From assembly GCA_009103225.1 (NCBI GenBank), contig RHPI01002503.1:749585-813584 (forward strand): a DNA stretch of 64,000 nt, read 5' to 3'. Below, piece by piece: positions 1 to 64,000 of the stretch. Within the stretch, counting starts at the first letter, position 1. Every line of letters begins with the position of its first letter. The DNA comes from Chlorokybus atmophyticus (taxonomy: Eukaryota; Plantae; Mesostigma and Chlorokybus algae). The position numbers and the translations under genes are program-made. The notes under the pieces were generated by a model. The model had not been told where the DNA came from and did not search any database. It saw nothing but the letters and a program-made list of their open reading frames with translations.

Positions 1-3000
1 ACGCGTGCATCGGACTGACTGTATCTGTATCTCAACACACCTCTACGGGTGCTATGTCACTCTCATTCTGCGTCTCCCCAATAATCTTAGCTAAAGCCTT
101 GTGTCCCGCCGCCATCGCCGCCGCCGCCGCCGTCCTTCCGTACGCGTCCGTCGCGTCCGTCATCGCCCCCGCGGCGATCAGGGCGACGCAGGCGTTGGAG
201 GCGCCGCTGTACGCCGCAGCATGAAGGGGAGTCCTCTGTAGTGTACCAAGTGTAGTTGTTCAGTGGTCTCAGCAGGTGTTATAGACACTGTGTGGGGGTG
301 GTACAGATGATCGGAGTTCTCTCACCTTGGCGCTGTCGTGCTTGTTGATGTCGGCGCCGGCCTGAGCCAGCATTAGGCATGAGGTGTGCTGGCCGGAAGC
401 GGCGGCGGCGTGGAGGGCTGTCATGCCCGACCCATTCGCCGCATCAACCTGTACACACGTACGACAACGTTGTGACAGAGTGCACACGCAGGTACAAGAA
501 CTCACATACAAACACGCGCACAACAATGCTGTCATGATGCAAGCAATGCCACACCCACACTTACAGGTGATTTGGCCTCAATCAGCATCCTCAGCGCTTG
601 CGTATGTCCCACCGCCGCCGCATAATGCACCGGCATCAGCCCCTGCGCATCCGCTCTCCCCACACTCTCTCCCCCCCTTCCCAACAACAGCAACGCGACC
701 ACGTCCGGGTCCGACACCGACCCGCACGCCATGTGAAGGGCCGTCTGACCCTCCGAATCCGACAAAGAGGAGTCGACACCAAAGTCCAACAACGCCGCAA
801 CGCAACCAGCATGACCTATACGTGGGTATGTTGTGTCATCTGTGTCACTGTGTGTGTCAAGTGTTCCTGAGATAACAGTCTCTTACCTGCGTGGGCGGCG
901 ATGTGGAGGGGTGTTGTGCCGTGTGCCTTGGTGGCCATGGAGGCGACGTCCTTGTTGCTGCTGCGGGCGAGGTGGCGGAGGAGGGACTTTAGGGCGGGGG
1001 TGTGGCCGCCCGAGCAGGTGAGGTGGATGCAAGTCTGACTGCAGACAGGGATGACGATGGTTGGTGTGATAGACCAAAAGGCATAAGAGCATCGTTTGAT
1101 AGAGGTACAAACTGTGCATGGGCATCTGTGTGCACATGTGTACATGTGCATGTGCATGCGTGTGCGGGCTTACATGCATGTGTGCATGTACATGCATGCA
1201 CACAAGCCTGCGCATGCGTTCATGCATGCGTGCTCGTCTCCTACCCGTCCGTATCGGTCGCCGCCACATTCGCCCCTCCAGCGCACAGTGCCGCGCACGA
1301 GCGAGCATAACCCCCGGCCGCCGCGGCGAGCAACGGCGTCTGCCTCTTCTCCTTGTCCGGCCGGTCGAGGAGCTGGGGCGCGACCGCCAACACCACGGAA
1401 ACGCACGCGGGACGGTCGCTCTGAACCGCAGCGTGGAGAAGGGTCCTGCCGGAGGCGTCCGATGCATCCAACTGAGAGGGGGAGAGAGTCACAGGTGAGA
1501 GAGTGTCACATCACTCACAACAACAGCAACATCATCGACAGCAACCAACCAACCCACATCAGCCCCGAGTTCCCCCATCCTCTTCACCACTCCCTCCCAC
1601 CCCCCGCTCGCCGCCACGTGCACGGCCGTCCTCCCCATCTCATCCCTCGCCTCCATCAGTCCCTCCTTCTCCCCGCCCGCGCCGACCGCGATCACGAGGG
1701 CGTCGATCGCGCCGACCTGGCCCCCCGCCGCCGCAAAGTGGAGGGGGGAGAGGCCCGAGGAGTCGCGGAGGGAGGGGGAGGAGCCGCGGGAGAGGAGGTA
1801 GGAGAGGAGGGGGAGGGAGCCCTGCAAAGAGAAGGGGTGGGTGGGTGGGTGGGTGTCTGTGCGTGTGTGCGTGTGTGTTGTGTGTTGTGTGCCAGCACGC
1901 AAGATTGTGCATGCTCGTGTGCACGCGCATGTGTATGTTTGCACGTGTAGGGACGGGCGCGTGAGTATGTGCACGCATGCGCGTGTCGGTATGCTTGCAT
2001 GCATGTGTGCGCATGCCAGCGTGCACATGCACATTCACGTGACCGTAACCAACACCCGCGCTCTTGTGGCTGTTCTTACTTGGTAGCAGGCCGTATGTAA
2101 GGCAGTGCGTCCTCCTTCCGCCGGCGCGTCCGCGTCCACGCCCGCCTCCTCCACAATCATCCGCGCACACTCCAACTGGGACCAAATTCATCAGCTCACT
2201 CCTCAATCCCAACATGCATTACTGACACAAGTGGTATCATTCTCTGACCTGCGATTGCGCGCATGCAAGCTGCAGAGCGTCCGCGTCGAGCGCAGCACCC
2301 GCGCTGATAAGGAGGCGCAAGATGCCCTGTATGTGGGGTTGTTGTGTCAACAGTTTGTCAATACAAGTCTTGCTTGGTATCACAATACCTGTTGTGTGAG
2401 CATATGCACCAACATAACCACATGTAATTACCGTCTGGCCTCCGGCGATGGCGCCGGCGATGCCGGTCTGGGCGCTCACGCCGTTTTGCAGGAGAGTCTC
2501 CAAGCAAGGCTCCTGTGTGGTCGTGTGTATGTTTACGTATTGTGTGTGTATGTTGTGTCAAAGTTCACATCGCACGCTGCGTCTGCTTACGTGTCCACCC
2601 ATGCACGCGTAGTGCAACGGCGTGAAGCCCTCTGCGTCCTGATGCGCTGGCAACGCCCCGCACTGTCATTGTCACATTCCCATGTTGTTGTTGTTGTCAT
2701 TTTCCATCAGTTTGTTGTTAACTTTGTATATGTGATGATCGCCTACCTGTAGGAGTGTTTGCAAGGCTTCAGCGGCACCGTTGTAGGCTGCAGCGAAGAG
2801 TGCGGTGCGTCCGTACTCGTCGGGAGCATCCATGTCCACCTGTTGGATGTGGTTGTTTTCCTTTTTCTTGTTGTTGTTGTTGGTGATGGTGGTGTTGGTG
2901 TTGTTGGCTTTTAGACGTGCTAACATGATGTTATGCCTGTACCATGTTGCTGACGTCCAGAATGGAGGTGACGTCATTGGCAGCTGCCAGCTCGTGAAGG

Positions 3001-3333
3001 GTCTGCGCGTGTGGCCAGAATACATTAACACGTGTAACAGACGCATTATGAAAAATGTGTGCGTACAATCTGTGTTTCTGAATGCAACTGTGTATATATG
3101 TGCAGCGCGTGCACGCGTCTGCGTCTGTGTTCGTCTGTAAGTTTGATACATTGTTTGTTTGTGTGCGTATCGAAGTCTAGTTGTTGGGGTAGCTATTCTG
3201 TGTTTTAATCGTGTATAGATATGTAACATGAACCGGACAACACTACCCCATACGTGCCACAAACACAGCTTAGATCACTGACCTGCGCAAGCGCCATGGC
3301 CACATCTCCTCCACCGCTATCATCCGGCATCAT
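1..3333 (-). CDS. Multi-exon ankyrin-repeat protein (3' end runs off the window)
   Basis: Many exons carry ankyrin motifs: TLHELAAAND, DEYGRTALFAAAYNG, DAEGFTPLHYACMGGH, DSSGLSPLHFAAAGG, DEMGRTAVHVAASGG, DASGRTLLHAAVQS, HGTTPLHIAAHAG, DSEGQTALHMACG, NGSGMTALHAAAASG, RTPLHAAAYSG. Probable first exon MMPDDSGGGDVAMALAQ|gtcagt starts at 3333. The last visible exon ends at a GT donor at 40. Confidence 0.88.
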
Positions 3334-3629
3334 GCCCTGCCTATCTCCTCACCACCCTCGCCAGGTCGGACGCGGCGGCGGCGGCGGCGATGGCGGCGGT
3401 GGTGGCCCTGCTTTGCTGCCACGTGGCAGATATGCAGGGTCACGGCATGAGCCTTCGTTCGTTTTCTGGCAACAGCATGACCGGTGGTCGAGGTCGAGCT
3501 CTGACCGGTGAACGCAGGGGGGAAGGGGTCGAGTTCAGCGCCATGGAGCCGGCGACGGACGGCCGCGCAAGAATAGCCCCGTTCTTCCCTTCGTGGGTCA
3601 CGTGACGTCGTGGTCGAGTCAATCATTGA

Positions 3630-4420
3630 GACCTAACGTTACCAGCTATGCATGCTTGATAGGCCTACTCCAAGTGCCTTAGTAATGAAAAACAAGATTT
3701 GTTAACGGGATGTGCTGTTAGCATGAGGTTGTTGTTACGAAAGTCGCTTGCCTAAAATTGAGTTCAGTGCCGTTAATGGGCAACTCTTAAAAACACAGAT
3801 TGCATTTTACCGTAGCAAATTCAGTTTGTTGTCGTGAAATGCTTAGTGTGCGTAACAACTCAACGATTGATAAAATAACCTCCAGTCAAGATCAACGTTT
3901 GCTTTTATTACACGCAATATATCGTAATAAAACCTATAAAAGTCCATGTTTGCATTATGTCATATGATATTGAATGCATTCTCAAAACATTTAAGAATCC
4001 ATTGTAATACAAATATATTTAATGTCAATTATCGTATCTCATCAAATACAAACCCTCCTCAATATATTGCTTCAAACTTGATATCAAATAGTGTAAGAAA
4101 TGAGGGCTTCTTTTTGGGCAGATTCGGTATGTATAAAGTTCACTGTATTAAGTTTTATATAATCGATATAAAAAGAGTTATCTATGCGGATTTTATTTCT
4201 GTTGTAATAAAAGTAAGCATATGCAATATGATATCATATGGCATGCAATATAATGTATACTTGGCACTATGGGGTGCACTTGTTATTGCAATGCAGTGTC
4301 AACTAGTGTTATCATAAATTAATTGCGTTTAGTTTCCAAATAGGTGTTACGTCGTTCACCTAGAAAGAGAACATAAAAAATAAAATAAAACATTAAATTT
4401 TACACTATGCGGAATGTATA
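3630..4420. other. AT-rich island with stop-riddled ORF remnant on the minus strand
   Basis: Visibly much more AT-rich than both flanks. One minus frame gives YTLYCMPYDIILHMLTFI (F-box-like) followed by protein-like text broken by many stops. Confidence 0.4.
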
Positions 4421-5395
4421 AACGGCTGACGGTATCGAAGACAGGCAGACACAAACACTCGCAAGCAGTTGCAACGAAGGACATGTTGCAAGGCCAACCT
4501 GCTCTGGCAAGGCTGCAAGGTTACAGAAGAGAGTGAACCAGCTGAGTAACTTGAGGTATAACAATCTTATTGCATACTGATGTGCATGCGTGCGTGCGTG
4601 CGTCCTTGAAACTGCAAGTGACGTATGCAACAAGTACGACACATGCGTGTGCACATATACACGCATGTGTCGTCTAGGGCATCTGATGTTAGCCTCGTGC
4701 ATACTCCTACATGTATACACAACCCCTGCGGCAGGTGAATACCCTGGAACATGATGGTGCGAACTAACGGTGTAGGGGTCAGTGCGATGCGTAGTGTTAT
4801 GAGCAGCCGGGTGGTATGAAATATTGGCCTGCTATTGCATGTGCGTGACATCTCTCATGCTACCAATGTAGCATACTATCTCTCATACACACAACTGGGT
4901 GCACAACACGAGAACTTGTATTTCCTTGTCAAGGAGCCGCACGGTGAATGAGATGCAGCAGCTAAGACAGAGACTCAAGGACGCCGCCGCAGCTGCAGTG
5001 CATATTTCTCTCTATTGAACGGCAACCAACACAGCAAGAGTTCACGACCACAGTTGCCCATGCCTACAGCCACATGCACACATGCATAGGGTATGAGTCA
5101 TGCATGCACGCTACACTACACTGCAGACGAGGCAAAATGCAAAACTCCAGGCCGTTGAACTAGCTTAATGACAAGTGAGAGATAAAGACCATGTACTGTC
5201 CACGTGTTACCTTTGCGTGTGAGTAAGAAACTCACAAGCGTGTGCTATCAGGACGACATCAATGAAGTCATGAGGCTGCAAAGGGAGCTGGCACGAGTGT
5301 AAGAAGAGCACATCATGTGAGGTGCATTGCGTAGGCGAGTTCTGTTTGTTGTTGGCAACCATGTCACATCAGCAAGGATGAAGACCAAAACAAAC

Positions 5396-5917
5396 TCAGA
5401 AGTGCAATACGCTTATGCTCACTATTGTGGTAGAGGGCATGTTGAAGTTTGAGCTGATCCGGCTCCAGTTGCGGCTCAGCCGGATTGAGGCCGCAGGCGT
5501 GTCCGGCACATTGAAGTCCACATATCCATCATTGATTGCATCATCAACTGACCAACAACAGCAACACCAGCAGCAGTGGCAGGTGCAGTTGATGACCGCC
5601 AGGGCGGCCAATTCCAACATCTGCAGCGGTGGGTCCGTCTCCTTAATGTACCTTTAAGCAGCGGCGACGCAGCCTCCATTGGCTCCTAAAATGACACGAG
5701 CGGCCAAGCCCATGTTCAGCATGGGGCGCCTGCCGGCCTCACCCAGCCTTGCAAACTCCCGGCTTGGGTTGATATGTGCTGTAGTATATGCAGGGTACAC
5801 CATCTCATTGCCGTTTATGATAGCATCCGAAATGATACCTATGTGTTTCTCCACAACCGAACTGGTAACCAGCCGACTGTTGTCATGTGACTGAAGGTCT
5901 GGTCTAGATGCATGCAC
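5396..5917 (-). pseudogene. Intronless ORF of about 170 codons interrupted by a single in-frame TAA; product unknown
   Basis: ORFs 5654-5917 and 5396-5620 are in the same frame, joined through GCVAAA*RYIKETDPPLQMLELAALAV. The plus strand shows a typical antisense-shadow ORF. No family recognised. Confidence 0.3.
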
Positions 5918-6113
5918 TGTCTTTGCCTATGCACTGGCAAGACAGAACCCTGCACAGCACAGTTTTGCAGTGACCAATACTGCTGTTGCATACGAAAGCC
6001 AAGATGGGTGTCAGTTCAGACTTCCCAAGGACATCGACTATGAAAGCCAATGAACGTGCAACCACGTACGCCAAAATTGTGTGCAAGAAGCTAGCGTCTA
6101 CGCGACAGCTGGT

Positions 6114-8425
6114 CTAGAATGGGTTCGCGGGCATCTTGGCCAACGCTTCCAGTTGGCCAGGTGGTATGAACACAACTTCACTCCACGACACGTTGCCACC
6201 AGACTGCTGCATGCAACCATGTGTTGGACTTGTTTCAAGCATTATGAATATGTTCAACTTAACACATGAGCACTCAGAACTCACCTCGACCATCTTCAAC
6301 ACATTTTCAAACACTCCAACCTGTGCGTGACCGCACTCGGTGTCAGCCCATGCGCCGCATCCAAGCAAGCAGAACCAGAGTTGAAGATGATGCAAAATGT
6401 ACCTCAATGTCATAAGCCGGTGCTGTGAAACCTTTCCTGCGCGGAGTTTTCCCATGTGCCGCCTCCAACGACTTCTCAAGATCCTCCTGCACATATTTGT
6501 GCATCAAGGTCAAGCTTCCAAGGTGGAAGCCATGAATTCTAGTGCTATAGCTGTTGATATAAGGCATCATACGTGCGCTCATTCCAACAAACACTCTATA
6601 TGCTGAGCTTTCTGGTCACTGTGCGTACCTTTGCAAAAAACACTGGCAGGTACCGCTGGTTGCCAACACGAATGCTGAGAGTTTTTGACTGCACATCCCA
6701 GAAACAAGTTGTCAAATACATGTCTAACAGATGCTTACTGTATGTTGATCACTGTGCCACACAACTGTGATACCTGGAAAACAGGTACGCCGTCAAAAAA
6801 TCTTGACTCTCTGCCCTTCTTCTTGTTTTCCTGCTTGCCAAAGTCAGTGCCAATGCCAGGACAGCAGTCTCAAGTTGCATTTCCCCAAGACCCACCTCCA
6901 GAGCATTCTTGACTTGCCGGGCTTCCGGCAAGAACCGGAAGGCAACACCAGGCACCTTGGGCAGTTGATAGACCTGCCACAAACATCACAACTCACTGTT
7001 GCAGGTCGCAAAAATAACCATTGCTAAGCAAACTCATGCAGCTGTGCTTCCACCAAAAAGTACCTTGTCTAGGGAAACGGGCTCGACTCGTGCAGTGCGT
7101 CCCACTGAGGGGTCCTTAGCCTTCACCTGCACAGTGTATGCCAGCATGTGAGCCGTGCCGGGATCTCACCCAGTTTGTTGTATAGCTTTGGTTGCTGCCC
7201 TTCTGAATGCTCACCTCTTGAAGCAGCGCCTCCGCATCTGCCCTTGAGAAACAGAAGAAACCCAGCTGTGAAACGCAAGCACAAGTAAGTTTGATACAAC
7301 AACTGCTGTGCACCTGCAGCCATTGCGACATGCACAACAATGTGAAGTATGAAAGCATGGGAAGTGAGTTCATCGCACGAAACCGCCACTGACATGCGCT
7401 TGCAAGCCGTAAGTGCTCGTCTAATGAATGACGTTCATGCTTCCACTCTAACGATGACCGCATTTGTATCAACACCAACTGCATTACTGATGTTGTTGTT
7501 ACTTGCAGCTACTACAGAGTGCGGCCATCTGACTGGAACAACACTGTAATTCTACTATACTCAACTATATTCAATTACAATGCAGGCTGTGTTGGTACAA
7601 GATATGTGTTCATCCACAAATAGTACCTTGACGGTGTTGTCCATGGACGCCACCAGCAGAAACTCATTGGCTCCCGTCACCACCGCATAGACCGGAACGC
7701 CCTCCAGTCGCGGACCAGCAATACCGGCAGGGGTTGCGCCAATCCGAGCGAAAGGAAGCCGCATTTTTCCGGCTGAAAGCGAGGCCAAAGAGGGGGTGAC
7801 TGATGTCACTGAATTCTTGAAGAAGGATGCTGAACAGACAAATGGAGTGTGACAAGTCTGTTAGCTGTATGTACCATCTTGAAGCACAAAACAAAGCACT
7901 GTTCTGGTAGAGATATGTGAGAAACAATGGCAAGATTTTCCATGACGACTTGGTATGCGCACAACAGTGAAGTTGCTGTTTCGTCTCAGCATGCAGCTAT
8001 GCGGCCTTGCGGTAGCTGCATGCTGAGCTGAAAGCGGCACCCCAACTTCAATGCAGAAAGTGCGCAGCATGTGTGCATGCGTGCTTGACTCATTGACTAC
8101 CTCATGCACAGAACGTGATGCATGGCAGCACAATGTACAACGAACCTGCTTTTGGTATGTGCTGCAGTGGGTTGCGTTGCTGCTGAACATCCCTTCCCGC
8201 AAAGAGCGAAGCTACTGACGCACGGACGGCAGCTTCTACGGACGCCCGCCGCTTATCTAGTTTCAGTGAGGCGCAAGCAAAGGGTGCTGCTGACAACGAT
8301 GACGGTGACGAAGCAGGCAGCAACGACAACAGCGACAAGCAGTTGGACACAGCAGCAGGCCCCTCCAGCAGCTGCTTGCGCCGCTGCTGCGACCCAAACA
8401 AGCTGAACGGAGCCGGTGGTTCCAT
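6114..8425 (-). CDS. TIC22: Plastid protein import component Tic22-like
   Basis: Spliced exons: RLEGVPVYAVVTGANEFLLV, LGFFCFSRADAEALLQEV, VKAKDPSVGRTARVEPVSLDK, VYQLPKVPGVAFRFLPEARQVKNALE, FFDGVPVFQ, SKTLSIRVGNQRYLPVFFAKEDL, VGVFENVLKMVE, WSEVVFIPPG ... stop at 6114. S/A-rich N-terminal extension. Confidence 0.9.
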
Positions 8426-8764
8426 GCCTAAAAACCTATTTCAAAGATGTCCCTGCTCCGTCACATGGAAGCCTTCTATACCACCGAGCGCACCTCCGCC
8501 GCCTCCTCCCCCGCCGCCGCCGACACCTGCCTGCGGCACTGCTTCCCTCTGCAGGAGCATATCACGACTATGCATCGACGGACGGTACATATCACCTCAG
8601 CAGCAAGCGAGACAAAATGGGGTCTTGTATTGTGCACATGTGACTTCAGAATGCTTATACCCAGGGCCGCCTGTGTGAGAGCTTTCCTTCACAGCTGCGT
8701 GCGCATGCCTCGGTTGTCACCAGTGTCATCGTCATCTTCGTCCACGGCGGCGGCAGGGGGAGCC

Positions 8765-10105
8765 ATGGCGTGGTTGAGGCGGGTATCGTCATGTCCGGAG
8801 GATGTGCCTGTGGAGCGTCTAGAGAGCAGCTCCGGCAGTAACGCCGGCGGCGCTATCATGTCCCCTCAGCCCGGGTGCACTGTGTCCAGGGTGGAGTCGT
8901 ACAACTGCAGGATCGTCCCTGCTGATGAGAGCGGCAGCAGTGGGGCTGCACAGCGGCGGTGCGAACACCTCCGGCAGCTGATACAGAAGTGCCCTGGCCG
9001 GTAAGCGTTGATTGAAAAGGGTTTTCACTCTTCAAAGCGCATGCACAGTCTCCTGCCATGGGCACGATTGGACACGTTGTATGTATTTGTTGTTTTCGCA
9101 GAAGTCCTAGGTGAGTAGGCAAGTGTATGGATTGCTGTCCTTTTACTATGTACTTTTGCAATAGCAGTATATGGCTGTGTAGTGTGTTGCCGTGGAGAAG
9201 ATTTTATTGGAGCACTTTTGCATGGTGCACAGCCATGCATGCACTTGGATATCCACTACGTCAGGCTGCATGCAAGTGCATGTAGGTCAAGTGGCAGTTT
9301 CGGTACTTGGCATGTAGCATGATGGTGGCCATCGTCACTGTCAACGAAGCTCTGTCATAGCTTTGCGTGCGCCAGACGTAACATGTCCATGTGCCTCGTA
9401 GTTGCAAGGCATAGATGCTCTTTGTATGCTTGCAGTGGAGTGCACTTGTATACAAACGTCCGTCGGAGTCAGGGTAACTGTTTTACTCTGGATTTGACTC
9501 AAGTTCTGGAAACAAATATTGAGTGTCGTCAAGTCAGCAGCGCATGCTGCAGATACGATCATCGCAGCTGATGAACTTCACCTTGCCTGTGCCCATGCAG
9601 GCCACCTGAGGTGATTGAAGAGTCCAGAGAGACGACAACAGCAGATCTGCCCAGCGGCTCTTCATCACCCTTCAGCATAGAAAGGTTTGTTGTTCACACT
9701 CCCACCTCGCAACATACCCAACTCACAACACAGCCACATCAACAGACACTCATGCATGTGTGTCCGTGCAGTCCCGGCCAAGGCGGCGACTTCTTTGGTC
9801 ACTTTCAGTTTGGTGATTCGGGTCTTTCAGGCGGGTTCGGTATCTCTGGTAAAGACCGCTCCGGCTCTGACCAAGTTTTGAACAAGTTCGAGCGCGACGT
9901 TGGCTCTCTCGTGCACGACTTTGGCAGCCTTCACAGGGTCTTTTCTAAGGTACTGAAGGGTCTGGACAAGGAGTTTCCAGACCTGTTCGCGGAAGGAGGT
10001 CGCAACAACACGCCCGCGGGAGTGGAGAGCAGTAGTGGAGGTGACAAGCCGCGCGCGACTGATGCGAAGTATAAGGAGTTTGCTGGCAAGTTTGAGAACA
10101 TCTAA
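8765..10105 (+). CDS. Mal d 1-/Fra a 1-associated protein-like
   Basis: Spliced product MAWLRRV...GCTVSRVESYNCRIV...QRRCEHLRQLIQKCPGR|PPEVIEESRETTTAD reproduces the 4-Cys spacing I recall for plant MdAP (CSTRKVVKSQC..RKCEKTEQ..DCIGKPSEVVQSNKEYTEED). Three exons with GT-AG junctions. Confidence 0.7.
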
Positions 10106-10830
10106 GAACATCTGAGGCGCGGCCAGCTGTTGGTGACTGAAGGCAGGTCAGTGCTTGCCAGACTGTGTACAGTATACAGTTGCAGTGAGCAGGCAAAGTG
10201 CTGTGCACACGGATTATACCGCAAAGTACTATGCAGCAGTGTGCAGACATGCGTACAGAAGGGTTAAGGACTAATGCAGTATGCTAGTCGAGGTGTTGCA
10301 GTAATGCTCCGGTGTTGCGATGCGCTCTGCTGAGGTGCGTATGTCGAGCCAAGTGCACTTGTTTATGCCCCCACTTTCCGCCGCCGGTGCTGGAGACTTG
10401 TGCGCGTGCAGTTGCCTACCATTTGGTACTCCAACCATTAAGCTTTATGTGCAAAACGTTACCAGCACTGATGCTCACAGCATGCTATTGAGTCACACTG
10501 CTGTCACACTCTCGTGCACTGAGAGGTATATCTCCACAGTGATGCGTGTCACACTCTCATGCATGCCACAAGCCTTGCATCCTATTTATTATACAGTAGT
10601 CAGTGCTGACAGCAGGACGCAGTGGCTGTTTGACACCATGCAGCAAGCCACAACGCAATGTTGCTTGAATTGCAGAATTCTAGTATGCGTCCTTGGTGCC
10701 TGGATGGATTGCCACTTCACCTTTGCATCTACCAAAGCGTACCTTGCAGCAATATTGAAGGATTGCAAGCAAGCACTGATGCGTGCACACGATCGGCGTA
10801 TTACTTTTGTACAAGACATGTAGTTGCTAG

Positions 10831-12030
10831 TTACATGGCAAACAAGGTTGAGTTTGTCATCACTCTGGCGCATTCAACCCCAACGCGTGCTGTTGTTTCA
10901 CTGTCGCTGTCGGTGGCGGTCTCCTGTTTGGTGCGCTCAAGAAGAGCGTTCTTGTTGCTCATGCATTGTAGGAGGATATCAATCAGGGTGTCTTGTCGGC
11001 ACTTCCGCAGCTCTTCCCTCCTCAGCGCTAGCTCCCATGTTTCAATCTCTGTGCGCGAGAGGTGTTTTATCGCTGTTGACCGCACCCATGGCAGATTGTA
11101 CTCTGCCAGCACCGCCGCCCTCCCTGCCACGTCTGTAGACATGTCCATCTCCTGCAGAAGATAGTCCGTGCACCCATCGTACAGCACTTGCACATCATAC
11201 TTTCTAGCAAACTCCAACAGGGGGGGGCTTGCGCCTCATCCTGTGTGGAAAACAGTCTGGATTGCCTGCTTGCATGCACCAAAAGTAATGCTGCATGACG
11301 CACATACATGCATCCCCACAGTGCTGCATGTGCGTAGACATCACTGCTTTTGTCCCCTGTGGCTTGACTGAAAGGCATGTCACCATACACATTGCAGATC
11401 GCCATCGCCAAGGCCTGGACTGTTGCTCACCATGCTTGTAATGTGGATTCTGCCGTTGGGTGCAAAGTGCTCAAGGACTTGCTGGACCACAACCGGGTTG
11501 TCAACGTCATCTACAGTCAACTCGCCTTCTTGCGTCGACAACAGCAAGGCTCTGAACACGCGGCTTGTAGCCCGTGATACGGCAACAGTGCGCGATGACT
11601 ACAGTGCGGTGCAACATTGTTGTGGGTGGGGGAGTGGGGGTTCATTTTGACTGTAAGGAACGTGCTGTGTGCATGTCTGCGAGCAACTTTGCCTTGCCAA
11701 CTCAGTTGAATCTGTCTGTCACTACACATCGTGAGCAGGGCGACAGCATTGGTGTGTGCACGAAAGCAGCTTGGTTGCCCTGCTTGGTGTTTTGCGGGGG
11801 CGAACATGCATGCACAAGCACACTTGGTGCACACACTCAGTGACGCCGTGAGATGAAGGCTGCAATGAAAGAAACAACAACCATTGCAAGGTACCTTGCA
11901 CAAGAAGGGTAAAGTCGGAATTCTCACGGCAGCCCACGTGAAACTCCTCGTCGTCCTCTTTTCTTTCTGTCTCCTCCTTGCCCTCCTTGCCCTCCTTTGC
12001 TTTGTCCTCCACCTTGGCCTCCGTCCTCAT
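10831..12030 (-). pseudogene. BTB/POZ-domain gene, apparently disrupted
   Basis: Segments SDFTLLVQG, SRVFRALL..EGELTVDDVDNPVVVQQVLEHF and LLEFARKYDVQVLYDGCTDYLLQEM are BTB-like. I could not join them in frame: there is an in-frame TGA at 11236-11238 next to a C8 run and a phase mismatch near 11590. The 5' end is uncertain. Confidence 0.5.
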
Positions 12031-13616
12031 CCTCTTGGCGGAGTTGAGAAAGAACAAGCACACATTGTTGGGCTGCAGGAGAAGGCACCGCTTTTCTGTG
12101 CCTAGTAGTGAGGTACCTGGGGTGGTCCAGGTAGTATGTGCCTGTGCACACGTATAAGCAGTGCTTGCCTTACGGACTGATGCCTGCCTGCCTGAGCTTT
12201 GATGAGCCACAAAAGACAGTCAGAACACTCTCAGCTATACATGACAGCTATCGTTGGTCGCAGTTGTGCCAGGGTGGTGTAAGAGTGCTGAAGTGCTGAC
12301 AGATACCAATGTCAGCACGCTCTTGCATCACAACGCAGATACTAATGTGCTGTGGTATGTGGCTGGTGTCATGAGAGGCTTAGATCAACTTGAGGACATC
12401 CGAGGCGCGGACAGCTGTTGATGACTCGAGGCAGAGTGATAACTGCCAGTTGTGTGCGCGATGCTGTAGTTGTAAGCAGCAGTGCTGTGTTCGAGCAGTG
12501 CTGACTTTGTAGGTCAAAAGGGTTCGGCAGGAGTGTATAGGGTATGTGAATTGCTGTTTGGCACACGCATAGATATGCAACATGTACACCAACAATACTA
12601 CTATTGGTGTACAAGGTTGTACACGATCACTACCGGGCTAACAACTATCACATTATGACACTATCATGTTCGGGGTGCTCAGCTCAGTGTACAGTTGTGT
12701 TAGCATATACGTGCATGCACGCTGTGTTGCTTCAAGCTACCACATTACAGTGTTACAACCACATGCATGTTGCAGCATTGAGGTGCGTGTTACCTGCTGT
12801 ATGCAGTGCATTGCTCTCTTATGCATGTTCGCATTTGCACCTCGCATACCCTGTACATACACTCTCACTTCACACGCAATGCGTTGACGGATGTCCTGAG
12901 AGGGGTCTCATGCAAAAGTGCTCGCTGGTGGTGAGATGTGCTGTAGAGGTGAGGTGCTATGTCGTGGTCACAGCCATGTTGTGGGGCACATAACGTTTGA
13001 TACACAGGCGCTGGTGCTGCAGGTTATGCGCTTTTGACAGCTGGGATACATACATGCACAGAAAGCAAGAATATGGGTAGGTGTACACAGCCACGGACCA
13101 ACTGGTGCTCGGACTGACTGTCAGCTGATGACGACAAAGTATTGTTGGAACTGTCATGCTCATAGCGCATGTGTAGTAGTGGTGCTGTCATGCTTGCAGT
13201 GCGTTATGAAATGCAACCCAACAGTTCAAGCCATGCACATTTGTATAAAGTACATAAAGAACGCAATGCAGTTCTGTGCCATGCATAACAATGTCTGAGT
13301 ATACCTACGGCAGGCCAAAGTAAGCTACACGACTGGTCACGTCGCATGGTACCATGCAACGTTTATATGCTGTCTACTACAGCTGCTACTCCTGCTTGTC
13401 CTATCATTCCTATGCAGCTTGTCATCATTCTACGAAGCAACAACTTCTGACATATCGCCAATCACCATGACTGTGGCTTTAGACTACCCACCTGTTACCA
13501 CTATATGCGGCAATGACTAGGAAATGGCTGATCAAACTGCATGCCTTCAGCTGCAATGTAGTATTAGCGTGACATAACTGTCCCTGTACAGACACCTCGC
13601 CCGGTCACACGAAGCT

Positions 13617-16148
13617 CTAGTCGCAACTTGCACCAGTGAAACCGGAGAACACAGAGCCAAGGTCTTCAGCACCATCAGCTTCATCAGTCTGGAACGCGCG
13701 CTGCAGTAGAGGCAAGTACTGCGGCTTCTCCTTGACAAGCTTGACAAACTCTGCAACCGCATCAAGACCTCAGCAGCAATACTAATACAATGGCTGGATG
13801 TGATGTAGGACTCGCATGCATCTCTGAATCGTATTGTGTATGTGTCTGACACACTCACCGTCATAGGTTACAAGGCCATCGCCATTAGCATCGGCTTCAA
13901 GGAAGATCTTCGCAGCGGTCTGCTCAGTCACCTCTGGCGGCGGGCTCCTCGAGTCCCTCGCCATGATGGCGTGTACTATTCTGGTGAACTTCTCTTGCGT
14001 GATGCGACCACTGCCGTCCTGGTCGAACACGCTGAAGACGAGCTTCATCGTGGCGTCAGTTACCGCGGGACCCGTCACCAGACACATGCCGATGAGGAAC
14101 TCACGGAAGCTCAACTCGCCATCTTTGTCGGCATCGTACAACTGGAAGATGTCTTGCAGATAGTCGGTAATTGGTAGATTGAGATAGCTCGCAAACTCTT
14201 CAATGGTTACCTGCAGTGCGGTAGTTCAAGAGTTGCTCAAGCACACGCGCACGCACGAACGTACACACACAATCTCACGCAATCACACACCACACACACA
14301 GCGCATGGCAAGCATGAAAGAGTGCCCAGCATGGGTAGCACCACGCACTGCACTGTTTGCAAGCCTTGCATGCACTTTGGTTGTTGATTTGGCTGTTGCT
14401 TTGGTGGTTGTACAAACACAAGAATGGTACCTTGCCATCGCGCGAACGATCCATCTTGGCGAAGTCGGCCAGCAATCGCTGCGCGTCTTCTCTGGTTAGG
14501 CCTGTTCTCCTTTGCAAGTCCGCAAAGGCGACAACTCCTGTTCCAGTGGGCAAGCCAAGCCCCTTGGCCTTGAGCTGTAGTATCGTATCCTCTACGCTGT
14601 GGTCCGTCACCGGTACGCAGAGAGCTGTCGCCATCTCCGAGCGCACATTGGCAGCAAAGAGCTGCAACATATCACACCATCATGTTGCTGTATGAAGTCA
14701 ATGACAATGAAGCCTCGGGTGTTGAAGAACTCACCTCAGGTGACGCCTTCTCTTCCGGGGTGGGCGTGTGCACAGGGAGGAACTCCACGGTCACGTGGCC
14801 CACCCACTGGCACATGGCACACAGCAGCAGCCTCGCCATGCTTGCTTTCCCACACCACGAAAGGTCAAAACCCTGAACCTGGTACCTACGCAAGAATCAA
14901 GTGGAAACATAGGCTTCTGCGCAAGGTGTAAGTATTACGCGCACATGCGCGCATGCTCGCATGTCATACGCAAAATACTATCAATGTTGTGCATGCCGTC
15001 GTCCAAGAGCCAAAGTCCAAATGCAATGAGTACATGTAAGGTGCATGCAGGCATGGGCAATACCTCAAGATGACTGGCTGTACCGGCACGCCGGGTGTGA
15101 AGGCGCCTGTCTTGAAAGTGATCAAACAGTTGGCGGAATGCGTGGTACCTTCAGGAAAGATCATCACCCTCGGCCATTCACCGTTGGACAGTGCCCTACG
15201 CTTGATCTCCATCACCGCGTTCTTTCTTGACGTGTGATCCTTGTGGTCAACAATGATGCACTGCATAGCCTTCAAACCAGTCCTGAGCATTGTCACTCAG
15301 TAGAGGGCCATAAGATGTAACTCCCAACATCCACAAATAATCAAAGTATAAGCGCAACTTACCTGACAACCGGGTATGGATGTGGCAAAGACACGAAAGA
15401 TGACCAGGTCAATGCCATGATCACCAAGAAGTCGATCGGGGTTGCGTGCGGCGCCACAACCACAATCGGCGCTTCTGCTTCAGTTGCTGGCTGACCAATG
15501 ACCTTAATTTGCCAGAACCTGACAAACGCTGAGTTTAGCAATAATGATAGTAAAACTATACAGTGCCACGCATACATTCTTCTGACCCAAGGAATGCAAG
15601 TCGGTACATACACGCCGTGCCCCTGCATGCTGCTTTATTTTATTGAAGCGCACTTACCCAAGCGAGCCCAATGCAGGGCGGCAGACCAGCTGCGCCATCT
15701 TCAACAGGCGTGTGCGCCAGCCTTTTAGCGGCGTGGGAGGGTCCGTGCGTGTGTGAAACGCCACGGCCAGCTTGGCGAAGAGACTGTACAGAAGCGAGCA
15801 CAGCAGCAGGACCAGCAACCGAAAGGGGAACAGCAGTATGCCGCCCGCTAGCAGAGACAACCTCGTCAACAGACTCATGCGCTGCAGACTCTCGTTCACG
15901 AACGGATTCAACTGCAGTGTGATAACAACAATCAAGGAGAGACCAGCTAGAGAAGCTCTGCCTGATAGTATGCATATAAGGAGTACTGAACTTGATGATT
16001 GAAGGAGTGGCAGTGAGAGAGAAGAATCACTTGCCTGTGGTGCAATTGCTGATCGGCTTTGCATGCGTCTGAGCGGCGCCACGCGATAGGCCAACTTAGC
16101 GCCATTCGGCGGAACGACGTCCACAGGCGGAAACTTACTGCTCTCCAT
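13617..16148 (-). CDS. LPEAT2: Lysophospholipid acyltransferase LPEAT2/LPCAT-like with C-terminal EF-hands
   Basis: N-terminal TM segment (LNPF..GGILLFPFRLLVLLL); HxxxxD motif PHATPID; RVMIFPEGTTHSANCLITFKTGAFTPGVPVQPVILRY; EF-hands YDADKDGELSFREF, FDQDGSGRITQEKF, ADANGDGLVTYDEF; stop at 13617. Confidence 0.9.
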
Positions 16149-16512
16149 GATGAATTATCTGAAAACACATGCAGCCTTAACGCAACATCTGCAGCCAGCT
16201 GGTGGACACTGCACTACATTACACCGCAAAGTACACTACACTACAATTTACTACACTGTAGTGAATAGAATATAAATGTAACTCAGATCTACTACTCACA
16301 ACCAGGCTGGCGGACTGCGTTGCCAAGTGTTTAAGCAGCCATGCAAAACTCTCTCCCCCAAGTGCAACAGTCAGACTGCAAGACCCAAGCCACGCAGTTT
16401 AGTCAGGACTTGCTGGCTTGCTTCCTTTCTTGCTAACTTTCACGTGCATGTGCTGAGTGCAGAGAAATGGGCAACTTGTCTTCACTAGGCTTACTGGAAA
16501 GTCCGGCCTGGA

Positions 16513-17810
16513 GTGGATTGGCTGGCGGAGCAGCAAGCGAAAGTGGCGTTCAAGCTTCTGCAAGCCAGGCAAGGCACGGCACACCAGACCAGGCCAGCGA
16601 ATAGCGCCGCAGAAAACTCTCAACCTACGCCGCCCCCACCGGCCCCACCGCCGCTGCCGCCGCCCACGCCCACGCCATCCTCGCTAGCCAGCGCACGAGC
16701 ACTGCACACTGGCCCAGAACGGCTACAAGTGGCGGGCTGCGGCGAACTGAACTTGCTTACTGTCGTTTAGCTTGGGGTCTGGGTCCATGATGGCCTGTGT
16801 GGCAGGCTTTCCACCAGGCTGCTGGAAAGCGTGCTTAAAGATGACGGTAAAGGTGCGCTGCGCATCACTGCTGCTGTTGTTATTGTTGTTGATGAAGATG
16901 ATAATGATGATGACGCAAAGGGGCTGTGCATGCTTGGCTCACACTGTAAACTGCCGCGTTCTGTTTGTGTCCAACAACGCCAGCCGCCTTGTTCAAATGC
17001 CTCAGTTGAAAATGAGCAGCATTAAGCCAGTATGTACGCACTAGGTGGCCATGGACATAGCAATCATGGCAGACACATGGACATACCAGCCGCATCGCTC
17101 GATTGGTTACTGGCCGAGTGAGTGGGCCGACGAGCTGAACAATTGCACAGCATTGGCATGCGTACATGTTGTCATGCATAGCCCCGCAATGCGTGCCTTG
17201 TGACTCACAGAAAACAGGTGTCAACAAGTTACGACTTATATGGCTGTGATGTTGATAAAAGCTGTAGTGTAGAGCAAGAGAACCCCTGTCGGTGCACCTG
17301 CTGAAGTTTCGGGGCCAGTGCTGTGAGGTGCACGAGGCAGCCCGTGACAATCGCAACAAGGTACGCTTGCGCTAAGAGCACACCATGTGTGACGGTTGTG
17401 TTGCGAAGCCTTCATCCAATGTGCTTGGCACTTGCACGCATGCACTTGCACACTGTTTCTATGTGATAGGTCATCTCAATGAGTCTGATTCTTGGGCAGC
17501 GAGCAATGATGTCTAGCCCATGCTCTTCGCAGGTAGCGCGCATGGAATGCGTGCAGTGTGGTGCATGAATGCACGGCACAATGCCTGCGTCATAGAAGGA
17601 GTTGTTTGTGATAGTGTAGATGCATGCGCCATAAGACTCACAAGGTGGGTATATGAGTAAGTCTGACGCGAAGTAATGGGCGCATGACGAGCAGCTCATG
17701 GACATCAAGTTAGACTGTTCGGAAACATGTTGGATAGCATCTGTTGCACTCAGTACAGAGTGCATTGTCCTCCGGTGTGCAACAGATCACGATATCAGCT
17801 GTTAGGCTAT
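16513..17810 (+). other. Possible unassigned multi-exon gene or gene relic
   Basis: GC/Pro-rich first ORF followed by short segments bounded by cag| and |gt (LSTRLLESVLKDDGK|gtgcgc, RLVQMPQLKMSSIKP|gtatgt, ASLDWLLAE|gtgagt, HLLKFRGQCCEVHEAARDNRNK|gtacgc). I could not assemble a confident frame. Confidence 0.25.
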
Positions 17811-17936
17811 ATGTGAGAGTTTTACTTCCACCGAAATTTATAATACAATGAGGAGTAAACAAGCCAAATGACGATGCAACACGTGTGAGAGCAACTTTCT
17901 ATTGAGGTTATGTATTGAGGTTCTTTAACTCCAAGA

Positions 17937-17938
<2 letters not shown>

Positions 17939-17982
<44 letters not shown>
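17939..17982 (+). repeat. (CT)22 microsatellite
   Basis: Perfect CT dinucleotide run at the left edge of an AT-richer segment. Confidence 0.97.
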
Positions 17983-17985
<3 letters not shown>

Positions 17986-19928
17986 CGCATGTCCTGCGTC
18001 AACAAGCTATGTAGGTTGGCCACTGCGCATGAAGTTTGAAAGTTGCCGTGGTGCGATTCCGGGGTGACACAACTTTATACACCCAAATGATTTGTTAAGA
18101 AAAGGAGAAGGCCTTCTCCGGTGAGTTGTTATGCTTCTGCTTGGCACGGGCTCTGCATGTTCGACGTGCGGGAATTCATATCCAGAAGCATGCGGGGTTG
18201 TGCGAGAATAGAAAACGCACACATTCGTGTGCTGCTAAAGCCAATGAACATCAGGTGGCTCGCCCCCAAACCCAAACCTAAAGTAAACCGCAGCGGCAAT
18301 TGGATTGCTTGTTGTGATGCGAATGTTTGTTCTGACAGCCCGATGAAGATTGTCTGCACATCACCTTTCAGATCTTTAAGTTACAACATTAAGAGCAATT
18401 ACAAGCTGATAAGAGTTCATCAACACAAGGTCGCGGGCATTGATGTTTATACGCTGAGCGTAAGGTTCTTCTCCAAGATTTATAATTCTAACACATGTTG
18501 GTTATTATCAAATATCAGGAGAACTCAAAACGATTTGATATAGTCTTTTACAAACGCATTTTTGTCAATTGCACACTTCCCTCTGTTGGTGAAGCAATGA
18601 CGGAGTATAATTATGTTGGGCAATCCATTTATGGCATAAATGCAACATACATCACATTAGCTGTTCTTTTGTGCCGCGTATGCTCCCTTGTTTCCCTATC
18701 CATTAATACAGTAGCATACATCATGTGTGCCACGATATAATGGTCTTGGCAATTTATGTGTTCATTTGTCTCGAGACTAGCAGCACTCATAGCAGAGCAG
18801 GAAAGTGGCAAGTATGCTGATCATGCATTCTGAGTAGTTGTTCTTGTGCCTCTACCCATAGAGACATACGGTTCGGGAGGGAGTTAACGACGTGGGTGAT
18901 TATTTATTGTGAATGCGTGATGTTGTGTCTATAATCGTGCATTTCTCAAAATTTCGTCTTTCGTCTGCAGACAATGGTAGTGGTACAAGTAATGGCATAT
19001 TGGGTGCACCCATTGTGTCCCATATAGTTCACGTATATTCCGGTGGTGAGATTGCGTGTATACATGTGTATACATGTGTCATAATGCGTTGCGACATGTG
19101 TATTGTGCTGTGTGTTGTCCATGTTGATTGCTCCGGTAATGACTGCCGCAGCCCACTTTCTGCATTACCCACCATTGCATCACATATATAAGCACGTAAG
19201 ATAGTGTGGCTGTGTTGGATTGTGTATGATGTAAGGGCTTTCCAGTAGTATACATGCAAATAACTTGCATGTGTGTGGTTAGGTATGGTCAAGCACTGAC
19301 ATCGAGTATTTGCATTCCCGATATTAGAGGATGTCATCACTTTGAGGTGGCCCCGAGTGTAGTATTGCTTGTCCATGCCCGTGTTGCCTACCCTACCTGC
19401 TGTGCATGTTTCATGGTGGGCCTAACCTCTGTCGTCCTCCTCTCTCTTCCCCTCTCCCTGTGCGCTTCTGCACGTACACCTCTTGCCTTCCCCTCCCGCT
19501 GCTCTGGGCCCGCCAACCCTTGCATTTGCGCTTAGCGCCAGCCCTCCTAGTTGTAGTTGCAGTTGTTGTATAATTGGTTGCTGTTGCTTGCATGAATGTA
19601 ATGGCTTGTATGCGGTGTGTTTGCTGCTGATTGGGGGCCCCTTTATTTTCGTATGTTCTACCTCTGGAGCACAAATTGGCTGCATGGTTGACTATGACTT
19701 ATACCCCATGCATGTGCGCATTGCACTTCGCATTCATGCGCACTGCATGATGCTGCATGACATTGATGCAGTGTGCAGCACAGTGTGTGTGATGCAGTCT
19801 GCATCACACACACTGTGCTGCACACTGCCAAGTCAGTTGCAAGAGCGCCAAATCAGATGCAAGAGCTTGACTTGACTTCAAGAGAGAGTTACCACCTTCG
19901 CAGTGTTCCCAGTGCTGTTGCCAGGAGC

Positions 19929-22269
19929 ATGGCGGCGGCAGGCCATGGCGGCGGCAAGGGCGGGGCGGCGAGGCGGCGGTGGCACTTCGCCGCGACCGGC
20001 GTGCGGCTGACCCCTGGCAGCGCGCACTTCGCCGCCGCCGCGGAAGCCCTGCTCAGGGACGTCGCCAGTCACAACCATGCTCGGGAAAAGCAGGGGGTGA
20101 GTTTTGCTGCGTTGCTGGCTGCGTTGCAGAGATTTCCAAGGCAAAAGTGGTAGATACGCTCAAGTAGCCAGCCACTGTCAGCAAAGGTTGGTTTTGCCAA
20201 GGACAGGTGGTTGTTTAAATATTTGTGTCTGGTGGCTGCGCTGTACACACTGCCTGAGCCAATCCTCGAGCCAAGCATGTGCAAGCGTTGTTTGACATCC
20301 GGTTTTGTAGTGTTTGACATCCGGGTTTGTAGTATCAGCATTCGGCCAGTGTGTGCTTGGGTGTTTGTTGCTGGAGTGATCATCAGCCGTGGTGTAATGA
20401 CGTCGCATCAATTGTCTGCAATGTGTTGTAGTAGTACATATGTGCATAATCACCTGTGGGCTGACATCGCGCAGGGCCACCAGCAAGCACACCTTAAAGA
20501 TGAACACGACAGAGACAGCAGACAGGACCATGCAATGATTGGCAGTTGGGAGCTGAAACCAATTGGCGGCGCAATGACCAACAGCGTGTACGCGTGTGAG
20601 AGCATTCGCTCGCCTGATGCCACTGACGTTGGTGTTGCCAGCGTTGGGAGTGAGTGCACTCCTCCAAGCCGCCTGCTGCTGCGTGTATACGGAGAAGGCA
20701 CCGACACGCTCATCGATCGCGAGCGTGAGAGACGCATCTTCCATGTGAGCTCCACCCGATGTCAATCAGATTGTGCATTGCGGTTGCAGCAAAGATGTTG
20801 ATAATATACTGCTAAGACGTGTGCATAACAGGCGCTGTCAGAACAAGGCATTGGTCCCCGGTTGCTGGCGGAGTTTGACAACGGGCGCGTGGAAGAATGG
20901 CTTCACGGGCGAGTAGTACAAATGTGCATGACAGAGTGTTTTTCATGACTGCACATATTAACTCGTTGCATTTGGTTCATTGATATGATGAATTATTGTG
21001 CCTAACTGAGGACTGGTGCTTTGGACAGGTTTTGACGCCTGCGGAGTTCAGGGATCAGAAGATGCAGGCCAGTGTCTTATCTCAGCTGCGAAAGTTCCAC
21101 GCCTTGGTTATTGAAGGCGATAGTCCAGAGCCTGTGCTCTGGAGCGTGATGAGAAGTTGGCACAGCCAGGCGCTGGAGCTGGTAACCAATGATTCTGTCT
21201 CAGGCAAGTACAGGTTTCAGTCTCTCTTTGTGAGATCATTGTTGATCCTCTTATTAAAATTGTAGTAAAGTTGTATTTGCTCCATGTGTGACAGAGCCTC
21301 TTATTCGGATGGCTGGAGAGGAAATGGAGGACTTGGAAGCTCATTTGCGGTCAGGTTCCAATGAGGCGTGCGTTTTTTGTCATAACGACCTACAGTGCGG
21401 CAACGTGCTTGCCCTCAACAACGGGCAGCTGACACTGATAGTAAGACACACTAGTGATCCGTTGGTTGAAGCAATGCATTGCCCAACTTGTTGAACTTTG
21501 GGTACAGGACTATGAGTATGCCGGTTACAACCCAGCAGCATATGACTTGGGCAACTTGTTCTGTGAGCTGGCGGCCGACTACTCCATTGGCATGGAGCTG
21601 GTAAGCAATATACTGCCTACTGTACAGTTTCCGCAGAGTGCAGCATTTGGAAAACATAGCTGACCTCAACACGGTTCCTGGTTGTGTACTGGCATCTGCA
21701 GGACTATGACCTCTATCCAGGTGCGTTGGCCATGACTCTCTGTTGGCACGATGCATTGTAAGCCAGGACCTTGCATTATTTGTGCGTGCATCAAGCCTTC
21801 TAAAACCCAGCAGACCACAGTAAGCGCGAACGCATTGTAGCGGCCTACTTGGACAAAGACGGTGAGCAACATGTGGGCTTGATAAGGCACATGTGCAGCT
21901 GCCAGAAGTGCCATACTTGCTTAGGAGATAAGCACTGACATCTGCTAGCCAATGCAGGCGAGGTCGATGGTGCTGTGAACCAGTTGGCCGCAGCTTCACA
22001 TGCGTATGCTCTAGCTAGCCACCTGCTTTGGTCCATCTGGGCCGTCATTCAGGTGGTTGCGGTGCCGTGCATAGCACTCACAATTCATGTGGTTTGTGTG
22101 GGTGTCTCAAGTTGTACTCAACAGGCCTTGTTACTTGCTGCAGAGCAAGTTATCTGCAACTGGCTTGGATTACCTACAGTATGCTCAAACTCGATTTCGA
22201 GAGTACCAGGCCCGAAAGGTGGATGCGCTTTTGGCATTCAAGAAAGGTAGTCATTCTTTGCTGGCATAA
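19929..22269 (+). CDS. Choline/ethanolamine kinase
   Basis: LKPIGGAMTNSVY, LLLRVYGEGTDTLIDRERE, GIGPRLLAEFDNGRVEEWLHGR, Brenner motif VFCHNDLQCGNVL, IDYEYAGYNPAAYDLGNLFCE, SHLLWSIWAVIQ, LDYLQYAQTRFREY. Confidence 0.95.
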
Positions 22270-22432
22270 GCAGATAACATACGTGGGAGTGGACGACACG
22301 CCAGCCTGACACCTGTGCACAGTTAGGATGGCAGCATGTTCCGTGAGCTGGTTATAGTAAAAAGGTAGCAGCTTCTCACAGATACTGATGCCTCTGGTGC
22401 AATGATAGAGCCATGTGAAGGTAAAGGTGCAT

Positions 22433-24639
<2,207 letters not shown>

Positions 24640-25473
24640 TTGCTGCACATAGGCACTTCTGCTACTGATCCTGCTAATCTTGACTGAAGCAGGTTCACTG
24701 AGCTCAGCAGTGCGTTTGGCGCAGGGCTACTGATCCCGTTTCTCATCAGTAATCCTGTTGTGCACGCAGCTGCGCCGAATGCATGATTTGCTTGCAGAGC
24801 TTAGCGACGGGAGCTTGTGCGCGGAGCTGGGCGGTGGCGGTAGAGGGCGTTGTTGATGTTGGCGCCATGGAGGTGCTGGTGGCCTGGCATGCTGCTACTG
24901 TGTCATGAAGCTGGCGTTGCGTTTCTTGGCTGAAACGAGGTGAGCCGCTTGGTGTCCAGCTGCCTTCTCGGGTGTTGTGGTTGAGTGTGACGCAGTGAGT
25001 GCCAGTGCCATCAGTTGCTGTCGCAGAAGTTGTCAGCCCTTGTGATTGCACGCACCTGTTCTAAGCATAGCCGTCCTTCCAAATATAAGTGAGAACGACT
25101 GCCATGGGTGCTGAACGCACATTAGCTTCGTCCAGCTGTGTACTGTTATCGTAACCAGCAGAAAACCGGTCCGTAGCTCAGCCGGTTGACTTGATAAAGG
25201 CTGGCTTTAAAGTAGGCTGAGAGGTTTACGGCCCAGTTGTTGCTGGCCAATTCATTGACAGCGCTGGCTTCCACAGTTGAGCTTGCTGCCACAGCTTTGC
25301 TCTTGCAGCGTGTGGACAACGTGTACTGCAAGTCTTGACGGCTCCTCTGTTAGGGTAAATTCTGGCAACAAACTGAAGCAGCCTGCTCACTCAGGGCAGT
25401 GCTTTTTTCATAAGTTTGGACCTTAAATGCTTGACTAACTCTGCAGCTGGGAAGAAACCGGCAGCTGCAACCA

Positions 25474-28400
25474 ATGGCCAACCGCTTAAAGGCATGGTCC
25501 ATGCCCAATGCTTTGCGCAACCGGACGGCATTTCCGACTGTCAAGACAGAGCCTGGCGCACATCGTGAACGCACTCATGTGGCAGCCGAGGCAGTGCACG
25601 ACAACCTTCCAAACCAACAACATGATGGAAGAGAGCCGGAAGAGCCGCTTCCCAGGCAGCCGCCTCCTGCTCACCATGAGGCAGCACGACCCAGTCGACC
25701 TAGGCAAGAGCAAAGGCAGGTTGAGGACTTCCCAAAACTCATTGGAATTGCAGGTGTGTGATGGCAACCGCTTGCTGAGGCTCTAAGAGTATAGGTTTAG
25801 TAGCTGACACGTTCATCTTGGCTTCCAGAGAAGCTCATGCAAGAACAAAGCCACGCTCGCATAGAGATTCATATGTTGGTAAGATACAGATTGGACTTAT
25901 GCACTACTTGCTGCATGCGCATGACCATCACCGCCAGCAATTACTACGTTGCTTCGCAGAGAAGAAAGCTGCAGACTGAGCAGGAAGTCAGGCAGGCCCT
26001 CGAGCTTCAGCTTGACGACGTTCATCAGCAGCACAACCTGGTCAAAGCAAAGCTTGCGGCTGATGCCAAACGCTGGGCGTCCTTGGAAACGCAGCTGGCA
26101 TCGACTGGTGCGGTGCTGGATTCGACGTCAACGACCGTCATTGCACTGCAGCAGCAACTTGAGAAAGGTAGTCTCGCAAGCGATGCGAAAGGCCCTGCAC
26201 TTGGCAAAACTCGCATGGTCAAAGAGTTTTATGTAACTCTTATGGCAATCTCGCATCAGGCGTACTTGATCAAGCATGGTCAATAACGAGCGGTTGTGCC
26301 AACAGGAGAGGAACACAAATCCGTTCTTGAAGACACACTTGAAGAACGATTGAATGAGTTTGAGGTGCTCACACATCCAACCCGTGGTTGGTCCCAAGAC
26401 CACAAGATCATGACCTGATGTGCCTATGCTGCCTTCAGGCACTTAAATTGCGAATGCAAGAACTTGCGGCCTCCAAGGATGGGGCGGATGAGAGGGTTGC
26501 TGCATGTAAGTGAGAACTTCATTCTTGCAATCTGCACCAGCATTCGCGACGCAGCACACAACCTTGTGCCCAACTCGATATCCGATATAACAGCTCATAA
26601 TGCTGCATGTTGCCGAGTTCAGTGACCAGTGAGTGCGAGACGAGACCACCTTGAAAGCTGTACTGTGATGACCGCTGAGTGATGACATGTGCTGCACAGT
26701 GCACTTGGAGAATGACAGGCTGACAAATGAGATAGTGGAGCTGCAGCAGCTGATTACGCACTTCAAAGACAGTCTTGAAAAGAGCAACGCCGCAGCAGGT
26801 CGGTTGCCCTGCATGTTTAACACGGCGTATAACATTACATGGCGCTTAACATTACATTTGATATGTGTTGAGCGCTTTCGTCCCACAACTCACAACTTTC
26901 TTTGGCAGATCGTGCGCTATCCAAGCATTGTGATGCTGAGCAGCTTGTGGCATCAAGAACACGCGATTGTGATGCAGCAAAGGCACAACTTGCTGCCTGT
27001 GAAAAGGAGCTACTGGACTCCAACGAGCGGCTGCGCGCTCTTGAACGTGAAAAGGCCGATTTGGTATGGACGTGTATTCAGTACGTCGTTGTGCCCTATG
27101 TCTTCGGCTAGCTTATTTTGCATCATCGTTGGCCAGGCCGGCAAGCTCCTAGCATTGGAAAGCGTACATCGCGTACTGCAAACAAGTATGGGTGCAGCAT
27201 CTTCCGAACTCATCAGCTTGCAAAAGAAGAACTCACAGCTCAGGTCAAAAGTTAGCGAGCTTCAAGACGCCAATGACATAGCAAACAGTGCCAATGCGGC
27301 ACTACGTGATGAAGTGTCCGCCATGACCGAGAAGTACGAAGCTGAGCGTGGGAAATTGGAGAAGAGCGAGCAGCAAGCTGAACACTTGGAAGACAATATC
27401 CATACGCTGAAGACCGACAAGGCAACACTGCAGAAGCAAATTGAAGGTATATTTGTGATTTGTTGATGCCCAGAATGCACGCGGTAAGCATCTGTGTCAC
27501 GGCACGTGGTGCAGACACCAGAGCGCTTTTCGAGCACGCGCAAACAACGGCGTCTGAAGCAGCAGCGGCAGCCTCCTTGCAGTTGAAGGCGAAGCAAGCT
27601 GAAGTGAACAAGTTGGCGGTGAAGGTTGCTGAGGTATGCCGGAGCCAGCTCCGTGTGGCTTTGCTGTTCTGCACAAAAGGCTTGCCCATACTTCTCTGGA
27701 CAGGCGGAGTTAGAGAAGGAGGCGCTGGAGGAGCATTGCAGGTCAGCTTCGGTTAGCCTCTTGGAGACTCAGGTACGAATGGGTTTACCCCGGGCAAGCA
27801 TGGTGCGCAAGGTTGCTCGTATTGCAGCGCCAACGTGCTGCTGTTTGCAGGAGAAGGTGTCAGCTGACCTGGAGGTGACAAGGCGCAAGCACGCTGGCGA
27901 AGTTGAGTCTCTTGCCGCCGAACTCAAGAAAGCCAAGGCATCACTCCACGAAGCAGGCAATCAACAGCACCGTCTGGAGGCGTCGTCGGCCCAGCTGACT
28001 GCTCAGTTACAAGAGCTTCTGAAAGCAAAGTCCATTGCAGACGAGCACGTCAAGGAACTGAGCGAGCGGCTGGAGCAAGTGCAACAACAGCACATTGAGG
28101 TTTTTGTCGCCATCCTTAGTGATTGAGCTTGCAGATACAACATGTTAGCCATCAGTGTTGCGCAGGCTACAGCTGCACGTGGGGAAGCCCTCGCTGAGCT
28201 GCAGCGTGCCCAGCAGCAGAAGGACGAAAAGGAGACAAGTTTGGTCGCAGAGTACCAGAAAAAGATCATAGCAATTGCAAAGCAGAACGAAAAGGTTTTC
28301 AGCTCAGTTTTTGTTTCATGCGTGATGTGCGGTGTTATTGCATCGTTACCAACAACACTGCTCCATGATACTCCAGGAGCTGACACAACTTCGTAAGAAG

Positions 28401-31023
28401 CTTGAAGCCAACAGTGAGAAGGAAATATTAGCCAAAGAAAAGGTTCGCAGCGTGCCTGCTTGCGTCTTGCATTGTATCCCAATGTGATAGTGTCGCCGTC
28501 AGTACCAAGTCCGCCTGCTTCATCTCAATTTCATAATGTGTCGCAAGTGTCAACTTGGCAGAAGCACACTTCTTGCGGACTCCTGAAAGTTGCACACGCA
28601 TGAGCTTGTTTTGAGGCATTGCAAGCAGGCAGAGAAAGCTCTTAGTGAAGCTCGCGATGCTTTGGGTACGGAGCGCACAAGAGCAGCTAAGCTACAAGAT
28701 GAGCTTCACACCTTGCACAGTCGTCACGACAACCAGGTCCATGGCTCTCGTGTTTGGTTTGGCACCATGCACTGCAATGCTGCATGTGCCAGTAAGGCAG
28801 CGGCAGTTCTTGCAGGTCAATGTATTGAAGAAACAAGTGGAAGAGCTCTCATTGCATGTCAAAGACCTGCAGTCCGAAAAGAGGAGGCTTGTGAAGGACT
28901 TGCAAGACAGGCTGAAGCAGGTGAACTGCTGTGAAACAATTGTTTCCTGCACAGCTATTTGGCCCCTTGGAGTTGACCATGTCATGTAGGCACGGAAGGA
29001 GTGGCAGGCTGAGCATGCAGCGGCAATGTCGGAATTGACAAAGCTGCACAACCAGAGCATTGCCGACAGGAAGGCAGCTGGCAACAACACCATGCAATCA
29101 CAGGTCGCTATGTCACGTGCGGATCGGGATTCTCCCCAAGCACGCCATGTTCTGCTAAGTGCCCGCATCCAAGCTTCGTGCAACAGGTAGCACACCTGGA
29201 GGAGGAGATCAGCGTTCTCCGCGCAGCGAATCAGATGGACAAGGAAGAATACAAAGTTCAATTAAGGGAGCTCGCTGAAATGCACACTGCTAGGACTGCA
29301 GCTCAGGTTGGTCAACTGATTGCCCCTTACAGATGGCATTTGCAAACTGCGCATAACGACAAACTCAGCATAAGCCATCCCTGCAGCAAGCACGAGCCGA
29401 AGAACTTCAGCAGCAGTTGGCTGCGGCAAAGCAAGAACATGCTGCGCAGGTCCGTCAGAGCAACCTGATTTGCTGAAAGCCCCCCCCTCACGGAGTGCTG
29501 TGGCATAGAAAGCATCCAGCTCCTGAAATTGCCTTGTCTCGCAGGTATCAAGGGCAGAAGAACTGCAACAAAAGCTGGCTGCGGCACAGCAAGATCACGA
29601 GCGCATTCTCAACGATGTAGTGTCCAAACACATAACTGCACCGCCTGAGTTGCACGCACGCCAAACAGCCTCGCAGGTGACGCCGTAGACTTAGAGCAAC
29701 TCACCAAGTTCCAAGCCTCAACAGGTTTTCACATACTTTGTCAAGAGCCCTGCACAATACCCGGAAGTCAGCGCATCTGAAGCGCCGTGCTGACTCTGCA
29801 TTGATTTGTCTTTTACACATTGCGCATGTTCGTGCAGGCAATCATGGCCGCTGAACATGTCGACATCATGCACAGTCAAGCGGGCACTGAACAGCGCGCA
29901 GAAATTGATGTCCTGCAAATTGCTGCAATGTATTCTCAGCAGGCGGAACCAGAAGTCCCATCACCGGCAAGCAAGGTAAGCAGCTCGTGGTCCCTGTATC
30001 TGGCTTGTGGTCAGATGTAAAAATTACTTGGTATCAACAAAAGGCTACGCATTACCTTACGAAGTGCGTGTGAACTGGCAGAAACGGAATAGGGAAAAAG
30101 TTTCTGTACCTGCAGAAGTATCTGATATCAGTGATGAAGAAGGGGCACAGAAGTTGACATCCACACCGCCACCTGTCCAAGCTACGCGAAGGAATCCGGT
30201 ATGCAGCTAACGACATCTTCTGCACTGCATTGCTATCAGTGAGTGACCGCCATTTCATTGCTGGCAGCGCCGTAAGCCAACAAGTGCGCGGAACACAACA
30301 GCGGTGCCAGCAAAGCGTCGCTTGCTGGAGGTACTGCTCATGAGAAATGTTGCTCAGCGTCACTGATGCAACCGCAAACAAGACTGGCATTTGAGCACGA
30401 ATGCTCCTTGCTTTATTTGAGTACAAATGCACGTGCCTCGCCCCATGCAGCACTTGACTCGCTATGCGATGCAGGATGATTCGCAAAGGGCAGAGAAGGA
30501 GGTCAGCGTCCTGGGTAGGATGGCACCTGCGGTGAAACAATTTAGAGGGCGCCCTCGCACGGAGTCGGTGCGCGTGTGCTAGTAGCATCAATGTTATTGT
30601 GTCTAGATTCGATGTTTGCCTTCCACCACTAACCACTGTGTGCAGCGTGAGGTTACCAGCAGCGAGTACCAAGTTGCAGCATCTGATGGCACCAAGACAC
30701 TGACAAAGAAGAAGACGAGCAGAAAGACCATTACTTACAACATCAAGGTACTCCGATATGTGCTTCAACAGGCAGACAGCTACGCGGTGATCCAACATGA
30801 AGGTGCCTGACACAAACCTCTGTTGTCCTACAGGCTTCCCCGGTTGCCAAGCACTCTCCCAAAGGCCAGGTATGCCCCATATTCATCCAAGTGATAACTT
30901 TGGCACATAAACTGACCAGTACATCAACCTCAGGCCGGTAAGACACGTCGATCATCACCTACGCGCGAGCTCTTTGGCAGCGGCTCGTTGGACCCATATG
31001 CATACTCGCAGGACCAAGCGTAG
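25474..31023 (+). CDS. ZYP1: Long coiled-coil protein, probable synaptonemal complex transverse filament protein (ZYP1/ZEP1-like)
   Basis: About 20 exons of heptad-rich sequence. The spliced N-terminus DFPKLIGIA|EKLMQEQSHARIEIHML|RRKLQTEQEVRQALELQL...ADAKRWASLETQLASTGAVLDSTSTTVIALQQQL aligns without gaps to recalled Arabidopsis ZYP1. The C-tail has EVTSSEYQVAASDG..KKKTSRKT and ends RELFGSGSLDPYAYSQDQA* (compare ZYP1 [20 protein letters not shown]). The start codon is approximate. Confidence 0.75.
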
Positions 31024-32995
31024 TGAGCCGCACTTACATACTGTGAGTTTCAGTTTTACGCACAGTCTGTTCACGTTAACAGGCCGCTTCCTTAAATGTC
31101 TCTAGTCTGTAGGTAGCTCTTTTTAGGGTGTGCACTGTCAGGTTATTGTGGCAAACAGTCGCTGCTCCGCCTTCTAGTAAGGGTGTCTGGACGCAACTGC
31201 AGCAGTAGTAGCAAGCTATTGTGTAGCTTTTCTGAGCCGCTTCACTTCACATTTGTACCATAGTGATGTTCACTTGGTACACATTACCGCAGAGCAACGT
31301 CTATGCCATCTTCAGCAGTATCAGATAGCACACGCATGACCTGCGTGTTAGTAACACAACATGCCGGTTGTCACATGCTCTCAGATCGCGTATTGCGAGT
31401 TACCACACCCAGACGTAAACACATAAGCCAGTGCCGTCTGATTGGTTACCAGTACCATCAATTAAACAATCGGTGCAAATTACCCGCTGCTGTTTAACAG
31501 CTCGCAAAGGTTTCTCCTCATCATTGACTACACTTTAGTACAAGCAAGCCCACGCTTGCACAGCGCATAGCGCACAGCATAGCCTAATGACTTAGGAGCC
31601 CCGGGGCGAGTATTGGATGCTCCACCATACATGCTGGCACCAGCACTCTGTCACTGCATGTGCACGCACGCGCATTACTGCTAATGCTACCAGGCTTTAT
31701 GAATACTCTACGTTAGCTAACCCAAGCATTTGCAGCGTCCAACAACGAGAGTTGCCGTAGTATCTGTGCATGCGGCGTACAATGTTGATGACGAGGTTCC
31801 AGCAGTCCACACACGTACATGCAGCTCAACAGGACTCCTTCCTCCCTCTCCGCCACCACCATGTTGTTGCTGTGCACACAGCGACTGCCTGGCTAGTGTG
31901 TCATGCTGACGTATGCATGTTTCATGCTTATGACCCCTTGCATGCGGTCTTATCAGCACTCCATCTTTTGTACACCGTGTCCAACCCTGCTCGACCCGAG
32001 CAGCCTGACAGCTCTGGTCAGCGTCGCTCAGTGCGCCAGGGCCATGAGCGCTGTCACGCATTGGCTGCCGTTACGTTGCTGCATGCTGCATCGCTGGCAA
32101 TGATACCGTCATTGGCATGGGCAGACTACTACTCCCCATGCATTCGCTGCTTATTGCCCATCAGCACCACCATCACATTCGACAACTGGCGTGTGGCTAT
32201 GCAATTGGAACTGCTAGCGTCACATTGTAGCGAGCAGTATCACCAATAAGCGCGCAACTGAATAGCCGTGCTGCTGCATTGCATGCAACAGTTCGCACAC
32301 ATGTCGGAAGTGCACTCTGTAAGGCATAGTTGACTGCAGCGTACAGTTGAAACACTACCAAGTTATCACAACTGTCAACAAGATGCGCGAAACGGTTCTT
32401 AGCTGATGAGCTGGCTAAGGTGATACTGACCATAACTAAGTGTTATTAACATATGATTACCGTTGCATGTACTATCATACAATATATACTAAGCGAATGT
32501 CCAAGACATACATCATACAACCAAAAGTCACATGTTTTGCGTCCATGAATACGACACAGCACAATCAGCTACTCATATAATTGAAACGATGATACAAGAT
32601 ACCTGTTCAGCATGAGCGACAATATGCCAAGTGGTTAGCGACTACTATTACTTTCAACACATAGGAGCACAAGGTTGCACATGCACATGTGCAAGTCACA
32701 ATTTCTTTGGTATGCAAGCGTAGCATACAGACAGCTTACGCAGCATGTGCTGGACATAAACAGGTGATATCACATGTGCAGATCAGAACACATGTGCAAT
32801 GACCTTTTTGTGTCCAGGTTGGTGAGAGCCACTGTCTCAGCATAACGACCAAAACTGAAATGTATACCATTTACAATCAAGCAATGTTCACCCTGTACAT
32901 GGCTAACTTGTAATTGACATTGAGCAACACCTGCACCGTCACTGTACATATTGTCTGTTGCATTGAATGTACAGCTAGTCCTCCCTCAATCACCT

Positions 32996-35759
32996 TCACT
33001 CGTCCTTATCTTCATAGGGTGTCAGACCCATCTTGGCTGGGCCTTGGATGCACTGACCGTTGCGATCGAACTGTGAACCGTGGCATGGGCAGTCAAAAGT
33101 GCCAGCAGCGGGGTTCCACTCAACCAGGCACCTGTACACCACATGTGAGACATCATATAACCAGCAACACTTGGCTCAAAACAAAACACAGGCTACTGGG
33201 AGCAGCAAGCTTACTTCAGGTGTGGGCAAATTGCCGAGTACTGTTGGTAAGCGCCTTGCTCATTGCGGTACAGTGCAACCTTGTCAGCACCCTTCTGCAC
33301 CACCATGCCACTGCCGGGGTTGATAGTCTCCATCTCGAACGACTCTCGCGGGCGCACAACGTTGACAAACCTACCACCCATTGAAAGTCAGTGACAAACG
33401 TCCATGTTCATACCATACTAGACATTAGGTATTACAGTAACATACCACCCATCAAGAGTCAGTGACAAAAGTCCATGTTCATACAATATATACAATATAT
33501 ACAATACTAGAGATCAGGTATTACAGTAACATACCCAGCGGTGGTCACTTCAATAGGTGATACTGCTGTCGATGGTGAAGGTGCACTGGGGAAGCGTGTT
33601 GGCGAGTACACACTCTCCCATTCGTTGGCTTTGCCAGTGATCAAGTCCGAAAGCAGCATGCCAGCCACAGTACCCATGGTCATGCCCTCACCACTGTCGC
33701 CAGTTGCAATCCAGTGCTTGCCGGACACGTCGTTGGGCTCGCGCCCAATGAGGTGCAGCATATCAATCGGCTCGTACAGCTGTCACGTCAAGCAAATATG
33801 GAGTAAGGAACTCAACTCGCAGCGTAGACTGCAAGTACACTCGCAGTCCAGACAGTCAGCACAGTACCTGGCCAGACCATCTGTAGAGTTCTTCAGCGCC
33901 CTTGGACTTGGGGAAGTACTTCTCTGCATACTCGCGCAGCAAGTCCCAGGATGGAGGATAGTCTTTGCTACCAAGGCCGACCTGATGGTCGGAGCCACCG
34001 ACGACCAGGACATCATAATCATCGAACGGCTCCAGACGAACGTAATGGTACGGAACATCCGTATCCCACCAGCATGCAGGCCTGCAACAGATGGTGGGTT
34101 AGAATGCAAACATGGTTGTTTGGTGTTGTCGCGCATGCCAAGCTGCATACTTGTATGCTTCCTTGGGCAGCTTGAGACCAATGACATAGGACTTGCTCGC
34201 ATGCTGCCTAGCATGGATCAGAAGGTTGTGGTTGATGGGGGAGTTGGTTGCCATCACCACGTCATCCGCAGTTACATTGTAGCCATCAATAGTGCTAACC
34301 TGTACCCACATTACATGAGTCTGACTGCCACAACTCCTCAAAGCAATACTGCAACTGCTGGTCAGCAACTCTCAACAGGTGTTGGTAGTCCAACTGCAGC
34401 TATCAAGACCATTATTCAGAAAATGACACTATCAGCATTTGCTATACCTTGCCTCCGTCAATCTCAGCAACCGAGCTCATTTCATACACCTTGACACCAT
34501 GCTTTGCAGCAGCCTCAGCCAAGCCGCGGATGTACTGCCCAATAACAACGCTACTCATCAGTACAGGCATGTACTGCATAGTGCTGTTCGGTTATCATGA
34601 CATTTGCACCACAACTGCAGCTTGGTCACTACCTTCAGAGGTTGGAACTGCCCTGACGTAGGAAACTTGATAGCCTTGTGAGCATTGATCCCGCACTCCT
34701 CATGAACGTCCACAATCTCGGCATCCTCCCAACCAATGGTCTTCAGGGTCTTGAACTCGTTATCTATCCTCTTTTGAGCGTCAGACTGCAACACAGGACG
34801 AGTCAGGCCAACCTCCAGCCTGAAAAGTCAGGCAACTCAGGCAAAACAGACCACGACAGTTAACTGAGCACTTACATCGTCGGAATGCTGATACAGGTAA
34901 CCAGGGCACCGCAGGAACTCGCACTCAATGCCCTCTTCTTGAGAAGCCTTCAATGACAAGCATACACGTCAAGAACATGTGCACTCACACAAAGCAGACA
35001 CACTAAAGAAGGTTCTAGATCACCTGCTCGATGAAATCAACTGTCTTCCTGTGGGCCATAGCAACCCGCCTGGCAGTTTCGTTATCAAACTTCTCCTCTA
35101 TCACGTGGTAGTAGTCATCGTTCCAACCCATCAAGTGCGCTGTGGTGCGACCAGTCTGACCAGCACCTGCAGATGGCAAACCACGCCAGTAAGCACGCAA
35201 CTTATAGCCTGTAATCTGGAAGTAATGAACACAAGATGATAACACAACGTACCGATCGTTCTGGCCTCAAGAAGCACAACCTTCTTTCCCTTCTTGGCAA
35301 GGTTGTAAGCTGTTGACACGCCAGCAATACCGCCACCAATGACGACAACGTCTGTGGTCATGTTCTCCTGCAACTTTGGATAGATGGGCTCCCCGCACAG
35401 CTTGCGCTGCTCCCAGACAGTGTCGGCCAACCCGGGGACCTTCCCCTCAGCCATGCCCTCCTGCGTGGGCCTTTCCCTTGAGAAGCGCTCTTGGGTTGCC
35501 TGCACATATGCAGCGGCTGGTCAGAGAGGACATTCGCAATGCACCGGTACATCGGTACGGATGAATGGTGTACCTGTCTCTGTGTTTCTGCGCGTGTTGT
35601 CAACGAGCGAGCCACTTTGTGTTGTGATAGAATTGGTGCTGCGAGCTTCCTGCCTGTGATACTGGAGGCTGACGATGCCAGCTGCTGCCTTGCAGCTGGC
35701 GTCGCCTTGACGCCAGCCATGGGCATGGCAACCACCGCTTGCACCATAGAAGACGCCAT
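32996..35759 (-). CDS. Plastid-targeted FAD-dependent oxidoreductase with C-terminal Rieske [2Fe-2S] domain (YhfW/PuuB-like)
   Basis: Transit-like MASSMVQAVVAMPMAGVKATPAARQQLASS...; Rossmann DVVVIGGGIAGVSTAYNLAKKGKKVVLLEA; GAGQTGRTTAHL; VVMATNSP; YHYVR; VLVVGGSDHQVG; IATGDSGEGMTMGTVAGMLLSDLITGKANEWESVYSPTRF; Rieske motifs YSAICPHLK|C and FDCPCHGSQFDRNGQCIQGPA, the latter in two exons not captured by the ORF track. Confidence 0.9.
33371..33534 (-). repeat. Intron made of a two-copy tandem duplication including a duplicated 5' splice site
   Basis: Two units each begin GTATGTTACTGTAATACCT and end GTCACTGACT..ATGGGTG on the minus strand. One unit has an internal TATATTG expansion. Confidence 0.85.
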
Positions 35760-36472
35760 TGTCCTGCGACCAACACAGGTTAGTGCACATCTTTGCAAGA
35801 CCTCCATGCATGCGGAATCAGTTCAAGACTCCTGCACCGATAGCTATGTTGTACAGTAGCACTCCTGCAGGCACTCAGTGCAATGGTGGACATGGCCATG
35901 CGAGCACGCACTTTGAAGGACTCCTGACTGAGATGGCGGCAAGCACGCTGAGTGCATTCTACATGCTGGCAGGTACTACCAAAGCGCAGCAAGCAGCAGA
36001 GTCAGGGGTCATACCTTGGCGCAAGCCTCTGTCAAGATTAGCAGCTACGCCAACACTTGCGCAGCAGGCGTGTGGGTAGCACGCTGAAATACACTTGGCA
36101 CTGTGTTGCAAGATGACCAGTTTGGGTATCACCAGACCCTGCGTGGCCATGATATCCTGAGCCGAAAACAGATACATGGATAGAGGGAATGTACGGGGAG
36201 GCGTAAGCACACGTGGTTGCACACGTCAACCCGCCCGCCACCGACAACGTCGCCGCCACCGCCGTCACCGCCGAGGGCCGCTGCGGGATCTCTCTGAGCG
36301 CTGCCCTTTCGCGGGGAGAGCACCCAATCTCGCAGTGCGCGTCACTCTGTGTCCTTATCACACGTGGCAAAGCTGTCAAGATTATCATGCAGACTGCTGA
36401 CTCGGACGCCCGGTCGCGGTAAGTTGACTGGAAAGCAGCGCTGATTGCTAAACCGAACCGAGTTCTGCGAAA

Positions 36473-36481
36473 TTAGGGTTT
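36473..36481 (-). promoter_or_regulatory. Telo-box (AAACCCTAA) upstream of the TPR gene
   Basis: TTAGGGTTT on the + strand, about 40 nt before the ATG at 36523, within the divergent YhfW-like/TPR promoter. Confidence 0.55.
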
Positions 36482-36522
36482 ACGTAGGTGGTAGGGGTGG
36501 CAGTCCTGGTAGGGGCGGTGGT

Positions 36523-38645
36523 ATGGGCGGCGGCGGCGGTATGGCGGGACGCAGCTTCGGTGGTACTGCCGGGGGCGGCAAGCGTGGCTCCAATAATGGA
36601 CCAACCTACGTCCGCAGATTACCCAAGTTCCTGCAGGTGCACATCAATGAATGCAACTGTGTGTGCAATGGTGCTGCAACTGCTGTTCCTTTCTGCATTG
36701 TCGCATTAATGCAGAAATGCACAAATGAACACCAGTGTTATGCGTGCTTCAGTTAGCTATGTTGGCATGCCATATGCTTGTGACTGCACACGCATTGACA
36801 TGAAAGCAACGTGTTTCTCTCATTCACATTGTTGCTGGTTTATCATGTATATGTGGCATGCCGCGAGGTTCTGCAAAAGAGTAGCAGATTCTACACCGCA
36901 GAAATTTGCTCGCTGCTTTCTACATAGATACCTTCAGCCTTGTGTCAAGCAATGTGATATATGGCTCCGTACTGGTCGTTGCAGCAATACCAGCACATGG
37001 TTGAGGGGGGGTCTGCCCGAGCTGATGCAGAACAAGCCTGGACAGGTACAACCCAGTCGTTCAGCACGCATTCGTAGTGCGCATACCAATGCATTGCCAC
37101 AGGCCCACACGGCTGTGATTTAGTTACACGCATGCTCGTGAACAGGTAACAGTACATGCATTGGCTGATCCAGGCTGTCTTTGTTAGAGTACGCGCAACA
37201 TGACAAGCTGAACAAGGGTCTGAGCGGGACAGGGGGTGCAGACAGCGACAGTGACGGCGGCGTTGAAGTGCGGTGTTCAAACCTGCATGAATCTTCGTGT
37301 TATGCGTTATGTGACAGCCTGGTGTAAGCCTACTGATGCGACAGGAAGGGGATTGTGCGCCGACAATAGTTGACAGCTCCGAGGGTTTGTCCAGCAAAGC
37401 AAAATTGAAGTTAAAACAGAAACAAAATGTTGAAGCGACTAACAAAACCGAAGATGCTAAGCAGATGTCCCATGAAGAGCGTGAGGTAAGAGCGCTGCGC
37501 TGACATAGGGCATCACCCAAGAATGTCTCCATGCAGTTGAGCGTCCAAGCGCACAAGTACACACCGTGCCGTTGTATGTGCTCTTGTATGTATACAGGCA
37601 GACGCGTACAAAGAGCAAGGGAATGTCGCCTTTGCAAACAAGCAATACGAGGTTGCATGCAAGCACTTTACAAAAGCTATCACCATCATGCCCAGGTGGG
37701 TTCTTGTGGCCTGCCTTATCCCCACTCACAGACACACACCAGTTCTGGCAGCTGACAGTGTGCTTGTCACACACTACCGGTGGCTAGCATACTACTATGC
37801 TGTAGACATAAGCAATGCCTGTTTGGCCCGATTGATTCGGTTGCCTTGCTGACTGCGCCAGCTGATTGGGCATGGTATTGTGCAGCAACCACATCCTGTA
37901 TAGCAATCGCTCAGCAGCTTATGTCTCACTGCGGCAGTATGATGATGCGCTTAAGGATGCACGCAAGGTTGGCTGACATGGCTTCGCAGTAAGTCAGCTT
38001 GTCCTGCGCTGCCTCACTTCAATTGTGACAGTGCAGTGTCACAGGCAGTGGAGCTGAAGCCAGACTGGGCGAAGGGCTACTCCCGTTGCGCTGCTGCCTA
38101 TTTTGGATTGGGGGAGTATGCAGAGGTTTAGACGGCCATTCTTGTAGCCTACTTGCTTGATTGCACTGGTGCACGACTGCCTGGCATGCATCATACTCAT
38201 GCACTGTTTCTGCAATGAGCTGTGTTGGTGCATGCACCAACCCCGTGCATGCTTGCAGGCAACTACTACCTATGAACGCGCATTGCGGCTTGAACCCAAC
38301 AATGACTTGACGAAGGCGGCGTTGCAGCAGGTTTGTGAGGCAGTTTGTACAAATCAGTCATGCCCACCAATGACATGCCGTGACGTTTCAGGCGAAAAAT
38401 GAGCTTGAGGCTGCAGAGACTGCTGAAAAGGCCAGTGGTAAACATGTTTTCAAGCGCAAGCGGAAAGCAAGCAGTCAAACAGGCCCAGGTCCTCCAGAAA
38501 AGGCAGCCGATGGCGATAAGGTACGCTCCATTGTGCAAGCAGCAGCAATGCTTGTTGGGGGTGCTAAACACACTATGCTACGTCACAGATGAGGCCCGCT
38601 GCCAAGAAGAAAGGGTTACTCTCATTTGCGGAAGATGAGGTGTGA
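36523..38645 (+). CDS. TPR-domain protein flanked by DUF4604/KIAA1143-like termini
   Basis: Three TPRs: [89 protein letters not shown]. N-terminal GPTYVRRLPKFLQ, internal GKHVFKRKRK, C-terminal KKKGLLSFAEDEV*. Confidence 0.75.
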
Positions 38646-39635
38646 GCCAATCAGGGAGCCATATGCACCTCATGTACATGTTTTTGTTGAGACGCACATA
38701 GATGGATGGTATGTTGGGGCATGCCTACCAGTGTGCATCCTGTGTATACACAAACCCCAGCATCACGTCTCAATGTAGGGAATGTAGGGACCTTTTGTGG
38801 CGGTTGAGTGTTTCAGGCAGAGACTAGTTATGCTGCAGCAAGACGAGCCATGAGATTGAACGTTTGTTGAGGATGTTGCTTGGGTGCAGTAGTTGGCTGC
38901 ACTGTCATTTCCAGTAGTGCCGGTGCTTCTGTGCGCACTCTAGTTTGGTATCTCAGCAACCTTACCTTACCGCAATGGTAGTTTAGGTGTGGTGTCAATC
39001 CTGGCGTCAACCTTTAGGAAGCAAAGTACAGTACATCACAACCTTGTCTTGGCGTTGAAAGCTGTCTTCCAGCAGCTGCTTGACGGCCTCTCATATACCT
39101 ACTACCAGGGCAGGGACATTGCTTGCTGGCAACACCTTGATTTGCGGCTACAATAAGCCTAACCGTCGTCACAACTTTGATGTCTGTGTCGGCTGTAAGG
39201 TTTATGAGTAAAGGCGAGCATCATCTGCGCTGGACAGCCAGACAAAAGCAAATGGCCAGTCATTAGCAGACACACCCAGTTAACCCAAGTTTTGATAGTA
39301 GCGCAAGTCAGGGACAAGCATGGCAAGCTGGCAATGAAGGTCCTACATTCTGAGAGCTGCTTGCTGTGGCTGCTCAATGGGCTGGCTGATGTGCCCATCA
39401 ACGCCTCCACGTGTGCGTGACCACATGCAATATACTGGACAAGTAGCGTCGGCTTGCATGCCTGCCTTGTACATTGGCCTGGTCAAACGGGTATATCATC
39501 TTATTAACTGTTGGCGAAGCAGATATGCAGGGAGTAAGGACCTTTTGGGCCCCTGTGCTTACGCATTACATCTAACCAGGTGACACGCTAACAAAACAGC
39601 CATAGCCCCTGATGTTGCGAACGCAAAACCACACA

Positions 39636-40480
39636 TTAACACATAAAGCTGCCCACTCGATCTCGCGGTATAAGTCGCAGTTCAGAGCCATGCTTCAGAA
39701 ACACGTTGCCTGATGACACCAGAGTTTAACAGTTGAACGTCACGCAATCATATACTTGCACGCTCCGGACGCAAAATCATAGGATACCTGCACTTTGCTG
39801 CGGATTAATACCCACTCCGTCTGAAACAACATCATCGTATCATGACATGCACACCGCCGGGAGTCGCCGTGCACCACCCAACACAACGCACGTACCATTT
39901 GTGATGATCGCGCTGGTTTGAGACGGCACCTTGAACTGCATGCACAATGTTGGCACACAGTGCCGTGCCATGTCAGTTGCACTGCGCCATGGTATGGTGA
40001 TTGTGGTTGTGGTTATAGTAACCACTGCTGTGCTCGGGCAATGCGAACCCCATGAAGCCCATGTGGCGTGAGGTGCATTTCCATGAAAGCTGATTGCAAT
40101 GCGTGCGACACGTCTGTCTATAAATGCTATACTATGCATGCTACCATGCTATGCTATGCTATGCTATGCTCACCTCTTCAGCAGCAAACTTGAGGACGGC
40201 TGTAAACGGAGCCTCCTCTGGCACGCTGAAGCTGCACAGTACCAAGTTACTATTGGTCAGCACTCATATGCGAGCAACGCAGCATACAATTATGTCGCAA
40301 GCGCAGGTTGCGCGAGTGGAAGAAATACATACACTCTGTACGGCAGCTTAGGGTCGGACGTCAGCGTCACCTTGAACGTCACTTTAGACCTGAGAGGCGC
40401 ACACACACAGCTTTCAACTAGTTTACCTACATGCCGCACGCATGTTTACAAAACAACCGCATAGCAATCGACGCTTACAT
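39636..40480 (-). CDS. UFM1: Ubiquitin-fold modifier 1 (six coding exons; absent from the ORF track)
   Basis: Spliced product [83 protein letters not shown]|SFMC*. The start codon is split AT|G by an intron at 40390-40478. Confidence 0.96.
40146..40170 (+). repeat. (ATGCT)5 microsatellite in a UFM1 intron
   Basis: Direct reading of atgct x5. Confidence 0.9.
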
Positions 40481-40665
40481 GGCTTACACAGCGCTCAGCC
40501 CAGAGCTCCCACCACAACCGGCCGCCGCCACCACCGCCACGACACCACCGCCGCCGCCGCCGCCGCCGCCGCCGCTGCTGCCACGTCGTCACCGCCAGCA
40601 CGCGACAGCTCCGAGTTCTGTGCAAGGAAGATATCAAAGTTCACTGCGATGTCGGTGACGTTTGA

Positions 40666-40689
40666 AAACCCTAACTTTTTCCCGCCAAA
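40666..40689 (+). promoter_or_regulatory. Telo-box plus E2F site in the UFM1/SMC2 bidirectional promoter
   Basis: AAACCCTAA (40666-40674) is followed immediately by TTTTCCCGCCAAA (E2F consensus TTTSSCGC), about 125 nt upstream of the SMC2 ATG. Confidence 0.65.
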
Positions 40690-40812
40690 GCGAGGCCAAC
40701 GGGCAGTTCGGCTCTGTGAGCTTTGCTGCTGGTGGATGGCGGCGGCGGGTCCAGCGGCGAGAAGGTTGTCGTGAGGGTTACGGCGAGGTGAGGGGTATAA
40801 GCAAGTGGCGCA

Positions 40813-43800
40813 ATGTACATCAAGGAGGTATGCCTGGACGGCTTCAAGTCCTACGCGCAGAGGACGGTGATCACGGGGTTCGACCCGTTCTTCAACGCCA
40901 TCACGGGGCTGAACGGCTCGGGAAAGTCCAACATTTTGGACGCCATCTGCTTCCTTCTTGGCCTGTCCAAGCTTTCTCAGGTAGCAACCCTAAGTCATAT
41001 AGCTGTGACCTATGACCAGCTCTGTTACCCATTGCAATGAGGTTTGTGTGTGATGAATTGCTGCTAAGAGGAGGTGTGCAATTGGTTCAGCTTGTTAGTC
41101 TCTTGAAAGCAAAAATTTGAGAGTATGGCCCACTACAACTAGTCAGCCGAGTTTCTGATTTAGTGTGGTTGATAATGCCGGCATAGTTCTCTTGCTGATT
41201 TTGCTGTGTTGTTTTTGCTCTTTAGGTGCGCGCAGCCAACCTGCAGGAGCTTGTGTACAAGCAGGGGCAGGCAGGCATTACGAAGGCCTCAGTTGCAATT
41301 ACCTTCGACAACAGTGACAAGAACCAGAGTCCAGCTGGCTATGAGGACGTCAAGGAGATCACAGTGACACGCCAAGTATGATAAGTGATGTATTCAAGTA
41401 GTGGTCGTATGATTGTGATTGAGTCGCTGATGGTTGTGGGGTTCTAATCAGTAATATCATTGTTAACACCATGCCAATCTAGGTAGTGCTTGGGGGCCGA
41501 AACAAGTACCTCATCAATGGGCATCTGGCGCAGCCAAGCATGGTCCAGATGTTGTTCCATTCCGTCCAGCTTAATGTGGACAACCCGCACTTCTTGATCA
41601 TGCAAGGACGCATCACAAAGGTGCTCAACATGAAGCCCCCGGAGATCTTGTCGATGATTGAGGAGGCCGCAGGCACTAGTATGTACGAAATGAAGCGAGC
41701 GGATGCCTTCAAGACCCTGACGAAGAAAGAAGCCAAATTGGTGGAAATTGACAAGGTACAACTTACTGAGTCAATGTCACGCTCGTAATGGACTGCGCGT
41801 GAGGTTGCATGCTAACTGTTTGTACTGCTGAACACTGCTACGCACGACTCGTGCATCCCACGGCTTGCAGGTGCTGAATGAAGAGATCACACCATCACTG
41901 GGAAAGATGCGCAAGGACTGGGATCGATACCAGCAGTGGCAAGTGAACGAGAAGGACTTGGACGCTCTGAAGAGGTTCTGCCTTGCATACGACTTCCATG
42001 TAGCCTCCAACACTCTTGACGGTGCTGCTGGACACGTCTCTGCATTGCAGGTAGTTTGCTTGCAGTAACATGATAGCTGATCCTGAAACTAAGTTCGTCT
42101 TGACCAAAGCAGCGTAGTTGCAAGAAACAAGCGCGTTATCATGTCCCAAAAAGAAGTATGTTTTGCTAGACAGAGCTTGCAGAACGATCTGAGTTGGAGA
42201 GTAGCTTGCAAGCAAGCATTGAGGCAAAGGAGAAGGAGATCATCGAGTTGACGGAACAGCGCGAGCGGCAGCAAGGGCCTGATATCAAGCGGCTGGCAGC
42301 GCAAGTTGAAGAACTATCCAAAGAGCTTGTCAAACAGGTGAGCATCGTTGGCACGCAAACAACATTCAGCATCTCAAACGCTGTAACATGGTCTGCGTGT
42401 CTCTCTGATTGCAGACAGCAGCCTGGACGAACAGCAAGGAAACTTATGACAGTGAAGTTGCGGCCAAAGAAAAGGTTAGCTTGTGCACAGTGAGGTCGGC
42501 ATTCGCATGCTAGCTTGTGTACATGGTTATTCTATCAGTGCCGCTTTCTGCCTGACCTCATTCCTGCTTGTTGTCAGCAAGAAAGCAATGCATGGGAGTT
42601 GGAAGCGTCCATATCTGCACAAGAGAATGCCATTGCAGGTAGCGCGAACAATTGCAAGGGCACAAAGGACAGCTACGACCGCTTGCGCGGTCATCTGGAC
42701 GACCTTAAGGCCGAGTTGCAGGTTTGTGGCAAATGTCAATACACAATCGGTCTCAGCTCAACGTTGAGTTCTCATTTTCTGCCGACCTGCAGGCTGCACA
42801 GGCCGGCAGAATGACAGGGGCAGGAGGCAAAAGCCTGGGCGAGCTGCTGGGTGAGGCACATGCTGCTGTCAAAAGCATGGAAACCGAGGCCAAGCAGTGG
42901 CGCATCAAGGTGTGGTGTTGTGCTTCTCCCAAGTTGCACTGAACACTCTGCATGGTGCAATAGTTCACTGCGATTCGCCCGTGCAGGGGGACCATGCGGA
43001 GAAGGAGTTGGTTCGTAAGCGTGCAGCATTGCGTAAGGCTGGGAAGGAGTCAGCCAGCATGCAAACAGAACTCGAGCAGGCCAATGCTGCTGTGGACATG
43101 GCGCGCAAGGCATTGGAGGCAGTGACATACGATTCAGAGCACGTAGCACGACTTCATGCGGTACGTGTTGACTTTCTGTTCAGGTATTGAAGCATAAGTT
43201 GCAGCCGCTTGATTGCTGCTTTGGCTTGTACTAGCAGACCCAGGCCACATTGAACCAAGAGTTGCAGAGGTGTCAGCAGCAGTTTGATGCGCAAGCAGCA
43301 GAAGTGAGCATGCTGAACTTTTCGTATGCGGATCCCGAGCAAGGTTTTGATCGCCACAGAGTGAAAGGTCTTGTTGCTCGTTTGATGCGAGTGAAGGACC
43401 GGGCTGCAAGTACCGCAATCGAGGTTAGTTCCGAAGCAGACATGTAACATCCAGCTGTGCATGCCTGAGATTGGTGCCAGGTACTGTAACGATTTTCGCA
43501 AACGGGGCAATGCTGTCGACAGAAAGTGGACAGTTGCTTTCCTCATGACTGTAGCATGCATTTTCTGTTAAGCACATTAGCATAGCATTTGCGTGTGTCC
43601 TCATTGATGAATTGCATACCAGGTGACTGCAGGAGGAAAGCTCTACAATGTGGTCGTTGACACAGAGCAAACCGGCAAGTTGCTCCTCAGCAAAGGGCAG
43701 CTACGATCAAGAGTCACCATCATCCCACTCAACAAGATTGATGCACGTGTTGTCTCTGATGCCAAGCAAGCCGCTGCGAGACAACTGGTGGGACACATTC

Positions 43801-46800
43801 TGGTTCTCAGTTTTGTCAGTACCTTCACGTGATACCAGATGGTGTGCTAATTTGTCTTTTACAAATCCCGTAGGGGGGCGCGGAGAAAGCCAGCCTTGCC
43901 CTATCTGTGGTGGGTTATGAGAAAGATGTGGCACAGGCAATGGCTTACGTATTTGGCGGGACCTTTGTCTGCAAGGATAGCGCTACAGCAGAGAAGGTAC
44001 ACACAAAGCACCAACGCTTTCAGGCTTCTGGTGGGTCTGCTGCTGAAAACCAAGTATTGCTTGATGCAGGTCGCTTTCAACAAGGATGTGCTGACACCAT
44101 GCGTAACACTTGAAGGAGACATCTTCAACCCGCAGGGTACACTAACCGGCGGCTCTCGCAGGTAAGGCACTCTATCAGCGTGCATTGCATTTTGGTTGTG
44201 CTTTATGTGTGGCAGATCGACATACAGAAAAATAACAACAACAATCACCAAGACACGATGCAGTACTTAATTCACAAACTGTATCATGCAGTCAATCAGC
44301 ATCCCTGCTTCTCAAGTTGCATGAATTGAACAACCTAGAGGATGACCTTCGCGCAAGAAAGCAGAAGTTGGCCGAGGTGGACACTCAGGTAAGAGAGTAC
44401 TGCACACCAACTTCAAACCAACAACCACTGACACCGTTGCGTCATGCCAGGTGGCAGCTACTGCAAAGACTGAAGGCGTGTACAAGCAGCTGTTGGCACA
44501 GCTTCAACTGAAAGAGCACTCACTGCAGTTGTTGCAGTCACGGCTTGCGCAGAGCGAGTATCAACAGGTACCTGTGGCGAGTCACTCAGCTTGGCATTGA
44601 GCCTGTGTATGCTGTGAGCCTGAGTTGAGGTTACTCTGAGCATGGTGTGTTCAACAGTTAATGGATGCAACTGCCAAACTGGAAGACGAGTTGCAATGCG
44701 CACAAAAAGCGGGCGAGGCCTCTGAACAGAAAGCCAAGGTATGATGGTGCTCATGTAGTGCATCGTGCATTGCCAGGGGAGTTACTAAACCTTGCCTGTA
44801 TAAAACTTTGTATTCATGCAGGAGCATGTCCAGGAGGCAGCTGAGATAGAAAAGAGAATATCCAGCTTTGACCAGGACCGCGAGAAGCGCATAACGACCA
44901 TTCAAAACGAGCTGAAAGGCAGCGATGCCAAGCTGGCTGCTGCGAGTCAAGCTGTGAAGGTATGCTCCATATGTTTGTGCGGACATTCCGCTGTTTAGCT
45001 GCTCGAAGCAAACAAGTTGTTACAATGTGCTGAATTGCAATGCTTCCTTGCAGGAAGTTGAGCAAGAGGCCCAGCGGCTGGCTTTGGAACTTGAGGCCCT
45101 GCGACAGGAACGAAGCAGCCTTGAAGAAGGCATCTCTGCTGCGGCTTTGCAGATCACGGAGGCGTTAAGAGTGGTGGAACAAAAGGCAGAGAAGGTAGAC
45201 ATGTGCGCTTGCTGATGCTGCTCTGCATATCGTGTTTGTCCCTCTACATAGAGATAATCTGGTAAGTTCGACTGTTTGGTCTGGGTACTGTGTGGCGATC
45301 AAGAAGGGTCGGTGCAGGTTAGGGCTGTCAGCCAGCAGTATGATGAAGCCAAGGCACAACTGGAAGAGAAGCGGCAACAAGTCAGGACCTGCGACGAGGA
45401 AGTGAACACGCGGGTGAAGGAGCAAAACGAGCTGAGAAAGCAGCTGACTGACAACGGATTGGAGTGCAAAAAGTTAGCACACAAGGCAAGCAGGCACATG
45501 CGGCTGCTTGTGAAGTGAGTATAGAGAGCACCTGTTTACCAACATGTGTTGTGTGCAGCTGAAAAAGCTTGAAGCAGACCAGGTGAACGCCTTATCTGTA
45601 GCTGAGAAGCTGAAACAAAGTCGTCCATGGCTGCTAGAAGAACGCCACCTCTTTGGCAAAGTTGGAACGGACTACGACTTCAATGCTCAATCGCCCAATG
45701 AAGCCAAGTCACGGTTGGAGGCACTGACCAAAGCTCAAGAAGGGTAAGGTCCTGGTCATGCCTGTTCTTAGCGCAGTGACCAACGGGTACATGTTTGGCA
45801 TAGCCTGTCAAAGCGGGTAAATCGCAAAGCGATGAGCGTGCTGGAGAAGGCTGAAGAGGAGTACCAGCAGCTCCAGAAGAAGAGAGAGATTGTCATGGTG
45901 CGTCTCATCTTGTGTGCAGAATAAGTGCCCACATGCCTACACAATCACCGCTAACAAAGCTGCTGCTGTGCTGACAATGTATTGCACGCATCAGAACGAC
46001 AAGGTAAAAATTCAGGGTGTCATCAGCGAACTCGACGAGAAGAAAAAGGATGTTCTGTTGAACGCTTGGGAGAAAGTGAACAAGTGAGGATTCTGCTGGG
46101 TCTTGTTTTAGCTACTACCGTCTGGGCTTACACAGTCACCACAATGTGCAGGGACTTTGGGAACATCTTCTCTACGCTTCTACCTGGAACCACCGCTCGG
46201 CTTGAGCCTGAAGAGGGGCACACTTACATGGACGGCCTGCAAGTCAAGGTTCGTTGGTGCATGCTGGTATTGTTTGGTCAGGAACTATGCTTCAAGTTAT
46301 TGTTTGCGCAGGTTGCTTTTGGAGGTGTGTGGAAAGAGTCTCTATCGGAGATGAGTGGCGGCCAGAAGTCGCTGTTAGCATTGTCGCTTATCCTCGCTCT
46401 TCTTCTGTTCAAACCAGCACCTCTGTATATCTTGGACGAGGTAAGATGATGCGCAGATTAGGCCTTTATGAAGCCATGGCTTGTGCATTGTGCATGTTTG
46501 TGCTTGACACATTATTTACACATACCATGACATGGGGCTGTGGCAGGTTGACGCTGCTTTGGACCTTAGTCACACGCAGAACATTGGGCGTATGATCAAG
46601 ACGCACTTTCCGTACTCTCAGGTAGATTGATGTTGAAACAAGCTCCTGTGAGGTTGTGATTGTTGCTGACCTGCTTTGTTGCAGTTTGTTGTGGTGTCGT
46701 TGAAGGAGGGCATGTTCAGCAATGCCAACGTGATCTTCCGCACCAAGTTTGTGGAGGGAGTTTCGAAGGTGACAAGAACTGTACCACTTAGCAAGCGCAC

Positions 46801-46993
46801 TGAGAGGCAGCCACAACAAGGGCAGCAGTCGGAAAACAGGTAAGCAGGCTACAGACTTTTGGCCAGTGCCGTGTCGTTTAGTCTTTGTTTGCAAGTGTGT
46901 TGATAGTGCTACGTCAAATACAGCAGCTAACTTGTGCGCTGCTCATGATTGTGATACTGCAGGGGTCAGCCAACAATGGTGGCTGCAAGATAG
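40813..46993 (+). CDS. SMC2: Condensin subunit SMC2
   Basis: [15 protein letters not shown], Walker [61 protein letters not shown], hinge [17 protein letters not shown] and [17 protein letters not shown], signature [16 protein letters not shown], Walker B PLYILDE|[18 protein letters not shown]. The stop is at 46843, or at 46993 via a final short exon. Confidence 0.97.
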
Positions 46994-47767
46994 GTAATTC
47001 CAGGCTGCCAACTCAACTTGATGCAGCTGCATTGAGGAACTGAAACTCTTAGTCTGTGAGTCCCTTCAGTATACTGTAAGATAGCTCGTCCTCCTAGCTC
47101 GTCCCTTAGTAGCAGCAAACCACTGTGCAGCCGGTAGATGCCATCTGCTATTGGCTGCATTTACCGTAAGCTGCTTTGATTGTAACCTAAATCTGATTAC
47201 TATGCAACGTTAGCAGTGCTGCAGCTTGACTGCCCTCATAAAGCCGGCAGGTTACACTGTACACGTGCGTGATGCTTGTGGGATTGCCATGAAGGCATGA
47301 AGGCAGGTAACTTGTTTCTCTTGGCCTTGCGTGACATTGAGAATGAGGTTGATTGCGTCAGATATGGTTAACTTATAAACGCTGTTCTGTTTGTGCTTAC
47401 AAATAATGTGCATTCTTGCTCCTACAAGGGCCTCTTGGCATTTCCTGTCGCACTGTGAAAGGCGTGCACCATCTTCCCACCCATCTATTTGAAGTTCGTT
47501 GAATGACGAGAATGTGGTGCTTGTAAGCTATACCTTGAAACACCAGCAATAAGATGACTGAACGCTGATGCTGCCAGACAACATCTCAAACAGCATCACC
47601 ATGTCGCGTGCCACAGCACGCTGGATGCGATTCCATGGTTGCCACAAGCATCACCTGAGCTTCTATGCGAACCCAAGCACAACATCAGCAAACCTACGCA
47701 CTGTGCCACGCCCACAGTGTGAAACAATCACTGACACACCTATGTACACGAAAGCAAAATGCACTAG

Positions 47768-50700
47768 TTACTTTTTGGTCCTCCTCGAAGCCCTATCTTT
47801 GGCAGCTTTCTCCTTGCGCTTTTTGACCGCTTTAGGCACTTTTGTCTTCCTATGTTCACGGCGTTCTGCCTTCACCTCTTTCTTGTGCGCTTTGCGCATG
47901 GCCTTCAACTCTTCTTTGCTGTGCAGCCCGCCTGCCTCTGTTCCATTTGCTACGCCGTTCTCATCGCCATCAGAGGCATCAGAGCCATCTGAAGCATTGG
48001 AGCTCTCAGAATCGCTCGCCTCATCCCCTGTTACAGACTCGGTGCCGCTCCCTTGTCCAATAGTTCCAACTTCAGTGTCGGTGGCCGCTGTGGCTGCTGC
48101 AGAAGAGTTATGGCGGCGCAACTCGGCAACAGGTTCAAGTAGTGCCGGCGTTTCTTGCACGCCCGACAGATCGGGTTTAAGCCCTGTGATGGTCTGGTAG
48201 TAGATGCCCTCGCTTTCACCTCCAGCAATCCTCTGCGCATCTTTCTCAAAGTCTGCAACTTGCTCCAGCGTCCTTGGGATGTATGCCTGTGCGAAACAGA
48301 ATGCGATCAACTGTTTTGCTATGCACACATAATCCTGTAACGGCCATGTTGCTCACCTGCTTGAATACAGCCTCTGCAACACTCTCCTCGTGTGTAGGCT
48401 CTGCTGGCCGACTCTCAATCTTTCTTTGCATCTGTCAAGCAAAGCAATGAGCTTGAGCATGCAAGTTGCAAGCGTCTGTTTGTCTGCTTTTTGTAGAGGA
48501 TTTTCCCACGCCAACAGCCAACCAGGAAGGCCGAAGCTGCATGCCGCACAATCACCAACACCAAGCGGCTCACCATGTCAAGGTATGCATCCAGGTTGTC
48601 GTTTGTGATGGTTGGGTCTGTCACAAAGTCGAACAACTCGCGTACCGTCATTGTGCCAACGCCATTTTTCTTGAAGAAGTCCTGAACGACATGTGCAAGT
48701 AAGTGCCTACGAACCAGTCAATCCACAATCACAGTCTGGGCTTCTGCTGCAGAGCAAGCGAAGCAGCAAGCTTGAATCAAGTTGAGGGTCACATGACATG
48801 CTGAGCCAATGAACATAAGCCACACCGGCTACACACCGTCACATGCTGGCAATCCTCGCGTAAAAACTCCAGCGCGTGTGGATGATCCAGATCAACCGCT
48901 TGAGACACGTCAATGAAGTGACAGTGACCCTGTAACGCAGCTCCATCAGCACAAGACTCGATTTCATGTCTGGCCAAGCTATCCAAAACAGCATGCACCA
49001 AGTTGAACACTGGTGTTACCAATCAGCAAACGTGAATGCTGCAAAATATCAAGATGCAACCACAAGGCACCTTTTTTTTGGTTGTACCTGGTAGTAAAGG
49101 ACATTGTACTCGCTGAAGTCGCCATGCACAAGTTTGCAATCCTGGTACATTGTTCGGGCGGCAAGGATGCACTGCGGACATGACACTGTTGTAAGGTGGC
49201 GGTCCACAGCATGAGCTTGCATATTGCACCTCCAAACCACAAACCGTAATTACAAACCATGAAGCGTTTTGACAAATGTGTACCTCAACATAGCTCTCCC
49301 GCAACTGTGCTGCAGTAAGCTCCGCGTCTTTCAACCTTGGTGCTGCCCAACCACTGTCACCTGCCAGCAACTCACATTGGTCCGAGTAGCACCCTAGCTC
49401 GCTAAGCATCGCAACAAGAGCATTCAGCTGCTACGCTGCGCCAATGTAACATGAAGTCTGCCTAACAGTATGTATGCTTACCGACAAAGGTCATGACGAG
49501 CACATGCATGCGCAGCAGAACAGGCCTGGGGCTCCTCACACCAGCAGCATTCAACCTGCAACAATGGGCAGCCAGTGGGTAACCCACAAGCTCCTGCCGT
49601 GCTACTAACAGCGCAGAGAAAAGGAGCTGGCTTCAACTGCAAGCGGCTGCAGTCACTGTCAGTACCTCATCAGGTTGCGCATCTCCTTCTCAGCCCAAGT
49701 CTTCACCATCTTGCGAGGGTTGTGCTTGCTGTAACCATGGCGGAAGCGGAAGTCTCCCTGCACATAGCGGTCACGATCCCTGACCGGACAATTACACCGG
49801 TTACAGCTTTCTCAAAACGTTGCACACAATGTAACAGCAATGGTAATTTAAGCTACAACGCAGCGACTCACTTGAACACCAGGATGGACGTCTTGTAAAC
49901 CTTCACAGCCAGCTCCTCACCGTGGTCAGTGCTTGCGTGATACACGTTGGCCTGTGCAAGTCTGCTTTAAGCGTGAGCGCCTTGAGACAGCTTGTGGCGG
50001 CGCAACCACCAAAAGCCAACGAACCTCTTTGCCAGTGGACACGCAGCCATTGATCTCGGTGAAAATGCCCCTGTTGAGCATCTTGAAAAGAACCATGCGT
50101 GTTCTGGGATCCAAAACCTGACGGATTGCTTTTCATGAGCATTCATTCAACAACGCAATTGGGAAACACCAGCAGCATATGACACGGCACCTGTTCAACA
50201 GTGGCTCGGTCGCTCTTCTCATGCGTCCTCATGCGACCATGCGCTTCCTTGCGACTGCTTTCACGCACCGAAGTGGCAACGCTGTCCGATATGCGCACAG
50301 CACCTTGCCTATCAAGAACTTCTTCCTGCAATAGACCAATGACAGCATCACAAGCTGTGCTTGTCAAGTGCTGTCACTGCTAATAGCAACGGCTGCAATG
50401 TACTTGCATGCCTGTATGGGGCCAGCATACACCCTGCTGTTGAGCTGCTGCTGGCGATTGCGGTGCGGCTGTAGCGCGCCTGCTGTTCGATTGACACCGC
50501 CACCGGCATTCGGTCGCGAGCTGAGACCTGTCTTGAAGCTTGTTGATGTTGCGCTGCCACCACGCGCTACCAGGTCTGAACAAGGAAGAAGATGCATAAT
50601 TAAATTGGAGGTGCCAAAACCACTCAGTTCCAATGCTATCAACGCCGAGTGCACGTCAATTACAATGCCTACATAACCAGCTTCTCCTCTGGAATGCTAC

Positions 50701-51334
50701 GCACAGTCCGTTGACTGAGCCTGCAAGAACCAAACTCAAATCGTGGCACTCCAACTGGCATCACTGGGTGGAGCATAATAAATGTCCAACATAACATGCG
50801 GACACCATCATCACCATCTACCAAACTACTAAACTTCACTGACACATTTGCAAAAGCTGTTTTCACAACATTCTTCATGGCTGTGAGTCTGTCGCTATCA
50901 AGCTTCTGCGGTAACGTTAATAGCTCCAGCACCAGTGACTAAAACCTAGGATTGCATGGTGTGTGTAAACGAGTGCAGCACACAACGACGGTGCATATCC
51001 AACCGGATTGTCTACAGCGCCAGCTACCTTCGCGAAGGTCCATCCAGTCGAGTGCATCCAGTAGCTCCGCTTCGTCCGTGGCAGCTGCAGCCTGACGAGC
51101 CTTCGCCAAGCGCAAGCGCTCCTCCTTGGCCTCAATCACTCTCCTCCTGAACTCCTCATCCGTAACGTCATCATCCGCTACAGCTCCCGAGTCATCCTCG
51201 TCGTCATCTTCCGTCTCGTCATCGTCATCCTCCTCCTCCTCCTCCTCTCCCACCAACTCCTCAGAGTCCTCAGCATACCTCGCTGCCAATTCGCTGAACG
51301 GCGTCAAAGCCACCTCACCCACAACCTCCCCCAT
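47768..51334 (-). CDS. RIO1: RIO1 atypical Ser/Thr kinase (40S maturation)
   Basis: [119 protein letters not shown], basic C-terminal [23 protein letters not shown]; acidic N-terminus. Confidence 0.96.
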
Positions 51335-52265
51335 GCTGATACGCTCACACCCAGCCCTCGCTCCGCCGCACTACACCAACACCCCCGCCGCAGCCGCAGC
51401 CGCCGCCGCAGCCGCCCAAGGGATCACTGAACATCAAGCTGACTTACCCAGTTCACTAGGTTTGCCGATCTAAAGCTGATACCTGCTGGGACGGCATATA
51501 GTGATATTTCAGTCTTCAAGATACAATCACGCGGTTAGATTTTTCCAAGTCTGGACTGTGCCCTTTTCGCCACGCTGTAAGCTTAGCCTACAGCGTGGGC
51601 CTAAGATTGACATTGACAAAGTCTTCGATTCAGGGACGGTGAATCAAGGAGTGTGCTTGGAGGTTGCGGTGGCCGTGTGCTGGGCGGCGGCGCCTGTGGC
51701 GACGTAGCCGGTGTGGGTCTGGTCGTCTTGCCGCTGTGCAGCGTGATTGGTAAACTCGAAAATTAGTGGCTCGTCCCCTCTCGCCGCAGCGTAGACTCAG
51801 TTGGCGGTGAGTCTCTTGTGGGTGTTGGAGTAAGTGCTTGTGGCGGTGTATATGGGAAGTGTTGTGTGGGCAGCGTTTTTGCTTGTAAGCAAAGAGCCTT
51901 TGCCTGTCTTGAAGTTTGCCTTCAAATCGGCCTAGGTTTCATTGCTGTTGCTGCGTCATCAGGCTCTCATCTGACACGAGGCCTAGCGCTGGCTTGTGTG
52001 ACCACGGTAGAATCATCTCTAGCATGGAAGTTGATCACTAACAGAACAACGGGGACTAGTGACGTCCTCTTAGCAGTAGATCAGCAGTCTAGTGTAGGAG
52101 CTGTGTGCGGCTTCCCCCAAGGTTGCAAATGGAACGAATGCTCACAACTGCTGAGGAGCTCACTGGTTCACTGATGGTTGACCTGCTGGTCCACCTGTGT
52201 TTGGCAGTGCAAGCTCACAGTATTTAACTAACATTCGTCTGTTGCTGTTCAGAAGCGAGACGCAG

Positions 52266-52813
52266 ATGCAGCGCCACCACGTGTGCGCAGTGCTGCTAGT
52301 GTTGTTGCTTGCAGGTACGCTGTGCTACGGCTGACCTGTGATATAGCGCTTGCTTACGTGACTCGCCAACCAGGGCTTACATTTGTTATGTGCTGTAACA
52401 ACACAGGTTTGGCACAAGAGTCCTTCGCTCGCCCGCACATACCCGTGCGCTTGAAGACTTCTTCAGGGTGGGCCAAGAAAGACAGCAGCAAGGGCAGCAA
52501 GGACAAGGGTCCATGCGAGAAGCTTGCATGGGCTCTCAAGCCTGTGGTGCAGAGTCTCGCTGTCAAGCTTAGGGACGAGGTCGCAAAGAACTCCGCGAAG
52601 ATTGCCGATAGCAGAGCGCCCGCCAGGACGAGTCTCGCAAGCCTCAAGTCACAGCTGCACAAGGCGGCGCTGCAAGAGCTCGGGGCGCGCTTCTCGGCTC
52701 AAGCTGCTGCGTGTAAAGGCAAGACGGGTGTTGTGATCCTTCGACTGATCAACAAGGCTGAGAAGGAAGTTTTTAGAGCTGCCAAGTCGCAGTCGAAAGG
52801 TTCCTTGCGATGA
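52266..52813 (+). CDS. Orphan small basic protein (151 aa) with predicted signal peptide
   Basis: Exon 1 MQRHHVCAVLLVLLLA G|gtacgc (52266-52314) splices in phase to acag|GT TTG at 52407 and runs to the stop at 52813. K/R/A-rich, helical-looking, with two Cys in the mature part. Confidence 0.65.
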
Positions 52814-54335
52814 CTCGAGCATCAAGCACTTCATTTTGAGGATGAAGGAAATACTGCCTGCTAGTGCTGTCCGCAACATTGTATGAGTCTCTCGTGTCTG
52901 ATTCCAAGGTATGTGGTACCTGCCTCACACACAGCTCGCATATCCACAATACGATTGACTTGTTCTGAGTTCTGTTTATGCATTGGATGCACAGGTCAAG
53001 TCAGTGTTGATGCTCGTGCCATGTACATATGTACGTTTGTAAAGTTATTTGGGTTGATGCGCGTGCCACATTGGTGTACTGTAGTTAGGATGTAGCAGGT
53101 GCCATGTCCTTTGGCATCACCTATCGCACTCATCATGATGATCACTGTTGTCTCTATTGCAGAAGTATCGAAAGTGTATCTGCTATGTCACAGCATGTCT
53201 CCTTACGTTCACTAGTTATCAAGTGTAGGAGCGACATCCCTTGCTCCCTTGTACAAGTCCTTAAGACACTGGAAGATCTTCTTGTGGTTAGCAGCGACAT
53301 TCCTCTCCTCTTATGAAGCTACTAGACACACATGCATCATCTCCTGCCGTAAGGCAATGCCATGATTGTGGCACAATTACTGCATTGCATGTTTAATGTG
53401 AAGTGTACACAGTTCCGTTTTGCATTGTTTGTACATTGGTTATAAGATTGCATGTGCTTGCATCTTTCACAAACATTCTTTGAGCGTGCCTAGCGCAGCT
53501 CTTATGTGATCTATGTGCACGTAGCTTTGCATGTACAAAACGCCTCTTTTGTACATAACTTACAAAGTGCTCAAAGTACAATCCCTGCATCCTATATGTT
53601 AAACAAACAGCGGGATTGAGCAAACACATGGCACGCATGGTAAACCACAAGCACATGCGATAGATTTGACGTGGCAAATCAAAGCTCAGAACCATAACAT
53701 GAGACACTTGCAAAAATCTAGCCGATACTCTAGGCTAGACCCTCAGGCATCATGCAGGGGTACTGAACCAAGATAGCAGCGAGAAGAAGCAACAACCTGC
53801 AGAATGCAGGAACATGCTCGATAAACAACTTTGACCGAAGTGTAGGGCACGTTGGAGGAGACTGCAATACAAGCAAACACAGCACATTACTACAATAATA
53901 ACTTTACAATAATAATGAGAGACAGTGACATAATGACCTGCAAGACATACTTGTAACCACCTAAGCTTACTAGGCTAGGGAAAGGCTAGGGCGTGTGATT
54001 GTGCCACCATGACAAGCCAGAGCATCTGCAGGCTTTGTATTAACCGCACTGTCAAACCAGCTAATGCCTAAATCTCCTTCAGCCAATCCCGTGCATTGTT
54101 TCTTTACAATATCTTAAGGCACAGCAATGTTTCACTGCGCATTGTAATTGCTGTGAGAACAACGGACGTCAATGCTCACCAAGGCCATATTGTGAGGACC
54201 ACCACGCATCAGAGTGCGCCAGCAGCAAGCAATAGCAACTCAACAAGTATCCCTATCAACCAAAGCAACTCAGCTGTTGCCTCAAACAGAAAGTCCAAGC
54301 ATGCAAACAGTGCCGAAGACATTTCCCTAGCCCTG

Positions 54336-57300
54336 TTACTGAGCCGTCTTTCTAGCCTTCTTGCCGGAGTCCCCAGATCGTTTCCTGCTTTGCTCCAACT
54401 GCCGTTTGCGCTCCTTCAACCGCTCGATGTGGTCCCGCTTGATGCTCTTGCCGCGCTGCAAACGCATTGTTGTAAGCATAGCGCCGCAATCTCTTAAGCA
54501 ACAGTTGCTTGGCTTGATGTCTCATACTCACCTGCATGGCGTCATATAGCTTCTTGGCTTTGCGAGGCATCATGATCTGCGCCAAGGCAGCTTCATCATT
54601 GCCAGGTTTGACAGCAGAGGGCAACATGGGCTCTGCTGTTGTAGGCGTGTCCTCCTCCTCCTCATCTGGCTCAGTAACGGGCAGCTCTGCCCCATTCTCC
54701 CTCTGCAAGGATGCTGAGAAGGGTACACCAGCTAGCTCTGAGGCAAGGTCTACTATGTACTTGGTTTCCTGCGCTGCGAGCTGCGCAGCAAGCGAAGGTG
54801 AGACAACAGCAAATGCATACATCGCACAAGCAGCAATGACTGCAAGTGCACAAGACAGCATCCAATCAGAAAGTAGATGAGCCCACCTCGGCTTGTTGTG
54901 CAGCTACAGCAAGCTCTTCAGACTTGTCCATGGCAGCGGTTGCGGTAGCCAAGTTGTCTTCTGCATCTTCGACTGGCACGACTGCACCAGTGACGGCGCC
55001 CACGGCTTCTGCACCGGACCTTAGTCTCCTCACGGTTTCCGCATAGTCAGGTGTATATCCCTCGTCTTCATCATTTATGAACGGCGATAGATGCGGTGGA
55101 GGCACACTGCAAGGTTGCAGAAAGTCAGCGCAGATATGTGCACCACAAGTGTCATGATAACCATGTTTGTACACTAGCTAAGTGAGGCAAGCATGTGCAA
55201 CTTGACCATCAGCAACTGCGGGTCAGCATACCAGCCAGGTAGGTATGCATCAACGGGTAGCAGGAACTTCTGGTTAACGCTGTCAAACGCCCACTGTGGT
55301 TGCACATACTGTCGCGATAGGTACCGATGACCTTGAGTGGGGCGGTCTACTACCTGTCAATGGCAGGGTTATGACTAACAAGCTGCAGCGGCTTCGCCTC
55401 AAACCGCAGCACATTGACAGTGCATACCTGATGTGTGATGGATGTGTCTGATTCATCAAAGGGTGAACCCTCTCCTTGCCAACCAACTGTGCCACCAAAG
55501 GCGCGTATGACAAAAAGAAGCGCCTCTCGAGGTACCTGCAACCAGTAGCTAGCCAGTCAGTAGGACTGCTTGTGAACATAACAGCACAGGGTCTATTGCA
55601 TTGTTGAGCTGAGTACTGGGGTAAAACCCCAGTATTGACACAGTAGTTTGATCAATGATCAACGCCGCGACATAACCATGATACAGCAATCGTGACGCAC
55701 ACGATGACAGACGCAGTCCGCACTGATCAGCTCTATAATGGAATCATCGCCCAGAGGCTCATCCGAAAGATGGTGTATATAGTGTAGCTCATCATCTCAG
55801 TGCTTTCAGACACACAAGTTTATTGTCAAACAGTATGCGCCCTGATCAGTCCTATAATTGGAATCAGCGCCGGCAGGCTCATCCGAAAGATGGTGTAAGG
55901 ATAAGCTCATCGTCTCAGGACATTGTTGCATTGATGTAGCAACCCAGTCATAGTTATCTCAACACCAGAGTGCCATTTCCTACCTCGCGTGCAAGAAAGA
56001 AGACCAGCCCACTGAAGAGCAGACAGTTGTCTGCAGTCTCTTGACTGGTGCTAGCCACTGGCGCCTCCTCCCCTTCCTGTGCTGGTCGCTCCGCAGCATC
56101 AGATTGAAGCGCGCGATCAACGGCGGCAAGCTTCTCCGTAAGACTTGCCATCCGTTCCTGCGACTCCTGACGCGCTCGCTCGTCCTGTGCTGCGTCAGGC
56201 AATGCCTCCGTCGTAGTCTCTTGGTTTGTGATGGCCTCGGGCTTGGCCAGCTGCATCATTACTGCTGACAAGCCTGCCACATGGAGTGCAATTTGTATAG
56301 CATGATTTTTGATGCAGATGTCATGACAGCAACTGTGCTGTATAATTCAAAGACATCAAGATAACAACCAAGTTCAGACTCAGATACTTACCAGCAGCAG
56401 CCTGCTCCAGCTTCTCGTCAAGCACAGGTGGGTAGGCAACTCCCAGTGAATGATATAACTTGTACATGATGAAACCGAGTAGAACCTGCATGAAAGGTGC
56501 TGGTAACTATTTGCATCAAGTGAGACTAAAAGAACAGCAACTGCAATCCAACTCAAGGAACTCGAAGATTGACAGAAGGCATACCTCGTAGAACTCGAGG
56601 AACGTCAGCATGACACGATAATCAACGTCATCTGGTAAGTGTTGGCCAAGAGCGTGTGGTGCAATCCAGGTGATTGTCTGTCCCAGAACCTCAGCCTGCA
56701 CATCAATGCTCAAAATATCAGTACTGTCAAAGCATGCTGCAAATGCAGCGGAAGCACTGACGCGCTGCAAAAACCAACCTGGAAATAGATGCCCTTCACT
56801 GAGACAAACACTTTGCGAAGGGCGTGAGTCCTGGTGACATATGCCTGAAACTCCAGCGCCAACCTACAGCAAAACATAGTGAGACAGCGACTCAATCTGA
56901 CCAATCAACCACAGAACCTGATAGGGTGGCGTCATTTACGCATCACGCGTGGCTACAAACAAGTGCAAGGCAACATGCACGCATAACTTGTCTTGAACAG
57001 TATCAAGTTAATTTGGTTGTACCTGCGGGCTGTATGCACCATATCTGCTGGTATATGATGCCTCCGTTCCGCAGGCAACACGGCAAACAGATGCACAAGC
57101 GTCAATGGATCATCCATGTCACGCACGGCATCAATGAAAGACGGGTACCTGCAGCAGGCAAAAGGTACAGACTTGCAAAGCATTATACAACAGCAACTAG
57201 CTGCAAACGCAGCTACTTAGTCAGGTCATGCTGCTCGATGTGCAACTGCGCCCACGCCAACGGACGGGTACACATTGTGCATATAGTCTACACATGGTCG

Positions 57301-58409
57301 TACACAGGTGTGCATATTGCACTGTTTACTCAAGCAAGTGGGCACATGCGTAAGCATTAATGGGATTTTTGTCTCCTTGTAGTGTGATTGTGACAATGAA
57401 TGCAACTGCACCTACCACAGTCGCTGTGAGCTTCATGCATCTGTTGCTGTATACATTATGGCCTTTCAAAGACCGCCATCATGCACACAGCAACAGCTGC
57501 AAGGGTGCTACTACCTACCACCTTGCCCTTGTACGATAAGTAAGCGATGCAATATGCAAGATGAAGAACATGGGCATGCACAGCCTGCACGAACAACAGG
57601 AGCGTACGCACACAGCGATTTGCACGCAAACGCAACCGACCATGACATACGAACAAGAATGCTTCGTGCTGCATTTGCGACACACCCCACACATGCATGC
57701 GCCCACAGGATGCATGCCATTCGCTTCTCCTCAAGCATGCTTAGGATTGCTTACCGCTCCTTCACAAGATGATCCAGTGAAAACGTTGGTCGTCGTGACC
57801 GTAACCGCTCTGCAACAGCCCATGCTTCCTTTCCTTCGGCCTTCTTGATTTTGCGATCATACACCTTGAGCTCCCTGATATCGATACAACTCGCATTCAG
57901 CAACTCTGCCGCCATCAGCAACTAGTAAAGCTTCCCAAAGTACCAGACAAGCCAGCACACCTGCTTTTCTCCAGGAGAGGCTCATGTGCAAGGAAGTTGA
58001 TGTCCTTGACATGATAATACGTCTTATGCTGACCATGCACCTTCTTCTTGGGCTCGCGAGGATGTATACCCTTCAATATGCACAACCGTCTACAAAACCA
58101 CCAGGCATGAGTAACCAGCACAGCTACTACTCTGCTGCTTGCAGGCACAAGCCACAGGCTGTCTGTCAGAAGCCTAACAGGCCTCAGCCCGCGTGCGAGC
58201 TAGTACCTAAACTCAGGAAGTTTGATTTGCAGGCGGGTAAGCGCTTGGTTGCGGGTGGTGTACAACGTCGCGTTGCCTTCCTTTCCCTGCCCGCATGCAC
58301 CGCAATTTAAGCGTCAGTGTCAAGAAACCTCTACCAGAAGCAATGCCTGCAAATTTCCCAAGCGCCCCGCAAAAGCAACAGCGCTTACCCGCAGCTTCTT
58401 TCTGCCCAT
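54336..58409 (-). CDS. PES1: Pescadillo homolog (PES1/Nop7, 60S biogenesis)
   Basis: MGRKKLR|[27 protein letters not shown]|[94 protein letters not shown]|[42 protein letters not shown]. Confidence 0.97.
55723..55800 (-). ncRNA. C/D-box snoRNA (U51/snR39-like), copy A, in a PES1 intron
   Basis: Minus strand reads CTGAG-ATGATGA(C)-...CACCATCTTTCGG-ATGA(D')-...ATGATT(C')-...CTGA(D)-TCAG, with a terminal CTGA/TCAG stem. The 13-nt guide is complementary to the conserved LSU rRNA sequence CCGAAAGAUGGUG. Confidence 0.88.
55842..55918 (-). ncRNA. C/D-box snoRNA (U51/snR39-like), copy B, in a PES1 intron
   Basis: Paralog of copy A with the identical guide and D' box, a C-box variant ACGATGA, D box CTGA and the CTGA/TCAG terminal stem. 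Linker sequence has diverged. Confidence 0.82.
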
Positions 58410-58613
58410 CTTCGCTCAATATACAGCTCAGACACCGATATAAACACAAGAACGCCACACTTGTCAACGAGCAAAGCAACCGCCGCCTGCACAGGTGCTT
58501 ATAGGACGCCGCCGCCACCGCCGCCGCTGCCGCCGCCAGACTCAGCCGCCCCAAATGTGTGACCGCATTGACGTATGTTACCTGACCGGCTGGCCGCATA
58601 CATTTCTTATACG

Positions 58614-58629
58614 AAATCCTAACCCTAAC
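58614..58629 (+). promoter_or_regulatory. Telo-box-like AAATCCTAACCCTAAC between PES1 and SPG15
   Basis: Degenerate tandem telomere-like unit about 200 nt upstream of the PES1 ATG. Confidence 0.4.
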
Positions 58630-58900
58630 AATCGCATTGCAGCGCCCTGCATGTTAGCACGTTGCCGCTGGTGTTGGCATGCTTGCTGGCAGTGTGCATC
58701 TAGGTGTAAGCTTGGAAGAACCTGCGTACAGCTGCAGCGGGGAGTTTACCGGCGTATGTGCAAGGCGCTTGCAAGAGAGACATGCGCAACCCAGCGTCAG
58801 ATATGCTCCAATGTCCAATGTGGAGCAGGTTGGATGCCTAAACTGCTCACACACAGCAGGAATGCTTCAGAGAAAGTTAACTGTATCTGGGTTGTCGCAG

Positions 58901-61900
58901 ATGAATAGCATATCCATGCAGTTGGGTCCAGGATGCGTGCGACGATCAGTGGCATATCTTCGTTAACCGACCCATATGGTCGCACCTTTGCCTTTGCCTT
59001 TGACTGTGCCGTACTATCAATTGCCAGTGATCAAGACTCTGCATGCAATTTACGCCATCTTTTCACACTGTCTACGGTTCACTCTTTAGGTGGCTGAGCT
59101 TCTAGATGCTTCTCTATGCACTGCAGCAACAGCCGAAAGGTGTAATGAGCTATTGAACGAGGTGAGTGAATGCTCACTGTTGCAGCTCGCTGCTCATGTT
59201 TCAGTGACAACAATCAACTTCAGGCCAAACAGCTGCTAGAACATGCAAAAGCAGCAGCTGATGAAGTGCGAAGCTCAGAACCATCGACGCCAACAACACC
59301 AGCGCATGCTGCTTCACCTAAAACGCCATCAAGTGCAAGGGCGGCTGATTCTGAAGAGTACTCCCATGTTGCACCCGAACGCGCACCACCGAGCACTGAT
59401 GGCGAGTCTCAAGCAAGTACGAAGTCATAGAGCACTCGCAAACTCTCAACCGAGCCATGGCCGCAGAGAAGATGTGGTTGTTCGCGATGGTGTTGCCGTC
59501 CTAATCAATGTAGCGCAGGCACAGCAAGCACATCAAAGAGAAGTCATGGGGAGCGCTGGGCCAGATTTGGTGGCTGGGCGCGCACGTGGTCGCGTGCATC
59601 CGGCACTCCTGGCACACCCTCACGGTCAGAGCCTGCAGAGAACTCGGTGAGCTTGTGCACCTGTTCTTCGTGGTGCATTCATGTCGAGTAGTAGTGTGAC
59701 ATCAACCAACATGGAAGCCATATGTGTGCAGGCAGTCAAGGCTAGCATTGAAGAACACAGCACGCCACTAAAACAGGAGGCGCGTCTCTGGACTAGTGAT
59801 GAGCTGTATGCGGCTGTCGTGGCCAATAGCTTGGAAAAGGCAGAGCAGATTCTTAGCAAGGTGGGTGCCAACAGCTGCTTTCATTCAGTTCTGAAGTTGT
59901 GCAACATGTTGGTTCTACTGCATAGCAGGCTGCAAGCAGTGCTCTAAGGGAGTCTATCAGCGGATGCGGGCCTGTAGATGTCAGTGGCGCGGCATGCGGT
60001 GGTCCTCGTCATAAAGCTGTCGACCTGCTGCATGCGGCATTTGCTGCATCGGCTCAAGGCAAAAAGCAGTTTCTCAGTGGTGAGCTGCAGCTGTCCGTAT
60101 GGCTGGTAGTGATGACATGCAGCGCTTTGCATCAAGCTCTATTTTTTGCGCCAGGGCTGCTTCACAACCTCTGCAAGGCTCTGCTGGAGGATGTTGGCAG
60201 TGACGCTGCTGATTGCTCTTTTCTTGGAGTTGGACTGACGCCCCAGGAAACTAGTATAGGTGTTGCGGAGCATGCACACTATGAGGGCTCTGCTGAGTCA
60301 CTGAGTCCAGAAACAGCTTCAACGGATGCACCGCTGGCCTATCTTCCAGTGTTCATTCAGTATATCGCCAATGTCGGCGATGTGCTGACATCTCTTGAAG
60401 GCATGGACACGTATAACTACTTCCTGCTGCTGTCACAGCGGCCAAGCGATCTGCTCACAGAGCTAGTGTTCGAGTTAGGCAGCCCGGACGCTGCTACGCG
60501 CGTGGCTGGACACATGGGGATTGACTTGGTACATAGGGTATTAGCTGCATGTATCACGCCTGTACTGCCTCCCCAAGCAAGGACTGCATTGTTTCCTCCA
60601 ACCCCGTCAGGGGCGGCTGCTGTTGCGCGGCAGTACTCCCTCACCTTAGACGTTGTTAAGCACTTGGCAACCATTTCCCCGCTTAGAGCTGTACTTGCTT
60701 GTGTATTTGGCCTGCTTCACCGCGATGTGGAGGTGCCCACTTCACAGGCAGGCGACAGTGAGGCCAATGCTGAAGCAGACCGCGTGTTCCTGGAGTTTGC
60801 ACTGGAGCACTCTGAAGAGTAAGTATCGCACTAGGCTTGGCCGTGTACTCTCCCTGCCCTGCCAGCATGCATTGTCTTTATCAGTGTTGCTACTTGCAGT
60901 TACCCAGTTTTGAATCGCTGGATCAAGCTTCAGGCGCATATAAGCAACATACAGTTGCTTGCAAAAGCTCCCCTCATTTCCAGTATCACAAATCCAGCAT
61001 CTATCACAGACTTTCCCAGCGCAGAAAGTCATGCAGACGTGGCATCCGAAGTGGCGCAGTCAATTCAAGTTGACCATGTGCCAGGCGGAGTTGCCTCCAG
61101 GCCTGCTGATTTAGATACGGGCAATTCTCCAGCGGCTTGGTATGACCATGTTAGTTTGCAGACTGCAGGTGAACAGCCAGAAAAGACACCCGACTTGTGG
61201 GAGGATGAGGTTGTATATGTAGGCGCCGTTGACAGGTACTTGCTGAGTCGCTTGACAGCTGATGGCTCATAGCATGGCTGTCCAGAAGTCAGCTTTACGT
61301 CCTGCTGCAGGTTGACAGGAAATGGCCAGCTTGACGATGCCTTAGCCATTGCGGACCGCTGGCTCACCGCTGGTCCGCCAGACTCGCTGCTGGCTTTACT
61401 CGTTGAAACTGAATGCAAATTGCAGGATCATCAAGCGGGTATTATGCATCAAGAAATAAATGCGGAGCACAAACCTCTGGGATGGCAGTACTGCCTGCGA
61501 CTCCGCGACAAAGAGAAAGCCGCTCAGCTTGCTTTGAGGTTCATTAAATCATCACGTCGTGATCAGGTCGTGTCATCTACAACAGGAATCAATACTATGC
61601 TGGCAGGTATTATCGGCAATGGGATTGCCAGGCCGCCTTGGATGTACTTCAGAGCTGTTTATCCCAGCTGTTGATGTCTTCACCATGTCACAATAAGGTG
61701 AAGATGTGCCAGTGCCTTGCTGATAGCAATGTTTCCCCGTCATTGACTGCATGACACTTGTATGCACTCTGCAGGTCCAGGAACTGTTGTCTCGCCTGCA
61801 CTTCTGCGCTGATGTCGTAAACACCGGCGCATTAGCTATGCCCTGGCAACAGGTATTGCATGGTGTCTCCATCTGCGTTGGACACTTGTTATGCCGAACG

Positions 61901-64000
61901 TCCGTCAAAAATGTGGCTGTGATGCTGGATGCATTTTGCAGGTCGACGAACTGTACTTGAAGGACCCAGCCAACCTTGCCCAGCAGCTGGCAGCGGCTGG
62001 TGCTTACCAGCTCAGCATTCAACTGGCTCATGAGGCGCCATTACCTGCTGACCAGTGTCGTCCATTCCATGAGGCATACGTTGTAGCCTTGTTCAATGAA
62101 ACCGATGCAGATAAAGGGGGACCAGTTGCAGCCACTAGTGCACTGGACGCGCTTGGTGAGGAAGCTGTTCGGGTTGCCTTGGCAGCCTTAAGCAAACTTA
62201 GCGACCTGCGCTTTAAGTTCCTGCTGGTGAGCCTTCAGGTTACAACAATTGGATTTGTGTTACATATGTGGCTGTTGGCGTGAAGCTCTGCGTGTCCGCA
62301 GGTACACTATCTGCTCACTGCACAGCAACATGCCCTTACACAGCAACAGTTGAAGAAGCTCAAACGATTTCGACTTGGCCTCAAGGCCGTGATGTCACTT
62401 CCACAATTGTGGCGTGAAAGGTGTGCAGCGCTGCATGCAGCTCCTCCATTGATCTTGGAAAGTCTGCTGATGTGGCAACAGCTCAGTCCTGCGCAGAAGG
62501 TAGACATGTAAGACTTTCAAGTTTCAGCATGTGTGGTCGGGCACATCCATTTACGTGTGCATATGCCTGTGTTGCCAGCAAGTCCAGTGGCTGACAGTTG
62601 TTCCGTGCAGCTGCTGCAGGATTTCCCAGAGTTGCAAGATGACTCGCTCATCAGCTTGTATGCAGCCAAAGCTCTGTCATTTGAGTATGCTGCGCTGCCC
62701 ACCAGCGCGGTTCGCAGCTTGTCAGACAACACCATGGCAACTGATGTACAAGAGCTGAGTGACAGCTCTGACGACGCTGATGAGCCATTGATGCTACCTC
62801 CAACCGATGCCTGGGAGATTATGTCTAGGACTCATGGAGGTGTTGTCGCTGCATTGGAGGCAGCTGCCGAGCTGGTCTCCGGTGGCTATCCTAGCCCCAG
62901 TTCAAGCTGGGGCCCAGCTGTGCGCGCTGAAGGTGCTGTGACCTCAAATGATATTTTGCGCCAGTCATTCAACTATCGTAGTGCTCCAAACACGACCCTG
63001 TTCAAGGTATACCACTATGCTATACTATATACTAGCCACCAAACCTCTGTCCCGTGTGTGTTCCTGCGTAACTGCTCTGTCGCCGGCAGGCGTTGCTTGA
63101 CCTGTGCTCCAGTCGCGCTGTAGCAGCACGTGCAGCTGCAAGTATTTGTGAGTATCTGGCATGGTCGCTGTTATCAACAGATCGCATAGCGGCTTCCGCA
63201 TCTGATGCTCAGCTGGAGACCGCACTTGACGCAGCGGAGGTCATGCTGCAGGTAGTACTGCTCGCTACTGGACTTGCAGTGGAAGCACGGTTGCCACTTT
63301 ACGCCTGAAGTTGTCATCTCTTCTGTCTTGCAGGGGCTGGAGTACGCCAAGGAGCAGTACTTGCTAGCCGCAACTGAAACTTTTGGCTCTTCTGTTCATA
63401 CTGCAGCAGAGGCGACTGCCACTGAGTATCTCTTGTCCAAGTTGCAGCTGGTGCACAAGTTGTTGGGCTCTGGTGTTGCTGTTGCCATTGATGACATTGA
63501 GCATGGCGAACAACTGCTAGAGAGGCTTGTGGCTGGCGAGCGGTACAGCTTGGCCATATATGCTTGCAGCAAGTGCGAGGTGAGTGTCAGACGTTTGCGG
63601 ATGTGAGAGGGGCTTGTCTAATAAATGTGTGTGCAATCAGTGGGATGCGTATCCAGTATGGCGTGCATGGGGCAATTCGCTGCTTGCAACCAGCCAGTTT
63701 GCAGCGGCACGTAGCAAATTCCAGCAAGCTATTCGCTTGCGGCCTGGCCATGATGAAACGGTGTTTCAAACAGTGGAGCTGCTTGAAGGACCTCCTCCTC
63801 TGCAGTTGTATGCTGTACGCATGCACGCGCAGGTAACTGTGCAACATTGCAAAACCCGGTGCAAAGTCGTGGCAGACTGTTGTCGGCATATAATGTCGAG
63901 AATGTGGAGAGTGTTGGTTCGGTTGAGCACATACTGAACAGGTCCATGCTGCAGGCCTTGGACAGAAGCTTCTCCTTCAAGCCGCATGATGCACTGGACG
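58901..64000 (+). CDS. SPG15: Spastizin / ZFYVE26 (SPG15, AP-5 accessory) homolog; start approximate, 3' end beyond the window
   Basis: GKKQFLSG|LLHNLCKAL, YLPVFIQYIANVGDV..RPSDLLTELVFELGSPDAATRVA, DVVKHLATISPLRAVLACVFG, LNRWIKLQ, GQLDDALAIADRWL..GPPDSLLALLVE, WQYCLRLRDKEKAAQLALR, ERYSLAIYACSKC..DAYPVWRAWGNSLL...ARSKFQQA...LEGPPP; these match recalled plant ZFYVE26 motifs. Confidence 0.85.

Follow-up and report, generated by a model that had tools for sequence, protein, structure and literature searches.

What is a gene resembling ZYP1, the synaptonemal-complex (SC) transverse filament protein of plants, doing in Chlorokybus, an alga in which sex, meiosis and the SC itself have never been observed? 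In other words, is the resemblance real, is the gene used, and does it tell us anything new? We have tried to answer these questions for one locus in a window of 64,000 nucleotides (the whole stretch of Chlorokybus atmophyticus DNA that was analysed), following up a sequence-only reading that had taken the source for an early streptophyte-type alga, perhaps one without observed sex, as indeed it is.

The last question is the easiest. The gene is real but already known, not new, because Thangavel et al. 2023 (PMC9957857), in a survey by PSI-BLAST and profile HMMs, place it as Chrsp44S05886 under ZYP1 for Chlorokybus (Supplementary file 2), and because hidden sex had been proposed in the genome paper of Wang et al. 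2020 (PMC7027972), where cryptic sex was inferred from the meiosis gene set. The hope that an intact copy would push the plant SC central region deeper in time was thus overtaken by a table that holds ZYP1 for Chlorokybus, for other charophytes (Klebsormidium kfl00151_0310, Chara GBG87227.1, Spirogloea, Mesotaenium), and for chlorophytes too (Chlamydomonas XP_001694664.2, Volvox XP_002948362.1); the hint of cryptic meiosis had likewise been published. These algal candidates stand in the same column as the Chlorokybus gene; in Mesostigma, the sister lineage, the same survey did not detect ZYP1. Had the gene been new, its presence in the streptophyte lineage farthest from land plants would have dated the plant transverse filament to the base of Streptophyta, and it would have been a pointer to hidden sex in Chlorokybus. 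What is left to us is practical: the gene model has been corrected, the residues that survive across streptophytes have been mapped, and the constraint between sister species has been estimated.

The multi-exon coiled-coil gene lies where the sequence-only reading had put it, at 25474-31023 on the + strand, with its ATG at 25474 and its TAG at 31021-31023; only the count of "roughly 20 exons" has to be revised, to 26, which make a 3141-nt coding sequence for 1046 amino acids. The introns, 64-194 nt long, are all GT..AG, and all five of the spliced peptides quoted beforehand are in the model (residues 86-129, 144-176, 591-620, 973-997 and 1028-1041). The public protein of the gene is jgi/Chlat1 Chrsp44S05886, from Chlorokybus CCAC 0220 (hereafter P0001). 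The gene and its parts are these:

25474..31023, + strand: very probable ZYP1 orthologue gene, public id Chrsp44S05886 (exon model, spliced contigs, public protein P0001)
25474..25753, + strand: exon 1, which encodes the disordered, proline-rich head (aa 1-85) and the first residues of the N block (FPKLIGIA)
25829..26167, + strand: exons 2-3 (25829-25878 and 25960-26167), the conserved N block that opens the rod, AEKL ... W.SLE ... ST (BLASTP, fragment tests)
25879..25959, + strand: intron 2, 81 nt, in frame and without a stop (GTAAGA donor, CAG acceptor)
26306..29676, + strand: exons 4-19, the acidic coiled-coil rod without proline (contigs show the joints from exon 8 on)
29387..29610, + strand: a tandem duplication that takes in exon 18 and the beginning of exon 19 (DNA alignment, protein repeat)
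29838..30869, + strand: exons 20-25, the helical end and the basic S/T-P tail (C-block BLASTP, contig joints)
30646-30747, + strand: exon 24, the VTSSEYQV...TKKKTSR block
30934..31023, + strand: exon 26, the terminal LFGSGSLDPYAY motif and the stop codon (joint 30869/30934, match to Arabidopsis ZYP1A)

Most of this model can be read in RNA. Of the 18 joints from exon 8/9 to exon 25/26, 15 can be seen directly in transcriptome contigs, which come from two studies, and the other three fit the piece offsets within one 2296-nt spliced contig that runs from 27258 to beyond 31100; the contigs also fix the end of exon 23 (30475-30567). That the terminal exon, with its LFxxGSLxPYA, belongs to the transcript is plain from the joint 30869/30934, present in contigs of three runs. 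Altogether, at least two Chlorokybus lineages have the mRNA in their transcriptome assemblies.

At the other end of the gene, exons 1-2 have no RNA reads covering them, and here our model and the public one part ways. P0001 is identical to our protein except for 27 extra residues from a retained intron 2, and it matches the translation read through that intron at 100%. The N-block alignment to Arabidopsis ZYP1A is free of gaps only when intron 2 is spliced out, and the comparison indicates that the 27 residues, which fall inside this conserved block, are probably spurious. Intron 1, in phase 1, is placed after the A of IA|EKL.

Is the product, then, a transverse filament protein? Its layout is the tripartite one expected of plant ZYP1/ZEP1: an unstructured head, a long coiled coil and a basic, unstructured tail with S/T-P sites. 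Thirteen prolines fall in residues 1-87 and none in 88-822; the helical rod spans about 735 residues (roughly 86-820), with a pI of 5.9 over its proline-free part; and the tail (880-1046) has a pI of 10.55 and five S/T-P sites. AlphaFold2, run on the single sequence and giving a low-confidence model, predicts coil at 1-85, helix at 86-845 and coil from 891 (in P0001 numbering). The sequence-only reading had described a coiled coil with a non-coiled head and a basic, S/T-P-containing tail, and its description holds. Arabidopsis ZYP1A and ZYP1B (AT1G22260/AT1G22275) and rice ZEP1 have this layout in common with the Chlorokybus protein; mammalian SYCP1, yeast Zip1 and Drosophila C(3)G, to which the same layout likens it, are likely alike in action but have no detectable sequence kinship with it.

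Layout is one thing and sequence another. For the latter we used short ZYP1A fragments taken from the sequence printed in PMC9957857, with which the fragments quoted in the sequence-only reading agree, save for one 10-letter piece whose true reading is GRVTKRRKTR. The likeness goes beyond chance: for each of the five fragments, the best local match in the model is collinear, in the order that had been claimed, with shuffle p values from N to C of 0.0035, <0.0005, 0.037, 0.003 and <0.0005, and the gap between fragments N1 and N2 is 14 residues in Chlorokybus and Arabidopsis alike. By BLASTP, the N block aligns to ZYP1A without gaps and with its Trp kept (28 bits, E 9e-7, 18/66 identical, or 27%), and the C block, covering both C motifs, aligns over 26/78 identities (32 bits, E 1e-7), where the fragments are those chosen by eye in the earlier reading and the pairwise E-values refer to small, pre-chosen search spaces. 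The strongest matches are thus those in the tail, which is not coiled, and in the block that opens the rod. What the Arabidopsis and rice proteins share with that of Chlorokybus is the rod-start block AEKL...W..LE..ST, the collinear middle match, VT..EY.V...G..TK+KT and the terminal LF..GSL.PYA, the last two being the C blocks of ZYP1 (fragments C1 and C2 in the series above).

Does selection still care about this gene? We compared it with a sister-species transcript, 90-95% identical, by simple counts over the 40 of 69 differences that are printed, 22 of them synonymous and 18 nonsynonymous; omega in this sample is about 0.24 overall (p 1e-5 against neutrality), about 0.04 in the tail and about 0.37 in the rod, and so the dN/dS check that had been proposed indicates purifying selection. 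The two species may have diverged tens of millions of years ago. Constraint of this kind makes ZYP1 a good marker for seeking meiotic stages in Chlorokybus.

On this evidence (collinear matches at the N terminus, middle and C terminus, tripartite architecture, no family that fits better and an independent published profile search), we hold with considerable assurance that this Chlorokybus gene is orthologous to plant ZYP1/ZEP1. Because it is intact, is expressed as a spliced transcript and evolves under purifying selection, it probably serves in a meiosis that nobody has observed. How it would work there can be sketched from Arabidopsis ZYP1 and mammalian SYCP1. A rod of about 735 residues would form a parallel coiled-coil dimer some 105-110 nm long. 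Its conserved opening block (from F86) would meet, at the midline, the equivalent block belonging to the opposite homologue, and the basic S/T-P tail, with the terminal LFxxGSLxPYA, would sit at the chromosome axis. By the same analogy, such a filament would be expected to act in synapsis and crossover control.

One might be bolder about how the gene is used. The presence of its mRNA in those lineages and the strong constraint on its tail suggest that meiosis may run regularly but unnoticed in ordinary cultures; or the filament may have a second, non-meiotic role. We would give this extension only a small chance. Either way, LFxxGSLxPYA would be a candidate axis-docking or regulatory element; the Arabidopsis fragment that matches it could not be evaluated because it self-activates in two-hybrid assays.

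Could the alga, instead, be truly asexual, with a true ZYP1 homologue that is kept for a non-meiotic job (such as nuclear architecture, or the repair of DNA in somatic cells) or that is slowly decaying? No one has ever seen Chlorokybus have sex, the runs that yielded the transcripts bear the same organism label as transcriptomes of ordinary cultures, and the rod evolves fairly fast, all of which such a history would accommodate. It sits badly, however, with an open reading frame intact across 26 exons and with a tail so strongly constrained between species perhaps so long separated, and the alga has kept an almost complete meiotic toolkit (PMC9957857, PMC7027972), the table in the former giving ASY1, REC8, PCH2, HEI10, MSH4/5, MER3, ZIP4, DMC1 and SPO11-2; ASY3 is recorded there as not detected. 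We regard true asexuality as unlikely.

There is another doubt, which is that no named ZYP1 came up in our database-scale searches. In Pfam, neither ten exon translations nor the full public protein got beyond generic coiled-coil matches below threshold (Filament, ATG16, Nuf2 and ZapB, all weak), and the PF05483 (SCP-1) profile was absent from the matches, which reached to E 0.1 for the complete protein and to E 1 for its pieces. A sequence search of the PDB returned no SYCP1 chain, its single match, by chance, being to Spc24 (E 0.24). When the N block, read straight through from exon 2 to exon 3 with intron 2 included, was compared by phmmer with 1.84 billion representatives, no named ZYP1 appeared, only the gene's own protein and one TPR protein (E 7e-4), which we rejected as spurious. 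Word-indexed protein searches, made with the C-terminal region, with the full-length protein and with an alignment of two rows that included a 74-aa Arabidopsis N-block fragment, gave the gene's own protein or nothing among the matches listed. The candidates considered, up to 8000 in a search, were mostly coiled-coil word matches. In the ESM Atlas, a language-model feature search found generic coiled-coil clusters as neighbours, which do not discriminate, with an SYCP1 cluster no higher than rank 33. A better match to a golgin, NMCP/CRWN or centrosomal family, which would have told against ZYP1, was found in neither Pfam nor the PDB.

We think it very improbable that this is an unrelated long coiled-coil protein (a golgin, a lamin-like NMCP/CRWN, a centrosomal or a kinetochore protein) whose likeness to ZYP1 is composition plus chance, a view that the searches just described would suit but that does not explain why the best matches lie outside the coil or at its start, collinear, identically spaced and with a conserved Trp, why no Pfam family reaches its cutoff, or why an independent published profile search chose Chrsp44S05886.

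The Chlorokybus orthologue does go its own way in places. It is longer than the Arabidopsis proteins (1046 aa versus 871 and 856 aa for ZYP1A and ZYP1B), and its tail ends in ...PYAYSQDQA, without the second DPYAF repeat of Arabidopsis. The proline-rich head of about 85 residues is unrelated in sequence to that of Arabidopsis, the first 40 aa of ZYP1A finding no supported similarity in it (p 0.42). The rod is some 60-70 residues longer, and the duplication in exons 18 and 19 explains part of this. Its unit, RAEELQQ.LAAA.Q.H, is about 60 nt, and the copies are about 64% identical in DNA over 86 nt that include the flanks, and more alike inside the coding part.

We have tried to settle what the gene at 25474-31023 (+) encodes, and the answer begins with its exons. 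Read over 25000-31600 with the three forward frames translated, the ZYP1 gene (for the transverse filament of the synaptonemal complex) runs in 26 exons from an ATG at 25474 to a TAG at 31021-31023, exactly the limits that an earlier sequence-only reading had placed, and its introns, 64-194 nt long, are GT..AG in every case. That reading's count of about 20 exons was too low; the five spliced peptides it gave are all found in the 1046-aa product of the 3141-nt coding sequence.

Exons of the ZYP1 gene (window positions, strand, basis)
25474-25753, +, exon 1, gene model
25829-25878, +, exon 2, gene model
25960-26167, +, exon 3, gene model
26306-26364, +, exon 4, gene model
26439-26505, +, exon 5, gene model
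26700-26798, +, exon 6, gene model
26909-27063, +, exon 7, gene model
27137-27446, +, exon 8, gene model
27515-27633, +, exon 9, gene model
27704-27772, +, exon 10, gene model
27851-28099, +, exon 11, gene model
28166-28294, +, exon 12, gene model
28377-28442, +, exon 13, gene model
28629-28736, +, exon 14, gene model
28816-28920, +, exon 15, gene model
28990-29103, +, exon 16, gene model
29187-29306, +, exon 17, gene model
29387-29449, +, exon 18, gene model
29545-29676, +, exon 19, gene model
29838-29975, +, exon 20, gene model
30082-30198, +, exon 21, gene model
30268-30330, +, exon 22, gene model
30475-30567, +, exon 23, limits set by transcriptome contigs
30646-30747, +, exon 24, gene model
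30834-30869, +, exon 25, gene model
30934-31023, +, exon 26, gene model; joined in spliced contig

A tandem duplication makes up exon 18 and the beginning of exon 19 (29545-29610); both copies encode RAEELQQ.LAAA.Q.H, and the rod is about 21 residues longer for it. Upstream, an ORF fragment at 20211-20801 (+) aligns with the first part of the choline/ethanolamine kinase family profile (27.5 bits, E 2.4e-06; Pfam cutoff 29) and is probably part of an adjoining gene on the same strand.

Is the gene transcribed and spliced as modeled? Transcriptome contigs aligned over 25400-31100 (5701 nt) from two runs, X1 (a 2021 study) and X4 (a 2013 study), match the window at 99-100% identity with the introns absent. 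Of the 18 joints between exon 8/9 and exon 25/26, where the joints seen begin, 15 appear directly, and the other three agree with the piece offsets inside one 2296-nt contig; exons 3-7 are covered at low depth only and exons 1-2 by no contig. Because that spliced contig extends from 27258 past 31100, the last exon, which carries LFGSGSLDPYAY and on whose presence in the transcript the sequence-only reading had staked its claim, belongs to the mRNA.

The 5' end can be weighed against a public protein. When the translation running from exon 2 through intron 2 into exon 3 was compared by phmmer with 1.84 billion representatives, the single real match was a 1073-aa protein (P0001; source name eukprot jgi/Chlat1/6317/Chrsp44S05886), identical to the query at 100%, intron 2 stretch included. 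It equals our 1046-aa model plus 27 residues from intron 2 (25879-25959, 81 nt, in frame), which fall inside the most conserved N-terminal block. Since this stretch carries GTAAGA as donor and CAG as acceptor, translates into residues rich in Cys, Thr and Tyr, and a gap-free alignment to Arabidopsis is obtained solely with it spliced out, the sequence suggests that the public model retains an intron, probably an annotation error. Chrsp44S05886 comes from the Chlorokybus genome that Wang et al. 2020 published for strain CCAC 0220, later renamed C. melkonianii (PMC8611356).

The product has the architecture of a transverse filament: a head with 13 prolines in residues 1-87, an acidic rod with none in residues 88-822 (pI 5.9), and a basic tail (residues 880-1046; pI 10.55) with five S/T-P sites and several basic clusters. 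AlphaFold2 on P0001 (single sequence; low confidence, pLDDT 54) predicts coil over 1-85, near-continuous helix over 86-845 (in P0001 numbering) and coil from 891, the helix starting at the first conserved residue, F86; by general coiled-coil geometry, some 735 helical residues would make a coiled coil of roughly 105-110 nm. The Arabidopsis fragments quoted in the sequence-only reading are correct, save two residues, against the ZYP1A sequence in PMC9957857. In Smith-Waterman alignment to the whole model, five short ZYP1A fragments, picked by eye, find their best matches collinearly at 86-128, 145-176, 592-620, 973-997 and 1029-1040 (shuffle p 0.0035, <0.0005, 0.037, 0.003 and <0.0005), and the 14-residue spacing between the first two is identical in both proteins. 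In BLASTP with small, pre-chosen search spaces, exon 3 matches a 74-aa Arabidopsis N-block fragment ungapped (28 bits, E 9e-7), and the last 114 residues match the last 83 of ZYP1A across both C motifs (32 bits, E 1e-7, 33% identity); the head and the first 40 residues of ZYP1A showed no similarity.

Could this be some other coiled coil? Its Atlas neighbors are generic coiled coils, and database-scale searches, the phmmer search among them, recovered no named ZYP1. Nor did another family match better: Pfam gave none at its cutoff, SCP-1 included, and PDB no relative. Architecture, collinear fragments and the two terminal blocks together support, from sequence, the reading of this gene as Chlorokybus ZYP1.

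If the protein works as in Arabidopsis, rice and SYCP1, parallel dimers would span half of the complex, the N block at the rod start would contact the opposite dimer and central-element proteins at the midline, and the rod end and basic tail would lie along the axis. In Arabidopsis ZYP1B, PCH2 is recruited at the axis by residues 661-725, and the terminal 22 residues, conserved LF..GSL.PYA motif included, self-activated when placed in two-hybrid assays.

This finding already stands in the literature. Thangavel et al. 2023 (PMC9957857), using PSI-BLAST and profile HMMs, list Chrsp44S05886, the gene here, as ZYP1 in the Chlorokybus sp. (Wang et al. 2020) row of Supplementary file 2, and Wang et al. 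2020 (PMC7027972), calling sex in C. atmophyticus unknown, searched for cryptic sex and found the core meiosis-specific set, so both the orthology call and the inference of cryptic sex, at which the sequence-only reading hinted, are in print. Irisarri et al. 2021 (PMC8611356) state again that no sexual reproduction has been observed. The Chlorokybus row has ASY1, DMC1, HEI10, HOP2, MER3, MLH1, MLH3, MND1, MSH4, MSH5, PCH2, REC8, SPO11-2 and ZIP4 as present, and reports no detection of ASY3, ASY4, SHOC1, PTD, SPO11-1, PRD1-3 or MTOPVIB. The table has ZYP1 entries for Chlamydomonas, Volvox, Klebsormidium, Spirogloea, Mesotaenium and Chara too, with none detected in Mesostigma, and the paper's text reports ZYP1 from all major Viridiplantae lineages. 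Going by the gene ids in the table, the Chlorokybus MLH3 candidate (Chrsp44S05861) is on the same scaffold as ZYP1, numbered 25 genes before it. Our additions are modest: the corrected gene model, the splice evidence, the exon 18/19 duplication and a pattern of constraint.

That pattern comes from a third run, X6, which carries the same organism label as the gene's source. Its spliced transcript has the same joints at 90-95% identity to the window over 27870-31042, with 26 different letters in place of the end of exon 20 (29951-29975) and a 3' UTR that diverges beyond 31042; going by the 2021 cryptic-species study (PMC8611356), it is probably a cryptic sister species of Chlorokybus. The 40 differences counted (22 synonymous, 18 non-synonymous, over 392 and 1312 sites) give an omega of about 0.24 (binomial p 1e-5), a rough value, as are those by region, since 29 more differences and the replaced exon 20 end are left out and multiple hits are uncorrected. 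The rod has 13 synonymous and 17 non-synonymous differences (omega about 0.37), and the tail (residues 835-1046) has nine and one (omega about 0.04).
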